A stretch of 64,000 nt of DNA, taken from contig CAVPSB010000016.1 in the NCBI GenBank assembly GCA_963708025.1, positions 288,001 through 352,000 of the forward strand, given 5' to 3'. Shown piece by piece: positions 1 through 64,000 of the stretch. Position 1 is the first letter of the stretch. Every line of letters starts with the position of its first letter. The translations under genes and the position numbers were made by a program. The stretch is from an uncultured Candidatus Rokubacteria bacterium (GTDB lineage: Bacteria; Methylomirabilota; Methylomirabilia; Rokubacteriales; DASRDR01). The notes beneath the pieces were generated by a model. That model was not told where the DNA came from, ran no database searches, and worked only from the letters and a program-made list of their open reading frames with translations.

Positions 1-873
1 CAGGAGGTGACGCTCCCGGGGCGACCCGGCGCCACGCTCGAGGTGAGCACCACACGGATCGTGAACCGCGACGGCGCCAGCGTTGGCGCGGTCATGTTGC
101 TGGACGACCCCGCGCCCCGCTACCTGCTCCAGCGCGAGCGGCAGACCACGCAGACACTCGATCTCCTGAACCGGGTCCTCCTCCGGCTGACCGACGAGAT
201 CAAGAATCCGCTGGTCTCGATCTACACGTTCCTCGAGCTGCTCCCCCAGCGATACGACGACCCCGACTTCCGGGAGCGGTTCTTCTCGGTCGTCGGCCGC
301 GACACCAAGCACCTCATGTCGCTGGTGGACAAGCTGATCATCCTGGCCGGCGATCGCGAGTACAAGCTCGACTTCTGCGACATGCGGGAGCTGGTGAACG
401 AGACCCTGGAAGACCTCGCGCTCCGGTTCGAGCGGCCCCGGGCCTCGCAGGACGCGGCCATCTTCCTGCTCGAGGTCCCCGATCGGCAGAGCCGGCTCAC
501 CGCGGTGCTCTACGCGCCGAAGACCGACCTGATGGTCAAGGCCGACCGGGACCAGCTCGGCAAGGCGCTCGGCTATGTGATCCGTTTCCTGATGGCCCGG
601 GTCGAGCCGGACGGGCGGCTGGCGATCCACGTGCTGCCCGACCCCGACCACCCCCGCCTCCTGCGACTGTCGATCGTCGGCAAGCCCGCCGTCCTCTCCC
701 CCGAGGAGCGGGAGCGGCTGTTCAGCCCACTGGCCATCGCCTCCGAGCGGCTCCTCGACGTCGGGCCGTCGGTCAGCCAGAAGATCGTCGAAGCGCACGG
801 GGGCCGGCTAAGCGTGGGCGGCCCCGAGGGGGAGATCCGGTTCGTGCTGACGCTGCCCCGCACGAGTCAGTAG
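1..873 (+). CDS. Histidine kinase-like protein, C-terminal part (5' end outside window); degenerate H-box and ATP-binding boxes, probable pseudokinase
   Basis: Frame open from base 1. HisKA-like RLTDEIKNPLVSI with D where H is expected; C-terminal KIVEAHGGRL..F.LTLP typical of HATPase_c; N-box and G-boxes eroded. Confidence 0.8.
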   Translation, partial: QEVTLPGRPGATLEVSTTRIVNRDGASVGAVMLLDDPAPRYLLQRERQTTQTLDLLNRVLLRLTDEIKNPLVSIYTFLELLPQRYDDPDFRERFFSVVGRDTKHLMSLVDKLIILAGDREYKLDFCDMRELVNETLEDLALRFERPRASQDAAIFLLEVPDRQSRLTAVLYAPKTDLMVKADRDQLGKALGYVIRFLMARVEPDGRLAIHVLPDPDHPRLLRLSIVGKPAVLSPEERERLFSPLAIASERLLDVGPSVSQKIVEAHGGRLSVGGPEGEIRFVLTLPRTSQ

Positions 874-883
874 CGACCCACCC

Positions 884-3235
884 ATGGCCATGTCGGCGAC
901 CGAGCCCCGCGTGCTGGTGGTGGACGACGAGGAAGGCCCCCGCGAGGCCATCCGGATGATCCTCAAGCCGCGCTACCACGTCACCCTGGCGGGGAGCGGC
1001 GAGGAGGTCCTGAACTCGCTCCCCGCCCTCCGTCCCGACGTCATCTTCATGGACGTGAAGATGCCCCGGATCGACGGCGTGCAGCTGCTCGAGCGCGTCA
1101 AGGCGGTCGACCCGCTGGTCGAGGTCGTGATGATCACAGCTTACGCCTCGCTCGACACGGTGCAGCGGGCGATGCGGTTCGGCGCGATGGATTACCTCGT
1201 CAAGCCGTTCGCGCCCAAGGAGCTGGAGGAAGCGGCCGAGCGCGCGCTGGCCCGCCGGCGCGAGCGCTCGGCGGCGCCGGCCCGGGGGCTGACCACGCTC
1301 ATCGGACAGATGCGGGACCTGGCTCGCCGCGGCGAGCCGGCCGCCGGTCAGCTCGAGGGCGCCGACGACCTGCCCGGGCTGCTCCGGGCGATGCTGCGCG
1401 AGGTGCAGCGGGCGACGGGCGCGGTGGCCGCCTCGTTCTTCGGGACCGAGCCGGCCGCGGTCGTGCACTCGGACCTGCCGCCGGGGGCGGCGGAGGCGCT
1501 GGCCAGCTCCTGGAAGGCGGCGCTGGGGAGGGTTCGCGAGCCGCTGTGGTTCCGGCCCGGCGCCGGTCGCTTCCTGCCGTGGCCGGCCGGCCTGGCGCTC
1601 GAGAACGTGGACGTCCGGGGCATCCTGGTGGTGCCGGTCGCCGACGACGGGCTCCCACGCGTCGCCGGCCACCTCGCCCTCTTCCTGAGCCGCTCGGCGT
1701 TGGACGCCCCCCCCGACCTCACGCCCCTCCGTCCGGTCCTCGACCTCATGGTCACCGCCATCCGCACCTCGCTGCTCCTCGCCTCGGCGGCCCGCCAGGC
1801 GACCGAGCAGTCGCTCCGGGCGGTGCAGCGGGAGATCCTGCGCCAGATCTCGGCCGCGGTCCTCGAGGACCCCGCCCTCGACCGGACGCTGGCCGCGATC
1901 ACCGAGCAGCTCCAGCACGGCGCCGGCTACCAGCGGGTTCAGGTGCTGCTCGAGCCGGACGGACCGCCGCCGGCCGACACGCCGGCCCGTGGTGTCTTCG
2001 CGCTCGTCGCCCAGGGCCGCCGGCTCGGACACCTGGTCGTCGAGGCCAGCGGCAGCGCCCGCGTCCTCGACCGCAGCGAGCGCGAGCTGCTCCGCATGTT
2101 CTCGGAGTCCGTCGCGCTCGTCGTGCGCAACGCCAACCTTCACCGGGAGCTGTCTGAAGCCAACACCTTCCTCGGCAACCTGATCCAGTCGGCGGCCGAC
2201 GTGATCATCGCGCTGGATCCCGAGCGCCGGGTGGTCACCTGGAACCCCTCGGCCGAGCGCATCCTGGGCATGCGGCTCGACGAGGTGCGGGACCGCCCGC
2301 TGGCCGAGGTGCTCCCGCCCCCCGTCCTCCTCGAGCTGGAGCCGGTCATGGCGAATCCCCGGGGCAGCCGGACCGTGAGGCTCCGCACCGACGGGGGCGA
2401 GGGGGCCAGCCTCGACCTCACCGTCACCTGCTCGCCGATCCCCTGGGGCGGCCGCGGGGAGGCGGGTCTCCTCCTGGTGGCGAAGGACGTGACCGAGCAG
2501 CGCCGCTGGGAAGAGCAGCTGGCGCGCTCCGAGAAGCTCTCCGCGCTCGGCAAGCTCGCGATGGGGATGGCCCACGACTTCAACAACCTCCTGCAGGCGA
2601 TCCTGGGGCACGCCCAGCTCATCGCCAGCGAGCCGACGCCCGACCGCCTCTCCAAGGGGCTGACGACCATCGAGCAGGCGGTCCGGGACGGCGTGGAGAC
2701 GGTGGGTCGGATCAAGCGCTACGCCCGGCGGGAGAGCGAGAGCAAGCCCGAGCCCGTCGATCTGCGCGACGTCGTGCGCCAGGTGGTGGAGATCGCGTGG
2801 CCCCGCTGGGCCCACGGCGGCCGCACCGGCGCCGCCATCCGCGTCCAGCAGGACCTCCAGCCGGTGCCGCCGGTGTGGGCGCGCGGGGCCGAACTGCGCG
2901 AGGTGTTGATGAACCTGGTCCTGAACGCCGTGGACGCGATGCCGCAGGGCGGGGTCGTCGGGCTGGAGACCCGGCGGGAGGGCGAGTGGGCCATCCTGGT
3001 CGTCTCCGACACCGGGACCGGCATCCCGCCCGATCTGCGGCGCCGGATCTTCGAGCCCTTCTTCACCACCAAGGAGACGGGGACGGGGCTCGGCCTGTCC
3101 ATCGTCTCGGGCATCATCTCCAGCTACGGCGGCACCATCGAGGTGGAGGCGGAACCCGGCCGGGGCACGACCTTCATCATCCGGCTGCCGATCACGAGCG
3201 ACCCACCCATCAACGGCGGCCGCAGCCCGGCCTAG
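884..3235 (+). CDS. Hybrid sensor kinase: N-terminal receiver, GAF-like region, PAS, HisKA, HATPase_c
   Basis: REC VLVVDDE..FMDVKMP..KPF; PAS IIALDPERRVVTWNPSAERILG; H-box MAHDFNNLL; N-box NLVLNAVDAM; DTGTG, FEPFFTTK, GTGLGL. Confidence 0.92.
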   Translation: MAMSATEPRVLVVDDEEGPREAIRMILKPRYHVTLAGSGEEVLNSLPALRPDVIFMDVKMPRIDGVQLLERVKAVDPLVEVVMITAYASLDTVQRAMRFGAMDYLVKPFAPKELEEAAERALARRRERSAAPARGLTTLIGQMRDLARRGEPAAGQLEGADDLPGLLRAMLREVQRATGAVAASFFGTEPAAVVHSDLPPGAAEALASSWKAALGRVREPLWFRPGAGRFLPWPAGLALENVDVRGILVVPVADDGLPRVAGHLALFLSRSALDAPPDLTPLRPVLDLMVTAIRTSLLLASAARQATEQSLRAVQREILRQISAAVLEDPALDRTLAAITEQLQHGAGYQRVQVLLEPDGPPPADTPARGVFALVAQGRRLGHLVVEASGSARVLDRSERELLRMFSESVALVVRNANLHRELSEANTFLGNLIQSAADVIIALDPERRVVTWNPSAERILGMRLDEVRDRPLAEVLPPPVLLELEPVMANPRGSRTVRLRTDGGEGASLDLTVTCSPIPWGGRGEAGLLLVAKDVTEQRRWEEQLARSEKLSALGKLAMGMAHDFNNLLQAILGHAQLIASEPTPDRLSKGLTTIEQAVRDGVETVGRIKRYARRESESKPEPVDLRDVVRQVVEIAWPRWAHGGRTGAAIRVQQDLQPVPPVWARGAELREVLMNLVLNAVDAMPQGGVVGLETRREGEWAILVVSDTGTGIPPDLRRRIFEPFFTTKETGTGLGLSIVSGIISSYGGTIEVEAEPGRGTTFIIRLPITSDPPINGGRSPA

Positions 3236-3239
3236 GTCC

Positions 3240-3307
3240 TTCGGGGGGGTCTCGGAAGACCCCCCCGATGCCCCCCCGTCGTTGCGCCGGCGAAGCCGGC
3301 GCTCGGA
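3240..3307 (+). repeat. Post-stop hairpin repeat family 1, copy a
   Basis: ttcgggggggtctcggaagacccccccgatgcccccccgtcgttgcgccggcgaagccggcgctcgga, 4 nt after TAG 3235; related copies at about 11816, 16441, 27064, 49300. Confidence 0.85.
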
Positions 3308-3415
3308 GGCTCTTCGTGGCTCACGTCGCACGGCCCGCGACAGGACATGCTCGGACGGACTCCTCGAGTTTGGGGCGGGCGGGCCGCTTCGTCTTCCGTC
3401 TCGGCCGCCGGCAGG

Positions 3416-4201
3416 TCAGGCGCCGGCGATGCGGACCGCGAACGAGGTGCCGAGCATCAGCGACGACGTGATCGCTTCCGGGCGCCGGTGGGCGCCGAAG
3501 ACGATCCGGGCCGGCTGGTCCGCCAGGGCCCAGGACGAAAAGCGCGTCAGGTCGAAGAGCGCCGTGGCCCGACCCGTCTCCGGCTCCGCGGCCAGCCGCA
3601 GGACGAACGGCACCAGCTCCGCCCGGTAGCGACGCTCGACGTCGTCCAGGCCCTCACTCGTCGGCCGGTGCCGGCGGACGACCTGGGTCCGGAGCGTGCC
3701 GTCGGGCTGAGGCGGCCACCGCTCGTCGGCGTAGTTGAGCACCGCGCTCAGGGCGTCGTCGACGCGGGCGTCGGACGGCATCGGGAGCACGTCGTCGGCG
3801 ACACGGCGGCGCCGCAGGAAGAACGTCTCGCTCCGGCTGTGATACTCGATGGCCCGCTGGTCGTAGTCGTAGGCGATGCTCAGGCGCGATTCCCGGCCAT
3901 GGACGAGGAAGAGCGAATTGGTCCGCAGGGGCGCCCACCGGTCCTCGAGCAGGAGCCCCGACGCGTCCAGCGCCTGGGTGATGCCGCTCCCCTGACCCCG
4001 GATCCTCACCGCGTAGCGCCGGCCCGGCCGGTCCACCGTCTCGTCGATCGTCCCCGCCACCTGAAAGCGCAGGGCGCCGTACAGGATGCCCACGTCGGCG
4101 GTGAAAGCCTCCTGGCGACTGTCGACGGCCCCCCGCGCCGCGCGGGCCGGCGCCAGGGCCAGGGCCAGCGCCAGCGCCAGGAACTCCCGCCGGTCGAGCA
4201 T
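3416..4201 (-). CDS. Exported protein of unknown function with twin-arginine-type signal peptide
   Basis: Begins MLDRREFLALALALALAPARA; ATG 4201 overlaps the upstream TGA (TGATG); beta-rich mature part. Confidence 0.75.
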   Translation of the reverse strand: MLDRREFLALALALALAPARAARGAVDSRQEAFTADVGILYGALRFQVAGTIDETVDRPGRRYAVRIRGQGSGITQALDASGLLLEDRWAPLRTNSLFLVHGRESRLSIAYDYDQRAIEYHSRSETFFLRRRRVADDVLPMPSDARVDDALSAVLNYADERWPPQPDGTLRTQVVRRHRPTSEGLDDVERRYRAELVPFVLRLAAEPETGRATALFDLTRFSSWALADQPARIVFGAHRRPEAITSSLMLGTSFAVRIAGA

Positions 4202-5271
4202 CACGACTCGGCGAAGCGAACGACGGTCTTGATGTCGTCCGGCTCCCGCTTCACCGCCGCCTCGAAGCGATCGGGCGGCAGCTGGCGCGTCACGAGGCCC
4301 TCCAGCAGTCCGGGCCACCGGCGGGCCCAGGCCGCCATGTGCCGCGCGCCCGCCTCGAAGTCGCGGCGGCTCGCGTTGACGCTGCCGAACACGACCTGGT
4401 TGGCCAGCACCGCCTGGAGGTTGAAGCGCGCCAGCGGGACCTCCAGGGCCGCGTCCCCGCCGGAGACGCCGAGGAGGCAGAGGACGCCGTTGGTGCCGGG
4501 CGTCATGAGCGCCTCGCGGATCACCGGTGGCGCCCCCGTGCACTCGAGGACCAGGTCGAGGTTCCCGAGCCGGGCCGGCAGCTCGGCGAGCGGCGCCTGG
4601 TCGGCCTGGAACGCGCCGGCGCCAATCCGCTCGAGCCAGGCCACCCGGCGGGGCCCCACGTGGCGGCTCCAGAGCGTCGTCTCCAGGCCCAGGCTCCGGG
4701 TGAGCGCGGCCCCGAGGAGCCCGATCGGCCCCGCCCCCAGCACGACCGCCCGGCGCGGCCGCCAGCGCAGCCGGCGCTGGAGGCGGTAGGCCTGGTCCAC
4801 GCCCTTCTCGACCACGGTCAGCGGCTCGAGGAGCATGGCGACGGGCCGGAGAGGCCGCGCCAGCGGCACGAGGTATGCCGGGGCCTCGGCGAAGCGCTCG
4901 GCCATGAAGCCGTCGAGCCCCATGATGCCGCGCTCCCGGTAGTGTCCGGTGAGGCACATGTCCTGCTCGCCGGCCCGGCAGTTGAGGCAGCGCTCGGGGC
5001 AGGGCCGCCGCACCATCGGCACGACGAGATCCCCCGCCCGCAGACGGCCGGCGGCCCGCTCGACGACCCCGCACGCCTCGTGGCCCAGAACGAGGCGGTC
5101 GGCGCCGGCCGGGGCGGCGCCGTAGAGGCCGGCCAGGATCTCCTGGTCGGTGCCGCAAACGCCGACCGCCAGCGTGCGGACCTCGGCCTCGCCGCGCCGG
5201 CTGCGCGGCGGGTCGACCTCCAGGCAGCGGGCGCTGCCGGGCTGGCGGGGGACGACCGCGACCGCCTTCAC
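4201..5271 (-). CDS. Zinc-binding MDR-family dehydrogenase, glucose 1-dehydrogenase-like
   Basis: GVCGTD, LGHEACG, structural Zn cysteines CPERCLNC..MC, Rossmann VLGAGPIG, VFGSVNA. Confidence 0.85.
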   Translation of the reverse strand: MKAVAVVPRQPGSARCLEVDPPRSRRGEAEVRTLAVGVCGTDQEILAGLYGAAPAGADRLVLGHEACGVVERAAGRLRAGDLVVPMVRRPCPERCLNCRAGEQDMCLTGHYRERGIMGLDGFMAERFAEAPAYLVPLARPLRPVAMLLEPLTVVEKGVDQAYRLQRRLRWRPRRAVVLGAGPIGLLGAALTRSLGLETTLWSRHVGPRRVAWLERIGAGAFQADQAPLAELPARLGNLDLVLECTGAPPVIREALMTPGTNGVLCLLGVSGGDAALEVPLARFNLQAVLANQVVFGSVNASRRDFEAGARHMAAWARRWPGLLEGLVTRQLPPDRFEAAVKREPDDIKTVVRFAES

Positions 5272-5277
5272 GGCTTC

Positions 5278-5320
5278 AGCATGCCGGCCTCAGCCCTCGA
5301 TTTGCAAGCACTCGGTGCCG
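5278..5320 (-). promoter_or_regulatory. 43-bp direct repeat copy 1 containing sigma70-like TTGCAA-N18-CATGCT; leaderless start of the dehydrogenase
   Basis: 36/43 identical by manual count to 5866-5908; GTG start 6 nt after the -10 hexamer. Confidence 0.6.
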
Positions 5321-5339
5321 AGCTCCTCCGTCGGGCGAG

Positions 5340-5804
5340 CTACGGCAGCCTCGGCACTCCGCCGTCGGCGATCGACTCGCCGTACCACATCCGCGAGACG
5401 CCGGCCCAGTAGGCGCCGGCCTGACACATGGGGCAGGCCCGCGCCGTGCCGTACATCTCGCATCGCGACAGGTCGCGGGTTCCGAGCCGGCGGGCGGCGT
5501 CGCGGATCGCCTGCAGCTCCGCGTGAGCGGTCGGATCGGGGGCGGTGACCACCGCGCTCGCGCCCTCGCCGACGATTCGTCCATCTCGCACGATCACAGC
5601 TCCGTAGGGCTGGTCGCCCCGCTCGATGGCCAGGCGGCGCATCTCGAACGCTCGCCGCATGAACGCTTCGCGAGTCGGCTGGGCGGGCTGCACGATCTCG
5701 GCCTGCGCGTCGTTCGCTGCGCGCGCCGGCCAGACCGAGACCAGCACACCCAGACCAGCGAGCGCGAGCAACGCCTGGCGCCGGGTCTCACATGGGCATT
5801 GCAT
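5340..5804 (-). CDS. Zinc-dependent nucleoside/nucleobase deaminase (cytidine deaminase superfamily) with Tat-like signal peptide
   Basis: PYGAVIV, HAELQAIR, CPMC motifs; N-terminus TRRQALLALAGLGVLVSVWPARA; GAGGAG RBS before ATG 5804. Confidence 0.85.
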   Translation of the reverse strand: MQCPCETRRQALLALAGLGVLVSVWPARAANDAQAEIVQPAQPTREAFMRRAFEMRRLAIERGDQPYGAVIVRDGRIVGEGASAVVTAPDPTAHAELQAIRDAARRLGTRDLSRCEMYGTARACPMCQAGAYWAGVSRMWYGESIADGGVPRLP

Positions 5805-5865
5805 GGCGTCTCCTCGGTACAGCCTGTCCACGCGGAGGTCACGCGCCCAGCTCGGCGGTCCCGCT

Positions 5866-5908
5866 AGCATGCCGGCCTCAGCCTCGGGCTTGCAAGCGGT
5901 CGGTGCCG
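5866..5908 (-). repeat. 43-bp direct repeat copy 2 (3' end of the DMT gene plus promoter-like motif)
   Basis: agcatgccggcctcagcctcgggcttgcaagcggtcggtgccg, matches 5278-5320. Confidence 0.75.
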
Positions 5909-6795
5909 GGCGCCCGCCGCGCGGTCAGCCAGACGCCGGCCAGGATCGCGGCCGTGCCCAGCCCCTGGGCCGCCGACAGCCGCTCGCCGAGGATCAGCGT
6001 CGCGAGCAGCACGCCCACCAGCGGCTGGAGGTTCATGAAGACAGCGGTGACCGACGGCCCGACGCTCTGAATGCCCCGGTAGTACCAGATGTGCGAGAGG
6101 GTGCCAAGCGTGCCCTGGAAGGCGACGACGCTCCAGGCGGGGACGGACGTCAGCACGGCCGCCGGGAAGGCGGGGGCCAGGAGCACGGCCAGCGGGACCA
6201 GGAAGGCGGTGCCGATGAGGTAGGCGGCGGTGGTCGCCACCCGGGGAGAGAGGCGGGTCAGGACGCGCTTCCCGTACAGCGTGTAGGTCGCCCACGCCAC
6301 CTGCCCGGCCAGGACGAGGCCGTCACCCGGGGTCGGCGGTGTCTCCAGGAGACGGACCTCGCCGCGGGTCACCGTGAGCAGGACGCCGACGGCCGAGCAG
6401 GCGACCCCCGACCACTGACGGGCGGAGAGACGCTCGTTGATGAAGAAGTGCCCGCCCACCGCGACGAGCACCGGCGTCGAGGCGGTGAGGATCACCGCGT
6501 TGGTGGCGGTCGTGAGCGAGACCGCCAGGTAGAAGATACCGGTGGACACCGTGATGCCGGAGACGCCGAGCACGACGAGGCCGGCCAGATCGCCCCGCGT
6601 GATCGGCGGCTCTCCCGGCGAGGACGACCGCCAGAGAATGACCGCCAGGATGGTCGAGGCCAGCACGCAGCGAAAGGCCGCCAGCGTGAAGGGCGGCATG
6701 TCGCGCAGCGCGATCTTGACCAGGGTCGGGTAGCTTCCCCAGATGACGACGACCATGACGAGCAGGAGATAGATCCGCAGGCGGGGGTCGGGCAC
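5878..6795 (-). CDS. DMT/EamA-family transporter
   Basis: IWGSY..K, PPFTLAAFR, about 10 hydrophobic segments, LILGERLS; TATACT -10 at 6805-6810; start codon approximate. Confidence 0.9.
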   Translation of the reverse strand: MPDPRLRIYLLLVMVVVIWGSYPTLVKIALRDMPPFTLAAFRCVLASTILAVILWRSSSPGEPPITRGDLAGLVVLGVSGITVSTGIFYLAVSLTTATNAVILTASTPVLVAVGGHFFINERLSARQWSGVACSAVGVLLTVTRGEVRLLETPPTPGDGLVLAGQVAWATYTLYGKRVLTRLSPRVATTAAYLIGTAFLVPLAVLLAPAFPAAVLTSVPAWSVVAFQGTLGTLSHIWYYRGIQSVGPSVTAVFMNLQPLVGVLLATLILGERLSAAQGLGTAAILAGVWLTARRAPGTDRLQARG

Positions 6796-6866
6796 GACCA
6801 CGGCAGTATACCGCGCGACGACTCGACGCTTGCGGCCGGCGGCCCGTTGCGGGCAAGATCGGGACC

Positions 6867-7544
6867 GTGCCGCCACCCCGCCGGCCGCCTCCACGCTCCC
6901 CCCGCGGTCCGAGCCGGGGATGGTCGGCCCGGCGGGTGCCGATCCTGGTCGGCGCCCTCGCGGTGGTGGCCGTGGGCTCCTACTGGTGGGCCGGCGCGCC
7001 GCCCGGTCCGCCGCCGCTCGATCCCGGCCGGGACGTCATCGTCTTCCTCGGCGACAGCATTACCTCGGGCCACGGGCTGCCGCTCCCGCTCACCTTCCCG
7101 CATCGGGTCGGGGACAGTCTCGGGGTGGACATCCGGAACGCCGGGATCCCGGGTGACCTCACGGCGGGCGGCCTGGCCCGCCTCGACCGCGACGTCCTGG
7201 CTCACCGGCCGAAGCTGGTGGTCGTGGAGCTCGGGGTGAACGACGCCTTCCGGCGACTACCGGCCGGGCAGACGCTCGGCAACCTGCGGGCGATCGTGCG
7301 GCGGATCCGGCAAGACGGCGCGGGCGTGCTCCTCGTTCACATCGATCCCCGGCCGATCGGGCCCGACAACTACCGCCAGGGGTACAAGGACCTCGCCCGG
7401 GCAGAGGGGACGTGGCTCGTCGAGGACTTCCTGACCGGCGTCGCCCCGGGACTCACCACCGACGGGCTCCACCCCAACGAGGAGGGCCACGCCCGCCTGG
7501 CCGCCAGGCTGGAGCCGGTGCTGCGAGAAATCCTCGCCCGGTGA
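6867..7544 (+). CDS. SGNH/GDSL-family esterase (TesA/arylesterase-like), membrane-anchored
   Basis: FLGDSITSG, NAGIPGD, ELGVND, DGLHPN; true start may be GTG about 6936. Confidence 0.9.
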   Translation: MPPPRRPPPRSPRGPSRGWSARRVPILVGALAVVAVGSYWWAGAPPGPPPLDPGRDVIVFLGDSITSGHGLPLPLTFPHRVGDSLGVDIRNAGIPGDLTAGGLARLDRDVLAHRPKLVVVELGVNDAFRRLPAGQTLGNLRAIVRRIRQDGAGVLLVHIDPRPIGPDNYRQGYKDLARAEGTWLVEDFLTGVAPGLTTDGLHPNEEGHARLAARLEPVLREILAR

Positions 7545-7554
7545 CCGGGCCCGG

Positions 7555-8622
7555 CTACTTGATGCCCTTGATGCGGAGGCGGAGGTTGTTGGGGCTGTCG
7601 GCGAACTGGAGGGCCGCTTCCTGCGTGATCTTCTTCTCCTGGAAGAGCTTGAGGAGCGCCTGGTCGAGCGTCTGGAGCCCGTCGCTGAGCCCCTCCTCGA
7701 TCGCCTGACGGATCGTCTCCAGCTCGCCGCGCCGGATCAGCGCCTGGATCCGCGGCGTGTTCAGCATGATCTCCAGCGCGGCGACGCGGCCCTTGCCGTC
7801 CACCCGCGGCACCAGCCGCTGGGCGATGACCGCCCGGAGCAGCAGCGAGATCTGCATCAGGATGGATTCCCGGACGTCGGGCGTGAAGAAGTTCAGGAGC
7901 CGCTCGACGGCGCTGGTGGCGTTGGTGGCGTGGAGGGTGGAGAGCACGAGGTGGCCCGTCTCGGCCGAGTGGAGGGCGGTCGCCACCGTCTCGCGATCGC
8001 GCAGCTCCCCCACGAAGATCACGTCGGGCGCCTGGCGCAGGGCGTTCTGGAGCGCCACCAGGTAGGACTCGGTGTCGATCCCCACCTCCCGCTGGGAGAT
8101 GACGCTGCGCCGGCGCTCGTGGATGAATTCCACCGGGTCCTCGATCGTCACGATGTGGCCGGGCGCGTTCAGGTTCCGGTGGTGGATCATGGCGGCCACC
8201 GTCGTCGACTTCCCGGCCCCGGTGGCGCCGACGACGAGGATGAGCCCCTGGCGCTCGAGCCCCAGGCTGCCGAGGATCGGCGGCAGATCCAGCGCCTCGA
8301 ACGTCGGCACCTCCGTCTTCACCCGGCGGAGAACCAGGCCCGTCGCGCCGAGCGTCCGGTAGCAGTTCAGGCGGAACCGGCCGTGAGCCTGGTGCACGTA
8401 GGAGAGGTTCGCCTCCCCGGCCGCCTCGAACGCCTTCCGCTGGACCTCGGGCACGAGCGTGATCAGGAGCTTCTGCATGTCGAGCCGGTTCAGGGGCGGG
8501 GCTCCGTCCAGCGGCTTCGAGACGCCGTCGACCTTGAGGGTCGGGGGCGTGCCCTCGATCAGAAAGACGTCGGACGCGTTGGTCGCGACGGCGGTGGCGA
8601 GGATCGGGTCCAGATCGGTCAC
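7555..8622 (-). CDS. pilU: Type IV pilus retraction ATPase, PilU-like
   Basis: Walker A GATGAGKST, TIEDPVEF, LRQAPDVIFVGELRD, GHLVLSTLHAT; lacks AIRNLIRE; directly downstream of pilT. Confidence 0.85.
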   Translation of the reverse strand: MTDLDPILATAVATNASDVFLIEGTPPTLKVDGVSKPLDGAPPLNRLDMQKLLITLVPEVQRKAFEAAGEANLSYVHQAHGRFRLNCYRTLGATGLVLRRVKTEVPTFEALDLPPILGSLGLERQGLILVVGATGAGKSTTVAAMIHHRNLNAPGHIVTIEDPVEFIHERRRSVISQREVGIDTESYLVALQNALRQAPDVIFVGELRDRETVATALHSAETGHLVLSTLHATNATSAVERLLNFFTPDVRESILMQISLLLRAVIAQRLVPRVDGKGRVAALEIMLNTPRIQALIRRGELETIRQAIEEGLSDGLQTLDQALLKLFQEKKITQEAALQFADSPNNLRLRIKGIK

Positions 8623-8635
8623 GGGCGGCGTCCGA

Positions 8636-9721
8636 TCAGCGAGCGGCGGCCGCGGCCGGGGCGGCGCCGCCCAGGGGCGAGGCGGAGCCGACGGAGGTGG
8701 ACTGGAGGATCGAGTCCGCGTACGCCTTGTCCACGCGTCCCTGCATCATGAACGTCTTCAGCGCCTGCTCCAGACTCTGCATCCCGAGGGCGGTGCCGGT
8801 CTGGATGGCCGAGGGCATCTGGTGGGTCTTGCTCTCGCGGATGAGGTTGCGGATCGCCACGGTGGCCACCATGATCTCCAGCGCCGCCACCCGTCCCTTC
8901 TTGTCCTTGGTCGGCAGCAGGAGCTGGGAGATGACGCCCTGCAGGGCCTCGGCCAGCTGCACGCGCACCTGCTGCTGCTGGGCGGGCGGGAACGCGTCGA
9001 TGATCCGGTCGATGGTCTTGGGCGCGCTCTTGGTGTGGAGCGTGGCGAACACCAGGTGACCGGTCTCGGCGGCGGTCAGCGCCAGGCTGATGGTCTCCAG
9101 GTCCCGCATCTCGCCGACCAGGATGACGTCCGGGTCCTCGCGCAGCGCGGCCCGGAGGGCCGAGGAGAACGACTTGGTGTGGGGGCCGATCTCACGCTGG
9201 TTCACCAGGCTGTTCTTGGACTTGTGCACGAACTCGATCGGGTCCTCCAGGGTGATGATGTGCTTCTTCCTCGCCGAGTTGATCAGGTCGATCATGGCGG
9301 CCAGGGTGGTGGACTTGCCGGAGCCGGTGGGGCCGGTCACCAGCACCAGCCCGTTCTCGCGGAGCGCCAGCGTCTGCACGATCTCCGGGAAGTTGAGCTC
9401 CTGGAACGTGCGGATCTGGGTCGGGATGACGCGGAAAACGGCCCCCTCCCCGTTCCGCTGGTTGAACACGTTCACGCGGAAGCGGGCCACCTCGCCCAGC
9501 TCGATGGCGAAGTCCAGATCGCGAGCCTCCTCGAAGAGGCGGCGCTGGTCGTCGTTCAACAGCTCGTAGATCATCCGGTGGACGCCGTCCCGGGTCAGCA
9601 CCTGGGCGTCGATCGGCGTCAGCTCGCCGTGGATGCGCATCATCGGCCGGGACCCCGCCGAGAGGTGGAGGTCGGAAGCGCTCCGCTCCTTGGTCTGGAT
9701 CAGGAGATCCGCGACATCCAT
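8636..9721 (-). CDS. pilT: Type IV pilus retraction ATPase PilT
   Basis: ASDLHL, GPTGSGKSTT, TLEDPIEF, LREDPDVILVGEMRD, GHLVFATLHT, AIRNLIRE signature. Confidence 0.95.
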   Translation of the reverse strand: MDVADLLIQTKERSASDLHLSAGSRPMMRIHGELTPIDAQVLTRDGVHRMIYELLNDDQRRLFEEARDLDFAIELGEVARFRVNVFNQRNGEGAVFRVIPTQIRTFQELNFPEIVQTLALRENGLVLVTGPTGSGKSTTLAAMIDLINSARKKHIITLEDPIEFVHKSKNSLVNQREIGPHTKSFSSALRAALREDPDVILVGEMRDLETISLALTAAETGHLVFATLHTKSAPKTIDRIIDAFPPAQQQQVRVQLAEALQGVISQLLLPTKDKKGRVAALEIMVATVAIRNLIRESKTHQMPSAIQTGTALGMQSLEQALKTFMMQGRVDKAYADSILQSTSVGSASPLGGAAPAAAAAR

Positions 9722-11103
9722 GTCGGTGGCCCCTGTCGGCCCAGTAGCTCGCGACGCAGCTCATCGGTCAAGGCGAGGGCGCTCACCCGGTGGCGGGCGC
9801 CCTGACGGTGGACGCTGGCCAGCCCGGCGGTCGCGCCGAGCAGCGTGACGCGGGGCACGTCGAGGGCCAGCAGGTGGGCCAGCCCGGTGGCGTTGGTGCC
9901 GGCGGCGAGGCCGGCCAGGACGAGCGCCCCCTGCTCGGCGCTGCCGATGGCGGCCAGGCAGAGCGGGTTTCTGCCCAGCTCCTCGAGGACGACGACGTCG
10001 GCCGGCTGGGCCAGGATCGTCGCCGCCTCGTCGGCGAACTCCCCGGGCACCTCGACCTGGACGAAGTCCGGCACCACGTAGGAGACGGCCCGCTCCAGGG
10101 TCACGATCTTCTTGGCCGGCGCCGCCGCCGCCTGGGCCAGGGCGTAGAGCAGCGCGGCCCGGGCCCGCGACTCCCAGCCGGTCACGAAGACGAGCCCGGC
10201 GCCCCCGATCAGGCGCGAGAGGGTCGCCCGGGTGTCGCCGTCGAGGTCGAAGCTCTCGAGCGTGGGCAGCCCCGCGCGGCGCTGCGAGATCTTGACGGTC
10301 ACCGCTTCCCCGTGGATCGTCGGGAAGAACAGGATCTCGAGCTCGACCTCCTGCTGCTCGAGTCGCGTCCGGATGTGCGACTGGCGGGGAGGGCTCTCGC
10401 CGCGCAGCCCGGCCAGGATACGGAACCGCGAGACGACGGGACCGAGGAGGTTCCGGGGCAGGCGCCCCCGCTCCACCAGCCGGCCCTCCACGCGGTCGCG
10501 GACACGCACGTCGGTGGCCATGGGCTCGACGTGGATCTCGGTCGCCTCCTGGCGGAGGGCACCCAGCAGGAGGGCATAGACCTGGGCGACCCCCGTCGGG
10601 TCACCCTCGACGCCGGCCGCGCCGGGGGCCACCTCCGCGTAGCGGACACCGGGCGTCCGGCTGGTCCCCGGGGGAAAGGCCTTGTCGAGCAGGTGGAGCA
10701 CCGTCTCCCGGGAAGCGATCGCGATCGACACCCGGGCGCCGGTGACCCCTTCCAGCTCCACGATGGCCTGCTGGTTGGTCGGATCGGTCAGGATGACCGT
10801 CAGCTCCTCGCCGACCTGCAACACCGGGAACGCCTCGTGTCGCCGCAACACCTCCTCGGGCATGCCGCGGGCGAGGTCGAGATCGACCATCTCGTCCCGG
10901 AACTCGACGTACGGGATGCCCAGGAGCTCCGAGAGAGCCCAGTTCAGCTCGTCGGCGGTCAGGGCGCCCATCTCGATCAGGATCTCGCCGAGCCGCTTGC
11001 CCTCCTGATACTGGATGCGGAGGGCCTCGCGGAGCTGGTCGGGAGAGACGAAGCCCCGCTCCACGAGGATCTCGCCGAGCCGCCGCTTGGCCGGCTGCGT
11101 CAT
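9700..11103 (-). CDS. PilB/GspE-like protein with MshEN c-di-GMP-binding N-terminus and degenerate, probably inactive ATPase domain
   Basis: RLGEILVERGFVSPDQLREALRIQ and RLGEILIEMGALTADELNWALSEL; ATEIHVEP, PTIHGEAVTVKI; Walker A region reads VTGWESRARAA; ATG 11103 overlaps the REC stop (ATGA). Confidence 0.85.
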   Translation of the reverse strand: MTQPAKRRLGEILVERGFVSPDQLREALRIQYQEGKRLGEILIEMGALTADELNWALSELLGIPYVEFRDEMVDLDLARGMPEEVLRRHEAFPVLQVGEELTVILTDPTNQQAIVELEGVTGARVSIAIASRETVLHLLDKAFPPGTSRTPGVRYAEVAPGAAGVEGDPTGVAQVYALLLGALRQEATEIHVEPMATDVRVRDRVEGRLVERGRLPRNLLGPVVSRFRILAGLRGESPPRQSHIRTRLEQQEVELEILFFPTIHGEAVTVKISQRRAGLPTLESFDLDGDTRATLSRLIGGAGLVFVTGWESRARAALLYALAQAAAAPAKKIVTLERAVSYVVPDFVQVEVPGEFADEAATILAQPADVVVLEELGRNPLCLAAIGSAEQGALVLAGLAAGTNATGLAHLLALDVPRVTLLGATAGLASVHRQGARHRVSALALTDELRRELLGRQGPPTWMSRIS

Positions 11104-11501
11104 GCGGGAGCCTCCGCGATCACGCGGCGCACCGTGCGGGTGAGCTGCTCGGGCGAGAAGGGCTTCGTGAGGTGGGCCACCGCGCCCACCCCCGCGCTCA
11201 GCGTCCGGTAGACGGGCTCGGCCTGGCCGGTCAGGACGATGACGGGGATGTCCCGGGTCGCGGGATGTCCGCGCAGGCGCGTGAGCGTCGTGTATCCATC
11301 CATTCGCGGCATCATCACGTCGAGGATGATGAGGCGCGGCGTCGCCCGGCGGGCTTGCTCGGCGACCTCGTCCCCGTCGGTCGCGGTCGCGGTGACGAAG
11401 CCGGCCTCGCGCAGGACCTCGCACACGAAGTCGCGGACCTCCGGATCGTCGTCGGCGACCAGCACCAGGGGCGGCGGCGCGGCGCCGGGCGCGGCCGCCA
11501 T
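11100..11501 (-). CDS. Single-domain response regulator (CheY-like)
   Basis: VLVADDD, ILDVMMPRMDG, IPVIVLTG, LTKPF; start overlaps the upstream TGA (TGATG). Confidence 0.9.
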   Translation of the reverse strand: MAAAPGAAPPPLVLVADDDPEVRDFVCEVLREAGFVTATATDGDEVAEQARRATPRLIILDVMMPRMDGYTTLTRLRGHPATRDIPVIVLTGQAEPVYRTLSAGVGAVAHLTKPFSPEQLTRTVRRVIAEAPA

Positions 11502-11707
11502 CACTGGGCCTCTTCGATGGTCCCGAGGTGATCGAAGCGCACGAAGATCGGCGGGATCCCCACCCGCTCGAGCACCAGGCCGCTCTCCTCGACACCGCTG
11601 AGCAGGCCCTGGACGCTCCACTCCCGGGCGAGCTTCACGTAGACCTCTTTGCCGAGCAGGCTCCCGATGAAGCGAATCGTGGCCGGGGGTCCCGGCGTGA
11701 CACTCAT
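11501..11707 (-). CDS. 68-aa Sm/Hfq-fold-like protein
   Basis: MSVTPGPPATIRFIGSLLGKEVYVKLAREWSVQGLLSGVEESGLVLERVGIPPIFVRFDHLGTIEEAQ: helix, V-x-V-K-L, G, L-V-L and FVR..L..I pattern of Sm1/Sm2; GGAGG upstream. Confidence 0.6.
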   Translation of the reverse strand: MSVTPGPPATIRFIGSLLGKEVYVKLAREWSVQGLLSGVEESGLVLERVGIPPIFVRFDHLGTIEEAQ

Positions 11708-11740
11708 GTGGGATTGCTCACCCCTCCCGTGGCGGATCAC

Positions 11741-11770
11741 ATTCTGGGCCCCCCGGGGGAGCCGAGTCAA
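11741..11770 (-). promoter_or_regulatory. Sigma70-like promoter for the Sm-like/REC/pilB-like/pilT/pilU operon
   Basis: TTGACT-N18-CAGAAT on the minus strand. Confidence 0.5.
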
Positions 11771-11815
11771 CTTTTAGAGAGTCGGAGCGGGCCTCGTGCT
11801 CGGCGAGGAGCAGCA

Positions 11816-11861
11816 TCCGAGCGGCGGGGAGGGAATCGGGGGGTCTTCCAAGACCCCCGAA
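11816..11861 (-). repeat. Post-stop hairpin repeat family 1, copy b
   Basis: Minus strand ttcgggggtcttggaagaccccccgattccctccccgccgctcgga, 5 nt after the YbaK TAG. Confidence 0.75.
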
Positions 11862-11866
11862 GAAAA

Positions 11867-12367
11867 CTAGGGGCGGTCGAGGGCCAGGCCGCGGACGATC
11901 CGGACGCCCGGCAGCCGGCGGAGCACCTCCGGGGCCACCTTGATCTTGCCGTCGCGACCCCCGGTGCCGAGGATCACGTAGTCGAGCCCCGTGATGCGGT
12001 CGTCGACGAAGATCGGGAGGCCATCCGGCAAGCCGAAGACCGTCACGCCGCCCACCTTCATGCCGGTCAGCTCCGCCATTTCCGGGCCGGAGGCGAAGGA
12101 GAGCTTGGCGACGCCCAGCAGGTCCCGCACGGCGTGGTTGACGTCGAGCCGGGTGGTGGCGAGCACGACGCAGGCGGCGTACTGCTTCGGCTCCTTCTTC
12201 GAGGCGACCAGGATCGTGTTGCCGGCGTGGTCGGGGGGATAGCCGTAGCGCTCGCAGAATGCGGCGGTGTCCGCGAACTCGGGATCGATCCGGATCAGCT
12301 CGTAGGGGAGGCCGAGGCGGTCGAGGTCGGCGATCGTCCGCTGCTCGGGATCAGGCTCGGCAGTCAC
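11867..12367 (-). CDS. YbaK/EbsC-family aminoacyl-tRNA deacylase-like protein
   Basis: NTILV, KLSFAS, LTGMKVGGVTVFG, IFVDDRI, LGTGGR; start approximate. Confidence 0.85.
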   Translation of the reverse strand: MTAEPDPEQRTIADLDRLGLPYELIRIDPEFADTAAFCERYGYPPDHAGNTILVASKKEPKQYAACVVLATTRLDVNHAVRDLLGVAKLSFASGPEMAELTGMKVGGVTVFGLPDGLPIFVDDRITGLDYVILGTGGRDGKIKVAPEVLRRLPGVRIVRGLALDRP

Positions 12368-12374
12368 TCCGGTC

Positions 12375-12451
12375 ACTATCCGGCGAAACAGCAACCGCGT
12401 CAAGCCGCTCGCCGCCCCCGATTGACTCCCTACGACGCTCCACCGTACGAT
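12375..12451. promoter_or_regulatory. Divergent sigma70-like promoters for ybaK-like (minus) and nudC (plus)
   Basis: Minus: TTGACG-N17-GATAGT then 7 nt to GTG 12367. Plus: TTGACT(12422)-N18-TACGAT(12446). Confidence 0.6.
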
Positions 12452-12467
12452 CGCGGCGAGCCCTTCC

Positions 12468-13337
12468 ATGGAAAACCCGGCGCTGCTGTCCGTCTACCTC
12501 CCCTTCAACCGGGAGTGCCTGGGCGCCGCCTTCGTCCCTGCCAAGCACGCGACCGCGCCGGCCGAGCGGCGGGGCCGCTGGCTCCTCGTCCAGAACCAGG
12601 GCCTCGTCGTCGTCCCTGAGGCCGAGGGGTTCCAGCTGCCGGAGGGCGAGCTGCCCGCTGGCCTCGACGGCGCCGTCGGATCGCCCCTCTGTCTCGGGAC
12701 CCTCGCCGGCACCCCGTGCTGGGTGGCGGCGCTCGCGCCGGAGGCCACGCTGCCTCCGGGGCTCCAGCGCGAGACGCTGGTGCCGATGCAGGGGACCCGG
12801 CTTCCCGACGAGATCCTCTCGCTGGGCGGGATGGCGATGCAGGCTCTCCACTGGCAGGGCACGAGCGGCTTCTGCCCGCGTTGCGGTGCGCCCACCGAGC
12901 GCATTCCCGGCGAGTGGGGCAAGCGGTGCGGGCGCTGCGCGTACGAGCACTACCCGCACCTCCACCCGTGCGTCATCGTGCTGGTCAAGGACGGCGACCG
13001 GTGTCTCCTCACCCGGAAGGCGGGCTGGACGCCTGGTCGCTACGGGCTGGTGGCCGGCTTCGTCGACAACGGCGAGTCCCTGGAAGGCGCGGCGAGCCGC
13101 GAGGTCAAGGAGGAGGTCGGCGTGGAGGTGACCGACCTCCGCTACGTGGGGAGCCAGAACTGGCCTTTCCCGAGCCAGCTCATGATCGGCTTCGTGGCGC
13201 GGTACGCCGGCGGGGAGCTGTCGGTCGACCGCGAGGAGCTGGAGGACGCGCGCTGGTTCCCGTGTCACGCCCTGCCGAGCCGCCCCTCCCGTCACAGCAT
13301 CGCCGGCTTCATCCTCGACCACTACGCCTGCGAGTGA
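12468..13337 (+). CDS. nudC: NAD(+)/NADH diphosphatase, NAD-cap decapping Nudix hydrolase
   Basis: Zinc ribbon FCPRCG..CGRC..YP; Nudix box AGFVDNGESLEGAASREVKEEVG; SQNWPFPSQLMIG. Confidence 0.92.
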   Translation: MENPALLSVYLPFNRECLGAAFVPAKHATAPAERRGRWLLVQNQGLVVVPEAEGFQLPEGELPAGLDGAVGSPLCLGTLAGTPCWVAALAPEATLPPGLQRETLVPMQGTRLPDEILSLGGMAMQALHWQGTSGFCPRCGAPTERIPGEWGKRCGRCAYEHYPHLHPCVIVLVKDGDRCLLTRKAGWTPGRYGLVAGFVDNGESLEGAASREVKEEVGVEVTDLRYVGSQNWPFPSQLMIGFVARYAGGELSVDREELEDARWFPCHALPSRPSRHSIAGFILDHYACE

Positions 13338-13350
13338 AGGAGTAACCCCC

Positions 13351-14394
13351 ATGCCGGTCCGGACCGCCGACCACCTCCATCGACTCGCGGTCGCACTCTA
13401 CACGCACGCCGGGGTCAGCCATGATGACGCCCGCGTGGTGGCCGACCACCAGATCGGGGCCAACCTGGCGGGTCACGACTCCCACGGCATCCTGCTCCTC
13501 CCCACCTACCTCGACCGGATCGGCAAGGGTCACATCGTGCCGGGGGCCCCGATCGAGATCCTGGACGAGACGCCGACGACCGCCCGCGTGGACGGCCACT
13601 GGGGCTTCGGCCAGGTCGTCTCGACCCGGGCGATGGCGCTCTGCATCGACAAGGCGCGCCGGATGAAGGTTGCCATCGTGTCGGTCTTCCGCCAGAGCCA
13701 CGTCGGCCGCCTGGGCGACTACCCGCTGATGGCGGCGCGGGCCGGCCTGGTCGGGCTGATGATGTGCGACTCGGGCCAGGCGCCCAAGCAGGTCGCGCCG
13801 TTCGGCGGCCGGGACGCGCGGCTCGGGACCAACCCGCTCTCCGTCGCCTTCCCGTCGGACCTCGAGGCCCCGGTCCTGGTCGACATGGCGACCAGCGCGG
13901 TCGCCGGCGGCAAGCTCCTCGTCGCCCTGGCCCGGCACGAGGCGATCCCGACCGGGTGGCTGCTCGACCGCGAGGGGCGGCCGACCACCGACCCCGGCCA
14001 CTTGCGGCAAGGGGGCGCGATGCTGCCGCTCGGCGGGCCGCAGGGTCACAAGGGCTCGGCGCTCTCGTTCGTCGTCGAGACGCTGGCCGCGCTCCTCCCG
14101 GGCCTCGGCTTCGGCGTCGATCCCGAGGGCCGGCACAACGACGGCGCGTTCCTGCTCGCCTTCGACCCTGCCGCCTTCCGGCCGCTGGCCGAGTTCAAGG
14201 CCGACGTGACGGCCTTCGCCCGGTACGTGAAGGCGACGCCCCCGGCCGCCGGCTTCACCGAGGTGCTCTACCCGGGCGAGGTCGAGCACCGGACCGAGCA
14301 GCGACGCCGCCGGGAAGGCATCCCGATCGAGGACGAGACGTGGAGCAAGCTCGAGGTCCTGGCCCGCACCGCCGGCCTCGAGCACCTGCTCTGA
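13351..14394 (+). CDS. Ldh_2-family (malate/lactate/ureidoglycolate dehydrogenase-like) oxidoreductase
   Basis: GHDSHGI, SHVGRLG, LGTNPL, DMATS, HKGSAL, LYPGE. Confidence 0.9.
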   Translation: MPVRTADHLHRLAVALYTHAGVSHDDARVVADHQIGANLAGHDSHGILLLPTYLDRIGKGHIVPGAPIEILDETPTTARVDGHWGFGQVVSTRAMALCIDKARRMKVAIVSVFRQSHVGRLGDYPLMAARAGLVGLMMCDSGQAPKQVAPFGGRDARLGTNPLSVAFPSDLEAPVLVDMATSAVAGGKLLVALARHEAIPTGWLLDREGRPTTDPGHLRQGGAMLPLGGPQGHKGSALSFVVETLAALLPGLGFGVDPEGRHNDGAFLLAFDPAAFRPLAEFKADVTAFARYVKATPPAAGFTEVLYPGEVEHRTEQRRRREGIPIEDETWSKLEVLARTAGLEHLL

Positions 14395-14421
14395 TCACAC
14401 CCGACCCACGAGGAGGATCCC

Positions 14422-15678
14422 GTGTCCGACCGCTCCGTCTTCAAGGCCAGGCGCGTCGCCACCGCCGACTGCTCCGCCTGGCTCCCCGATCACGCCGTCC
14501 TCACCGAGGACGGTCGCATCACCGCGATCCTGCCGGCCGGCCAGCTCCCCCGCGATGCCGAGACCCGCCGGACCCACGACCTGGGGGACGTGTCGCTCCT
14601 GCCCGGCCTGGTGGACGTCCACTCGCACATGCACTGCTCGGCGACGCCCGACGCCTACGGCCTGCTGACCGGCGAATCCCGGGACCGCCTCATCATGCGC
14701 GCCGCCGCCAACGTCCGGGCCGTGCTGCTGAGCGGCGTGACGACCCTCCGCGACCTGGGGAGCCGCAACGAGATCGCCTTCCCCGTCCGCGACGCGGTGC
14801 GCGCCGGCGTGATCCCGGGTCCCCGCCTCATCCTGGCCGGGACCCCGATCACGACCACCGCCGGCCACTGCTGGATGTTCGGGACGGAGGCCGACACCAC
14901 CGACCAGGTGGTGACGGCCGTCCGGCGCCAGAAGAAGCTCGGCGCCGACTGCATCAAGATCATGGCGACCGGCGGCATGTTCACGCCGACCGCCAATCCG
15001 CGCAGCGTGCAGTATCCGGTCGAGGTCCTGGCCGCCGCCGTCCGCGAGGCGGAGCGGCTCGCGATGCCGGTCGCCGCCCACACGCTCTCGGCGGCCGGCG
15101 TCCGGAACTGCGTCGAGGCCGGCGTCCACCACCTGATCCACGCGCGCTGGTACAGCGCCGATCCCGCCAAGGGCCTCGAGTACGACCCGACCCTGGCCGC
15201 CCGGATGGCCGACCAGGGCCAGTGGGTGGACATCACCATCGGCCTCCTCCTCCTGGGCAACGAGGCCGTCGCCGCCGGCGCGCCGCCGCGGGCGGCGCAC
15301 TGGGCGGTGGCGTCGGTGGCGGTGTCCGACGAGGAGCACCTCGACACCGCCCGTGACATGCGCACCCGCGGGGTGCGCTTCGCGACCGGCCTCGACATGG
15401 GGATGGCCCACGCCCGCTTCGACGCCTCGGCGGCGAACGCGCGGGCGTTCGTGAAGTGGCTCGGCTACTCGCCGTGGCAGGCGATCCGCGCCTCCACCGC
15501 CGAGTCGGCCGAGGCGCTCCATCTCGGCCACGAAGTCGGGAGCCTCCGGCCCGGGCTCGCCGCCGATCTGGTGGCGGTGGCCGGGGATCCGGCCCGGGAC
15601 GTGGGCGCCCTCGGCGAGGTGGTGGACGTGATCCAGGCGGGGCGGCCGGTCAAGCTCGGTGGCCGGGCCCTGATTTGA
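14422..15678 (+). CDS. Metal-dependent amidohydrolase
   Basis: LPGLVDVHSH, GVTTLRDLG, IKIMATGG, VAAH, GSLRPGLAADLVAV. Confidence 0.9.
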   Translation: MSDRSVFKARRVATADCSAWLPDHAVLTEDGRITAILPAGQLPRDAETRRTHDLGDVSLLPGLVDVHSHMHCSATPDAYGLLTGESRDRLIMRAAANVRAVLLSGVTTLRDLGSRNEIAFPVRDAVRAGVIPGPRLILAGTPITTTAGHCWMFGTEADTTDQVVTAVRRQKKLGADCIKIMATGGMFTPTANPRSVQYPVEVLAAAVREAERLAMPVAAHTLSAAGVRNCVEAGVHHLIHARWYSADPAKGLEYDPTLAARMADQGQWVDITIGLLLLGNEAVAAGAPPRAAHWAVASVAVSDEEHLDTARDMRTRGVRFATGLDMGMAHARFDASAANARAFVKWLGYSPWQAIRASTAESAEALHLGHEVGSLRPGLAADLVAVAGDPARDVGALGEVVDVIQAGRPVKLGGRALI

Positions 15679-15700
15679 ATCGGGGAAAGAGGCCGGGGCG

Positions 15701-16436
15701 ATGAAGCCGTCGCACGACGCGGACGTCCTCGTCGTGGGGGGTGGCCCCGGGGGCAGCACAGCGGCCACCTTCCTAGCCCAGGGGGGGCTCCGGGTGACGG
15801 TGGTCGAGCGGGAGCGCTTCCCGCGCTTCAAGGTCGGCGAGTCGCTGATCCCCACCTGCATGGCCATCTGCGAGCGGATGGGCGTGCTGGAGCGCGTGCT
15901 CGCCCACGGATTCCAGGTGAAGTACGGGGCCACCTTCCACGACCAGGAGCTCGGGCTGGAGTCGACCTTCGGCTTCCGGCCCGGGCGTCCGTGGCCGGCC
16001 TTCACGCTGGACGTGCACCGCGCGGAGTTCGATCAGCTCCTGCTCGAGCACGCCGCCGCCCAGCCCGGCGTGACGGTCTGCCAGCCCGCGACCGTGGAGA
16101 AGGTCGCCTTCGACTCGACGGCGTTCCGCCCACCTCAGATCGGAACCTCCCGCCTACCCCCCCAACCCCCCTCCCCCACCCAGCTGGCGGGGGGAGGGGG
16201 GAGTCGGAGGCCCCGACTGCCTCACACGCTCCCAGCGACCAGGCGGGGAGCGCGAGCACCCGCACAACGTCCTGGGCATGGTGGACGCGGTCACCGGGGT
16301 CCTGGCCGGGGGCTCCTTCGGCACGCTCCCGCGGCGCCTCCAGTGGTCGCTGTGGGGCTTCTTCCAGGTCGTCCGCCTCACGCGCTGGATGAGCCGGCGC
16401 CGCGGCGTCGTGCTCGAGTCCCGGCTCGACTGGTGA
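15701..16436 (+). pseudogene. FAD-dependent oxidoreductase (halogenase-like), central part deleted and replaced by a repeat element
   Basis: DVLVVGGGPGGS, FPRFKVGESL, RAEFDQLLLEHA to about 16120; repeat 16133-16231; out-of-frame tail EHPHNVLGMVDAVTGVLAGG..SRLDW* ending 16436. Confidence 0.8.
16133..16231 (+). repeat. Purine/pyrimidine-tract repeat family 2, copy a
   Basis: cctcagatcggaacctcccgcctaccc...ggggggaggggggagtcggaggccccgactgcctcacacgctc; matches 44569-44718 and the reverse of 47405-47542. Confidence 0.8.
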
Positions 16437-16440
16437 GATC

Positions 16441-16471
16441 TTTGGGGGGGGGACTCAGAAATCCCCCGAAG
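16441..16471 (+). repeat. Post-stop hairpin repeat family 1, degenerate copy c
   Basis: ttt, G-run, actcagaaatcccccgaag, starting 4 nt after TGA 16436. Confidence 0.55.
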
Positions 16472-16489
16472 TGCCGGTCAGACTCGCGA

Positions 16490-17647
16490 TCAGAGTGACT
16501 CTTCGCCGCGGAGCCGAACGAGGCCGGAGCGGGTCACCTCGATGCCCTTCAGGTGGCGGAGCCGTGTGATCAGCCGCAGCGAGCCTGGGGGTCGCCGGAA
16601 GCCGTGAGCCTTGAGCGCCTGCGAGAGCGCGTCCAGCGTCACGCCCTGCGGTGAGGAGGCCAGCAGCTCGTCCACGATCTTCCGGATCTCCTCGGCCGGC
16701 GCCGCATGGGGCTCGGCCGTCGGCTCCGACCCCACCTCCAAGTCCGTCGGTGGGGGTGGAGGGACGGCCGCCGGCGTCGGATGGTGGACCGCCGCTGGCC
16801 GTGCATGCTGGACCGCCGCCGGCCTCGGAGCGTGGGCCGGCGCCGGGGCCGCATGCTGGGCCGCCGCCGGCCTCGACGTGGCGCTCGCACCGCGCCCGCC
16901 GCGTCCCCCGCGCCCGCGGCGCCCGCGGCGCCCGCGCCGACCTCGGCTACCCGCCCGGGACGCGGCCGGCGCCTCCTCCCGGGCGGCCACCGCGTCCCGG
17001 CCGCCGAGCGCGACGAAGGAGAGCCGGCGGTAGCCGATGCCGAGGCTGGCCGCGACGTCGCCGATGGCGTCGAAAGCCTGGTCGTCCGAGACCACTTCGA
17101 GGGTGTCCCCGGGGCGCGCGGCGGCGAGCCAGGCCCCCGCCGCGACCGCGATGCGCAGGTCGCTCCAGTCCCGTACGCCGGTCAACGGCGCACTGTGGAC
17201 GAGGTGGGCGCCGCGCCGGGCGAGCAGGCGGGCCGTTTCCACGCTGACCACCCGCCAGTTTCCCACCGCCACGATCTCGGTCCGCCGATCCGCCCAGTCG
17301 AGGCGGAGCTGATCCAGCACGTAGGCGACGTGATCGGGTCGGCTCGAGTTCTCGACATCGAAGAAGACGCCCCGCCGCAGGGCCGCCTGCGGTCGCGGCA
17401 CCTCCGGCACGCCCGCACGCGCCGCGAAGATGAGCTCGGGCTCGGCGAGGACGATGGGCTCCGGCGGCGCCGCCAGGAGCGGCGGGACCGCGGGAAGCAC
17501 CGGGGCGGCAGGGGGCGGCGCGGCCGGCTCGAGGGCCGGCGGGGCGGCGGCCTCGGCCACCCGCCGGGACGGCGATCGGCGGGGGCGGGACCGCGACGAC
17601 GAGGATCGGGATCGCTTGCTTCCGGGGGTCCGCGTGCTCGATGGCAT
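16490..17647 (-). CDS. NYN/PIN-like (LabA/DUF88-type) nuclease domain, Arg/Gly-rich linker and C-terminal winged-helix-like domain
   Basis: VFFDVENS, SDLRIAV, VVSDDQAFDAI acidic motifs; RRGRRGRRGRGGRGGRG; C-terminal VTLDALSQALKAHGF; TATACT at 17659-17664. Confidence 0.7.
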   Translation of the reverse strand: MPSSTRTPGSKRSRSSSSRSRPRRSPSRRVAEAAAPPALEPAAPPPAAPVLPAVPPLLAAPPEPIVLAEPELIFAARAGVPEVPRPQAALRRGVFFDVENSSRPDHVAYVLDQLRLDWADRRTEIVAVGNWRVVSVETARLLARRGAHLVHSAPLTGVRDWSDLRIAVAAGAWLAAARPGDTLEVVSDDQAFDAIGDVAASLGIGYRRLSFVALGGRDAVAAREEAPAASRAGSRGRRGRRGRRGRGGRGGRGASATSRPAAAQHAAPAPAHAPRPAAVQHARPAAVHHPTPAAVPPPPPTDLEVGSEPTAEPHAAPAEEIRKIVDELLASSPQGVTLDALSQALKAHGFRRPPGSLRLITRLRHLKGIEVTRSGLVRLRGEESL

Positions 17648-17867
17648 CGAAGGCTCGTAGTATACCGCGTCCGCTGTCCGATCGGGGTCCCTCCGGGATG
17701 GCTGGTCGATCGTGCGGGTGCGGGGCGCCTGCCCTCGCTGTCAGCGGGAGCAGGAATTCACGCCGGGTGGGCGCTTCGAGTCGGGGCGGACCTTCGAGGG
17801 CCCGCACTGCCTCAGCACGCTTCGCCTCGTCGTCAGCGACGCCGTGAGGCAGTAGCGGACCCGCGCT

Positions 17868-18005
17868 CTACGGTCGGGTGCGCTCCTCGACCGTCACCGC
17901 CGCCGGGGCCCCCGAGAGCGATGCGTCGCGGCTCGAGAGCGCGATGCCCTGGTACACGACCGCGACGAAGCCCAGGATGACGAGCGCGATGACCAGAATC
18001 TGCAC
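17868..18005 (-). CDS. 45-aa single-pass membrane protein (not in the ORF track)
   Basis: GGAGGG RBS, then GTG; MQILVIALVILGFVAVVYQGIALSSRDASLSGAPAAVTVEERTRP*. Confidence 0.55.
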   Translation of the reverse strand: MQILVIALVILGFVAVVYQGIALSSRDASLSGAPAAVTVEERTRP

Positions 18006-18113
18006 CGGCCGACCCTCCGACTGGTTGGTAGGAAGTCCAACGCCCGACCTCGCCAGAGCTTAACCCCGGCCCTGCCCGGAGCCCGCAAACTTCGTGAGCT
18101 CGGTCACCACGGG

Positions 18114-18129
18114 AGCAACGGACATGCCA
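18114..18129 (-). promoter_or_regulatory. Sigma54 (-24/-12) promoter motif
   Basis: TGGCAT-GTCCG-TTGCT with canonical GG/GC spacing. Confidence 0.65.
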
Positions 18130-18317
18130 GGACCCCGCAGCCTTTGACGCGCCGAAACTCCGGCGATTCGTCGGAGGCTAGGCCCGGCGTTAACGGGGCG
18201 ACCGTCTTCTCGACGGACAGGAGGAGGGGGCAGACGGCAACGGCCGGACAGAGGAGCCCAGCTACCGCTAGGCTCCTCGACGCGGCAAAGTCATGGTAGA
18301 CAAGGTCAAAACTACCT

Positions 18318-18497
18318 GGGGCGGGGCCGAGGAGCGAGCAGCGCTAGGACGCAGGGAGTCGCCGACCGCAGGCGTACTCCTCGTACGCCGAGGATCGGCG
18401 ACGACCGAGGACGACCTTAGGTCGGGACGGACGCGAGGCCGCAGGCCGAGCGCGTCCCGACCGAGATGAACGTCGCGAAGCTCATCGGCCCCGCCCC
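18318..18497. repeat. Inverted-repeat-bounded modular element family 3, copy A
   Basis: gggcggggccga...tcggccccgccc termini; abuts TAG of the ABC ATPase gene; related copies at 40379, 56995, 59994. Confidence 0.85.
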
Positions 18498-19526
18498 CTA
18501 AGAGCTAACCCCGCGCAGACTCAGCTCCTCTACGCGGTGACAGCTCACGAAGTGGCCAGGCCGGACCTCGGCCAGGCTGGGGGTCTCCGTCCGGCAGACC
18601 GGCGACCGCGTAGGGGCAGCGGGGATGGAAGTGGCAGCCCGGCGGGCGGGTGGGCGGGGTCGGCGACCTCGCCCTTCCAGGACGATCCGCCGGGCCCGCA
18701 GGCGGGGATCGGGCTTCGGCACCGCCGAGAGGAGCGCCTCCGTGTAGGGATGCCGGGGGGTGACGAACAGGGGCTCGGTCGCGGCCATCTCGACGATCCG
18801 GCCCACGTACATCACGGCGACCCGGTCGCTCACGTGCTTGACCACGCTGAGGTCGTGGGCGACGAAGAGGTAGGTCAGCCCGAGCTGCGCCTGCAGGTCC
18901 AGCATCAGGTTCAGGATCTGGGCCTGCACCGAGACGTCGAGCGCCGAGACCGGCTCGTCGGCGACGACGAGGCGCGGGTTGAGCGCGAGGGCGCGCGCGA
19001 TGCCGATGCGCTGGCGCTGGCCGCCGCTGAAGGCGTGGGGATAGCGCCGCATGTACTCGGGCCGCAGCCCGACCAGCCGCAGCAGCTCGGCGACCCGCTC
19101 CAGCCGCTCCCGGCGGGTGCCGACGCCGTTGGCCACCAGCGGCTCGGCGACGATGTCGAGCAGCGTCCGCCGCGGGTTGAGCGAGGAGAAGGGGTCCTGG
19201 AAGATCATCTGCATCTGGCGGCGGAGGGGGCGGAGCTGGCTCTTGGGCAGCGTGGCCACGTCCAGCACGGCGCCGCTCTCGGTCCGGAACAGGATCGCGC
19301 CCGCCGTCGGGGTGAGCGCCCGCAGGATGCACCGGGCGGTCGTGGTCTTGCCGCAGCCGCTCTCGCCGACGAGCGACAGCGTCTCGCCCTGCTCGACGTG
19401 GAAGCTCACGTCGTCCACGGCGCGCACCTGGCCCACCACCCGCCGGAGGAGGCCCTTGCTGGATCGGGAAGTACTTCCGGAGCCCTTCGACGTCCAGGAG
19501 TCGGGTAGCGCGCTCGCCGGGTTCAC
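18498..19526 (-). CDS. Oligopeptide-type ABC transporter ATPase (OppF/DppF-like), frameshifted in this sequence
   Basis: [47 protein letters not shown]; indels near 19465 and 18600-18680. Confidence 0.85.
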
Positions 19527-20595
19527 GCCGACTGCTGTAGAGGAAGCAGCTCACCGCCTGGCCCGTCGGCGACCGGCCCGCAGGCCCGGCTCGGCGCGCT
19601 CGCAGCGTCCCGGGCATGAAGTCGGGGCAGCGCGGATGGAACGGGCAGCCCGCGGGGCGGTTGTACGGGTGCGGGATGGAGCCGGTGATGGTGGGCAGCT
19701 TGCGTGCGGACGCGGCGCGTGGATGACTGGGAATCGAGCGCAGGAGCGCCCGCGTGTAGGGATGCTTGGGCGCGTGGAAGATCGCGTCCACCGGTCCCTG
19801 CTCGACCACGCGGCCGAGGTACATGACCACGACCTCGTCGCACATCTCGGCGACGACGCCGAGGTTGTGGGTGATGAGCATGATGGCCATGCCGCTCCCG
19901 GTCCTGGAGCGCGCGGCAGGAGGTCGAGGATCTGCGCCTGGGTGGTCACGTCGAGCGCCGTCGTCGGCTCGTCGGCGATGAGGATGCGCGGACCGCACGA
20001 CAGCGCCAGCGCGATCATGGCGCGCTGGCGCAGGCCGCCGCTGAGCTGGAAGGCGTACTCGTCCACGCGCCGCTCGGGCCGGGGGACGCCGACCAGGCCG
20101 CAGCATCTCGATCGCCCGGCTCGCGCGCCTCGCGCCTGCCCGACGCTGCTGGTGGAGGCGCGATCGTCTCGATCATCTGGTTGCCGATGGTGTGGACCGG
20201 GCTGAACGAGGTCATCGGCTCCTGGAAGACGAGACCGATGTCGCCGCCCCGGATCTGGCGCATCTCGCGGCTCGTCGGCGTCGAGCCGGCGTCAGGTCCA
20301 CCTCGCCGCCGGCGCCGTCGCCGCGCGGCGGAGCAGGATGCTGCCGCTCACGATGCGGCCCGGCCGCTCGACGATTCTGCAGGATCGAGCGCGCGGTCAC
20401 GCTCTTGCCGCAGCCGCTCTCGCCGACGATGCCGAGGGTCCGCCCGGGGTAGACGTCGAAGCTCGCGCCGTCCACCGCCTTGACCGTCCCCTCGTCCGGG
20501 AAGAAGTACGTCTGCAGGTCGCGCACCTCAAGGATCGCCCGCTGCTCCGTCTCGCCCGCTGGGCGCGGCGGCAGCGTGAGCGGGCTACTGCCCAT
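19523..20595 (-). CDS. Oligopeptide-type ABC transporter ATPase (OppD/DppD-like), multiple frameshifts
   Basis: [44 protein letters not shown] and GCPFHPRC spread over several frames. Confidence 0.8.
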
Positions 20596-21750
20596 ACGGG
20601 TCGGCGGCGTCGCGGAGCCCGTCGCCCATGAAGTTGAGGGCCAGGATGACGACGATGACCGGAATCGACGGGATGAGCAGCCAGGGCGAGATGGCCAGGG
20701 CCTGGATGTTCTGCGCCTGCTGGAGCAGCACGCCCCAGCTGATGGCCGGGCGGCCGCAGCCCGAGGCCCAGGAAGGAGAGCGACGTCTCGCTGATGATCA
20801 TGGCCGGGATGGCCAGCGTCGTGGCGGCGATGATGTGGCTCAGGAACGACGGCACCAGGTGGCTGAAGATGATGCGCGTCTGGCTGCAGCCGGCCAGCTC
20901 GGCGGCCATCACGAAGTCTTCCTCGCGCAGCGACAGGAAGCGGCCGCGCACGACCCGGGCCAGCTCGGTCCAGCCGACGAGCGAGATGATGATGGTGATG
21001 GCGAAGTAGACCTGGATGACGGTCCAGTCGTTCGGCAGCGCCGCCGCCAGCCCCATCCAGAGCGGGATGGTCGGGATCGAGCGCAGGATCTCGATGACGC
21101 GCTGGATGACGGTGTCGATGACGCCGCCGTAGAGCCCGGAGATGCCGCCCAGCAGCACGCCGAGGACGAGGCTCAGGGCCACCCCGGCCAGGCCGATGGT
21201 GAGCGAGGCGCGCGTCCCGTACATGAGTCGCGACCAGAGGTCGCGCCCCTGCTCGTCGGTGCCGAGGAGGAAGAGCGATTCCTCCGCCGCGCCGCCCTCG
21301 ACGCCGAGCAGATGTGCCGGTCGGTCGGGATCAGGCCGAGGAGCCGGTACTCGAAGCCGCGGGCGAAGAAGCGCACCGGGATCTTCTTCTCGGGTCGGGC
21401 GTGTAGACGCGCTTGAAGCGTCATCGGGTCGCGCCGGCCGCTGAGCCCGTAGACGTGGGGCGCGAAGCGCCCCTCGTCGAACCAGTGGATGCGCTGGGGC
21501 GGCAGCAGCGAGCGCTGGGCCTCGGAGGCGGTCGGGATCGCGTAGGCGAGGAAGTCGGCGAAGACCACGACCGCGTAGAAGAGCACCACGACCACCGTGC
21601 CCAGCCATGGCCAGCTTGTGGCGGCGGAAGCGCCACCACATGAGCTGCCACTGGGTGGCGACGGAGATCCGCTCTTCGGCCGCCGGCTCGGTTGCGCCGG
21701 TAGCGACGCGGCCTCGGGGGCGGCCGCTGAGGAGGCGCCCGGCTCGGCTA
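20585..21750 (-). CDS. ABC transporter permease (OppC/DppC-like), multiple frameshifts
   Basis: [33 protein letters not shown], ends DAADPYGQ*. Confidence 0.8.
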
Positions 21751-22748
21751 TCGCCGGCCCTCCAGGCGGATGCGGGGGTCGATCCACATCAGGAGGAGGT
21801 CGGAGAGGAAGCGTGCCGATGACCGTCATGACGCCCAGCAGCAGCACGATGGTGCCGGCCAGGAACATGTCCTGGGCGACCAGGGCCCGGAGCAGCAGCG
21901 GCCCGACCGTGGGCAGGCTCAGCACGAGCGAGACGATGATGCTGCCGGAGACCACGTAGGGCAGAAGGTAGCCGACGGTGCTCGCGAACGGGTTGAGCGC
22001 CACCCGCACCGGGTACTTCAGGATGACCCGCGCGCTCCGACAGCCCGCGGGCGCGGGCGGTGACGACGTAGGGCTTGCCGCAGCTCGTCGAGCAGGTTGG
22101 CGCGCATGATGCGGATGAGCTGGGCCGTGCCGGCCAGCCCGAGGATCAGCGCCGGCAGCGGCAGGTGCTTGGCGAGGTCCCAGGCCTTGGCCGAGGCTCC
22201 AGGGCGCCTCGGCGAACTCGTCCGAGAAGAGGCCGCCGATGTTGAGGTTGAAGAGCGTGAAGCCGAAGTACATGAGGACGAGGGCCAGCATGAAGCTCGG
22301 CACGGCCAGCCCGATGAAGCCGACGCAGGGTGAAGACGTAGTCGCCGACCGAGTACTGGCGCACGGCCGAGTAGATGCCGATCGGCAGGGCCAGCGCCCA
22401 GGTCAACAGGATGGCCGCCACCGAGACCACCATGGTGAGCCAGAGCCGGTCGCCGATGACCTCCGAGACGGGGCGCTTCCACTCCAGCGCCATGCCGAAC
22501 CGGCCCTGCATCACCATGCTTCATCCACCGGAGGTACTGGAACCACACCGGCCGGTCGAGGCCGTACTCCTGCGCGGAGGGCGTCTGCTTCCTGCTCGGA
22601 GACGAAGCTGCCCGATGCCGGACATCTGCGCGATGTACGAGGTGATGTAGTCGCCGGGCGGGAGCTGGATGATGACGAACGACAGCACCGAGATGGCCCA
22701 GATGGTCAGGAGGGCGAGGATCAGCCGGCGGACCAGGTAGGCGAGCAT
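21748..22748 (-). CDS. ABC transporter permease (OppB/DppB-like), multiple frameshifts
   Basis: MLAYLVRRL, QLPPGDY, GLDRP, IMRANLLDEL, ends DPRIRLEGRR*. Confidence 0.8.
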
Positions 22749-22760
22749 CGGGCGGCCTTC

Positions 22761-22802
22761 CCCTCACCCCTGCCCTCTCCCCCGCGGCGGGGGAGAGGGA
22801 GG
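22761..22802. repeat. REP-like palindrome ccctctcccc..ggggagaggg (family 4, copy a)
   Basis: ccctcacccctgccctctcccccgcggcgggggagaggg; similar hairpin at 38268-38322. Confidence 0.7.
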
Positions 22803-22825
22803 GACAGAGAGCGGAGGGATATCCA

Positions 22826-24919
22826 CTACGCCTTGAAGTAGAACGTGGACGGCTGCGAGGTTCCTGGCGTCCGGCAGTGCTGGGCGTTGATCTGCCTCGA
22901 CGGGATGTTGCCCATCTTGCGGCTCACGATGCGGACGCCCATCGTCGCCGGCGACTGGCCCACGGTCCCGATGGAGAACTGCTCGTCCACGATGATCTTG
23001 AAGATCTCCTGCGCGATCTTGTAGCGCTCCTGGGTCTTCTTGCCGTTCGCCGTGCGGAACATCTCCAGCGCCTTGAGCATCTGCGGGTCGGTGGGTGCCT
23101 TCCCTTTCTTGCCCCCGCTTGCATACCAGTCGGCGATCGGATGACCCATCTTCGCCTCGATCGGGTCCACCGGCAGGGCGTGGCGTGGGAACAGGTAGAG
23201 CAACTCGGTGCCGTCGTTGGCCCAGATGCTGATCTGCTGCTCGTTGCTCCGCATCCGCGTCTCGAACAGACTCCGCTCGACCTCCTTCACGTCGGCCTGG
23301 ATGCCGATCTTCTTCCACTGCTCCTTGATCACCTCGGCGATCTGCGAGTGCGGGATGAAAGCACCGGCCGAGGTCAGCAGCTCGATGCCGCAGCCGACCC
23401 TTGCCGTCGGTGCGCAGGCGATAGCCCTCGCCGTCCTTCTTGCGTCGAGGCCCGACCTTGTCGAGCAGGGCGTTGGCCTGCTTGATGTCGAGGGTCGACC
23501 ACTTCTTCCGCCACTCGGGGCCCGGGCTGTACGGGAGTGCTCTCGCTCGGCGCGACCGATCCCGGCACGCCGATCCCGAGCCAGAACGTCTCGTTGAGCT
23601 GGTCGCGGTCGATCCCCATCGAGAGCGCGCGCCGGAAGTCCCGGCTGTGGAGCCATTTCGCGATCTCGGGGTCGGCGTCGTAGGCGTGGTTGATCTGAAG
23701 CGTGGCGTCGGCGCCATTCAGCGCCGGATCGAGGCGGACGTCGTAGCCGACCTTGTCCCGGTTCTCCAGGAACACCGGCAGCTTCGCCATCGCCGTGTGC
23801 CGCTCCTGGATGTCGTACTGGCCGCCGATGGCGCGCAGGTTCAGCACCTCGAGGTTCTCGGCGAGGCTCATCTGGAGCCGGTCGATGTAGGGAAGCTGGT
23901 TCCCCGCCGTGTCCACCTCGTAGAAGAAGGGATTGCGCTCCATCACCCAGGTCGGCGTGTTGATCGGCGAGACGCACTTCCACGGGGTCAGCACTGGCAG
24001 CTCGGGGTTCAGGCGCCAGTCCCACCGGTTCTTGAGGTAGGGCACCCAGGCGTCGAACCCGGCGGCCTTGGCCTTCCGGTTCGTCTCGTCCATCCCGATG
24101 TACTTCGGGTGGAACTGCTTGATGTAGTGCGCCGGCATGTAGGCGCCCATGAACCGGCCATCCATCTGCCAGAGCGCCTGGCCACCGCCCATCGCCGTGC
24201 TGCCCGCCAGGATGTCGAGGAAGAGGTAGTTGGGCTCGGGGAACTCGAAGAGGACAGTCGTCTCGTTCGACCTTCTTGATGACCCCGGACTTGCCGTTGA
24301 TCATGAAGTCCGGGTGCGGCACCGGCACGATGTCCTTGTTCAGGTAGACGTCCTCGTGCCAGAAAACGAAGTCGTCCGCGGTGAACGGCTGGCCGTCCGA
24401 CCACTTGTGGCCCTTGCGCAGGTAGAGTGTCACCGATTTCCCGTCGTCGGCGAGGAGCCACTGTCGCGCGACGCTGGGCCGGACCTGGGTCCCGGTGTAC
24501 TCCCAGAAAAGGAGCTTGTCGGCGGAGACGATCCGGTTGCCGTTCTCGCCATCGCCGGGGCCGGTGAAGCCGCGCCGCCAGGTGCCGCCGTACCGGCCGA
24601 TCCCCTGCACCGGTTTGATCACCAGGGGCTCCTTGGGCACTCGCTGCTCGACGGGCGGCAGCTTGCCGGCCTTCACCAGCTCGGCGAGCATCGGGGCCTC
24701 GCTGAACTTCGTGGGCCACTTGGCCGGGTCCAGGATCAGCTCCGGCCCTTCGAGCTTCCCGATGAGCTGGGCGCCAAGCTTCGGCTCCGGGGCCTTGGCC
24801 GCCTGGGCGAGGGCGGGCAGCGGCGTCGCGGCGAGGCCGCCGAGGCCGACCGCGCCGCCGGCGAGCGCCGAGGCGCGGAGGAATTCGCGTCGGGTCAGGG
24901 ATCGCTTCGCCTTGGACAT
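22826..24919 (-). CDS. Tat-exported ABC substrate-binding protein (family 5), frameshifted
   Basis: TRREFLRAS signal; EAPMLAELVKAGKLPPVEQR; LRKGHKWSDGQPFTADD; GNQLPYID; indels near 24265 and 23400-23550. Confidence 0.85.
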   Translation of the reverse strand: MSKAKRSLTRREFLRASALAGGAVGLGGLAATPLPALAQAAKAPEPKLGAQLIGKLEGPELILDPAKWPTKFSEAPMLAELVKAGKLPPVEQRVPKEPLVIKPVQGIGRYGGTWRRGFTGPGDGENGNRIVSADKLLFWEYTGTQVRPSVARQWLLADDGKSVTLYLRKGHKWSDGQPFTADDFVFWHEDVYLNKDIVPVPHPDFMINGKSGVIKKVERDDCPLRVPRAQLPLPRHPGGQHGDGRWPGALADGWPVHGRLHAGALHQAVPPEVHRDGRDEPEGQGRRVRRLGALPQEPVGLAPEPRAASADPVEVRLADQHADLGDGAQSLLLRGGHGGEPASLHRPAPDEPRREPRGAEPARHRRPVRHPGAAHGDGEAAGVPGEPGQGRLRRPPRSGAEWRRRHASDQPRLRRRPRDREMAPQPGLPARALDGDRPRPAQRDVLARDRRAGIGRAEREHSRTARAPSGGRSGRPSTSSRPTPCSTRSGLDARRTARAIACAPTARVGCGIELLTSAGAFIPHSQIAEVIKEQWKKIGIQADVKEVERSLFETRMRSNEQQISIWANDGTELLYLFPRHALPVDPIEAKMGHPIADWYASGGKKGKAPTDPQMLKALEMFRTANGKKTQERYKIAQEIFKIIVDEQFSIGTVGQSPATMGVRIVSRKMGNIPSRQINAQHCRTPGTSQPSTFYFKA

Positions 24920-24977
24920 GGAGCCACCTCCCCGTGGCAAGGTGAGGGCGGGAACCGTGATCGATGGGCGTGGCCGG

Positions 24978-25007
24978 AGTTTATGCGGCGCCTGCGGGGG
25001 TTGTCAA
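24978..25007 (-). promoter_or_regulatory. Sigma70-like promoter of the ABC operon
   Basis: TTGACA-N18-TAAACT. Confidence 0.65.
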
Positions 25008-25073
25008 CGGCCTTGTCCCGGAACACAATACGCAGGCACCGTCACAAATCCCTTCATCGTCAGGAGCCGACAG

Positions 25074-25988
25074 GTGACCCAGCCAAGCTGGTCGTGGTCG
25101 CAGGCGCTCTCGGGCGTCATCCCTCCACTGATCTCGCCGCTCGACGCCACCGGCGGCGTGGACGCCGCCGCCGTCGGGCGGCTCGTGGATTACGTGGTGG
25201 CCGGCGGCGTGAGCGGGCTCTTCGTCCTCGGCGGCTGCGGGGAGGGCGCCTGGCTCACCCCCGTCCAGCGGCGCGCCGTCATCCAGGCGACCCTCCAGGC
25301 CGCCGGCGGCCGGATCCCGGTCCTGGCCGGCGTCATGCTGCCCGGCACCGGGCCGGCGGTCGAGGCCGCGCGCCAGGCGACCGAGGCCGGCGCCGACGCG
25401 GTCGTCGTCGGCTCGCCGTACTACTTTCCGGTGGACGGCGACGCCCAGCGGCGCCACGTGGAGGCCGTGCTGGGGGCCACTCCGCTCCCGGGCCTGCTCT
25501 ACAACATCCCGCAAAGCACCCATCAGGTGCTGGCCCCCCAGATCGTGGCCGTCCTGGCTCGCGAGCCGCGGATTCTCGGTATCAAGGACTCGGCCGGAGA
25601 CTTCCAGGTCTTCCTGCGCTACCTGGCGGTTCGCCAGGAGCAAGCGGCCTTCCGCGTCCTGCAGGGTAACGAGTTCCTCGCCGCCGCGAGCCTGCTCCAG
25701 GGCGGCGACGGGTTGGTCCCCGGCCTGGCCAACGTCGCCCCCGCGCTCCTGGTCGCCCTGCGCGAGGCCGCCGGGAAGGCAGACGCGCCGACCTGCGCCC
25801 GGCTGCAGACCGCCGTCGAGGACCTCGCGAGCCTCTACGACCAGGGCCACTGGCTCCCCGCCCTCAAGGCCGCCCTCGCGATGCTCGGCATCGGGACCGG
25901 GCTGCCGCCGGCTCCGCTGGCGCCACCCGGCGAGGGCCAGCGCCAGGCGATCGCGGCAGTGCTGCGCCGGCACGAGCTGGTGCGCTGA
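25074..25988 (+). CDS. Dihydrodipicolinate synthase-family (DapA-like) aldolase/lyase
   Basis: GVIPPLISP, VLGGCGEG, PYY, LYNIPQ, GIKDS (Schiff-base Lys); AGGAG RBS. Confidence 0.88.
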   Translation: MTQPSWSWSQALSGVIPPLISPLDATGGVDAAAVGRLVDYVVAGGVSGLFVLGGCGEGAWLTPVQRRAVIQATLQAAGGRIPVLAGVMLPGTGPAVEAARQATEAGADAVVVGSPYYFPVDGDAQRRHVEAVLGATPLPGLLYNIPQSTHQVLAPQIVAVLAREPRILGIKDSAGDFQVFLRYLAVRQEQAAFRVLQGNEFLAAASLLQGGDGLVPGLANVAPALLVALREAAGKADAPTCARLQTAVEDLASLYDQGHWLPALKAALAMLGIGTGLPPAPLAPPGEGQRQAIAAVLRRHELVR

Positions 25989-25995
25989 CTCCCCC

Positions 25996-27060
25996 ATGCG
26001 GCCGCAGATCCTGAATCCGGCGAAGCTGACCGCGCTGTTCCGGGCCGAGCTCCAGCTCTGCGCCGTGAAGCCGGGTGAGACGATCGCCCTCCTGAGCGAC
26101 CTGGCCTCCCGCCGCGAGTACGTCGCCGCGGCCTTTGCCGCCGCCGACGAGCTGGGGGCCCAGATCTACGAGCTGTGCGTCAACTCCATCCCGTCGTGGC
26201 ACCGGGTCGGCGTCCCGACGGTGGGGGCGGCCAAGGGCACCCTCGACGCGATCAAGGCGGCTGACCTGCTCGTCTGCCTCCACATTCCCCTCTTCACGAC
26301 GTGGCTAGCCGAGGTCCGGGCCGGCGGCACCCGGGTGCTCATGATCATCGACGCTCCCGACCAGCTCGCCGAGCTGATGTCGCCCCCCGGCCTCAAGGAG
26401 GCGGTGATCCACGCCGGGCGGCGCCTGGAGCGGGCGCGGGAGATGCGGGTGGTGAGCGATGCCGGCACCGACCTCGTTGTGCGCTGCGGCGAGTATCCCG
26501 TCATGATCCAGTACGGCTTCGCCGAGCTGCCGGGCCGCTTCGACCACTGGGGCGCGGGCATGGTCCACACCTTCCCGAACGAGGGCTCGGCCAACGGCAC
26601 GGTGGTCATCGCGCCGGGCGACATCGTGATCCTCCCGTACTGCCGGTACGTCCAGGACGCGATCCGGCTCCACGTCAGCGGGGGCTTCATCCGGAAGATC
26701 GAGGGGGGACTCGACGCCAAGCTGATGAGCGACTGGCTGGAGGACAACCGCCGGGATCCCGACGACCTGGACGGTCATGCGATCTCGCACCTCGGCTGGG
26801 GTCTCAACCCCCAGGCCCGCTGGTACGACATCGCGCTGCACGGGGACAACCCCGACCGACACCACGCCGCCGCCCGGGCGTTCGCGGGGAACTTCCTCTT
26901 CTCCACGGGGCCGAACACCCAGGGCGGCGGCACCCGCGCGACCCGGGGTCACTACGACGTGCCGATGCGGGACTGCACGGTCCTGCTCGACGGCGAGCCG
27001 ATCATCGAGCGCGGCCGTATCGTTGACCGGCAGATGCGCGTCGAGCGCGTCCCCCGCTGA
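25996..27060 (+). CDS. 2,5-dihydroxypyridine 5,6-dioxygenase (NicX)-like protein
   Basis: PGRFDHW, SHLGWGLNPQARW, RAFAGNFLFSTGPN, GHYDVPMRDC; resembles NicX metal-binding motifs as recalled. Confidence 0.7.
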   Translation: MRPQILNPAKLTALFRAELQLCAVKPGETIALLSDLASRREYVAAAFAAADELGAQIYELCVNSIPSWHRVGVPTVGAAKGTLDAIKAADLLVCLHIPLFTTWLAEVRAGGTRVLMIIDAPDQLAELMSPPGLKEAVIHAGRRLERAREMRVVSDAGTDLVVRCGEYPVMIQYGFAELPGRFDHWGAGMVHTFPNEGSANGTVVIAPGDIVILPYCRYVQDAIRLHVSGGFIRKIEGGLDAKLMSDWLEDNRRDPDDLDGHAISHLGWGLNPQARWYDIALHGDNPDRHHAAARAFAGNFLFSTGPNTQGGGTRATRGHYDVPMRDCTVLLDGEPIIERGRIVDRQMRVERVPR

Positions 27061-27063
27061 TCA

Positions 27064-27130
27064 TTCGGGGGTCTCGGAAGATCCCCCCGATGCCCCCCCG
27101 TCGTGGCGGCGGCGAAGCCGCCGCTCGGAC
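27064..27130 (+). repeat. Post-stop hairpin repeat family 1, copy d
   Basis: ttcgggggtctcggaagatccccccgatgcccccccgtcgtggcggcggcgaagccgccgctcgga, 3 nt after TGA 27060. Confidence 0.85.
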
Positions 27131-27234
27131 GCTCCCGAGGGTCGATGGGCGCAGACCCGCCCCCCCTGCTCACCTCGACGCGCTCTACCGGCCTCCGGCG
27201 CGGCCCTACCGGCAGGGCCCCCGGGCCGGCTCCG

Positions 27235-27320
27235 TCACGGCTTCCGGACGAAGATCGCCAGGGTCTCGGTGTGGCGCAGCACCACCTCGTCGCCCTTCTT
27301 GATCTCCTGGAGGCTTCGTC
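27235..27320 (-). pseudogene. C-terminal gene remnant (..QEIKKGDEVVLRHTETLAIFVRKP*)
   Basis: Coding-like codon pattern ending in TGA, with no intact 5' part. Confidence 0.4.
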
Positions 27321-27365
27321 TTCTCCAGCAGCTCGTACCGCTCGACGCGCCCGCCCTCCGCCTGC

Positions 27366-28121
27366 CTACCGGCCGAGATGCGCCAGGGCGCTCCGCAGTG
27401 GATCGCTGGACATCCGGACCACTCCTTCGAACGGCTGATCCAACTCGAGGATCAGGAAGATCGCACCCGAAATCGACAGCGCACAGACGAACAGGGTCGC
27501 GATGACGGTCGCGTGGCGGGGCGCAAACAGGCCGAAGCTCACGAATATCACGGTGACCCAGAAGGCCAGCATCACCAGGAACGGCGCGGGAATCGAGCGG
27601 CCCCCCTGCTCGAAGAGCAACCAGCGGGTCCGCGCGAGATCGATGCTGATCCGGAGCGCCTCGGCCCGGAGCGAGCGCTGAGCTTCGCTTGCCGGCGAGA
27701 GCGCCTGAATCCTGTCGTAGACACCTTCGGCCCCGGCCGCCCCTGGCTCCAGCTGCGCCGTTCGAGAACCGCTGTTCGGCGACATCAGCTCGAGCGCGCG
27801 GGCGACGAAGCGGCGGAGCAGGTCACGGGCGTCCTTCGTCTCCGGGCCGTAGTGGGCCAGGACACGGTCGAGCACGATGATGCTCGCCGATACCTGCTTC
27901 AGCTCGTTGCTCTGGGTTTCGTACGAGCTCCTGGCCGTGGCGAGCAGCAGACTCAGGACGAGGGCCGCCATCGTCGCCAGCAATCCCATCCCGAGCTTCA
28001 CCACATCCTTCGACTCCGCGCTCAGGTGGTGTTCAGGGAGAGCGGAGCGAAGAAGGATGCCGAGCAGCGCACCCCCGAACACGCACCCGAACACGATGCA
28101 ACCGATCGCCACCGGGCTCAC
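27366..28121 (-). CDS. DUF4239-like membrane protein
   Basis: Four hydrophobic segments; GLLATMAALVLSLL; FLILELDQPFEG. Confidence 0.7.
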   Translation of the reverse strand: MSPVAIGCIVFGCVFGGALLGILLRSALPEHHLSAESKDVVKLGMGLLATMAALVLSLLLATARSSYETQSNELKQVSASIIVLDRVLAHYGPETKDARDLLRRFVARALELMSPNSGSRTAQLEPGAAGAEGVYDRIQALSPASEAQRSLRAEALRISIDLARTRWLLFEQGGRSIPAPFLVMLAFWVTVIFVSFGLFAPRHATVIATLFVCALSISGAIFLILELDQPFEGVVRMSSDPLRSALAHLGR

Positions 28122-28343
28122 GATCCCGGTCTCCCGAGAAGCACACTGGATGCTCGACCGGTCACACCACCACCCAACTGATGAAGAACACCCCGGCCCG
28201 GACGACAGCGGCGGCGGCCGTCCGGAGCCGCGGCGGTCTCAGGCGGGCCGGTCGCGCTCGCTCAGGCACGCGGCGCGTCTCCTTCTCAGCCTGGATCGAC
28301 ATCCTTCGCCCCGCTTCGTGCATGGTACCTGCTCCTCGCTCTG

Positions 28344-30790
28344 CTATTCGGCCAGCGCCTTCTTGAGGACGGCGACCTTGTGGGCTTGCTCCGCGTCGTC
28401 GAGATCGGCCGTCTTCACTTCCTTCAGCTCGATCGTCACCTTGGCGATCTTGCCGGTGAACTTGAACGGCACCTTGTAGGCCTCGGTGACCGGCGTGCCC
28501 TCATCCGCGCCCACGTCGGCGCCTTCGTCCGCCGAGAACGCACAGCACTGGGTGCGTTCGATCCGACCCGCGGCGACCTTCTTGCCGTTGACGAAGAGCG
28601 TGCCCATGCCGCCCTTGCCGACGCCGCCGCCGTCATAGGCGAACTCGAAGCGGATGGTCGCCTTCCCGGCAGGCAGCGCCTGCTTGGCGGCCACCGTGTA
28701 CCGCTGCAGGCCCAGCCAGTTGTAGGTGTAGGTCGGCTTGCCGTCCTTCAGGTAGAGGCTCCAGCCGCCGAAGCGCCCGGCCTGGGCCAGGATCACGCCG
28801 TTGGCCCCCTTCTTCGGGATCTCCACCTCGGCGGTGATCGTGTGCGACCGGTTCTTCACGTTGATGAAGACGTTCTCCGACATCCCGATCATGCCCTCGT
28901 AGACCGTCAGCGAGGTGCGGCCGGCCATCAGGTCGGGCCGCCCGACCAGGGCGGCGTTCAGGCGCTCCAAGGTCCGGTCATCGAGCGGCAGCACGGAGTA
29001 CTTGACCGCTTCCTTCAGGAAGAGGTCCTGCAGCTCCTTGAGCTTCTCGGGGTTCTTCGCGGCCAGGTCGTTCGCCAGGCTGAAGTCCGTCCGCGTGTCG
29101 TACAGCTCCCACTTGTCGTTCTCGAGCGTCGTCCGGGGCTTGAATTCCCAGGCCGCCCGGTGGACGGTGCCGGCCAGCCAGCCGTCGTGGTAGATGGCGC
29201 GGTTGCCGAAGATCTCGAAGTACTGGGTCGTGTGCCGGCTCGGCGCCTTGGCGTCGGCGAAGGTGTAGACCAGGCTCACGCCTTCGATGGGGGTCTGCGG
29301 CGTCCCGTTCACGCTCTTCGGCTCGGGCAGGCCGGCCGCTTCCAGGATCGTCGGCGCGATGTCGATGACGTGGTGCCACTGCGAGCGCACCTCGCCCTTC
29401 GCCGTGATGCCCTTGGGCCAGTGGATCACCATCCCGTTGCGGGTGCCGCCGTAGCTCGAGGCGACCTGCTTCGTCCACGTGAAGGGCGTATCGCCCGCGA
29501 CCGCCCAGCCGGCGGCGTAGTGGCGGATAGGTCGTCGGGCCGCCGAGCTCGTCGTAGTGCTTGAGGATGTCCTGGACGGTCTCGTGCACGCCGTTGAAGT
29601 AGGTCATCTCGTTGAAGAGCCCGTTCATGCCGCCTTCGGCGCTCGCCCCGTTGTCGCCGACGATGTAGAAGATCAGCGTGTTGTCGAGCTGGCCGGTCTC
29701 CTCGATGGCCTGGATCAGCCGGCCGATCTCCGTGTCGGCGTACTCGCCGAAGCCGGCGAACACCTCCATCTGGCGGGCGAAGAGCTTCTTCTCATCCGCG
29801 GTCAGCGCGGCCCAGTCCTTGATGGCCTCGGGCTTGGGCGCGAGCTTCGTGCCCGCCGGCACCACGCCCAGCTTGATTCTGCCGCGCCAGCGTCTCCTCG
29901 CGCAGCTTGTCCCAGCCCTGGTCGAACTTGCCCTTGTACTTGGCGATCCACTCCTTCGGCACGTGGTGCGGCGCGTGGGTGGCGCCGGGCGCGAAGTAGA
30001 TGAAGAACGGCTTGTCCGGCGTCAGCGACTTCTGGTACCGCATCCAGTCGATCGCCTGGTTGGTCATGTCGGTCATGAAGTGGTAGTTCGGGTCCTTCGG
30101 CGGCTCGACCTGGTTCATGCCGTCGTAGAGCAGCGGCGCCCACTGGTTGGTCTCGCCGCCGATGAAGCCGTAGAACTTGTCGAAGCCCGAGCGGGTCGGC
30201 CAGCGGTCGGTCGGGCCGGAGGGGCTGACCTCCCAGGCCGCGGTCTCGTGCGACTTGCCGAAGGCGGCGGTGCTGTAGCCGTTCAGCCGCAGCATCTCCG
30301 CCAGCGGCGCCACGCTGTTGGGGCGCTGGCCGGTCTGTCCGGGGAAGGCGGTGGCGGTCTCCGTGATCGAGCCCATGTTGTTCATGTGATGGTTGCGGCC
30401 GCTGAGCAGCGCCGCGCGGGTCGGCGAGCAGAGCGCCGTGGTGTGGAACTCGTTGTAGCGCAGCCCGCCGTTGGCCAGGCGCTCCACCGTCGGCATGTGG
30501 ATGGGCCCGCCGAAGGCGCTCGACTGGCCGAAGCCCATGTCGTCGATCAGCACGATGAGGACGTTGGGCGCGCTGGCCGGCGCCTTGACCTCGAACCGCG
30601 GCGGCGGCGTGGCATTGCGGGCATCGAACACGGTGCTGTGCGGGTACTGGGGCTCCGGGATCGGCAGCACCGTGCGGTCGGTCGGCAGCACGACCCGCGC
30701 GGGGGCGGCCCCCTGGGCGGCGACGGGCGCCGCCGTCAGCGGGGCCAGCAGCAGGGTCACGCTCAGGGCAAAGGTCATCGACGTCCGCAT
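28344..30790 (-). CDS. Exported Cys-type arylsulfatase with C-terminal beta-sandwich, two frameshifts
   Basis: PNVLIVLIDDMGFG, LCSPTRAALLSGR (CxPxR), GKSH, HAPHH, GDNG, WELYD; indels near 29880 and 29525. Confidence 0.9.
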
Positions 30791-30971
30791 GTGGTTCGCT
30801 CCTCCGATCTTACGGCATTAGGTGGATCGCCGAACTTCGCCGGCGGGGGCGGAAGATACTTCCCGTCGATCGTCTCGGTGGCGCTGGGCGACCCCGGCAT
30901 GCCGTAGATCTGCTGGGCGTGGGCGCTCGGGCGCGCTCATCCCTTGGCCCTCTTTGTCCGGCGGCAATCGC

Positions 30972-31751
30972 TCAGAAGCGGATGCTCAGCCCCACGATCG
31001 GTCCGTGCATCGTCGTGTCCAGCCGGAACTCCTGCCGGCCCTGGCCGCTCGAGAAGTCCTGACCGAGCGCCTTGTAGCCCCCGAGGATGGCCCACTCGAG
31101 CCCCGCGCCCTGCCACCGGTACCCGAGGAGCCCCAGCGCCGACCAGGCGAAGTCGGAGCCGACGCCGAAGCCTCCGATGTCGCCCCGAAGGATGATGAAG
31201 AAGCGCTCGGTCAGACCGAAGGTCACCTGGCCGCCGACGATCGGATCGATCCAGTCCCGGCTCTGGTTGGAGGACGGCGCACCCCGCGTGTCGAGGTCCA
31301 GCTCCACGTCGGAGTAGCGGCCGCCGGCGTACGCGTCGAGGGCGACGCCGCGCCCCTCGCCGCCCGTCGTGTCGAGGAGGCGGTACTGCAGGCCGAACTC
31401 CACCAGCCACATCCGTTCCCGGATGTCGAGCCCCTTGGCGCCGGCGTCGTCGACCCCGAGCTTCACGTAGAAAACGTCCGCGAAGGCGCCAAACCGCCCC
31501 CGCGTGACCTCGAGGTGGCCCTGGAGGCCGATCAGGGAGTCGGTGTTGTCCAGGATGTCGATGAAGCTGGCGTCCGCCGACGCGGTGACCCCCCGCACCG
31601 TCAGGTCACCGGAGAGGCCCGCCGCCCAGATGTATGGGGTGACGGTGACCTGCCAGCTGGCGGGGTCGCCGTCGGCAGCAAAGGCCGTGGTGCCCGCCGT
31701 CGAGACGGCAAGGCCCAGCAGCAACGGGAGCGCGACCGCCACCCTGCTCAT
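30972..31751 (-). CDS. Outer-membrane beta-barrel protein
   Basis: Signal peptide; alternating strands (WQVTVTPYIW, WIDPIVG, RGDIGGFG); terminal Phe. Confidence 0.75.
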   Translation of the reverse strand: MSRVAVALPLLLGLAVSTAGTTAFAADGDPASWQVTVTPYIWAAGLSGDLTVRGVTASADASFIDILDNTDSLIGLQGHLEVTRGRFGAFADVFYVKLGVDDAGAKGLDIRERMWLVEFGLQYRLLDTTGGEGRGVALDAYAGGRYSDVELDLDTRGAPSSNQSRDWIDPIVGGQVTFGLTERFFIILRGDIGGFGVGSDFAWSALGLLGYRWQGAGLEWAILGGYKALGQDFSSGQGRQEFRLDTTMHGPIVGLSIRF

Positions 31752-31820
31752 GCCAAGTTCTCCTCTCGAACTGCCGGGAGGTGAGGGATCCGAGCGATTC
31801 CGGAGCGGGCCCGGGCCGGC

Positions 31821-32240
31821 TCACCGCCGTCGCAGCTCGATGCTGCTTCGCCCGTCGATGCCCACCAGGGTGCCCTCACCCTTCAGGACTTCCTGCGCGC
31901 CAGACCCGTAGAGGGTCGCGGTTCCCCGCATGGTGGAGCCTTCGTACGCGACCTTGCCGTCCACGATCCGCCACGTACCCATCCCCGGCGCCCCGCCCAT
32001 GTTCGACGTGAACGTCCCGTCCTCCTTGACCGTGACCCGCCCCGAGACGCCTGGTCCGCCGTACGCCCCGGCGCCCCGGGCGCCCGTCGCGGAGCCCTCC
32101 CACTCGCCGGCGAGGCTCTTGAGGTCCCCGGCCTGGAGCGTCCTCGCGGGAGGCAGGGGTATGGGCGTCGCGCACCCGGCCAGGAACGCCACCGCGACCA
32201 CCATCACCAGCAACCACATTCGCGTGCTTCCTCGGTTCAT
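31821..32240 (-). CDS. Lipoprotein of unknown function
   Basis: Lipobox FLAGC after a hydrophobic stretch; GGAGGA RBS. Confidence 0.75.
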   Translation of the reverse strand: MNRGSTRMWLLVMVVAVAFLAGCATPIPLPPARTLQAGDLKSLAGEWEGSATGARGAGAYGGPGVSGRVTVKEDGTFTSNMGGAPGMGTWRIVDGKVAYEGSTMRGTATLYGSGAQEVLKGEGTLVGIDGRSSIELRRR

Positions 32241-32349
32241 TGCTTCCTCCTGTCTTCCAGCACCAGCCTGGCGGTGCCGACGAACGTTGTGCGGTGCCGC
32301 GCCTGCGACCGCGTGTCGCGCTCCTGCATCGTCTCGTCCTTGGACCTGG

Positions 32350-32958
32350 CTACTGCCGCCAGATCGCCTCGAGCGCCGTCGCGAGGTCACGGCCGAGCGC
32401 CGCGACGAGCCGGCTCTGGGCCGAGACCAGCGTGGCGTAGCCCCCTCCGGCCGGCTCGCTATGGCTCGACTTCCCCGTGGTGGCCGGGACCTTTCCACCT
32501 CGTCTGGAGATGGTCCAGGCCGCGACGAGCCAGCAGTCGCCGCCCAGGGTCCCCTCGAACCGGGTGATGTCCACGGCCACCTCGTAGTCGATGGGGACAG
32601 CCCCCGCCCAGGGGAAGACCGCCACGCGCTCCGTCGGGATGAGCAGGGCGAGATTCTCGGCCAGGACCCGGGTGACGTTGTCCCCGAGGGGGGCCGCCCA
32701 CTGGTCGAACTCCGCCAGGCGGAGCGCGTTGCCGCCGACGCGGGTCACGATCTGCGGTCGATCCAGCTGGGCCGGGAGCTCCACCGGGCGGAGGCCGACG
32801 GTGGGTCGAGAGCCGGCGGAGCCGTCACTCGGCCGCTCGGCGACCGCGAGCGCGGTCAAGACGTAGAATCTCGTTTCCGGGACGGTCGAACACCCACTCC
32901 CGCCGAGAGCGGCCGCGCACGCCGCGACCGAGACCCAGCGGAGGAGAGGGCCCATCAT
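32350..32958 (-). CDS. PqiC-family ABC transport auxiliary lipoprotein
   Basis: GSGC lipobox, RFYVL, LDRPQIV, EFDQWA; ATGA overlap with the MCE gene. Confidence 0.85.
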   Translation of the reverse strand: MMGPLLRWVSVAACAAALGGSGCSTVPETRFYVLTALAVAERPSDGSAGSRPTVGLRPVELPAQLDRPQIVTRVGGNALRLAEFDQWAAPLGDNVTRVLAENLALLIPTERVAVFPWAGAVPIDYEVAVDITRFEGTLGGDCWLVAAWTISRRGGKVPATTGKSSHSEPAGGGYATLVSAQSRLVAALGRDLATALEAIWRQ

Positions 32959-34399
32959 TCGACTCCCCTCCGGCCCTTGCCGAACAGCACGGACTCGGGA
33001 CGTCGCTCCAGGTAGCTGGACAGGGTGCGGAACGCCCGGGCGGCCGCCGCCAGCTCCTGGAGCGTCACCCTGAGCTGGTAGCGGAGGGGCGACTGCTCTT
33101 CGAGCACGCCGTCCACGCTGGCCAGCGTGGTCTCGGCCTTCTCCAGGGCGCCGCGGGCCGCGCCGGCGGTCCGCTCGATCTCCTGCACCAGCGGGCCGAG
33201 GTCCGCCAGCACCTGGCTCACCGCCGGCACCGTCTCCGCGTCCACCCGCCGCACCAGCTCGCGGGTCGCGCCGGCCGTCTTCCCGACCTCCTCCACCAGC
33301 GGCCGGAGCTCCGCCAGGAGCCGGTTCACCGCCGGCACCGTCTCCGCGTCCACTCGCCGCACCAGCTCGCGCGCGGCGCCAGCGGCCTTTCCAGTGTCGT
33401 CCACCAGCGGCCGGAGGTCCGCCAGGAGCCGGTTCACTGCCGGCACCGTCTCCGCGTCCACCCGCCGCACCAGCTCGCGCGCGGCGCCGGCGGCCTTCCC
33501 GGTGTCGTCCACCAGCGGCCGGAGCTCCGTCAGGACCTGGCTCACCGCCGGCACGGTCTCGGCATCCACCCGCCGCACCAGCCGTTGAGCGTCCCTCACG
33601 GTCTCGTTCACCGCCGTGACGGTCTGGCCCTCGACGCGGCGCGCGAGCGCCTCGATCGCGGCCAGGGTGTCGTTGGCGCTCGCCGACGTCCGGTCGAGGA
33701 CGGAGCCGAGTGTGGTGACGCGGGCGTCCGCGTTCGCGACCAGGCGGTCGAGACCCTTCAGCGCGGCCGCTGCCGGAGACGACGGCTGCCTCGAGCTCCG
33801 GCCGGTTCACCAGCCGCGCCATCCCCTGCAGGATGTCCTGGACGTTCTTCGCCAGCTCGGCCGTGTTCAGCTCCTCCAGGCCCCGGCCGATCGCGCTCAT
33901 GCGCGACGGGATCGTGGGAAACTCGGGATACTTCTCGGGCCGCCCGACCAGCCTGATGGAACGTGCCAGGATGGAAGTCGAGGTTGATGGCCAGCTGGCC
34001 GGTCACGAAGCTCTGCGTCTCCAGCTGCGCGCGCAGACCGCGCTGCGATGAGGGCTCGTATGCCCGCGGCTCCCGGCCGGAATTGCAGTGATCCCGCCTG
34101 TCGACACTGCGTGATGCGGTCGGCCTCGAGCTCGAGGAAGACCGGGACGCGAACCTGCTCCGACTTCGAGTCGATCACCACCTTGATGTCGGTGACGGAT
34201 CCCACCTTGACGCCCCGGAACAGGTCACCGGGGCGCCCATGTCGCGAGGCCCTTGATGGACTCGTCGAAGTACGCCACCCACGGCTGGGTGGACCGGAAG
34301 AACTTCCCGCCGCCAAAGACCACCAGGCCGGCGACGGCCAGGACCACCGCACCCAGCACGAACGCCTCCGAGCAGGGCCGGATTCGGCTTGCGAGCCAT
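32955..34399 (-). CDS. MCE-domain protein (MlaD/PqiB-like) with extended helical tail, frameshifted
   Basis: FVLGAVVLA, YFDESIKGL, FRGVKVGSV, TGQLAINLDF, ends YLERRPESVLFGK. Confidence 0.85.
33150..33582 (-). repeat. Intragenic tandem repeat, 4 x 108 bp (36 aa)
   Basis: LVRRVDAETVPAV.... unit; cgccgcaccag recurs at 108-nt spacing (about 33247, 33355, 33463, 33571). Confidence 0.9.
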
Positions 34400-34402
34400 G
34401 CC

Positions 34403-35170
34403 TCATGCTCCCTTTCGATTCGCCCCGCGTGAGGAATCGCCGGACCGTCGGGTGCGGCGACTCCTCCAGCAGGGTCTTCGGATTTCCGGTGGCGAGCATC
34501 GTTTTCGTCTCCGCGTCCAGGAAGACCGAGTTGGTGCCGATGGCGAAGATGCTGGCCAGCTCGTGCGTGACCACCACGACCGTGGCGCCGAGGCTGTCCC
34601 GCAGCTCGAGGATCAGGTCGTCCAGGAGGCGGGCGCTGATCGGGTCCAGGCCGGCGGACGGCTCGTCGAAGAACAGGATGTCCGGATCCAGCGCCATCGC
34701 GCGCGCCAGCCCCGCCCGCTTCCGCATGCCCCCGCTGATCTCGGAGGGGTAGAAGTCCTCGAAGCCCGCCAGCCCGACCAGCGCCAGCTTGAGCGAGACG
34801 AGATCGCGGATCTCCGCCGGGCGGCAGGTCGGTGTACTGCTCGAGCGGCAGCGCCACGTTCTCGGCCAGCGTCATGGAGCTCCACAGGGCGCCGCTCTGG
34901 TAGAGGACGCCGAAGCGCCGCATCATGCGCTCGCGCGCGTCCGGCTCGGCCTCCCAGAAGCTCTCGCCGTCGTAGAGCACCTCGCCCCGGGCGGGCTCGG
35001 ATCAGCCCGATCAGGTGCCGGAGGAGGGTGCTCTTGCCGCACCCGCTGCCGCCCATGATGATGAAGATGTCCTCGCGCCGGACCGTGAAGGTGAGGTCCC
35101 GCTGGATCACGCGCTCGCCATACGCCATGTCGAGGTTGCGCACCTCGATGCGGGCCTCCCGTTCGGGCAT
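34403..35170 (-). CDS. MlaF-like ABC ATPase, frameshifted
   Basis: GGSGCGKSTL, VLYQSGALWSSMT, SGGMRKRAGLARA, DEPSAGLDP, VTHEL; 3' end approximate. Confidence 0.85.
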
Positions 35171-35195
35171 CGTCCCGTCGGTCGCGCATCACTCC

Positions 35196-36387
35196 TCAGA
35201 ATCCGATGAGGTCGAAGATCACGGTCATGACCGCGTCCGACACGATGATGCTGACGATCCCCGTCACCACCGCCGAGGTCGCCGCCGCACCCGACGGCGG
35301 CGGAGCTGCGCCCGCACTCCATGCCGCGGAGACATCCGGCGATGGCCACCAGCACGCCGAAGACGGTGCCCTTGATGAGCCCCGCCAGCACGTCGTTGAG
35401 GCCGATGGCGGCGGCTCGTCCGCAGGTAGTACTGGACGCCGCCCGAGTCGAGCAGGCCGAGCCCCACCGCTCGCGCCGCCCGAGGATGCCCATGAGGTCC
35501 GCGTAGAGGCAGAGGAGCGGCATCATCAGCGGCCAGGGCCAGCATCCGCGGCAGCACCAGGAACTCCATGGGCGAGATGCCGAGGGTCGTCAGCGCGTCG
35601 ATCTCCTCGTTGACCTGCATGGTGCCGAGCTGGGCGGCGAAGGCCGCGCCCGTCCGCCCGGCCATGATGATGCCCGTCATCATCGCCCCCATCTCCCGCG
35701 TCATGGCGATCCCGACGAGGTCCGCGACGTAGATCTGGGCCCCGAACTGCCGGAGCTGGATGGCGCCGACGAAGGCCAGGATGACGCCGACCAGGAAGCT
35801 GATGAGGGTGACGATCGGGAGCGCCTGGGCGCCGCACTCCTGCAGGAGCAGGAGGAAGTCGACCCGCCGGAACCGGGCGGTGCCGCGCAGCAGCCTCGGG
35901 AGGCAGAGGATCGCCTCGCCGAGGAAGGTCAGGATGGCCGTCGTGGCCTCGCGGCCGTCAGCGCGCCGATGCCGAGGCGCGCCAGCCAGGAGGGGGCACC
36001 CCGGACCGGCTCGGTGTCCGTTCGCCTCGGCACCTTCGCCGCCAGGGTCAGCAGCCGCTGGACGCCGCCGGGCAGCCCGCTCCGGTCGGTCTCGATGTGG
36101 CGCCGATCGTTCTCGGCGATGACGTCGTCCAGGAACGTCAGGAGGCCGGTGTCCCAGCCGGTGAGCCCCGCGGTGTCGAACGACATCCGACTGGGGCGAC
36201 TGGGGGCCGGGGTGGACTCCACGTGCCGGCGGACCTCAGCCGGGCCCGGCAGCTTCAGCCCGAGCTGCCAGCTCCCGGACAGCCGGACCAGGAGCGTGTC
36301 GCTCGTCGGCCGCTCGAAGCCCAGGCTGCACGCCCCGGGCGAGGCCTCCTCCGCCTCCACGGCGCGTCTCCCCTCGCTCATAGCCAC
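35196..36387 (-). CDS. MlaE-like ABC permease with N-terminal STAS-like domain, frameshifted
   Basis: GAQALPIVTLIS, REMGAMMTGIIMAGRTGAAFAAQLGTMQVNEEIDAL, LVLPR. Confidence 0.85.
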
Positions 36388-36428
36388 CCTCGCCTGTCTC
36401 GCCCGATCACAGCGGGGACCGCTCGTGG

Positions 36429-36767
36429 CTACTCATCGCCTCCCCTCGCCCGCCGGCGGCGGCGCGGGACCGGAGGCTGGCGTCGCCGATCTGGCGGGGC
36501 CGCGGGTGACCCCGGTGTGGCACACGCCAGCAGCAGCGCGACATACGGGGAGGCCCCCAGCAGGTGCACGCCCTCGCCAGCCAGCCGCCGAAGCAGCGCC
36601 ACGCCGGCGTCACTGCCACCCGTCAGGTGAGTCAGATCGAGTACCAGCGGGCGCCGCGCCCTCCGGCAGACGCCGTCGAGCTCGGCGACCCCGTCGTTGG
36701 CGAGCCGTCCGTCGACACGGATCGCGGTGAGATCCGCAGCCTCGGCGACGGTCACGCGCAACGCCAA
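36429..36767 (-). CDS. Small STAS-like protein
   Basis: IRVDGRL..LVLDLTHL...DAGVALLRRL...ASPYVALLL; start approximate. Confidence 0.55.
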   Translation of the reverse strand: MALRVTVAEAADLTAIRVDGRLANDGVAELDGVCRRARRPLVLDLTHLTGGSDAGVALLRRLAGEGVHLLGASPYVALLLACATPGSPAAPPDRRRQPPVPRRRRRARGGDE

Positions 36768-36909
36768 CGCGCTACCGCCGGCCTCGCGTCGTGGCCCGAG
36801 GCATCCAGAGCAGCGAGCGGCGAAGCCCCAGACGGTGTGAATCGTCTCGACGTCGCCCCACATCCGAGCTCAACTCGTACTCCCCTGACCCCGTCGGTCG
36901 CTCGAGGAC

Positions 36910-38208
36910 CTACCGTGTCCCCGAAGCGACGGGCACTTCGTGGAAGGTCCAGCCCAGCGCCGCGAAGCCGTGCTGCGCCGGCGCCGACATTCGCCCGGTC
37001 AGCCAGAGACCCCGCCGGGCGGCCATGATGTCCGGCCACGCGGCGAAGCGGGCGATCCGCTCCGTCCACGAGACGTAGTCCACGGGAGCGGGGACGACCA
37101 CGGCGTCGTCGGGCGTCACCCCGATCACGCTCCCCCGCGCCGCCACCCTTCGGATAGGCATCCCGCTCACGCTGAGCCGGGTCAGCACGTGAACGGCGTC
37201 GGCCAGGAACCGGGCCTCCTCTTCGCTGGTGGCGGTCGCGGCCAGGGCGATCACCTCGGGACGCCCCGGGATGCCCCCCAGGCGCTCGAGACCGGTGACC
37301 AGCGCGGTCAGGACCGACAGCGAGAACCACCGCGTGCCGAGCAGCGCCTGCGCCTGCGCCTCGCTCGCGCCCATGGTGATCATCTTCTGCTTGTTGAGGA
37401 CGATCAGATCGGCCTCCGGCGTGTCATACACGAGGTCGTGCGTGAAGGACATGCCGGAGATCGCGATCGAGCCCGGGACGAACGCGCTCACCAGGAGGTT
37501 CACCCCCAGCCGTCCCGAGAAGGCGACCCAGGCCGTGTCCGTGAGCTTCTGGGCCAGCACCGGATTGGTCGTGTAGGGGTCGACCCCCAGGCCCCTCGCG
37601 AGTTGCCGCCGGACCTGCTCGAAGCCGAGGGCGGTGATGGTCGCGCTCCCGACCCGCTGGGCGGTGTCCTGCACCTTCTGCTGCTCGCTCTTGGTGGGGT
37701 CAGAAGCCCCCTGCACGATGTGCTCGGCGCCCAGCTCCACCCGGTCGAAGAACCGCGAGACACCCGAGGGAATCCCTTGCAACGTCGCCACGGGATTCAT
37801 GACGAGGTCGGCGACCGCTTCCACGGGCTTGGCAGCCGCGTTGCCCGCCGCGCTCAGGAACACGTCGGTCTGGCTCGTGGACTCCAGATGCCGGATGGCC
37901 GGCAGCTCGGCGATGCGAATCCGGAGCAGCTCGCGTCCGGGCGCGACGAAGGTCCCCACGTCCGAGCGGAGCGTGAAGCGGCCGAGAAGCCCGTCGGTGG
38001 GGACCTGATCCTCCACCCGGAACAGGGGGCCCGCGAGCATGTCCGGGGCCAGGAGCTCGCTCGCCCGGCGGACCGGCGGCGCCTGGAAGGGTGGCTGAGC
38101 ATCGGCCTCGCCGGCGGCGAGCCAGATACACGCCGCCGACAAACCGACCGCGGCGAGGGAGGCCCGGGCGACCCGTCCCGGCGCCGTGGCGACACTGATG
38201 TGATTCAT
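36910..38208 (-). CDS. Exported protein of unknown function
   Basis: Signal-peptide-like region ending ADA-Q; long ORF with coding-like composition; GGAGG RBS. Confidence 0.7.
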   Translation of the reverse strand: MNHISVATAPGRVARASLAAVGLSAACIWLAAGEADAQPPFQAPPVRRASELLAPDMLAGPLFRVEDQVPTDGLLGRFTLRSDVGTFVAPGRELLRIRIAELPAIRHLESTSQTDVFLSAAGNAAAKPVEAVADLVMNPVATLQGIPSGVSRFFDRVELGAEHIVQGASDPTKSEQQKVQDTAQRVGSATITALGFEQVRRQLARGLGVDPYTTNPVLAQKLTDTAWVAFSGRLGVNLLVSAFVPGSIAISGMSFTHDLVYDTPEADLIVLNKQKMITMGASEAQAQALLGTRWFSLSVLTALVTGLERLGGIPGRPEVIALAATATSEEEARFLADAVHVLTRLSVSGMPIRRVAARGSVIGVTPDDAVVVPAPVDYVSWTERIARFAAWPDIMAARRGLWLTGRMSAPAQHGFAALGWTFHEVPVASGTR

Positions 38209-38267
38209 CGAGCAACCTCCTGTGGACCCTACGCGCCGGGTGCTCCCAGCTCGGGTGACTAGATCAA

Positions 38268-38322
38268 CCCTCCCTTTTCCCTCTCCCCCGCTGGGGGGGA
38301 GAGGTCGGGGGGAGGGGGTGAG
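38268..38322. repeat. REP-like palindrome family 4, copy b
   Basis: cctctcccccgctggggggagagg..gggggtgag. Confidence 0.6.
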
Positions 38323-38387
38323 ACCATGCGCGGCGAGAAAACGGGCGCCCGGGCGGGCGCCCGCCGGAGCCCTGGTCCCACGACCGG

Positions 38388-38834
38388 CTACTTCTCGAGA
38401 GCGAGCTTGAGCCCCTCCACCGCCACCTTGATGTTGGCGCCCTTGGTCGTGCTCTTCAGCTGGATCACCACGCCTTCCGTGTTGCGCAGCGCGGTGAGAC
38501 CGGCCCCCTTGTAGGCCGTGCCCTCGAGGCCCGCGGTCCCGTAGACTCCGCTGAAGTCCTCGACCTTCTTCAGGTTGAACACGTCGCCGGTCGCCTCCGC
38601 CTTGGTGATGCCCACCTCGCCCACGGTGAGCCCGTCCACCTTGAACGGATAGGTCTTTCCCTTGTAGGTCAGCACACCCTTGCCCCAGCTCCACCCGATC
38701 CCGACTGCGACCGTGCCTTCCGACAGCTTCACGGTGGCATCGGGCTTCTTGGCGTCCTGGGCGACGGCCGACCCGATGAGCAGCGCCAGCAGCCCTCCGA
38801 CGGCGATCCACGCAGACAGTCGACGAACCATCAT
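38388..38834 (-). CDS. Small exported beta-rich protein (DUF1134/EipA-like)
   Basis: Signal peptide AVA-Q; GIGWSWGKGVLTY, GDVFNLKKVEDFSGVY; AAGGAGG RBS. Confidence 0.7.
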   Translation of the reverse strand: MMVRRLSAWIAVGGLLALLIGSAVAQDAKKPDATVKLSEGTVAVGIGWSWGKGVLTYKGKTYPFKVDGLTVGEVGITKAEATGDVFNLKKVEDFSGVYGTAGLEGTAYKGAGLTALRNTEGVVIQLKSTTKGANIKVAVEGLKLALEK

Positions 38835-38913
38835 TCCGCCTCCTTGGCTTGGGCATCCCGGCCTGCCTGCCCGCAATGTCGCGCCGCAGCCCTCCGGGTT
38901 CCGCCCCATGAGG

Positions 38914-38929
38914 GGCAAGATCGATACCA
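38914..38929 (-). promoter_or_regulatory. Sigma54 (-24/-12) promoter motif heading the minus-strand cluster
   Basis: TGGTAT-CGATC-TTGCC, 80 nt upstream of ATG 38834. Confidence 0.55.
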
Positions 38930-39284
38930 ATGACCGGGCCAAGGGACCGACTGTCCCGAACCCCGCGTCATCTCGGTGGAGTTGGATGAAGCCCGGCCCT
39001 CGGCCGCCACGACCGCGAGCCGGGCCCCCCACCACCGGAGGTGGTCGGTCACCGCATGTGGTGGGTGGCGGAAGGCGAGCTCCGGAATCTCCCTGGACGG
39101 GAGAGGCAGCGGAATCAGTTAGGAGCTGTCGGAGCGCGGAGGCAGTGGAACGGTTAGTCGTTGCACGGCGGCGCGTCAATCCCGCAAGGAGATCCCCCTG
39201 GGCGGGAGCGGCGTCCGGTATAATCCGCTCATCGTCCCCCGACGCCGTGGCGACCGCGGCGGGACCGGGACCAAGGAGGCGCAC

Positions 39285-40331
39285 ATGGTGGCGTGGCTCT
39301 CGGCGCTCCTCGCCCTCGTCCTCGTTCTGGCGGGCCCGGCCTGGGCGCAGCTCACGCTGCCGCCCGGGTTCACCGCCCAGGTGTACGTGACCGGCCAGGG
39401 GTTCGACACGAGCTCCGATCGCGGCGTCTTCGGGATGCCCGCGGTCGCCAGCCTGGCGTTCGACGGCCTCGGCAACCTCTACCTGTCCAAGACCGGGGCC
39501 CGGTTCCGTCAGGGCGAGGTCGAGGACCTCTTCTCCATCTACCGCATCCCCCTCGGCGGGGCACGGCTGAACCCCGACATCGAGCCGCGCTATCTCTACG
39601 GCCCGCCCCTCCGCAATCCCGTCATCGCCGCGGTGCGCGGTCGCGGCGAGGTCTACGTGACCACCTACGACCGCGATCGTCGAACCGGCGCCCTGTACCG
39701 GATGACCGACGGGCGCCCGCAGCTCCTGGCGGGCGGCACGCCGCCCAGTGGCGGTTCCCCGCTCTTCCGCCAGCCGGAAGGCGTGGCGGTGGACGGCGCC
39801 GGCCGCATCTACGTGGCGGACCGGGAGCAGGGGTTCGTGGCGCGACTGGACCGCGCGGGCAAGGTCCTCGACGAGCGGTACCTCACGGTCACCCGGCCGC
39901 GGATGCTCGCCATGGACGAGCAGGGGCAGCTCTGGGTCGGAACCGACGGGACGGCCGAGACCCCGTTCCAGGACGGCAAGGGCGAGCTCTGGAAGGCGAG
40001 CCCCGACGGCACGCCCACGCTGGTCCTCACCGGCCCCCTGCCGGCCGGCCTCAGCGTGAGCCCGAGCGGCGCGCTCTTCTTCGCCCAGCGGCGGACCGCG
40101 AAGCTCTTCGTCGTCACCGCGGACGGGAAGCGGATCGACTTTGCCAGCGGCGCGGATGGGACCTACGTCCGCGGCCTGGCCTTCGCGCCCGTCACGCCGG
40201 AAACCCGCCGCGCGGGCATCGCGGGCGACCTCTTCGTGGTCGCGGTCGCCCGCCAGGTCTGGGCGATCAACGAGATCATCCGGATCTCGGGCCCGTTCGA
40301 CGAGTTCGTCCGCCAGCAGTCATCCCCCTGA
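39285..40331 (+). CDS. Exported beta-propeller protein (NHL/SMP-30-like)
   Basis: Signal peptide AWA-Q; repeated LAFDGLGNLYL, PEGVAVDGAGRIYVAD, PRMLAMDEQGQLWV; AAGGAGG RBS; TATAAT at 39219. Confidence 0.8.
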   Translation: MVAWLSALLALVLVLAGPAWAQLTLPPGFTAQVYVTGQGFDTSSDRGVFGMPAVASLAFDGLGNLYLSKTGARFRQGEVEDLFSIYRIPLGGARLNPDIEPRYLYGPPLRNPVIAAVRGRGEVYVTTYDRDRRTGALYRMTDGRPQLLAGGTPPSGGSPLFRQPEGVAVDGAGRIYVADREQGFVARLDRAGKVLDERYLTVTRPRMLAMDEQGQLWVGTDGTAETPFQDGKGELWKASPDGTPTLVLTGPLPAGLSVSPSGALFFAQRRTAKLFVVTADGKRIDFASGADGTYVRGLAFAPVTPETRRAGIAGDLFVVAVARQVWAINEIIRISGPFDEFVRQQSSP

Positions 40332-40378
40332 GCTTCTACGCCGGCCGCGGCCAAGGTCGTAGCGGACGAATCACGCTC

Positions 40379-40546
40379 GGGGCGGGGCCGAGAAGCGAGC
40401 AGCGCCCAAAGGCCGAAGGCCGTCAGATCGACGCAGGGAGTCGCTGACCGCAGGCGTACTCCTAGTACGCCGAGGATCGGCGACGACCCCAAAGGCCGAA
40501 GGCCGTCCGAACGACGACGCGATGCGAAGCTTATCGGCCCCGCCCG
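40379..40546. repeat. Family 3 element, copy B
   Basis: Same termini and core as 18318-18497, plus two caaaggccgaaggccgtc modules. Confidence 0.85.
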
Positions 40547-40615
40547 CTAGAGGCGGCCGTCTCGTCGCGCGTGGCGTGACCGGGCGGGCGCCCGGTCGCG
40601 ACCGCACTCATCGCG

Positions 40616-41482
40616 TCAGGCCCACGAGCCGACGAACGGGCTGTGGTAGCGCGCCGCGCCTGCGAGAAGCGCCGCCTGGGCGCCGGCGTCCAGCGGCCGG
40701 TACCGCTCGGCGGCGACCAGAACCCTGGGGAGCACGGTCACGTCGCCCACGCTGCAGAGCGTCGTCACCGGCTGGGAGAGCACGAAGGCCACGGCCTGAT
40801 CGATGGTCTCCTGGTCCGCGAACGGCTCGTACCAGGTCGCGTGGGTCTTCGGCCGGTCATCCCACGGGTCCTTGGCCACCGTCTTGATGATGTGGACCCC
40901 GACGTCGCGCTGGCGGCAGGCGGCGAGCAGGGCCTCGGCGTCCCGACGGTACTCGGGGATCGACCAGAGCACGAAGTTCAGCGGGAACATCACGGTGTCG
41001 AAGTCGAATCGCCGGAGCGCCTCGAGGTGGGTGCGCGGCGCGTCGTGGGTGTGGCCGGTGATGCCGAGCCAGCGGACCAGCCCCGCCTCGCGCGCCGCCA
41101 CCAGCGCCTCGAGCGCGCCGCCGGCTACCGTGCAGGCATCCAGGTCGGCGAGCTTGCCGACCGAGTGGAGCTGGTAGAGGTCGAGGCGGTCGGTCCCCAG
41201 CCGCTCGAGGGAGCGATGGAGCTCGGCGGTGGCCGCCTCCCGGGTCCGCTCCCGCGTCTTGCAGCCGAGGAAGACCCCGCCCCGGATCCGCGCCATCCAG
41301 GGCTGGAGCCGCAACTCGGCCTCCCCGTAGCTGGGCGCCACGTCGACGTGGTTGACGCCGGCGTCGAGCGCCGCCTGGATGGCGCCGTCGGCCGTCGCCT
41401 GGTCGACCCGTCCGAGCGCCGCCGTTCCCAGCGCCACCACGCTACTCCGGTGTCCCGTCCGTCCGAGTCGACGCCGCTCCAT
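40616..41482 (-). CDS. Aldo/keto reductase
   Basis: RRLGRTG, DVAPSYG, CKT, SLERLGTDRLDLYQLH, GLVRWLGITGH. Confidence 0.92.
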   Translation of the reverse strand: MERRRLGRTGHRSSVVALGTAALGRVDQATADGAIQAALDAGVNHVDVAPSYGEAELRLQPWMARIRGGVFLGCKTRERTREAATAELHRSLERLGTDRLDLYQLHSVGKLADLDACTVAGGALEALVAAREAGLVRWLGITGHTHDAPRTHLEALRRFDFDTVMFPLNFVLWSIPEYRRDAEALLAACRQRDVGVHIIKTVAKDPWDDRPKTHATWYEPFADQETIDQAVAFVLSQPVTTLCSVGDVTVLPRVLVAAERYRPLDAGAQAALLAGAARYHSPFVGSWA

Positions 41483-41546
41483 GCCGCACCTCCTCCGCTC
41501 CAGCCTACACCGAGTCCCCTCCTCGCGGGTCCCCGTCCGCCGAATC

Positions 41547-41575
41547 TTGACACCGGCGATTTCCCTCCGTACCGT
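41547..41575 (+). promoter_or_regulatory. Sigma70-like promoter, probably leaderless
   Basis: TTGACA-N17-TACCGT; ATG 41584 lies 8 nt downstream. Confidence 0.6.
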
Positions 41576-41577
41576 GG

Positions 41578-42000
41578 ATGGGCATGTCGCGCGCCCCGAT
41601 TCCCAAATGGATCCTCGTCGCGGATGACGACGACCTCGTTCGCCAGCTGTGGACGGAGGCGCTCAGGGAGGCGGGGTACCGGACGGTCGAGGCCCGCACC
41701 GGCCGGGAAGCGATCGACCTGATGCGGACGGTGGCGCCGGATCTGATGATCCTCGACCTGCGGATGCCCGACCTCACGGGTGGGGCCGTCCTCCAGTCGA
41801 TCCAGGCGCGGCCGGTCCTCCACCGCATCCCCGTGCTCATCATCTCCGGCTTCCTGGAGGACGAGCCCGTGGTCGATCTCAAGCTGAACATCGTCGCGCG
41901 GCTGGCGAAGCCGATCTCGCTCGCCCGGCTCCGGGAAGTGGTCGCCTCCGCTCTCGCCCATCCACCGACCGACGACAAGCGCCGCTCCACCTACTCCTGA
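41578..42000 (+). CDS. Single-domain response regulator
   Basis: ILVADDD, ILDLRMP, IPVLIISG, LAKP. Confidence 0.88.
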   Translation: MGMSRAPIPKWILVADDDDLVRQLWTEALREAGYRTVEARTGREAIDLMRTVAPDLMILDLRMPDLTGGAVLQSIQARPVLHRIPVLIISGFLEDEPVVDLKLNIVARLAKPISLARLREVVASALAHPPTDDKRRSTYS

Positions 42001-42413
42001 TCGGTCGAGCGGCCGGAGGCCCGGCACCGGCGCCGGCAGCCGGAGAACAGCCGGCGGCCCCATCCGGCGTCGTCCACCGGCGCCAGGCCGTCCAGCCAAA
42101 CGGTGGCCTCCCGCAATCGCGCCTCCCGGCGGGCCCGAGGCGCGATCCAGCAGGGGACGCGACACTCCAGGGGACGCACTGGACGGTAACGCCGCAAGTC
42201 TCAACGAGATCCCGCATCTCGGCACCTCGGACCCGGCCGGAGCACTGGAGCCGCCGCGACGATGCGCCATGCCCGGTCCTCGACGCCGCCGGAGGCCGCG
42301 GGGGGCCTCCACATCCGGCAGAACCCGTGAGAGGATCAGAAGACCTAAGGCCTATAGCGCGCCGAACCCGGTGAGCCGAGAATGAATGCCTGACTGGCTC
42401 ACCGGAGGGGTCG

Positions 42414-44545
<2,132 letters not shown>

Positions 44546-44568
44546 CCCGGACGGGCGGGGCGCACGGT

Positions 44569-44718
44569 TCAGTTCGGGACCTCCCGCCCACCCCCCCAGC
44601 CCCCCTCCATCTGACCGGATCGCCGGGACGGCTCGGGCCTACGGCCCTCGCGACGTCCCGCCCTCCGGCGGCCACCGGGGGGAGGGGGGAGTCGGAGGCC
44701 CCATTGCTTCACACGCTC
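44569..44718 (+). repeat. Repeat family 2, copy b
   Basis: tcagttcgggacctcccgcccaccc...ggggggaggggggagtcggaggccccattgcttcacacgctc; abuts the stop codon at 44719. Confidence 0.8.
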
Positions 44719-45558
44719 TCAGCCCAGATCGAAGCGCGCCCCCTCGGCCGCGGGCGTCACCGGGAACCCGGGCCGCAGGTCCCCGACGGCCGCGCTCACC
44801 GCCGCCTCGAGCCCGGCGTCGCCGCGGCTGGGATCGTGATGGAAGGGTAGGAGGTGCTTGACCCCGGCCAGCCGGGCGAAGGCCAGGGCATCGTGGATCG
44901 AGCTGTGCCCCCAGCCGACGTGACCCGGGTACTCCTCGCGGGTGTACTGAGCGTCGTGAATCAGCAAGTCCGCTCCCCCCGCGAGCTCGAAGCCGGAGGT
45001 CCACTCCGGCTCGAGGGGAAAGCGCCGCGCGCCGAGCGCGGGCTCGTGGTCGGGGAGGTAGGCGAGCGAGGCCCGTCCCGTCTCGATCCGGTAGCCCACG
45101 GTGGGGCCGGGATGGCACACACGCGCTACGGTGACGCCGAACGGGCCGATCGCCACCCGCCCGCGCAGCACCGGGTGCAGCTCGAGCCGGCAGGGCAGGT
45201 CACCGAGCGGCACCGGGAACAGCGGTGAGGACAGGTAGCGCCGGAGCCGGGCCTCCAGGTCGAGCGTGGCGCTGGCGGGTCCCCATATGTGAACCTCCAT
45301 TCGGGGGTCGTAGAGCGGACCGAAGAACCCCAGTCCGACGATGTGGTCCAGGTGCAGGTGGGTCAGGAGCACGTCCACCCGGCGCAGCGCCCGGGGGAGC
45401 TCCAGCCCCAGCGTCCGGACACCCGTCCCCGCATCGAGCACGAGGACGCTCCCGTCCGGCCCGGTCACGCGCACACACGACGTGTTGCCTCCGTAGCGGG
45501 TCGTCGACGGGCCCGGCGTCGCCAGCGAGCCCCGCACCCCGTAGAAGGTGACGATCAT
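44719..45558 (-). CDS. MBL-fold metallohydrolase (phosphodiesterase-like)
   Basis: [40 protein letters not shown]. Confidence 0.9.
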
Positions 45559-45953
45559 GTCCCGCGCCGCTCCCAGAACATCACGACCGCCCCGAGGAGG
45601 GCGTCGTCCTGGCCGATCAGCGGGAACGCCGTGATCTCGACCTGGAGCCGCACCCGGTCGCCCCGGCGCCGTAGCCAGCGCCGGGTGTGGGCGGGGCGCC
45701 GCTCCCGAAGCGCGACCAGCACCGGCAGGACCACGCCCTCGGCCGTCGCCGCCGGATCGTCGCTCATCTCGACCAGCCGGTCCGCCTCCTCCGGGCTGAT
45801 GCGCCCCGTCTCCTCGAAGCGGATCCCGAGGATCCGCTCCGCGGGCTCGTTGTAGAAGATCACGGTCTCCGTGGGGTTGACGAGGAGCACCGGCACGGAC
45901 AGGTAGCCGGCCAGCTGGCGAACCAGGATCGTCTCCACCGGCTGCTGGGCCAT
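45555..45953 (-). CDS. Stand-alone PAS-domain protein
   Basis: VLLVNPTETVIFYNEPAERILG..ITAFPL..LLGAVVMF; ATGA overlap with the MBL gene; GAGGAG RBS. Confidence 0.8.
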   Translation of the reverse strand: MAQQPVETILVRQLAGYLSVPVLLVNPTETVIFYNEPAERILGIRFEETGRISPEEADRLVEMSDDPAATAEGVVLPVLVALRERRPAHTRRWLRRRGDRVRLQVEITAFPLIGQDDALLGAVVMFWERRGT

Positions 45954-46180
45954 CGCTCTCTCCTCGGCCGGACGATCGGCGTCGCGCTCTCGCCGACCGG
46001 CGGCCTGCTTCCGTGAGGCCTCCATCAACGACCCACCCGAGCGCGACGCGCGCGCTAGAGCGTCTCTCCAGGGTCTTCTACGCCGAGCCGGGAGCAGAAT
46101 CAAGCGGGCCACATCATCGGAGGGGACCCACTGTTCGGTCCCCGATTGGGTTACACTCATTCTCCGGTAGCAACCGAGCC

Positions 46181-46630
46181 ATGCTCTCCGCGGTCGTCTC
46201 GGCGCTGCACCTGCTGGCCCTGGCCATCGGCCTGCCCGCCGTCTTCTTCCGCGCCCGTGCCCTGAAGGGGTCGCTGGACGACCGGAACCTGGCCCGCCTC
46301 TTCGCCGCCGACAACCTCTGGGGCCTCGCCGCGCTGCTGTGGATCGCGACCGGCCTGCTGCGCGCGTTCGGTGGCCTGGAGAAGGGAACCCCCTTCTATC
46401 TCGCCTCGGCGTTGTTCTGGACGAAGATGGGCTTGTTCCTGGCGGTCGCAGCCCTCGAGATCTGGCCCATGACGACATTCATCCGCTGGCGCGGCCAGCG
46501 ACGCCGAGCCGAGCGGCTCGACACCGCGCCGGCCCGCGCCCTGTTCGTCGTCAACCACGTCCAGATGGCGCTGGTGGTGGCGATCGTGTTCGTGGCCAGC
46601 TTCATGGCCCGGGGCTTCGGGCTCCGGTAG
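46181..46630 (+). CDS. DUF2214-family membrane protein
   Basis: ADNLWG, TGLLR, EKG..FY, FWTKM, ASFMARG. Confidence 0.8.
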   Translation: MLSAVVSALHLLALAIGLPAVFFRARALKGSLDDRNLARLFAADNLWGLAALLWIATGLLRAFGGLEKGTPFYLASALFWTKMGLFLAVAALEIWPMTTFIRWRGQRRRAERLDTAPARALFVVNHVQMALVVAIVFVASFMARGFGLR

Positions 46631-46698
46631 CGAGGGGTGCCAGGTCAAAGCAATCATCGCGGGGCCGGGACCGAGCGATGATAGTCTCTGGCGGACAC

Positions 46699-47304
46699 AT
46701 GCCCGCACTGCGGCTCTCCCTCGGCGTCATTCTCACCTCCCTGGGGGCCGCCATCCTCGTCGCGACGCCGGCGGTCGCCTTCGACGGCGACGAGGCATTC
46801 CGGAAGGGCGTCCTCGTGCTTTCGGTGGAAGCCGGGGGCGGCCATCAGGACAACCTGGTGGGCGCCGCGCTCAGCGACCTCGAGCTCACCAACGGGGGCA
46901 TGCGGCTCGGCCTGATCCCTTTCGGCCCCTGGCTCAGCGGTCCCGCCCGCGCGGCGCTCGAGGTCGGTCTCGAGCCCTTCTTCCAGCAGTACCGGAACCC
47001 GGACGCCCGCTTCGGCGGCCTCGGGCTCTTGCTCCGGTACCACTTCCTGGCTCTCGGCCGGGTGGTGCCCTACGTGGAGCTGTTCGGGGCCGCCGGCGCC
47101 TCCGACCTGAACATCCCGGAGATCGACTCGACGTTCACCCTGATGGCCCAGGGCGGGGTCGGCGCCTCCCTGTTCCTGACGGACCGGATCGCGCTCTACG
47201 CCGGCTACCGGCTCCAGCACGTGTCGAACGCTCACACGAGCCGGGCGAACCGCGGCTTCGAGGCGCACCTCGGCATCGCCGGCGTTTCCATCTTCTTCCC
47301 GTGA
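46699..47304 (+). CDS. Lipid A 3-O-deacylase/acyloxyacyl hydrolase-like outer-membrane protein (PagL-like)
   Basis: Signal peptide; PYVE, YRLQHVSNA (HxSNA catalytic motif), NRG, aromatic C-terminus. Confidence 0.8.
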   Translation: MPALRLSLGVILTSLGAAILVATPAVAFDGDEAFRKGVLVLSVEAGGGHQDNLVGAALSDLELTNGGMRLGLIPFGPWLSGPARAALEVGLEPFFQQYRNPDARFGGLGLLLRYHFLALGRVVPYVELFGAAGASDLNIPEIDSTFTLMAQGGVGASLFLTDRIALYAGYRLQHVSNAHTSRANRGFEAHLGIAGVSIFFP

Positions 47305-47404
47305 GCCGTCGGCCGTAGCGCGACCACGGCGGGATCCGGGCACGGGACGGCCGGCGATCCCGATCGCCGCCGGCGTCGCCGCGAGGCCCGGAGACTCATC
47401 AGGT

Positions 47405-47542
47405 GAGAGCCCGTAAAGGAATGGGTCCTCCGACTCCCCCCTCCCCCCGGCCAAGGGCCGGAGGCCGTCCATGGGTGGGGGAGGAGGGTCAAAGGCCGAA
47501 GGCCGTCGACGAATCGGGTGGGCGGGAGGTCCCGAACTGAGG
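47405..47542 (-). repeat. Repeat family 2, copy c
   Basis: Reverse strand cctcagttcgggacctcccgcccaccc...gagtcggaggacccattcc, with two internal ggcc hairpin modules. Confidence 0.8.
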
Positions 47543-47557
47543 CGCCTGCTGGGCCAG

Positions 47558-49174
47558 GTGCTCGAGGAGGCGCGGGCGCGCCCGCGGGCCTTCGCGGCCG
47601 CGGCGGTCTCCGGCGCGCTGCTCGCGACGCCCACCCTCTTCCCCTGGTGCTGGCCGCTCGCGTTCGTCGCCCTCGTCCCCTACCTCGACGCCTTCCGTCC
47701 GTTCACCCGCGACGGCCGGAGGCGGACCGGCGTGCTGCTCACGCTGACCATGGCGGTGGTCTGGTACACGAGCAGCGGTTACTGGCTGTTCTCGCTGGTG
47801 CGCTACCACTGGACGGCGTGGCTAGCGGCGCTCGTCATCATCGGCCTGGGGCTGAGCGAGGTCGTCCTGCTCCCGCTCTCGGTCCGCTTCGTCCACCGCC
47901 GCCTGGGCGTGGCGCCGGCGCTCTCGATCCCGTTCGCCTGGATCACCATGGAACGCCTGCGCTGGCTCGGCGACCTCTACTTCCCCTGGTTCGACCTCGG
48001 CTACGACCTGGCCTCGGTCCCGCTCCTGGTCCAGTTCGCCGACGTTCTCGGCGTGTCCGGAGTCGGCTTCTGGATCGTGACGGTGAACGTGTGCATCGCC
48101 GAGCTCTGGGCGCATCCATCAGACCCGCGGCGGAGGCTCGTCCGGGCGGCCGCGCTCGCCGTTGCGGTGGGGCTTCCCCTGCCCTACGACTTCGTCGCCT
48201 GGGCCCGCCACGACCCGGCCCGGGGGGAGGCCGCTCGCACGCGGGTCGCCCTCGTCCAGCCGAACATCCCGCAGCAGCTCAAGTGGGACACCGCCACGCG
48301 ACAGGAGGTGGTCACGAAGGTGCGCGCGGTGACCGAGGCGGCGGCTGCCTCCCGCCCCGATCTGCTGGTTCTCCCCGAGTCGGCGGTCCCGCTCCTTCTC
48401 CGCACCGACGGGACCCAGCTGTACACGACGGACATGACCTCGGTGGCGCGGGTCGTCGGCGACCCGGGGGTGCCGCTCCTGGCGGGCGCCTTGACCGTCG
48501 AAGGGCGGTGGCCGGCGTTCCAGTTCACCAACTCGGCCTTCCTCTACGATTCCGGCGGGACGCAGGTCGGCCGCTACGACAAGACCCGCCTGGTGCCGAT
48601 CGTGGAGGCGCTGCCCCACCCGCGCCTCCTGGGCTGGGTGACCTGGCTCGCCAGCACGGCCGTCGTCTCGCGCTGGCTGTCCGCCTACGTCGGCCTCGGG
48701 TTCGCGAGCCTGCGCCCCGGCCAGGAGCCGGCCGTGATCCGGCTCGACGGGCTCCCGCCCCTCGGCGTCCTCATCTGCTACGAGTCCATCTTCCCCGACA
48801 TCGCGCGAGAGGAGCGGCGGCAAGGGGCGCGTCTCCTCGTGAGCATCTCCGACGACGCCTGGTTCGGCGAGACCGCCGCCCCCTACCAGCACGCCGCCTT
48901 CCTCGCGTTGCGCGCGGTCGAGAACCGGATCTGGGTCGTCCGCGCCGCCAACACCGGGATCTCCGCCGTCTACGACCCGCGCGGCACGGTGGTCGCCCGC
49001 ACTCGCCTCGGGACCCGGGACGTCCTCAGGTCCGAGGCGGCCCCCGCCGGCCCGCCGCCGCCGTTCACGCGCATGCGCTGGGACCCGACGGTGACGCTCT
49101 GCTTGGTCGTCACCGCCGGACTCGTCGGCACGGCGTGGCTCGCCGGCGCGCGGCGCCGCCGCCCTGATGGCTGA
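47558..49174 (+). CDS. lnt: Apolipoprotein N-acyltransferase
   Basis: Transmembrane N-half; FPWFDLGY, VQPNIPQ, PESA, YDKTRLVP, ICYESIF, DAWFG, RAANTGIS; start approximate. Confidence 0.92.
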   Translation: MLEEARARPRAFAAAAVSGALLATPTLFPWCWPLAFVALVPYLDAFRPFTRDGRRRTGVLLTLTMAVVWYTSSGYWLFSLVRYHWTAWLAALVIIGLGLSEVVLLPLSVRFVHRRLGVAPALSIPFAWITMERLRWLGDLYFPWFDLGYDLASVPLLVQFADVLGVSGVGFWIVTVNVCIAELWAHPSDPRRRLVRAAALAVAVGLPLPYDFVAWARHDPARGEAARTRVALVQPNIPQQLKWDTATRQEVVTKVRAVTEAAAASRPDLLVLPESAVPLLLRTDGTQLYTTDMTSVARVVGDPGVPLLAGALTVEGRWPAFQFTNSAFLYDSGGTQVGRYDKTRLVPIVEALPHPRLLGWVTWLASTAVVSRWLSAYVGLGFASLRPGQEPAVIRLDGLPPLGVLICYESIFPDIAREERRQGARLLVSISDDAWFGETAAPYQHAAFLALRAVENRIWVVRAANTGISAVYDPRGTVVARTRLGTRDVLRSEAAPAGPPPPFTRMRWDPTVTLCLVVTAGLVGTAWLAGARRRRPDG

Positions 49175-49299
49175 GTTGCCAACGGCCCCCGCTCCCTCCG
49201 CCCGTCGGCTTCTCGCAGCCCACTGACTCCGGCGCGCGGCCGTGGCGTTCCGCTTCGAGCCGCGGCCCAAAGGCCGAAGGCCGTCCCACAGGCGCGGCC

Positions 49300-49342
49300 T
49301 CCGAGGGGGGGCATCGGGGGGCTCTTCCGAGACCCCCCCGAA
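49300..49342 (-). repeat. Post-stop hairpin repeat family 1, copy e
   Basis: Minus strand ttcgggggggtctcggaagagccccccgatgcccccc, 5 nt after TGA; followed by a gacggccttcggcctttgg module. Confidence 0.85.
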
Positions 49343-49347
49343 GACCT

Positions 49348-50904
49348 TCAGGTGGCCGCCGCGACCGGGGCGGTGGGAGCCGGCGCCACCCGGTGCGGCG
49401 GTCGGCTCCGCTCCAGCACGGGAGATCGGTCGGCCCGCGGGACGAGGGCGGCGTACCGGCCGAGCAGCCGCTCGTACTCCCGGTGGTAGAACTCGGGCAG
49501 CACCGCCGTGTCGCCGTCGTGGAAGGCCCGGAATTGCGGGTCCTCGACGAGCATCGCGAGGATCCGGCGGAAGGCCCGCATCTCGTGACGCCTGGCGCCG
49601 GTCCGGACCGCGTGGACCAGCCGCGGCAGCAGGTGGCGGGTGGTCCTCAGGCGCCGGAAGAGCAGCCGGGCCGACGCGAGATGCTCGAACAGCTCGAGGA
49701 GCTTCCGGTAGTAGGTCTCGGCGCTGTAGTGCTTGAGCCGGGTCACCAGGTACGGCGCGTAGTAGAAGCTGAACGGCATCGAGGTCAGGATCCGCTCCTC
49801 GTCGAGGTACTGGTCGTAGAGCGGGGTGCCGCCGAACGGATGCGGGATGTTGATCGCCGGCCAGACGAACGGGGTGCGGGTCATGAACTCCTTGGTCAGC
49901 GTGACCGGCTCCTCGCCCGCGTCGACGTCGAGCCCGAACATGAAGTTCGCCTGGAGGTACGGCACGTGCTCGTGTAGGAGCTCGAACTGCTCCACCACCC
50001 GAGCGACCTTCTCGATCCCCGTCGCCTTGCCCACCCCGGCCTTGTTGGAATAGGCGCCCCAGGCCTCCACCCCCGGGACGACCGCGACGCACCCCGTCCG
50101 GCCCAGCCGCCGGACCCGCGGCTCGCGCAGCACGGTCAGTGACGTCTCGACGATGTAGGGGTTCCGCGGCCGCCCGGGCACCGCTTCGATCACGTCCAGC
50201 GTCTCGTCGAACTTCACCGCGAAGTTGGGATCGTGGTAGGCGACCAGGGAGCCGGGCAGGTGCCGGGCCACGTAGGCGAGGTCAGTCGCCAGCTGTTCGG
50301 TGGACAGGAGCCGGTACGGAGCGTTCCAGTCGATGCAGAAGTCGCAGTCGTACGGGCAGCCGATGCTGGCGAGGAGCGGGACCGTGGTGGCGAAGTACCG
50401 GCGTCCCGCCAGGAACGCGGAGGCGCGGATCTCGGGCATCCGCTCCTCGACCGTGGGCAGCTTCTCGAACGGCCGCGCGCTGGAGACCATCGAGCCGGGG
50501 TCGTGGGTCCCCTTCAGGATGTCGGCGATCAGCGATTCGTCGCACTCCTTCACCACGACGTCGAAGAAGCGCAGACAGTCCCGCGGGAACGACTTCGCGT
50601 GCGGTCCGCCGATGACGGTCCGTGTCCCCCGCTGCCGGTAGAGACGGGCGAGCGCGTACGCCAGCGCGCTGGCCTGCGTGTACGACGACAGGAAGACCAC
50701 GTCGAGGTCGTCGGGAAGCAGCTTCTCGGGCGCGCCGAGCCCGTAGTAGATGGCATAGAAGACGCGATGGCCCAGCCGTCGGGCCCAGGTCGCGATGGCC
50801 TGCGGCGTGACCGAGGCGTACTGCCGGACCATGAGGAGGTCGTACTCCGTCTCGAGCCAGCCCTGTGAGGGTGTGGCCAGCAGCTCGAGGATGCCGATGC
50901 GCAC
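49348..50904 (-). CDS. Radical SAM protein with N-terminal cobalamin-binding-like domain
   Basis: TVIGGPHA, GCPYDCDFC (CxxxCxxC), DPNF, FMFGLD, PFGGTPLY. Confidence 0.85.
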   Translation of the reverse strand: MRIGILELLATPSQGWLETEYDLLMVRQYASVTPQAIATWARRLGHRVFYAIYYGLGAPEKLLPDDLDVVFLSSYTQASALAYALARLYRQRGTRTVIGGPHAKSFPRDCLRFFDVVVKECDESLIADILKGTHDPGSMVSSARPFEKLPTVEERMPEIRASAFLAGRRYFATTVPLLASIGCPYDCDFCIDWNAPYRLLSTEQLATDLAYVARHLPGSLVAYHDPNFAVKFDETLDVIEAVPGRPRNPYIVETSLTVLREPRVRRLGRTGCVAVVPGVEAWGAYSNKAGVGKATGIEKVARVVEQFELLHEHVPYLQANFMFGLDVDAGEEPVTLTKEFMTRTPFVWPAINIPHPFGGTPLYDQYLDEERILTSMPFSFYYAPYLVTRLKHYSAETYYRKLLELFEHLASARLLFRRLRTTRHLLPRLVHAVRTGARRHEMRAFRRILAMLVEDPQFRAFHDGDTAVLPEFYHREYERLLGRYAALVPRADRSPVLERSRPPHRVAPAPTAPVAAAT

Positions 50905-50928
50905 CTGGACCTCGCCCGGGAGGCCGCG

Positions 50929-51035
50929 CTAGTGCCGTTCCAACTTGTTCCAGCTACTGCTTTCGAGGAATGCGGCAAGTCCGTGCTTCAAGAATCGCTT
51001 GCCCATTTGGGCCCAGGTAGTTGGAACGGCACTAG
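50929..51035. mobile_element. MITE, about 107 bp, perfect terminal inverted repeats with CTAG at both ends
   Basis: ctagtgccgttccaact ... agttggaacggcactag; interior visibly AT-richer than flanks; no ORF. Confidence 0.8.
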
Positions 51036-53245
51036 CGGGCGAGCGCGATCTCGACGAAGCAGGTGTTGAACGAAGCGGCGCCGGCCGGGGAGGCGCGATC
51101 CTCGGTGAGCACGTTCGCGCACCCGCGCGTATCCTGGCCACTCTCGTCCAGCGTGAACCACGCGCCCTCCTTGATGGAGACCACGCCGGGCGCGATGCGG
51201 TCGGTCACGCGGGCCGGGAGGACGGTCCGGCCCCGGTCGTTGAAGACGCACACCCGCTCGCCGTCGACGATGCCACGGGTGGCGGCGTCGTCCGGGTGGA
51301 TCCAGACGTCGTCGCGGTCGGCGCGGGCCAGGATCGGCTGGTTGTCGTGGATCGAGTGGGTCCGCGCCCGGGACTTCGGCGTGACGAGCCGCAGGGGATG
51401 GCGCGCGTCCGGCTCGTCCGGGATCCAGGTCGGAATGGGCGGGATCGGCCCCAGCCCGTAGGGATCCGGCTCGGCGGCCAGGCGCATCGAGTAGATCTCG
51501 ATCTTGCCCGACGGCGTCGAGAACGGGTGCCGCTCGGGGTCGCGGATCTGCCGGGCGAAGGCCACCGCGTCCTCGGGCGCCGGCAGCCGGGCCAGGCCCC
51601 GGGTCCGGAACGTCTCGAAGTCGTCGATCACGTCGCCGGTCAGCTCGCGCAGCCACGCCTCCTCGGTCTTGTCGTTGTAGCCCTCGAGGCCGAGCCGGCG
51701 CGCCAGCTCGCCGCAGATGTCGAGGTCGTTCCGGCATTCGCCCATGGGCTCGATGGCCTGCTGCATGAAGATGACGTAGTGCCCGGCGCCGGCCCACGGG
51801 GTGTGGACGTCGTTGCGCTCCCAGAACGTGGTGGCCGGCAGCAGGATGTCGGCGTACCGCGCCGTCGGCGTCACGAAGTGGTCGTGCGCCACCATGAATT
51901 CGAGGTGCTGGGCGGCGGCGATGGTCTTGTTGACGTTGGGGAGCTGGTTGAAGAGATCGCCGGCGGCCGAGTAGATCATCTTGATGTCGGCCGGGTAACC
52001 GCCCGCCTTCCCGCGCGTCAAGAGGTCGGCCAGGAGCGGGGAGGCCACCCGCGCGCCGGCCGGGTTCGGTCCCGCCGGCAGGCTCTTGATCCCGCAGCGG
52101 CCCGTCGCGCCGTTGCTGACGCCCGTGTTGCCGCCGGGGAGGCCGACGCTGCCCGTGATCGCGGTCAGCGCGTAGGCCGCCCGATGGAACTGCTCCCCGT
52201 GCAGGGTGCGCCCCGGCGCGTAGCCGCACTGCAGGGCGGCCGGCCTGGTGGTGGCGAGCTCGATCGCCAGGCGCCGGAGGGTGGCCGCGGGGAGGCCGGT
52301 GATCGCGGCCGCCCACGCCGGCGTCTTCGCCACGCCATCCGAGAGCCCGAGAAGATAGGAGCGGTACGACGCGCCCGCCGGCGCCCCCGGTGGCAGGTGC
52401 GCCTCGTCGAAGCCGAGGACGTGACGGTCCAGGAAAGCCTGGTCGTGGAGCCCCTCGGTCACGATGACGTGGGCCATCGCGATGAGGGCGGCGGCGTCCG
52501 TCGAGGGCCGGATGAAGACGTGCTCGTCGGCCAGCTCCCAGCTCGACCGCGTCCGGCGGGGATCCACGCAGACGATCCGCGCGCCGTGCTTCCTGGCCCA
52601 CTTCAGGTACTGGACCGTCCCGGTGCCGAAGGTCCCGTCGCCCGGGCTCCAGCCCCACATGACGATGAGCCGCGAGTTGACGTAGTCGGTCGGCTCCCGC
52701 CCCGCGCACTTGTAGTCCGCGGTGACACCGTAGGTCTGGCGCACGGCGAACACCTCGGCCTCGGCCGAGATGTTCGTCCACAGCTCCGTGCAGCCCCCGA
52801 ACATGTGGAGCAGCCGCTGAACGGTTGCCCGGCCGCCGTGGAGCATGGAGAGGCTGCCCGTCCGCGAGCAGTCGAGGATGGCGGCGGGCCCGTGGGCCTC
52901 GCGGATGCGCCGCATCTGGCGCGCCACCTCGTCCAGGGCCTCGTCCCAGCCGATCCGCTCAAACTGCCCGGAGCCGCGCGGTCCCGTCCGGCGCAGCGGA
53001 TGGAGGAGCCGGTCCGGATGGTTGACCCGCTCGAGCTGGCCGAAGCCCCGCACGCAGGCGTGGAGCGGGGGCATCTCGGGCGTCCACCGGCGGGGATCCG
53101 TGCTGATCTTGACGATGCGCCCGTCGGACACGTGCGCGTTGACCACGCACCGGCCTCCACAGTTGTGGCCGCACGTGCTCGTGACGACGGTCTCACCCGG
53201 CTTCGCCGCGACGCGCGGCGCCTCGTACAGGATGGACCTGAGCAT
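51032..53245 (-). CDS. Molybdopterin (bis-MGD) oxidoreductase catalytic subunit, DmsA-like, no Tat signal
   Basis: TCGHNCGGRC, DRLLHPLRR, WDEALD, VDPRRT, IRPSTDAA, YADILLP, TPSGKIE, RTHS, VFNDRG. Confidence 0.9.
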   Translation of the reverse strand: MLRSILYEAPRVAAKPGETVVTSTCGHNCGGRCVVNAHVSDGRIVKISTDPRRWTPEMPPLHACVRGFGQLERVNHPDRLLHPLRRTGPRGSGQFERIGWDEALDEVARQMRRIREAHGPAAILDCSRTGSLSMLHGGRATVQRLLHMFGGCTELWTNISAEAEVFAVRQTYGVTADYKCAGREPTDYVNSRLIVMWGWSPGDGTFGTGTVQYLKWARKHGARIVCVDPRRTRSSWELADEHVFIRPSTDAAALIAMAHVIVTEGLHDQAFLDRHVLGFDEAHLPPGAPAGASYRSYLLGLSDGVAKTPAWAAAITGLPAATLRRLAIELATTRPAALQCGYAPGRTLHGEQFHRAAYALTAITGSVGLPGGNTGVSNGATGRCGIKSLPAGPNPAGARVASPLLADLLTRGKAGGYPADIKMIYSAAGDLFNQLPNVNKTIAAAQHLEFMVAHDHFVTPTARYADILLPATTFWERNDVHTPWAGAGHYVIFMQQAIEPMGECRNDLDICGELARRLGLEGYNDKTEEAWLRELTGDVIDDFETFRTRGLARLPAPEDAVAFARQIRDPERHPFSTPSGKIEIYSMRLAAEPDPYGLGPIPPIPTWIPDEPDARHPLRLVTPKSRARTHSIHDNQPILARADRDDVWIHPDDAATRGIVDGERVCVFNDRGRTVLPARVTDRIAPGVVSIKEGAWFTLDESGQDTRGCANVLTEDRASPAGAASFNTCFVEIALAR

Positions 53246-53366
53246 GAGCGGCGTCAGGATAGCATAGCCGCGGCCCCCGGCAGGGAGATGGGCTGCCCCG
53301 CCGGCTTCTCGAACGGAGCGCGCTCGGGAGGCACGGGAACGCGACGGCCGTCGGGCGTGGGCCCCC

Positions 53367-53837
53367 TCAACGGCCCGGCGTGATCGCTCGCTCGAGGGCG
53401 ACGCTCGCCTCGTCGGCGAATTGCCCGAGCCGGCGGAGATCCTCTTCGTCGTAGCGGCGGCCGGCGCCGTCGAGGAGCCCCAGGGCTCCCTGGACGACGC
53501 CGCCCACCCGGAGCGGCGCGGCCGCCACGACGCGAAGCCCCTCACGCTCCAATCGGTCCCGCAGCCACGTGGCGATCGGGACCCGGGGGTCGGCCGGGAG
53601 ATCGGCCGACCACACCGGCCGGCCCTCGGCCACCGCGCGCCCGGCCATCCCGACCCCGGCGGGGAGCGTGCGGCCCAGCCAGCCTTCGGCGCCACCCTCG
53701 CCCGCCGACGCGATGCAGGTCAGGCCGTCCGCGCCCGCCTCCCGCCAGAAGAGGGCGGCTCGCCGCACCCCGAACCGCTCGCGCGCGGCGCTGGCGGCTC
53801 GCGCGGCCGCCGTCGCGAGATGAGGTGACGGACCCAT
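53367..53837 (-). CDS. Stand-alone GAF-domain protein
   Basis: GVGMAGRAVAEGRPV, AAPLRVGGVVQGAL, YDEEDLRRLGQFADEASVAL. Confidence 0.75.
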   Translation of the reverse strand: MGPSPHLATAAARAASAARERFGVRRAALFWREAGADGLTCIASAGEGGAEGWLGRTLPAGVGMAGRAVAEGRPVWSADLPADPRVPIATWLRDRLEREGLRVVAAAPLRVGGVVQGALGLLDGAGRRYDEEDLRRLGQFADEASVALERAITPGR

Positions 53838-53840
53838 CGG

Positions 53841-54067
53841 TTACGGGCTCGCGGCGCCGGCGTCGGGGCAGTGGCAGCCGTCCGGCACCGCGAAGCCGCG
53901 GGCCTCGCGCTGGGGCACGGCGCTGCGCGAGGGCCGGCCGTCGTGGACGATCCGTCCCCCGACCATGGTCAGGAGCATCTTCGCGTCCTTCACCTCGGTC
54001 GGCGAGGCGTCACCATCGCCCCGGCCGCCTTCAACAGCTCCCGCCGCGACCCGCTCGTCCGGCTCAT
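53841..54067 (-). pseudogene. Collapsed gene: Tat signal peptide joined to an amidohydrolase-3-like C-terminus
   Basis: AAGGAGG RBS + MSRTSGSRRELLKAAGAM, then out-of-frame PTEVKDAKMLLTMVGGRIVH. Confidence 0.55.
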
Positions 54068-54240
54068 GGCCCCTCCTTCTCCGCCCGCATCACCGCGCTG
54101 ACTGTCTTCTACGCCCGGGCCGGCGCCCCCGTCAATCACCCCGAGAGAAAGTAGCAGGCCGGGCGGACCGGTGAGACACTGAGATACCGTGCGGACGCGC
54201 CCGGAGGAGCGGGCGGCGGCCGACGAGTCAAGGAGGCCCG

Positions 54241-56994
54241 ATGCGCATCGACGACATCCACGGGGCCGGCCGCGGCCGGGTCCATTCCCGACTGCTCCTC
54301 CTGGTCACCCTGCTCCTGGTCGCCGCAGTGGCGACGGCCACCGCCCAGGCCCCGGCTCCGGCACCTCCCCGCCCGGGTCCGGCGCTGACCGCCGGGATCA
54401 GCGAGACCGTCCTGCCCAACGGGCTCCGGGTGCTGACCAAGGAGGTGCGCAGCGCGCCCGTCGTGAGCTTCAGCGTGTGGTACAAGGTGGGCTCCCGCAA
54501 CGAGCACACCGGGATCACCGGGGTGTCGCACCTCCTCGAGCACATGCTGTTCAAGGGCACCCAGCGGTACCGGGTCGGGGAGATCCCCCGGACCCTGTTC
54601 CTCAACGGCGCCGCCTTCAACGCCAGCACCTACTACGACTGGACCAACTACTACGCGACGGTCGCCTCCGACCGCCTCGAGCTGGCCATGCAGATCGAGG
54701 CCGATCGGATGGTGAACAGCCGGATCGACAAGGCCGACCTCGACTCGGAGATGACGGTCGTCCGCAGCGAGCTGGAGGGCGGGGAGAACAGCCCGGGCCG
54801 GCTCCTGTGGCAGGCGGTGACCGCCACCGCGTTCATGGCCCATCCCTACCAGTGGCCCGTGATCGGCTGGCGGAGCGACGTGGAGAACGTGCCCCGTGAA
54901 CTGCTCTACCGCTACTACAAGACCCACTACGGCCCCAACAACGCCACGGCGGTGATCGTCGGCGACTTCGACACCCGGAAGGCGCTCGAGCTGGTCCGCA
55001 AGCACTTCGGCGCGCTCAAGCCCATCCCGGCGCCGGCGCCCGTGTACACGGTCGAGCCGCCCCAGCGCGGCGATCGGCGGGTGACCGTGGAACGGTCCGG
55101 CTCGCTCCCGATGGTGATGGTGGCCTACAAGGCGCCGGCGGCCAACCACCCGGACGCCTACGGGCTCGACGTGCTGGCCATGGTGCTCGGCGAGGGTCGC
55201 ACCAGCCGGCTCTACCAGGGGCTGGTCGAGAAGCAGATCGCCTCCAGCGCGGACGCCGGCATCCCGAGCCTCCGCGACCCCTTCCTCTTCTACGTGAGCG
55301 CCACCGCCCGGCCCGGGGTCACCCCCGACAAGGTGGAGGCGGCGCTGCTGGACGAGGTGGAGCGGGTCAAGACGACGCCGATCACCGCCGACGAGCTCGG
55401 CCGGGCCAAGAGCCGGGTCGAGGCGGAGTTCGTGTTCCAGGCCGACAGCGTGACGTCCCAGGCCCGCCAGATCGGGTACTGGGCGATGGTGGACGACTGG
55501 CGCTACCTGACGACCTACGTGGACCGCATCCGGGCGCTCACGCCGGACGACGTCCAGCGGATGGCCCAGAAATACCTGGTGGCGGACGGGCGGACCGTCG
55601 GCCACTTCATCCCGACCGCCGGCGGCGCGCCGGCCGGGGCGCCGCCCAAAGAGGGCTCGGCGCGGGTCGAGAAGGCCAAGCGGGGCGAGCGGCAGATCCC
55701 GCTCCCGAGCCCCTCGAAGACCCGCCCGGCCAGCCGGCACGTCACCCGGTTCAGGCTGGCGAACGGCCTCTCGGTCGTGGTCCAGGAGAACCCGGCGAAC
55801 GCGACCTTCGCCCTCCGCAGCACCATCCCGGCCGGCGGCATCGTCGAGCCGCGGGACAAGCCCGGGGTCGCGTCCCTCACCGCGTCGATGCTGAGCCGGG
55901 GCACCGAGAAGCGGAACGCCCTCGAGTTCGCCACCGCCCTCGAGAACGTGGGGGCCAGCCTCGGCGCCAGCGCCAACGCGCTGGCCACGATGGTCACGGC
56001 CCGGGCCCAGAGCAAGGACTTCGACCTCGTGATGGACCTGCTGGCCGAGATGCTGCGGCAGCCGACGTTCCCGGCCGACGACCTGGAGCGGCTGAAGGGC
56101 CGGGTGCTGGCCGGCCTGGCCCAGGAGAAGACCGACCCGGACCGCCTCGCCGGCCGCGCGTTCGAGCGCGCCGTGTACCCGCCCGGCCACCCGCTCCGGC
56201 CGGAGACGCTGGAGCAGGCGCAGCAGGCGATCACGGCCACGACCCGCGACGACATCGAGCGCTTCTATCGCCAGCAGTACGGGCCGGACCGGATGATCCT
56301 CGTGATCGCCGGCGACGTGAAGGCCGACCGCGTCCGGCAGGCGCTCGAGGCGCGACTCGGGGTCTGGCCCCGCAACCCCGATTCCACGCCCCTCTCGACC
56401 CCGGACGTCCCCCTCCAGGACAAGGCCGAGCGGATCGCGATCCAGGTCCCCGACCGGAGCCAGACGGCGATCGTCTGGGGCCACGCGGGCGGCCTCCGGC
56501 GGAGCGACCCGGACTTCTACGCGACCCAGATCTTCAACCTGGTCCTCGGGGGAGCGGGCGCGCTCAACAGCCGGCTCGGCAACGTCATCCGGGACGACAT
56601 GGGCCTCGCCTACACCGTGTACAGCTTCTACGACGCCAACCTCTACCCCGGGCCGTTCGAGATCGTGCTGGGCACGAACCCCGCCAACGCCCAGAAGGCG
56701 ATCGACGCCATGCTGGCGGAGGCCAAGCGGATCCGGGACAAGGGCATCACCGAGCGCGAGCGTGCCGAGGCAGTGGCGTATCTGACCGGACGGTTCCCGC
56801 TCCGGCTCGAGACCAACGCCGGCGTGGCCGACATCCTGTGGACGATGGAGTTCTACACCCTCGGCCCCGACTACATCGACCGGTACGCCGACTACTACCG
56901 CGCCGTCACCGTCGCCCAGGTCAACGAGGCGGTCCGCCGGCACCTCCATCCCGATCGCGCCACCCTGGTGCTCGCCGGGACGCTGCCCGAGTAG
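54241..56994 (+). CDS. M16-family zinc protease (pitrilysin/PqqL-like, fused halves), exported
   Basis: LPNGL, VGSRNE, HLLEHMLFKG (HXXEH); second half LANGL..SRL..IRDDMGLAY. Confidence 0.92.
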   Translation: MRIDDIHGAGRGRVHSRLLLLVTLLLVAAVATATAQAPAPAPPRPGPALTAGISETVLPNGLRVLTKEVRSAPVVSFSVWYKVGSRNEHTGITGVSHLLEHMLFKGTQRYRVGEIPRTLFLNGAAFNASTYYDWTNYYATVASDRLELAMQIEADRMVNSRIDKADLDSEMTVVRSELEGGENSPGRLLWQAVTATAFMAHPYQWPVIGWRSDVENVPRELLYRYYKTHYGPNNATAVIVGDFDTRKALELVRKHFGALKPIPAPAPVYTVEPPQRGDRRVTVERSGSLPMVMVAYKAPAANHPDAYGLDVLAMVLGEGRTSRLYQGLVEKQIASSADAGIPSLRDPFLFYVSATARPGVTPDKVEAALLDEVERVKTTPITADELGRAKSRVEAEFVFQADSVTSQARQIGYWAMVDDWRYLTTYVDRIRALTPDDVQRMAQKYLVADGRTVGHFIPTAGGAPAGAPPKEGSARVEKAKRGERQIPLPSPSKTRPASRHVTRFRLANGLSVVVQENPANATFALRSTIPAGGIVEPRDKPGVASLTASMLSRGTEKRNALEFATALENVGASLGASANALATMVTARAQSKDFDLVMDLLAEMLRQPTFPADDLERLKGRVLAGLAQEKTDPDRLAGRAFERAVYPPGHPLRPETLEQAQQAITATTRDDIERFYRQQYGPDRMILVIAGDVKADRVRQALEARLGVWPRNPDSTPLSTPDVPLQDKAERIAIQVPDRSQTAIVWGHAGGLRRSDPDFYATQIFNLVLGGAGALNSRLGNVIRDDMGLAYTVYSFYDANLYPGPFEIVLGTNPANAQKAIDAMLAEAKRIRDKGITERERAEAVAYLTGRFPLRLETNAGVADILWTMEFYTLGPDYIDRYADYYRAVTVAQVNEAVRRHLHPDRATLVLAGTLPE

Positions 56995-57081
56995 CGGGCA
57001 GGGCCGATGAGCGTCGCATCGCGTCGTCTGCGGTCGGCGACTCCCTGCGTCCTAGCGCTGCTCGCTCCTCGGCCCTGCCCG
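56995..57081. repeat. Family 3 element, short copy C
   Basis: cgggcagggccga...tcggccctgcccg, directly after TAG 56994. Confidence 0.85.
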
Positions 57082-57123
57082 ACAGCGTGACTCACTATCA
57101 GGGTTTTGAGCGGCCCAAGCAGG

Positions 57124-57603
57124 CTAAGGGGTGACCGGGAAGAAGCGCCCGCGCCCGGTCGCCAGGAGCCGCTCCGATCCGAGCTCGACGAGCCGCGCCT
57201 CCACGTCGACGTAGCGGCCGTGATCGGCGACCAGCCGGCCGAGCCCGAGGAGCGGGGTGGCGATGGGCACCGGCTGGACGAAGCGGACCGTCAGCTCGCC
57301 GGTCACCGCGACGCGGCCCGTGGCCCGGACGACGGCGCCGGCCAAGACCTCGTCGAGGTAGGCGGCCACGATGCCGCCGTGGGCCACGCCGGGGGGTCCC
57401 GCGTATTCGGGCGCGATCACGATCGGCGCCGCCACCCCCTCCGCCGTCCGGAAGCACCGGACGCGGAGGCCGGCCGGATGCCCCGGTCCGCAGCCGAAAC
57501 AGCGGTGGAAGAGGTCCCCTGCCACCGGCTGCTCCTCGAGCGCCGCGAAGTAGGCGCCGAAGGCTTCGGGAATCCGGGCGGGCTCGGGCATTCCCCCTGC
57601 CAT
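57124..57603 (-). CDS. PaaI-family hotdog-fold thioesterase
   Basis: CFGCG, GPPGVAHGGIVAAYLDE, TGELTVRF..PVP. Confidence 0.88.
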   Translation of the reverse strand: MAGGMPEPARIPEAFGAYFAALEEQPVAGDLFHRCFGCGPGHPAGLRVRCFRTAEGVAAPIVIAPEYAGPPGVAHGGIVAAYLDEVLAGAVVRATGRVAVTGELTVRFVQPVPIATPLLGLGRLVADHGRYVDVEARLVELGSERLLATGRGRFFPVTP

Positions 57604-58094
57604 ACGCCGGTCAGGGACGGCTCGTCAAGGGCCGTCGCTCCGCCGGCCACCGGGGCCCACGATCGGCAGTCGGTCGTCGGGAAGGCTCGCCCCGCCGACA
57701 TGCTACGCTGCCGTCATGACACAGCGGTTCGCCATCGTACGTCCTCGGCACCGAGCCTGGTGGTCTTCCCGGGGCGGGTAGCCGGCGAAGGGCGGCCAGT
57801 ACGATGGAGAGCACTCGTACGAGGGCTCGCAATGTCTGGCGTCGATCACGCCCGACCTGGTCTCGGCCGGCGATCCGGAGCTCGCCCGGGAGGTGGCTCT
57901 GTCGATCACCAACCCGAGGATCCGGCGGAAGGCGCTGATCAGGATGGAGCGGGCCACCGGGGGGCGAGGACCGGCGGGAGGCGGCTCCCCCTCCTGACCC
58001 CCGGCCGGCAGGCGTCAGAGGGGGCTGCACGGCAAACTGGCCGATCGCGAACGTTGCGTCCCGGTCCTCAGTGGTCTACCCTTCCCCTTTGAGT

Positions 58095-59993
58095 ATGTGG
58101 CGACGTAGCCGGATCGGCCTCCTCCTGATCCTCGCGGCCGTCCTGCCCCGGCCGGGTGTCGCGGCCGACGCGCCTCCCGAGGTCCCTTCGCTGGCCGCCC
58201 GGGTGGCCGCCGGCGAGCTGCCCCCCCTGGCCCGCCGTCTCCCCGAGCGGCCGCTCGTCGTCCAGACGGAGACGGAGGCGACTTACGGGGGCGAACTGCG
58301 GACGCTGATCGGCACCCCCAAGGACTGGAAGCTGGCCTTCGTCTACGGATACGCGCGCCTGGTTCGATTCGACACGGACTATCAGATCGTTCCCGACATC
58401 GCCGAGCGCTTCGAGGTCAAGGACGGGGGCCGGAGCTTCACGTTCTACCTGCGAAAGGGCCACCGCTGGTCGGACGGCGCCCCGTTCACGAGTGCCGACT
58501 TCGCCTACTGGTGGAAGCACGTGGCCCACGAAGAGGAGTTGTCGCCGGGAGGCCCCCCGACCCTCCTTCTCGTCGACGGCGAGGAGCCGACCGTCGAGTT
58601 TCCCGATGCGTGGACGGTGCGGTTCCGCTGGTCGAAGCCCAACAACCTCTTCCTGCTCGATCAGGCGGGCGCCTACCCGACCCTGCTCTACCGGCCGGCC
58701 CACTACCTCAAGCAGTTCCACAAGGCCTTCACCGATCCGGAGAAGCTCAAGAAGATGGCGAAGGCCGAGCGGCGTCGGAACTGGGCGGCACTCCACAACA
58801 AGCGCGACGCGCTGTACGTGATGGACAACCCGGAGATGCCGACGCTCCAGCCGTGGCGGCCGTCGGTGGCGCCGCCCGCCGACGTCGCCCCCGCCCAGCG
58901 GAATCCCTACTTCCACCGGGTGGACCAGCGTGGCCGCCAGCTCCCCTACATCGACCGTCTGGTGCTGGTGCTGGCCGACCGGGCCGTGATCTCGGTCAAG
59001 GCGTCAACCGGCGAGGCCGACCTCCAGGCGCGCTATCTCTCCTTCGACCAGGTCTCGTTCCTCAAGCGGAACGAAAAGAGCGCCGGCTACCGGGTCCACC
59101 TGTGGTCCACCGCCTCGAGCTGCTCGGTCTGTCTCTACCCCAACCTCACGACGGCCGACCCGGTGATGCGGGAGCTCCTCCTGGACCGGCGCTTCCGGCG
59201 CGCGCTGTCGCTGGCCATCGACCGCGACGAGATCAACAAGATCCTCTTCTTCGGGCTGGGTGTCATCGGGCAGAACTCGGTCCTCCGGAGTCCCGCCACC
59301 CAGGAGGACCCGCGGATGGCCTTCGCGAGGTTCGACCCGGCCCAGGCCAATCGGCTGCTCGACGAGATGGGGCTGAGAAGTCGCGACTCGAGAGGCTTCC
59401 GGCTCCGCCCCGACGGCAAGCGCCTGGACATCATCGTCGAGACCAGCGGCGAGTCCACCGAGGAAGTCGACGTGCTGGAGCTGATCGCCGACACCTGGAA
59501 GCAGATCGGCATCGAGCTCCTGATCCGCCCGAGCCAGCGCGAGGTCTTTCGCCGCCGGGTGTCATCGGGCGAGGCGGTCATGAGCGTGAGCCACAGTGAC
59601 CTCTTCGGGCTGCCCACCCCCGACATGAGCCCCATCGAGCTGGCCCCGGTGAACTCCATCCACCTCCAGTGGTCCCAGTGGGGGCTCTGGTACGAGACGA
59701 AGGGCAAGAGCGGGGAGGAGCCGCCGCCGGCCGCGCGCCGGCTGGTCACCCTCTACGACCGCTGGCTCCACTCGACGGATCGGGACGAGCGGGCCCGGGT
59801 GTGGGGGGAGATGCTCGACATCAGCGCCGAGGAGCTCTTCACCATCGGCATCCTCGGCGGGACGCTCCAGCCCGTGGTCGTGAAGACCGGTCTCCGGGGC
59901 GTGCCCGAGAACGGGGTCTACGCCTGGGACCCCGGCGCCCACTTCGGGGTCTACAGCCCGGACACGTTCTACTGGCAGGGCGGCCGCCGCTAA
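58095..59993 (+). CDS. Orphan ABC substrate-binding protein (family 5)
   Basis: Signal peptide; AGELPPLARRLP, LRKGHRWSDGAPFT, RNPYF, GRQLPYID, FRRALSLAIDR. Confidence 0.9.
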   Translation: MWRRSRIGLLLILAAVLPRPGVAADAPPEVPSLAARVAAGELPPLARRLPERPLVVQTETEATYGGELRTLIGTPKDWKLAFVYGYARLVRFDTDYQIVPDIAERFEVKDGGRSFTFYLRKGHRWSDGAPFTSADFAYWWKHVAHEEELSPGGPPTLLLVDGEEPTVEFPDAWTVRFRWSKPNNLFLLDQAGAYPTLLYRPAHYLKQFHKAFTDPEKLKKMAKAERRRNWAALHNKRDALYVMDNPEMPTLQPWRPSVAPPADVAPAQRNPYFHRVDQRGRQLPYIDRLVLVLADRAVISVKASTGEADLQARYLSFDQVSFLKRNEKSAGYRVHLWSTASSCSVCLYPNLTTADPVMRELLLDRRFRRALSLAIDRDEINKILFFGLGVIGQNSVLRSPATQEDPRMAFARFDPAQANRLLDEMGLRSRDSRGFRLRPDGKRLDIIVETSGESTEEVDVLELIADTWKQIGIELLIRPSQREVFRRRVSSGEAVMSVSHSDLFGLPTPDMSPIELAPVNSIHLQWSQWGLWYETKGKSGEEPPPAARRLVTLYDRWLHSTDRDERARVWGEMLDISAEELFTIGILGGTLQPVVVKTGLRGVPENGVYAWDPGAHFGVYSPDTFYWQGGRR

Positions 59994-60187
59994 CGGGCGG
60001 GGCCGATGAGCGTCGCAACGTTCATCTCGGCCCTCCGCCTACGGCCTCGCGTCCGTCCCGACCTATGGTCGTCCTCGGTCGTCGCCGATCCTCGGCGTAC
60101 TCGGAGTACGCCTCCGGTCGGCGACTCCCTGCGTCCTTCGGACGGCCTTCGGCCTCTGGGCGCTGCTCGCTCCTCGGCCCCGCCCCC
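59994..60187. repeat. Family 3 element, copy D
   Basis: gggcggggccgatgagc...tcggccccgccc, directly after TAA 59993. Confidence 0.85.
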
Positions 60188-60226
60188 AAGAACAAACCGA
60201 CGCTGGATAGGGGCCGCTGCCGGGGG

Positions 60227-60817
60227 TCAGTTCTTGCGGTGCCCCAGGACCTTGGGCGGGAGGGGGGCCAGCTTGCCGGTCTCGCCCGGTCCGATCCAGC
60301 GGACCACGAGCGTGGCGGTGTAGCGCTTCTGGAAGTACATGATCGTGATGGGGTACCAGCCCGGCTTGTCGATCTTCAGGTCGATGCGGTCCGACGTCGT
60401 GTCGGAATGCACGCCGGGATCCTCGTGGACGAGCTGGCCGCCGATCTCCACCCGCACGCCGTCGTTCGAGGTGACGTCGAGGCCGTAGGTCCCCGCCTTC
60501 TCGAAGAGGACGAAGCCGGTGATGAGGGCGCCCACGCCTTCCCGGGTCTTGCTGGTCAGGACGGTGCCGTTCCCCATGCGCCAGTCGAGGTGGGTCAGCG
60601 GCGGCCCGCTCTCGAACTTACGGCCCTTCATCTGGTTGACGTAGTTCATGATGGCGTAGGTGTACTGCACGGTCAGGCCGGGCGTGAGCTGCTGAGCCGT
60701 GGGCTGCGGCTCGGCCGGCTTCAGGCCGGTGATCGTCTCGGCCCGGGCCGCCGGCCCAAGCCCCACCGTGACGGCGACGACGGTCCCGACGACACCGTGC
60801 AACAGACTCGTCCTCAT
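60227..60817 (-). CDS. Exported PA14-domain protein
   Basis: Signal peptide ARA-E; TGFVLFEKAGTY, SNDGVRVEIGG, GWYPITIMYFQ; GGAGG RBS. Confidence 0.8.
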   Translation of the reverse strand: MRTSLLHGVVGTVVAVTVGLGPAARAETITGLKPAEPQPTAQQLTPGLTVQYTYAIMNYVNQMKGRKFESGPPLTHLDWRMGNGTVLTSKTREGVGALITGFVLFEKAGTYGLDVTSNDGVRVEIGGQLVHEDPGVHSDTTSDRIDLKIDKPGWYPITIMYFQKRYTATLVVRWIGPGETGKLAPLPPKVLGHRKN

Positions 60818-61034
60818 GGGCTGTCTCCCTCCTCCAAGAGTGTCGAACGCCCCGCCCGAATGGTAGGACAGGGTGCCCCGCCCGCGCAACCCGGTCGTCG
60901 ACCCCCCGCGGCGACCGCCGACCTCCTCGTGCCAGGAGCTCTACCGCGCGGGTCCCATCGCCGACGCGTTCTCTCGAGGCCTGTGACGGATGGTCGGTGG
61001 CTGCCATTCCACGAGCGGGTGAGGGACGGGAAGG

Positions 61035-62279
61035 TCAGGCCCGCTTGCCGTCCAGCTCCTCGATGGTCGCCGTCGAGGGGGGCCGGCGGGCCCGGAGACG
61101 GCGCGCCACCCCCTCCGCCCGACGGAAGGCCCGCAGGAGGTTGCCGCCCGCCAGCCTGGCCAGGTCGGCCTCGCGCCAGCCGCGGCGGATCAGCTCGGCG
61201 AAGAGGTACGGGTAGCGGGAGACGTCTTCCAGACCGACCGGCCACTCCTCGTTGCCGTCGTAGTCGCCGCCGATCCCGATGTGCTCCACGCCGGCCACCT
61301 GGCGCGCGTGCTCGACGTGATCCGCCACCTGGGCGACCGTGGCCCTCGGCAGGGGGTGGGCGGCGAAGAACTCCCGCTCGCGGCGCCGCCGCTCCGCGCG
61401 GTCGGTGACCCCCGCGATGAGCGGGTTGACCTCCTTCTTGGCGGCGGTATAGGCGGTGGCCACCTCCTGGGAGACGAAGGGGCCCACGAAGGTGATCATC
61501 ACGACCCCGCCGTTGTCGCGGAGCCGCTCCAGGATGGAGTCGGGGACGTCCCGCGGCACGTCGGTGAGCGCCCGGCAGGACGAGTGGGAGAAGATCACCG
61601 GGGCCTCGGACACCCGGAGGGCGTGCGCCATGACGGCCGGCGAGACGTGGGCGAGGTCGACCAGCATCCCGAGCCGGTTCATCTCCCGGACGACCTCTTC
61701 CCCGAACCGCGTGAGGCCGCCGTGGCGGGGCGCGTCGTTGGCGGCGTCGGCCCAGTCGTGGGTGACGTTGTGGGTGAGCGTCATGTAACGCGCCCCGAGG
61801 TCGTAGTAGGCGCGCAGCGCCCCGAGCGAGTTCTCGATCGCGTGCCCGCCCTCCAGCCCCAGGAGCGAGGCGATCCGCCGGCGCCGGATCGCCCGGACCA
61901 CGTCGCCCGCGGTCAGGCACAGCACCAGCTCCGGGTAGCGGGCGATCACCCGGCGGGCGATGTCGATCTGCTCGAGCTGGAGGCGGGCGAAGCCCTCGGC
62001 CTTCGCGTCCCCCGGGATGTAGACCGACCAGAACTGTCCCCCGACCCCGCCCTCCCGCAGCCGGGCCAGGTCGGTATCCCCCGGCGTCCGGGAGCGCAGA
62101 TCGTAGGCCCCGACGTCCCGCGGGCTCTTCGGGTCGTTCCGGATGGTCCAGGCCAGGTCGTTGTGGCCGTCGATCACCGGGTGCTTCGCCAGCAGCCGGC
62201 GCGCGCGGCGGAGCGCCCGGTCCCCGTCCAGGGTCTTCGTCCGCGGCGCGCCGCGTGATGCCGTTCGGCCTCGCTTCAT
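61035..62279 (-). CDS. Membrane/renal dipeptidase family (M19)
   Basis: IDGHNDL, QFWSVY, EGGH, MTLTH, VDLAH, FSHSS, IGIGGDYDG. Confidence 0.92.
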   Translation of the reverse strand: MKRGRTASRGAPRTKTLDGDRALRRARRLLAKHPVIDGHNDLAWTIRNDPKSPRDVGAYDLRSRTPGDTDLARLREGGVGGQFWSVYIPGDAKAEGFARLQLEQIDIARRVIARYPELVLCLTAGDVVRAIRRRRIASLLGLEGGHAIENSLGALRAYYDLGARYMTLTHNVTHDWADAANDAPRHGGLTRFGEEVVREMNRLGMLVDLAHVSPAVMAHALRVSEAPVIFSHSSCRALTDVPRDVPDSILERLRDNGGVVMITFVGPFVSQEVATAYTAAKKEVNPLIAGVTDRAERRRREREFFAAHPLPRATVAQVADHVEHARQVAGVEHIGIGGDYDGNEEWPVGLEDVSRYPYLFAELIRRGWREADLARLAGGNLLRAFRRAEGVARRLRARRPPSTATIEELDGKRA

Positions 62280-62636
62280 GGGATCCGCCTCTCGCTCCGG
62301 CCCGGTCGGGTGATCGCGTCGAGTGGCCGGCGGCGCCCGACCCGCCCGGCCTCACGGCCTCCGACTACACCACGTCCCGCCTCGGCGGCGCAAGCGGCCC
62401 CGCCGCCCGGCCACCCGGCCCGCCTCTCGACGCGGGCCGCGACCGGCGCGGCGCGGCTGTCGGTCGTGTGGGCCGTGCGTATAATCGCCGGACAGCCCCA
62501 GGCGCCTTCCACCGGACCGGCGGGCCGCGTTCCAGCGAGGGCGGCGCCACCCCGGGGCCGGCCCCGCCGCCGGACGCCAAAGAACGGGATGCCGCCCGGC
62601 CCAGTCCGGGTGAGCCGGAGGCCCAGCGTGTCCACG

Positions 62637-63077
62637 ATGCGGATGCTGGCCTGTCTGATCGCGGCGTTCCTGATTCCAGCCCTGCTCTTCTCGTCGTGCG
62701 GCCCCGGGGGCGGCTGCGACGAGGGCGCGGACGTGTCCGCCCAGGCCACGGTGGAATCGTCTCGACTCGTGAGTGACTCGCAGGGGCTCTGCCGGATCGA
62801 GGGCACCGTCTTCAACGACGCCGGAATCGATGCCCATGTCGAGATCCAGTTCCGCGCCTTCGAGACCGGCGGCCGCCCGACCCGCGATCCGGTCGCCGGC
62901 ATCTTCGGAGGGCTGCTGGTTCCCACTCACTCGAGGGCCAGGTACTCGACCGGCGCCATCTCTCGGGCCGGAAGCGATCCCGCCACGTTCCTGAGCTGCT
63001 CGGAGATCGCCGGGTTCGAGCTCGTGAGGGTCAAGGCCACGGAGAACGCGTGCGGCCCTCGGACCGGCCTTCCCTGA
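62637..63077 (+). CDS. Putative lipoprotein of unknown function
   Basis: Hydrophobic signal ending FSSC; several Cys; GGAGG and an alternative GTG at 62628; TATAAT at 62480. Confidence 0.55.
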   Translation: MRMLACLIAAFLIPALLFSSCGPGGGCDEGADVSAQATVESSRLVSDSQGLCRIEGTVFNDAGIDAHVEIQFRAFETGGRPTRDPVAGIFGGLLVPTHSRARYSTGAISRAGSDPATFLSCSEIAGFELVRVKATENACGPRTGLP

Positions 63078-63221
63078 GGTCGGCCCGACGGGAGCCATCG
63101 CCGGGCGGGTGCCCGCGTGAGACGCGCGCGCGCCGCTCCCCGCGGCATCGCGGCGCTGCGGGCCGCTTCTGGCGCGTTCCGTCACCCGTGTCCCGAGGGA
63201 ACCCCACCCCCGAGGGAGTGC

Positions 63222-63251
63222 TTGACCTCGGCGCAGCCGCCGGGCTAGCCT
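63222..63251 (+). promoter_or_regulatory. Sigma70-like promoter, probably leaderless
   Basis: TTGACC-N18-TAGCCT, 8 nt before ATG 63260, no Shine-Dalgarno. Confidence 0.55.
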
Positions 63252-63259
63252 GTCCCGTC

Positions 63260-64000
63260 ATGGCTCGACCCCGGATCGACGACGGCGCCTGGAGCCTGGC
63301 CGCCACCGGCCAGTGGCGGCCCGAGCGGAAGCCCGAGGCCTTCGGGCTCCGCGGCATGGTCGCCTCGGCCCACCCGGTGGCCGCCCTCGTGGGGGCGACC
63401 GTCCTCGAGGCGGGAGGCAACGCCTTCGACGCCGCCATCGCGGTGGCGGCCGCCGAGGGCGTGGTGCTCCCGATGATGTGCGGCCTCGGGGGCGACGCCT
63501 TCGTCGTCCTCCACGACGCGCGGCGCCGCGAGCTGGTCGCCTTCAACGGGAGCGGCGTCGCCGCCGCCGGCGCCACCGCGGAGTACTACACGAGCCGGGG
63601 CTTCCGCACGATGCCGCTGGACGGGGTCCACGCCGTCGGCGTGCCGGGGGCGGTCTCGGTCTACGAGGCGATCTGGAAGCGGTACGGCACGCGTCCCTGG
63701 GCCGAGCTGTGGGCCCCGGCGATCCGGCTCGCCGAGGACGGGGTGGTGATCACCGAGCACGTCAGCCGCCGGTTCGCCGAACGGGCCGAGCTGCTGGCCC
63801 GCCACCCGCTGGCGGCGCGGCAGTTCCTGCCGAACGGCGGGCCGCCCGCGGCGGGCCAGCGGTGGGCGGCGCCCAACCTGGGCAAGAGCCTGCGGATCGT
63901 CGCCCAGGGCGGCGCCGACGCCTTCTACCGGGGCGAGCTCGCCGAGCGCGTGGTCACGTTCCTGCGCGGGGAGGGCGCGCTGTTTGCCCCCGAGGACTTC
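63260..64000 (+). CDS. ggt: Gamma-glutamyltransferase family protein (runs off window end)
   Basis: GMVASAHP, LEAGGNAFDAAIA, CGLGGDAF, VGVPGAV, AFYRGELA. Confidence 0.9.
   Translation, partial: MARPRIDDGAWSLAATGQWRPERKPEAFGLRGMVASAHPVAALVGATVLEAGGNAFDAAIAVAAAEGVVLPMMCGLGGDAFVVLHDARRRELVAFNGSGVAAAGATAEYYTSRGFRTMPLDGVHAVGVPGAVSVYEAIWKRYGTRPWAELWAPAIRLAEDGVVITEHVSRRFAERAELLARHPLAARQFLPNGGPPAAGQRWAAPNLGKSLRIVAQGGADAFYRGELAERVVTFLRGEGALFAPEDF

What the first reader, a model, noticed from the sequence alone, without database searches (positions are those of the whole stretch)
7555..11770. Candidate new pilus-control module: Sm/Hfq-like protein + response regulator + c-di-GMP-binding dead PilB + PilT + PilU in one operon
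Seen in sequence: five co-oriented genes behind one promoter-like motif, joined by TGATG (11501) and ATGA (11100-11103) overlaps, a 22-nt overlap and a 13-nt gap. No pilin, pilC or assembly genes are present in the window. Established: MshEN motifs bind c-di-GMP; PilT/PilU drive pilus retraction; in cyanobacteria Hfq associates with the PilB1 ATPase and is required for pilus function. Inference: this is a purely regulatory cassette in which phosphorelay, c-di-GMP and an Sm-fold ring converge on the retraction motors through a pseudo-ATPase adaptor. I know of no described operon with this make-up, but cannot search to confirm.
Basis: partly seen in the sequence, partly recalled or inferred. Interest (0 to 1): 0.9.

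Follow-up and report, generated by a model that had tools for sequence, protein, structure and literature searches.

The report
Dead PilB beside pilus retraction motors
In one group of uncultured Rokubacteria, a catalytically dead copy of the pilus-building motor that keeps its c-di-GMP-binding motif is encoded with a receiver protein and the two pilus-retraction motors, and parts of it are fused to one of those motors in relatives, which points to an undescribed brake on pilus retraction; the Hfq-like gene in front is real but looks optional.

Summary
All five genes and their junctions are real. The first gene starts at ATG 11707; the TTG at 11770 is the -35 box. It folds as Sm/Hfq but lacks Hfq's proximal and rim RNA-binding residues. 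The conserved unit is four genes: receiver, PilB*, PilT, PilU (PilB* in 19 of 251 phylum genomes). PilB* lacks an intact Walker A, Walker B, Asp-box pattern and first arginine finger in 45 of 45 orthologues, yet keeps the c-di-GMP contacts. Natural fusions link the parts: REC-PilB* (2 clusters) and REC-(MshEN)-N2D-PilU with active PilU (13 clusters, probably one origin). The family's active PilB has lost the c-di-GMP glycine (16 of 16). The Sm gene is separable: it precedes 5 of 19 PilB* loci, and 2 of 12 informative Sm loci have no cassette. PilB* lacks the C-terminal extension that binds cyanobacterial Hfq. Best reading (0.55): a phosphorylation- and c-di-GMP-gated pseudo-ATPase regulator of PilT/PilU. 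Sm ring as physical partner: about 0.2. No binding was shown. The scan had no note on this DNA; unchecked notes report a different Hfq-like/pilT pairing elsewhere.

The parts
11741..11770 (-). sigma-70-type promoter-like motif (TTGACT, 18 nt, CAGAAT); travels with the Sm gene
   Evidence: conserved before the Sm gene in 11 of 12 loci, including one without the cassette
11501..11707 (-). 68-aa Sm/Hfq-fold protein of a narrow, lineage-restricted family; no proximal or rim RNA-binding residues of Hfq; slightly acidic
   Evidence: 22 homologues; AF2 pLDDT 86.8, one helix plus five strands; Foldseek top hits Hfq, TM about 0.79; VIA Z 10.4, rmsd 2.2, 63 aligned to Synechocystis Hfq 3hfo, tied with Aquifex Hfq 5szd; residues; charge
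11100..11501 (-). 133-aa single-domain receiver (REC) with intact acidic pocket, Asp61, Thr and Lys motifs
   Evidence: PF00072 96 bits; motifs; fused to PilB* in P0062/P0063
9700..11103 (-). PilB*: 467-aa pseudo-ATPase, MshEN(N1D)-N2D-degenerate CTD; zinc-binding insert and C-terminal part deleted
10924..11082 (-). tandem MshEN c-di-GMP motifs of PilB* (residues 8-60); 11 of 11 and 9 of 11 consensus positions; second Gln absent
   Evidence: NF053729 68.5 bits, cut-off 38; consensus from PMC5013675 passages
10285..10602 (-). N2D of PilB* (about residues 168-273): the part kept in all 13 PilU fusions; first arginine finger replaced by Glu/Asp
   Evidence: finger positions inferred from 15-residue spacing to R271/R286 in PMC5424180 passages and alignment
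10156..10179 (-). degenerate Walker A of PilB* (residues 309-316); Lys position is Arg in 44 of 45
8636..9721 (-). PilT retraction ATPase, intact motifs; start overlaps the pilB* end by 22 nt
   Evidence: TIGR01420 485 bits; best PDB hit 3jvu twitching motility protein, E 7e-118, versus PilU 9n32 E 6.5e-79
7555..8622 (-). PilU retraction ATPase, intact motifs
   Evidence: TIGR01420 412 bits; best PDB hit PilU 9n32, E 4e-100, aligned through the C-terminus

Best explanation
A four-gene accessory unit (receiver, PilB*, PilT, PilU) that puts retraction of the cell's type IVa pilus, built by genes elsewhere, under signal control. Shown: PilB* has lost its catalytic motifs, keeps its fold and c-di-GMP contacts, and is inherited and lost together with this PilU. 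Inferred: PilB* binds c-di-GMP through MshEN; the receiver binds PilB* according to its phosphorylation; the N2D of PilB* docks on the ATPase domain of PilU or PilT as a neighbour subunit would, but supplies Glu instead of the arginine finger. It would so act as a brake or gate on the retraction ring, most simply holding retraction back at high c-di-GMP and released by the receiver; the direction of the effect is a guess. The Sm gene joined the front of this operon in one sub-clade, brought its own promoter, and is most likely a co-transcribed accessory gene rather than a required part.
For: Synteny in 19 PilB* loci (20 fetched; L020, a 30%-identical canonical PilB, dropped): receiver directly upstream in 18, pilT downstream in 17, pilU in 15; every missing pilT/pilU is at a contig end. 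The 22-nt pilB*/pilT overlap was computed for 16 of the 17 loci where both genes were scored; the 17th (L010) gave -82 from an over-run hit but ends like the others. This PilU is found in 17 of 41 genomes, all of which have PilB*; the two PilB* genomes without it have the locus cut by a contig end. Catalytic loss in 45 orthologues: Walker A 0, GExRD 0, EDPxE 0, TLH 1, CxxC 1; first finger Glu/Asp 45; c-di-GMP contacts G10, L24, G39, L53, L57 invariant. Fold kept, pLDDT 82, top hits GspE/PilB. Fusions: REC-PilB* in 2 clusters with 6 full-length sequences; REC-MshEN-N2D-PilU in 7 clusters and REC-N2D-PilU in 6, all 13 with intact PilU Walker A and His box and joined at the end of N2D. N2D-CTD is the main inter-subunit contact of these motors (PMC5424180 passages). 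A REC-HD-GYP gene lies directly before the receiver in G023; the genome has 5 GGDEF matches. Precedent for receiver-only proteins binding pilus motors: DrdR (PMC13507683 abstract), PixE (PMC7690835 passages).
Against: All evidence is comparative; no binding, ligand or activity data. The 13 PilU fusions form one clade (SH-aLRT 86, short tree of 114 columns) and the REC-PilB* fusions another, so these are about two events, and neighbours in an operon can fuse by deletion without interacting. In the PilU fusions MshEN is deleted in 6 of 13 and its second motif is degraded in most of the other 7, so c-di-GMP input is dispensable there. PilB* motif 2 has its Gln in only 2 of 45. PilB* is less constrained than active PilB in every domain (56-69% versus 77-91% mean identity over 11 matched genomes). 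PilT is absent from the fusions, yet the tightest junction in the operon is pilB*/pilT. The Sm gene is tightly coupled to the next gene wherever both occur (gaps -8 to +28) and stays next to pilB* in 2 loci that lost the receiver, which argues against a mere passenger.
Confidence: 0.55

Rival explanations
1. Five-part physical module: the Sm ring is a protein adaptor bound to PilB* or the motors, a convergent repeat of cyanobacterial Hfq at the pilus base.
For: Sm fold with loss of Hfq's proximal and rim RNA residues and net charge about -1.6 versus +4 for E. coli Hfq 1-66, as expected of a non-RNA adaptor. 10 of 12 informative Sm loci are followed by the cassette, 2 of them directly by pilB* after loss of the receiver. 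Tight junctions. Cyanobacterial Hfq is described as unlikely to bind RNA and binds PilB (PMC12288463 passages). A weak, distant Sm-like ORF in G080 follows a PilZ gene.
Against: 14 of 19 PilB* loci lack the Sm gene, including both out-group families, and no genome of genus g5 has it (0 of 15). It stays intact, with unchanged divergence, in 2 loci without the cassette. Its promoter stays with it, while g5 cassettes use a sigma-54 motif (12 of 12). PilB* and the canonical PilB both lack a C-terminal extension. None of the 16 fusion proteins examined matches the Sm protein.
Confidence: 0.2
2. PilB* works on the extension side: it lends c-di-GMP control to the active PilB, which has lost its own site, by mixing into PilB rings or by occupying the PilM/PilC socket.
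For: Active PilB of family f1 has RLL for RLG in motif 1 in 16 of 16 sequences, while 13 of 13 from families f2/f5 (no PilB*) keep both motifs (30 loci scored). The equivalent G11L change gives poor if any c-di-GMP binding in V. cholerae MshEN (PMC5013675 passages). PilB* keeps the whole N1D.
Against: This is one lineage contrast. Four f1 genomes without PilB* (G003, G007, G012, G020) also have RLL, and G022, which has PilB*, keeps RLG in motif 1. The genome has another intact PilB-like ATPase with a good c-di-GMP motif (10 and 10 of 11; NF053729 61 bits). Synteny and fusions point to PilT/PilU, never to PilB or PilC.
Confidence: 0.15
3. PilB* is a signalling or localisation scaffold that reports pilus state or c-di-GMP to other processes and does not change motor activity.
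For: In M. xanthus a Walker A-dead PilB signals to exopolysaccharide production (PMC11656802 passages). MshEN occurs in many non-motor regulators, including REC fusions (PMC5013675 passages).
Against: Strict linkage to pilT/pilU and N2D-PilU fusions are easier to explain by a motor-directed role.
Confidence: 0.07
4. PilB* is a decaying relic of a duplicated pilB-pilT operon with no function.
For: Lower conservation than active PilB; the canonical locus also reads RR-pilB-pilT.
Against: Open frame of nearly constant length (451-476 aa) in 19 sequences down to 41% identity; invariant c-di-GMP contacts and invariant replacement residues in the dead site; conserved 22-nt overlap. The two receivers are not close paralogues (rank 65 of 77). 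Only G018 shows frame breaks, and there pilT is broken in the same way.
Confidence: 0.03

Closest known systems
PilB/MshE extension ATPases with c-di-GMP-binding MshEN (V. cholerae MshE, M. xanthus PilB, T. thermophilus PilF)
   Same: N1D(MshEN)-N2D-CTD order, fold and c-di-GMP motif
   Different: Walker A, Walker B, His box, first arginine finger, zinc insert and C-terminal part are lost; encoded with pilT-pilU rather than pilC; the genome has a separate active PilB
pilT-pilU retraction operons of type IVa pili
   Same: tandem pilT, pilU with intact motifs; best PDB hits 3jvu and 9n32
   Different: preceded by and overlapping a receiver and a dead PilB; relatives encode REC-(MshEN)-N2D-PilU fusions
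Receiver-only motor regulators: DrdR (Xanthomonas), PixE (Synechocystis)
   Same: receiver protein without a DNA-binding output tied to pilus motors
   Different: single REC, in the motor operon, fused in nature to a pseudo-ATPase or to its N2D plus PilU; no homology test against DrdR or PixE was run
Cyanobacterial Hfq-PilB1-EbsA complex
   Same: Sm/Hfq fold without the usual RNA-binding residues, linked to a PilB-type gene
   Different: no match to PF21979 Hfq_1 or PF17209; partner candidate is a dead PilB without the C-terminal extension; gene is optional; EbsA was not searched
Host-encoded PilB inhibitor CpiA and degenerate-enzyme cofactors such as FimX
   Same: non-catalytic control of a pilus motor; FimX is a degenerate enzyme used as c-di-GMP receptor (PMC11656802 passages)
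   Different: here the degenerate enzyme is a paralogue of the motor itself, and the linkage is to retraction motors

Membership tests
Hfq (bacterial RNA chaperone) | Sm fold, one helix plus five strands, no Sm loop insert | tested here: met
   predicted model only:
Hfq (bacterial RNA chaperone) | sequence match to PF17209 or PF21979 | tested here: not met
   0 of 23 members list either family; weak LSM, RimP-C, DUF6897, DUF2642 hits below significance; genome searches; hhalign to E. coli Hfq probability 0.1
Hfq (bacterial RNA chaperone) | proximal site Q8, F42, K56, H57 and rim R16/R17/R19 | tested here: not met
   alignment at 19% identity, register read by eye: F42 is Gly, YKH is RFD or similar, no arginine patch; residue roles from PMC10628458 passages
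Hfq (bacterial RNA chaperone) | distal A-rich site (Y25, L26, I30, L32, Q33, T61) | tested here: inconclusive
   L26, Q33, T61 kept; I30 is an invariant Trp; Y25 is Lys
Hfq (bacterial RNA chaperone) | homohexameric ring; RNA binding | not testable with these tools
   needs SEC-MALS or structure and RNA-binding assays
Cyanobacterial Hfq-PilB module | PilB with a C-terminal extension that binds Hfq | tested here: not met
   PilB* is about 100 aa shorter than canonical PilB and its last residues overlap pilT; canonical PilB has no extension; feature
Cyanobacterial Hfq-PilB module | EbsA as third partner | not tested
   no search run
PilB extension ATPase (TIGR02538) | MshEN-N2D-CTD architecture | tested here: met
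PilB extension ATPase (TIGR02538) | Walker A, Walker B glutamate, Asp box, His box, two arginine fingers, tetracysteine zinc motif | tested here: not met
   (45 sequences); only the first Asp-box Glu is kept; TIGR02538 131 bits versus cut-off 676; feature list from PMC5424180 passages
MshEN c-di-GMP receptor | two 24-residue RLG...LxxxLxxQ motifs, 5 residues apart | tested here: met
   11 of 11 and 9 of 11 positions; NF053729 above cut-off; the second Gln is missing in 43 of 45
MshEN c-di-GMP receptor | measured c-di-GMP binding | not testable with these tools
   needs ITC or DRaCALA
PilT/PilU family (TIGR01420) | score above cut-off; intact catalytic motifs; PilT versus PilU by best solved relative | tested here: met
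   485 and 412 bits versus 319
Single-domain response regulator | REC domain only, with acidic pocket, phospho-Asp, Thr, Lys | tested here: met
   cognate kinase not identified

The most novel reading that the evidence does not exclude
PilB* is a first example of a pseudo-ATPase motor paralogue used as a signal-gated subunit of pilus retraction rings, integrating phosphorylation and the c-di-GMP sensing that the active PilB gave up; and in one sub-clade an Sm ring that no longer acts as an RNA chaperone was recruited to it, independently of cyanobacteria, which would make Sm rings a recurrent, general adaptor of type IV pilus motors.
Probability: 0.15. Interest if true: 0.88.

Novelty: new variant of a known kind. 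Interest (0 to 1): 0.62.

Why it matters
How cells switch between pilus extension and retraction, and how PilU is engaged, is still open; described regulators act mostly on PilB. A dead motor paralogue tied to PilT/PilU, and natural single-chain REC-N2D-PilU motors, offer simple purified-protein tests of whether an extra N2D gates a retraction ring and whether phosphorylation controls it. If the Sm protein also binds, the unexplained cyanobacterial Hfq-pilus link would get an independent second case. Limits: the unit is confined to a few families of an uncultured order, and nothing is yet shown at the bench.

Tried and rejected
Complex prediction, four Sm copies with PilB* as partner: no answer; it is no evidence either way. 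RNA runs: 9 listed, none holding half the words; 4 laid as contigs (X2 and X3 look like one data set). Only short pieces (151-272 nt) lay on the Sm gene, pilB* and the motors, mostly from other organisms, and no listed piece bridged a junction by 31 nt on both sides, so co-transcription was not shown. Rfam: 0 matches in 12 loci, so no known riboswitch. Canonical Hfq not found in 41 genomes searched, nor LSM or Hfq_1 in this genome. Profile search of 1.84 billion representatives gave 3 strong and 1 weak real Sm relatives among 7 hits, the other 3 being long repeat-like proteins: the family could not be extended. Atlas look-alikes for the Sm protein were mostly unnamed clusters, with cyanobacterial Hfq_1 at rank 15; for PilB* 160-460 only general T2SSE clusters, whose motifs I did not inspect, so dead PilBs in other phyla are not excluded. 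Rejected: the 89-aa TTG start; a simple recent duplication of the canonical RR-pilB-pilT operon; reading the conserved PilB* C-terminal W-x-S as a functional motif (it is forced by the overlapping pilT start). A divergent Sm gene before the receiver in g5 was sought with the profile and not found; those loci carry a sigma-54 motif 118-202 nt before the receiver hit instead. Literature searches that found no description of this unit: (one search found nothing on cyanobacterial Hfq residues). The library lacks most subscription papers; no supplements were opened, and Supplementary Tables 3-4 of PMC5013675, which list MshEN proteins and architectures, may bear on the novelty claim.


Full report
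Observation. The five minus-strand genes are real and join as described. The first gene starts at ATG 11707; the TTG at 11770 is the start of a -35 box. The promoter-like motif recurs before the same gene in 11 of 12 loci with upstream DNA (10 by pattern, the eleventh as a one-letter variant found) against 4 such sites in the whole genome. The window has no pilC or pilin; contig C31 carries RR-pilB-pilT-pilC-pilS-pilR-pilin, PilM and a secretin. Titles of related records name Methylomirabilota and Rokubacteria, so the lineage is inferred from relatives.

The small protein. It has 22 homologues at 66-87% identity. The AlphaFold2 model (pLDDT 86.8) has one helix and five strands, and matches Hfq best: Foldseek TM about 0.79; VIA Z 10.4, rmsd 2.2, 63 aligned to Synechocystis Hfq, tied with Aquifex Hfq. 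It matches no Hfq profile. Against E. coli Hfq (19% identity, register read by eye) it lacks Q8, F42, K56, H57 and the rim arginines, keeps L26, Q33 and T61, and has Trp for I30 and Lys for Y25; roles from PMC10628458 (passages). Mean net charge is -1.6 against +4. It works, at most, like an atypical Hfq; it is not shown to be one. No canonical Hfq was found in 41 genomes.

PilB*. The domain order and fold of PilB are kept. In 45 orthologues Walker A, GExRD and EDPxE patterns occur 0 times, TLH and CxxC once each; the first arginine finger is Glu or Asp in all, the second Arg in 16. The zinc insert and C-terminal part are deleted. Loss of hydrolysis is a strong inference. Residual nucleotide binding is not excluded, since the Walker A Lys position is Arg in 44 of 45 and two glutamates are invariant. 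The c-di-GMP motif scores above cut-off and its Gly and Leu contacts are invariant; the second Gln is missing in 43 of 45 (consensus from PMC5013675 and PMC11731258, passages).

What is conserved. PilB* occurs in 19 of 251 phylum genomes: this one, 16 of 20 in its family, and one each in two small families; 0 of 159 in the large sister family. In those 19 loci the receiver is upstream in 18, pilT follows in 17 and pilU in 15, every gap in the last two being a contig end (L020 dropped as a canonical PilB). This PilU is present only in genomes with PilB*. The Sm gene is in 6 of 251 genomes, plus one weak hit. It precedes 5 of the 19 PilB* loci. Of 13 distinct Sm loci (18 fetched; L033 and L035-L038 counted once as repeats of others), one is cut; 8 are followed by the receiver, 2 directly by pilB*, and 2 by no cassette at all, with the Sm gene intact. 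PilB* is one clade (100/100); Sm-bearing copies form a sub-clade (85/89) and both out-group copies lack Sm, so a late gain is the simplest reading, though two losses are possible. The 12 cassettes of genus g5 have a sigma-54-type motif in place of the Sm gene (12 of 12; background 0.004 per 500 nt; consensus recalled).

Fusions. P0062 and P0063 join the receiver to full PilB*, with 6 full-length sequences from several sources. G005 has, besides the normal operon, a 758-aa REC-MshEN-N2D-PilU protein. A search with it gave 47 proteins; I examined the 14 with a REC domain: 7 are REC-MshEN-N2D-PilU, 6 are REC-N2D-PilU, one is internally deleted. All 13 keep PilU's Walker A and His box and join at the end of N2D. 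They form one clade (SH-aLRT 86) with the two forms mixed, and are diverged (55-68% to the query), so the fusion is old and kept, but it counts as one event. Only 1 of 251 genomes carried the triple form at the strict cut-off used. REC and N2D are the constant parts; MshEN is lost or degraded.

Complementary loss. Active PilB has RLL for RLG in 16 of 16 sequences of this family and intact motifs in 13 of 13 from families without PilB*; the same change blocks binding in V. cholerae MshEN. Against: it is one lineage contrast, four family members without PilB* share RLL, G022 has PilB* and keeps RLG, and the genome holds another active PilB-like ATPase with a good motif.

Mechanism. N2D of one subunit packs on the ATPase domain of the next and supplies the arginine fingers (PMC5424180, passages). 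A folded but fingerless N2D, kept beside or fused to PilU and wired to a receiver, most simply acts as a gated decoy subunit of the retraction ring. Shown: catalytic loss, motif retention, linkage, fusions. Inferred: ligand binding, all contacts, and the direction of control. I give this 0.55; the five-part module with a bound Sm ring 0.2; action on the extension side 0.15; signalling scaffold 0.07; relic 0.03.

Comparison and novelty. The parts belong to known families, except that PilB* fails the PilB catalytic tests and the Sm protein fails the Hfq sequence and residue tests. The cyanobacterial analogy fails at its binding site: Hfq binds a cyanobacteria-specific C-terminal extension (PMC7690835, PMC12288463, passages) that PilB* lacks. 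Receiver-only regulators of pilus motors are known (PMC13507683, abstract). A review of PilB cofactors (PMC11656802, passages) showed no natural dead PilB in the passages seen. Searches found no description of this unit; the library is partial and no supplements were read. Earlier scan notes had nothing on this DNA; two unchecked notes describe a different Hfq-like fusion before pilT, which I could not test.

Verdict. A real, conserved, apparently undescribed variant of type IVa pilus motor control; the strong part is the dead PilB with its receiver and PilU fusions, the weak part is the Sm ring. Interest 0.62.

Noticed in passing
L102:5835-8548 (G005:C88): A second locus: a receiver gene followed by a 758-aa REC-MshEN-N2D-PilU fusion; 13 such fusions found, 6 without MshEN.
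   Followed up: yes
L006-L011, L013-L016, L018, L019, upstream of the receiver: A sigma-54-type motif in 12 of 12 g5 loci, and a second conserved word about 640-730 nt before pilB* in 9 of them, possibly an activator site.
   Followed up: partly
L069:974-1351 (G000:C31): The canonical pilB-pilT-pilC operon also starts with a single-domain receiver, found in 15 of 16 f1 loci and in f3 but in 0 of 13 f2/f5 loci; not a close paralogue of the cassette receiver.
   Followed up: partly
L104:6582-10000 (G000:C32): The closest paralogue of the cassette receiver (59%) lies behind a GAF-GAF-GAF hybrid histidine kinase: a candidate phosphodonor for this receiver family.
   Followed up: partly
L063:7626-8651 (G023): A REC-HD-GYP gene and several receiver genes directly before the cassette in an out-group family.
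   Followed up: partly
L058:333-883 (G080): A PilZ-domain gene followed by a small ORF weakly like the Sm family (E 2.5e-4).
   Followed up: partly
L105:1236-2906 (G000:C34): A 556-aa PilT/PilU-family ATPase with a C-terminal extension of about 200 aa that looks by eye like a nucleotide-cyclase domain; Pfam gave no match for it.
   Followed up: partly
L070:4794-11340 (G000:C16): An intact PilB-like ATPase with a good c-di-GMP motif near a kinase-like/MshEN protein and several receivers, without pilC nearby in the ORF list.
   Followed up: partly
window 11867-12361 and 6867-7544: A YbaK/tRNA-editing-domain gene upstream and a convergent hydrolase-like gene downstream (SGNH label by eye) mark the same chromosomal site in most relatives, with or without Sm or cassette.
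   Followed up: partly
P0029: One Sm-family member is labelled as from a Gemmatimonadota MAG; may be transfer or mis-binning.
   Followed up: no

Follow-up and report, generated by a model that had tools for sequence, protein, structure and literature searches.

A conserved Sm-fold protein gene directly upstream of a pilus-ATPase cassette in one clade of soil Rokubacteria

In the window analysed here (the whole 64,000-nucleotide stretch from an uncultured Candidatus Rokubacteria genome, G000), a small gene encoding an Sm-fold protein is preceded by a promoter-like site and a Shine-Dalgarno-like element, and is followed by a cassette of genes for a CheY-like response regulator, a PilB-like pseudo-ATPase and two ATPases of the PilT/PilU family (Table 1).

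Table 1. Features of the locus, with positions in the window
Feature	Position	Strand	Basis and remarks
Promoter-like site TTGACT-18 nt-CAGAAT	11741..11770	minus	34 nt upstream of ATG; putative promoter function
Shine-Dalgarno-like GGGAGGGG	11721..11728	minus	13 nt from ATG; read from the sequence
Sm-fold protein gene	11501..11707	minus	68 codons plus TGA stop at 11503-11501; translation, homologues, purifying selection, fold
CheY-like response regulator, single-domain	11100..11501	minus	Pfam Response_reg, E 2e-27
PilB-like pseudo-ATPase, N-terminal MshEN c-di-GMP motif	9700..11103	minus	NF053729, 68.5 bits (cut-off 38)
PilT retraction ATPase	8636..9721	minus	TIGR01420, 485 bits (cut-off 319)
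Second PilT/PilU-family ATPase (PilU)	7555..8622	minus	TIGR01420, 412 bits (cut-off 319)

Translation of the minus-strand frame from 11707 to 11504 gives the same 68-aa protein that was quoted in the first-pass annotation, complete with the motifs listed there (PATIR, KEVYVKL, VQG, GLVL and IFVRFDHLGTI). The annotation was also right that the open reading frame (ORF) track over-extends the start. The longer, 89-aa ORF begins at a TTG at 11770, inside a conserved -35-like hexamer, and most homologues begin at the MS... position; on these grounds it was ruled out, and the ATG at 11707 is the start of the Sm-fold gene.

The promoter-like site is the sole sigma-70-like match between 7400 and 12000, where shuffled sequences average 0.1 matches. 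TTGACTC is invariant in all nine aligned loci and CAGAAT is found in eight, the slice of the ninth ending short, while the columns flanking the two hexamers are unconserved (mean column identity 36%). At the Shine-Dalgarno-like element, the stretch CCACGGGAGGG is common to the source locus, L054, L052 and L057 (alignment A5). No Rfam match was obtained in 11500-11900 at E<=1, nor was there any across the whole window at gathering scores, and the leader upstream of the Sm gene yielded no riboswitch. No terminator-like sites were found in 7400-12000. Parts of the locus are contained in 20 sequencing runs, three of which are soil metatranscriptome runs with small shares. The metatranscriptome contigs cover parts of the PilB-like, response regulator and PilT/PilU genes, and none covers 11508-11674 in the Sm gene, although such contigs are uninformative on transcription either way. 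In run X18, two 151-nt contigs lie at 10670-10974 with 0 differences.

The ATG of the response regulator gene (11501-11499) overlaps the stop codon of the Sm gene by 1 nt, which suggests that the Sm protein is made together with the product of the next cistron. The ATG of the PilB-like gene likewise overlaps the regulator's stop codon (ATGA). Across 17 orthologues of the regulator, D18, D61 and K113 do not vary. The PilB-like protein scores 130.8 bits against the PilB model TIGR02538, whose cut-off is 675.65, and differs from Thermus PilF (6f8l) in the Walker A motif (GWESRARA for GPTGSGKS), the Asp box (ERAVS for EDPVE), the Walker B motif (EELGR for GEIRD) and the His box (QGALVLAGLAA for TGHLVIATLHT). 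This loss of the ATPase motifs is conserved across 17 orthologues, and the protein, to judge from its residues, is Walker-A-dead with an intact MshEN c-di-GMP motif. The G000 genome also encodes platform proteins and three further, true PilB/GspE paralogues, which lie at C16:443672-445012, C31:297415-298716 and C3:28519-29796, indicating that a pilus or secretion machine is present.

A single-sequence search with the Sm protein returned 23 proteins at E<=0.01 including the query, the other 22 at 66-87% identity, and a profile search returned 97 proteins at E<=0.1 (about 95 close homologues). Of five matches in a representative library, two long and repetitive ones (1793 and 774 aa) were taken as spurious. 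All 15 genome pairs give a pairwise dN/dS of 0.14-0.46 for the Sm gene (55 codons), whose GC content is 0.69, 0.43 and 0.90 at the three codon positions. The 68-aa ORF is a real, conserved gene. It is extremely improbable that it is a chance ORF in GC-rich DNA: long spurious ORFs are indeed common in the window in all six frames, and the G000 protein has no Pfam or NCBIfam match, but such an origin is contradicted by the dN/dS values and the GC3 of 0.90, by the 97 homologues, by a confident fold prediction and by the conservation of the promoter-like and Shine-Dalgarno-like elements.

An AlphaFold2 model of the 68-aa protein, built on a 23-row alignment, reached a pLDDT of 86.8 and a pTM of 0.72. 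Its secondary structure as assigned by DSSP comprises a helix at residues 9-16 and strands at 21-26, 31-39, 43-48, 51-57 and 61-66, that is, the N-terminal helix and bent five-stranded antiparallel sheet of the Sm superfamily. The short inter-motif loop described in the first-pass annotation is seen in the model, where a two-residue turn alone separates strands 3 and 4. In a Foldseek comparison of the model, as the annotation had proposed, Hfq chains came out on top: all five matches with E<=0.001 are Hfq chains (TM 0.78-0.80), among them Caulobacter Hfq 6gwk (E 4.6e-4, TM 0.79, rmsd 1.6 over 64 columns), and 3hfo_B, from Synechocystis Hfq, aligned with TM 0.78/0.81 and rmsd 1.3. In VIA-align the best matches are Hfq and SmAP rings, with Z of 9.4-10.4 over 61-66 of the 68 residues. 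Synechocystis Hfq (3hfo_A; Z 10.4, rmsd 2.2 over 63 residues, 21% identity) is in effect tied with Aquifex, Caulobacter and Thermotoga Hfq and archaeal SmAP, all of which lie within 1 Z unit (Halobacterium SmAP, Z 9.8). The same list also holds, at Z 7.4-9.0, GerQ, CgeA, the RimP C-terminal domain, YaeO and designed small barrels. The upper ranks of both fold searches are occupied by Hfq, SmAP and LSm chains. Those Hfq chains with which the model aligns have 63-72 residues, whereas the LSm chains are longer, at 71-98 residues. On the strength of the model, the protein has an Sm/Hfq fold with compact, Hfq-like geometry.

Of 14 distinct lineages that are informative, 12 have the regulator/PilB-like/PilT/PilU cassette immediately after the Sm gene, which is followed by the regulator in eight and directly by the PilB-like gene in four; stop and start codons often overlap. 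The tblastn matches to the two proteins abut in L057 and L060, the Sm match ending at the very base where the PilB-like match begins. The link to pilus-motor genes, already drawn in the first-pass annotation, is borne out by this gene order. The other two lineages (G003 and L058) have kept an intact Sm gene and its promoter and have lost the regulator, PilB-like, PilT and PilU genes. The G003 copy is under purifying selection (dN/dS 0.14-0.31 against the other five genomes); in this genome, which is 91% complete, no orthologue of the regulator was found (best match 40% identity), nor of the PilB-like protein, whose closest match there has 29% identity (E 8.4e-37) as against 49-79% for the orthologues.

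Conversely, many relatives have the cassette without the Sm gene. At 13 such loci no Sm-like ORF was detected in the roughly 1.1 kb upstream by hmmsearch with all filters off (best E 0.95), which speaks against a divergent Sm gene there, and no other small ORF shared by these regions was apparent by eye. A search for longer homologues found no fusion of the Sm protein to a pilus protein; two candidates of 140 and 340 aa, with the Sm part C-terminal, look like over-extended gene calls. The Sm-fold family was found in 7 of 251 Methylomirabilota genomes and 7 of the 68 genera of the phylum, one of these being a weak match (G080, E 1.1e-4, within a 503-aa frame). The range of the Sm-fold family is restricted to six genera from a single Methylomirabilota family, one clade of soil Rokubacteria. 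The host organisms are uncultured.

At the sequence level, the protein stands apart from the known Hfq families. Pfam Hfq (PF17209, cut-off 27 bits) did not match the 68-aa protein at E<=1 or any of 23 relatives at E<=10, nor anything in the whole G000 genome at E<=1, and was found in none of the 41 related genomes searched. The cyanobacterial comparison was made through Pfam Hfq_1 (PF21979, cut-off 27 bits) and PDB 3hfo. The PF21979 model, which detects a Synechococcus control, matched neither the 68-aa protein nor any of the 23 relatives at E<=10, and its sole match in the G000 genome (E 0.887) falls within a 598-aa frame of a different contig. In a feature search of a protein atlas, a cyanobacterial Hfq_1 cluster came at rank 16 (score 0.92). 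An hhalign comparison with E. coli Hfq was not significant (probability 0.1, E 0.5) and served for residue register only.

The sole significant sequence-profile link to solved structures is to LSm proteins: residues 12-41 align weakly to LSm2 residues 5-34 (E 0.0028, 20.4 bits), LSm6 matches at E 0.03, and LSm2, LSm6 and SmF account for 18 of the 26 PDB sequences with a match at E<=10. The LSm2 alignment, together with G19 and G34, invariant in 25 of 25 rows, identifies an Sm1-type segment. Pfam LSM (PF01423) gave weak matches in 16 of 23 relatives (best E 0.0092), all under its 23.4-bit cut-off, and no LSM-family match above cut-off was found in the G000 genome. Pfam DUF2642 (PF10842) matched 13 of 23 relatives at E<=10, the best at 9.1e-5. 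Among six chosen relatives, four pass its cut-off of 22.7 bits (P0047, 27.2; P0063, 26.4; P0087, 26.0; P0046, 23.1), P0007 scores 12.3 bits and P0053 gave no match; the G000 protein itself has no match at E<=10. One relative has been named DUF2642 by JGI. On profile scores, DUF2642 appears to be the nearest curated sequence family. It is mainly a Bacillus family and a member of the Sm-like clan, and a literature search found no function for it.

The residues with which Hfq and Sm proteins contact RNA are poorly kept. The first-pass annotation had noted that the enterobacterial YKHA signature is absent, and the corresponding stretch is F55-V56-R57-F58-D59, reading VRFD at the YKHA position; the Hfq proximal-face pocket (Q8, F42, K56, H57) is not kept. 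In the low-confidence hhalign register (probability 0.1), Q8 and F42 of Hfq correspond to T10 and S42. The Sm2 motif (I/V-R-G) is represented by V56-R57-F58, with no Gly after the Arg, and Arg57 itself gives way to other residues (N, A, S, S and T) in 5 of 15 distinct lineages. The arginine-rich rim patch is missing, the segment being G15-S-L-L-G-K20 and the family consensus E-S-L-L-G-K. With a median pI of 5.29 and a median net charge of -1, the family as a whole lies between acidic and neutral. Basic residues are conserved at K25 (25 of 25 rows), R35 (24 of 25), R38 (22 of 25) and R48 (24 of 24), and also at K/R28; in the G000 copy R35 is replaced by L and R38 by G. In this family the RNA-pocket residues typical of Hfq and Sm proteins are either lacking or not constant.

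Compared with canonical Hfq (Caulobacter 6gwk and E. coli), the best Foldseek match, the Rokubacteria protein has equal length and loop lengths, and in the low-confidence hhalign register G34 and D40 of Hfq coincide with its own G34 and acidic residue 40. However, it keeps neither Q8, F42 and K56-H57 nor the arginine rim patch, and it lacks the C-terminal tail. Further, E. coli hfq lies beside miaA/hflX-type neighbours in the E. coli record, and the Rokubacteria gene is not so placed. From Sm/LSm proteins it differs in having E40-E-S-G for the Sm1 Asp-x-x-x-Asn, R57-F for the Sm2 Arg-Gly and a two-residue turn as the link between strands 3 and 4. Its likeness to cyanobacterial Hfq (Synechocystis Ssr3341, 3hfo), for which the first-pass annotation had named it, holds for the compact Sm fold, the Hfq-like geometry and the missing enterobacterial RNA-binding signature. 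A specific kinship does not follow, given the lack of any PF21979 or PF17209 match and the structural tie. The two are each associated with type IV pilus ATPases, the cyanobacterial protein by physical binding to PilB and the Rokubacteria protein by operon position. However, the cyanobacterial partner is the assembly ATPase PilB, whose C-terminal extension is bound by an Hfq that piliation requires, whereas the Rokubacteria neighbour is a Walker-A-dead, c-di-GMP-sensing paralogue and not an assembly motor, and the Rokubacteria protein belongs to another phylum, Methylomirabilota, with a very narrow range.

According to a review (PMC12288463), cyanobacterial Hfq physically binds PilB, and Hfq at the pilus base is counted among cyanobacteria-specific type IV pilus factors of unknown mechanism. 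A literature search found nothing linking Rokubacteria and Hfq. The matches listed for Sm-like proteins or Hfq with PilB and type IV pili are, by title and abstract, papers on cyanobacterial pili or biofilms and reviews of other subjects, and a review of PilB cofactors does not mention Hfq (PMC11656802).

We tentatively favour, with rather less than even confidence, an Sm ring acting as an accessory of pilus-ATPase regulation. The 68-aa protein would most likely assemble into a homo-oligomeric ring through pairing of the strand 4 and strand 5 edges, as in other Sm proteins; from the predicted fold, such a ring may be a hexamer or a heptamer. Under its own conserved promoter, the Sm gene would open a unit of five cistrons (Sm protein, CheY-like regulator, dead c-di-GMP-sensing PilB paralogue, PilT and PilU). 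The ring may then serve as a protein-binding accessory that docks onto or organises the hexameric pilus ATPases or the pseudo-ATPase, and would make pilus extension and retraction sensitive to phosphorylation and c-di-GMP. In this it would resemble cyanobacterial Hfq at PilB and differ from a canonical RNA chaperone. The fold, the adjacency to the cassette, the codon overlap, the conserved promoter, the non-canonical pocket, the replacement of Arg57 in some lineages, the lack of a rim patch, the acidic pI and the pilus or secretion machine of G000 all argue for this reading. Against it, the Sm gene is kept without the cassette in 2 of 14 lineages, the cassette works without the Sm gene in many relatives, and no fusion was found. 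In addition, the family-wide K25, K/R28, R35, R38 and R48 could form an RNA surface, and the absence of Pfam Hfq from 41 related genomes suggests that an RNA-chaperone niche may be open. A complex prediction for the Sm, regulator and PilB-like proteins scored 0.00 in two runs; it counts neither way, since the controls were not folded and the three-chain job was unlike the calibration. The ring, its protein partner and its effect on pili are inferred, and the 'protein scaffold for the pilus motor' of the first-pass annotation, for which gene order is the evidence, is unproven.

Proteins with the Sm fold overwhelmingly bind RNA. The protein may accordingly be read as an RNA-binding, lineage-specific Hfq/SmAP analogue with a non-canonical surface, engaged in post-transcriptional control, its position beside the pilus genes being incidental or serving to regulate the operon mRNA. 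The profile matches to LSm2, LSm6 and SmF, the lack of Pfam Hfq in G000 and its 41 relatives and of an LSM match above cut-off in G000, the conserved K25, R35, R38 and R48, and the survival of the Sm gene, with its own conserved promoter, beyond the cassette in two lineages are all in keeping with such a role. Yet a serine (S42) stands in place of the stacking aromatic, loop 3 has no Asn, Arg57 is replaced in a third of the 15 lineages, R35 and R38 are gone from the G000 copy itself, and the median pI is acidic; moreover, a distribution over 7 of 68 genera is too narrow to be usual for a global RNA chaperone, and 12 of 14 lineages show a tight coupling of the gene to the cassette. We consider this role rather doubtful. 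An Sm/SH3-like small barrel unrelated to RNA or pili, which might bind small molecules or peptides or form a structural oligomer akin to the DUF2642 or spore-coat barrels and would share the locus by history only, would account for the relatives that pass the cut-off of DUF2642, a family without known function, for GerQ, CgeA, RimP, YaeO and designed barrels among the fold matches and for the persistence of the gene without the cassette. It sits poorly with a gene placed directly against the cassette in most lineages and with best matches to ring-forming Hfq/SmAP chains over nearly the whole protein. In L057 and L060, furthermore, the Sm gene has closed up against the PilB-like gene where the regulator was lost, which is hard to explain by history alone, and we regard such a barrel as distinctly improbable.

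If the favoured accessory ring is correct, its history may be a second, Hfq-independent recruitment of an Sm ring to a type IV pilus motor, outside Cyanobacteria. The protein would have arisen within one Methylomirabilota family and come to stand in front of an older cassette, as a six- or seven-fold docking platform for hexameric pilus ATPases. This scenario is speculative, and we hold it to be somewhat unlikely as a whole. A second, sequence-unrelated Sm protein in a pilus-ATPase operon would nevertheless suggest that Sm rings are general partners of hexameric secretion ATPases, and ring-on-ring Sm control of these enzymes would then be a recurrent solution and no cyanobacterial oddity. The 68-aa ring, the CheY-like regulator, the c-di-GMP-binding pseudo-PilB, PilT and PilU would also offer a small, easily expressed set for studying the mechanism in vitro. 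Should the protein bind RNA instead, an order in which Pfam Hfq was found in none of the 41 genomes searched would gain its first candidate RNA chaperone. Either way, it represents a new bacterial Sm-like family.

The Sm ORF, which encodes a 68-aa protein on the minus strand, is a real gene. Searching 5.8 billion proteins with the single sequence gave 23 matches at E<=0.01 including the query itself, the other 22 being 66-87% identical to it, and a profile built from 25 sequences returned 97 at E<=0.1. Of these, 94 span the whole protein or almost all of it (56-87% identity); the remaining three comprise P0097, which is 58% identical over 66% of the query, a fragment of 37 aa and a remote protein at 42%. 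Only three true clusters were found at 50% identity in an all-against-all representative library, where two long repetitive proteins among the matches were judged spurious. Across six genomes (55 codons), dN/dS was 0.14-0.46 in all 15 pairs, and these values, with the homologues, establish the conservation that the first-pass annotation had set as a test of the ORF. GC content is 0.69 at the first, 0.43 at the second and 0.90 at the third codon position. The idea that the frame is not a gene at all is thereby left exceedingly improbable. The frame as given in the ORF list is 89 aa long and extends to a TTG at 11770. Because this TTG falls within a -35-like hexamer and most homologues start at the MS... 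position, the start is placed at the ATG at 11707, in agreement with the earlier remark that the ORF was over-extended. All of the motifs quoted for the 68-aa protein are found in the minus-strand translation, and YKHA is missing from it, as had been stated.

Features of the Sm locus and its surroundings (window positions)
Feature	Position	Strand	Basis or remark
PilB-like gene	9700-11103	minus	MshE-type motif and degenerate ATPase motifs
Sm gene, 68 codons	11707-11504, TGA 11503-11501	minus	translation
SD-like GGGAGGGG	11728-11721	minus	read from sequence
Sigma-70-like TTGACT-18-CAGAAT	11770-11741	minus	sole such site in 7400-12000; shuffle mean 0.1
YbaK-like gene	11867-12469	minus	upstream neighbour of Sm gene

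Where source names are given, the Sm homologues come from Rokubacteria or Methylomirabilota, plus one from Gemmatimonadota, and the names in genome records are Methylomirabilota and Rokuibacteriota. The gene is present in six of the 41 nearest-relative genomes, counting the source genome (G000): 5/20 in the same family, 0/15 in the largest genus and 0/20 in other families of the order. Phylum-wide it occurs in 7/251 genomes and 7/68 genera, with six strong matches and a weak seventh inside a 503-aa frame. One of the 41 relatives, G038, flagged as unpublished, enters only the denominators of the relatives counts and probably that of the phylum count too. For G000, completeness is 99.67% and contamination 8.18%; its Sm gene sits on a 467-kb contig, and syntenic relatives exist.

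The Sm protein of G000 matched nothing in Pfam or NCBIfam. A family profile searched against PDB sequences retrieved LSm2 (E 0.0028), LSm6 (0.03) and also SmF, so that the Sm-like profile match set as a test by the first-pass annotation was obtained; 18 of the 26 PDB sequences listed at E<=10 were Sm or LSm and none was Hfq. When 23 relatives were scanned singly at E<=10, matches were to DUF150_C (21), DUF6897 (16), LSM (16) and DUF2642 (13, best 9.1e-5), and none to Hfq or Hfq_1. The DUF2642 gathering score was reached by four of six relatives tested, these six having been picked because some bore a precomputed DUF2642 label. Within G000, PF17209 gave no match at E<=1, PF21979 only an unrelated one (E 0.887; a Synechococcus control did match) and PF01423 only one located elsewhere (E 0.34). 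In a protein-language-model look-up, which provides a lead only, unnamed clusters came top (0.95) and a cyanobacterial Hfq_1 cluster ranked 16th (0.92). Comparison of the Sm family with E. coli Hfq by hhalign gave a probability of 0.1. Judged by the profile, Pfam and hhalign results, the Sm protein falls outside both Hfq families (Hfq, Hfq_1) and into a distinct Sm-like sequence family that adjoins DUF2642.

An AlphaFold2 model from a 23-row alignment (pLDDT 86.8, pTM 0.72) has a helix at 9-16 and strands at 21-26, 31-39, 43-48, 51-57 and 61-66. Foldseek against the PDB gave five matches at E<=0.001, all Hfq (Caulobacter 6gwk, Thermotoga 4y91), and the rows listed up to rank 50 were mostly Hfq chains, with Synechocystis Hfq (3hfo_B) at rank 30 (TM 0.78/0.81, rmsd 1.3). 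In a structure search independent of Foldseek, 3hfo_A ranked first (Z 10.4, rmsd 2.2, 63 residues, 21% identity); within one Z unit of it were Hfq from Aquifex (10.4), Caulobacter (10.1) and Thermotoga (9.8) and Halobacterium SmAP (9.8). Together, these searches support well a predicted Sm fold of Hfq-like compactness. The proposed Sm/Hfq-type fold is upheld, and a specific kinship with cyanobacterial Hfq is not supported: PF21979 was unmatched by the protein and its 23 relatives (E<=10), and the structure ties 3hfo with other Hfq and SmAP chains.

In the hhalign register, which is of low confidence, G34 and E40 of the Sm protein pair with Hfq G34 and D40, whereas Hfq Q8 and F42 are replaced by T10 and S42. 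The position of Hfq YKHA is occupied by F55-V56-R57-F58; Arg57, the sole Sm2-like feature, is substituted in 5/15 distinct lineages. Unlike Hfq, the protein has no arginine patch after the helix. Residues invariant in all 25 rows are F13, L17, G19, V22, Y23, K25, L26, W30, Q33, G34, L36, G43, G50, G62, T63, E65 and E66, and the family median pI is 5.29. R35 (24/25) and R38 (22/25) are also conserved; in the G000 copy (G000:C16:299504-299707), compared with the family alignment A4, they are L and G, and two further near-invariant positions are changed (D29 to E, E15 to G). This copy also has the highest dN/dS of the set (0.23-0.46 versus other genomes); the substitutions and the dN/dS together suggest relaxed or shifted constraint in G000.

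The genes 3' of the Sm gene lie on the same strand and are closely packed. The ATG of a CheY-like receiver gene (RR; Pfam E 2e-27) shares one base with the Sm stop, the PilB-like ATG overlaps the RR stop (ATGA), PilT starts 22 nt inside the PilB-like gene, and the last cassette gene encodes a second PilT/PilU-family ATPase. The MshE-type c-di-GMP motif of the PilB-like protein is intact (68.5 bits; cut-off 38), and the protein scores far under the PilB equivalog. Alignment to Thermus PilF shows degenerate versions of Walker A, the Asp box, Walker B and the His box, a state shared by all 17 PilB-like orthologues, and from sequence the protein is classed as a conserved pseudo-ATPase sensor. These orthologues (loci L017-L033) share roughly 42-79% identity and come from several families of the order; PilT and a PilU-like gene come next in every case, and a CheY-like regulator gene stands in front in most. 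The features of the protein suggest a pseudo-ATPase that senses c-di-GMP and regulates pilus retraction. G000 further encodes three PilB/GspE paralogues of the ordinary type and two platform proteins. In soil metatranscriptome run X18, two 151-nt contigs exactly match parts of the PilB-like gene (10670-10974), although such contigs cannot prove transcription, DNA carry-over being possible; contigs of runs X19 and X20, likewise no proof of transcription, match the PilU-like gene at 8132-8381 with 2 differences over 250 nt.

The TTGACTC element is invariant in 9/9 aligned upstream regions and CAGAAT is present in eight, the ninth slice ending short of it; the rest of the alignment is unconserved (mean column identity 36%). 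The element is kept both in G003, which lacks the cassette, and in G002, which lacks RR. Conservation across nine regions indicates that the Sm gene has its own predicted promoter and heads the unit, and we infer that it forms one transcript with the cassette. A GC-rich inverted repeat (GGGGGTCTT..AAGACCCCC, 11838-11860), straight after the YbaK-like stop codon, was unlisted by the terminator scan because it has no T run; it may separate the YbaK-like gene from the Sm operon. Elsewhere on the plus strand, a large hybrid sensor (884-3235; receiver, PAS-like and histidine-kinase segments) was recognized by eye in the ORF translations, with a further kinase-like ORF (7-873) just upstream.

Synteny was compared in six genomes and eleven metagenome loci; once a duplicate contig and an identical core had been set aside, 15 distinct lineages remained, 14 of them informative. 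The order Sm, RR, cassette occurs in 8/14; in 4/14 RR is gone and Sm directly precedes the PilB-like gene. At L057 and L060, tblastn matches of the Sm and PilB-like proteins abut at one base. In the remaining two (G003, L058), Sm is followed by the SGNH hydrolase gene usually found beyond PilU, and the entire cassette is absent. In G003 (91% complete) the Sm ORF is intact, and orthologues of RR and the PilB-like protein are lacking: the best matches reach 40% identity for RR and 29% (E 8.4e-37) for the PilB-like protein. For PilT, the best match in this genome has 53% identity. Both loci (L008 5276-5524 in G003; 2329-2496 in L058) show a clean loss of RR, PilB-like, PilT and PilU, with the YbaK-like and SGNH genes now adjoining Sm and the Sm ORF and TTGACTC/CAGAAT promoter retained. 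Conversely, a cassette of about 50% identity is present in 11/15 genomes of the largest genus, plus a single fragmented copy, and also in two further families; in 13 loci, no Sm-like ORF lies upstream of it. On this gene order, cassette-less Sm lineages and Sm-less cassettes mark the Sm gene as a lineage-specific addition 5' of an older cassette, able to outlive it.

The most economical interpretation is that a putative Sm ring, produced in stoichiometric amounts with the first cassette product, would act as an adaptor on proteins of the pilus-ATPase regulatory cassette. This would parallel cyanobacterial Hfq. A 2014 review (PMC4152361) describes Synechocystis Hfq as apparently not involved in riboregulation. 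The papers linking Sm-like proteins with PilB, among the matches listed, are cyanobacterial. However, we hold the adaptor role to be somewhat short of an even chance, because Sm can be retained where the cassette is missing, the cassette stands without Sm in other genomes, the family has conserved basic residues, and the order appears to be without Hfq (Pfam Hfq in 0/41 relatives). An RNA-binding role is rather unlikely, and some other role is less likely still.

Full-text literature searches returned no work on Rokubacterial Hfq or Sm-like proteins, and none on what DUF2642 does. The Sm-like family and its gene context are both new.
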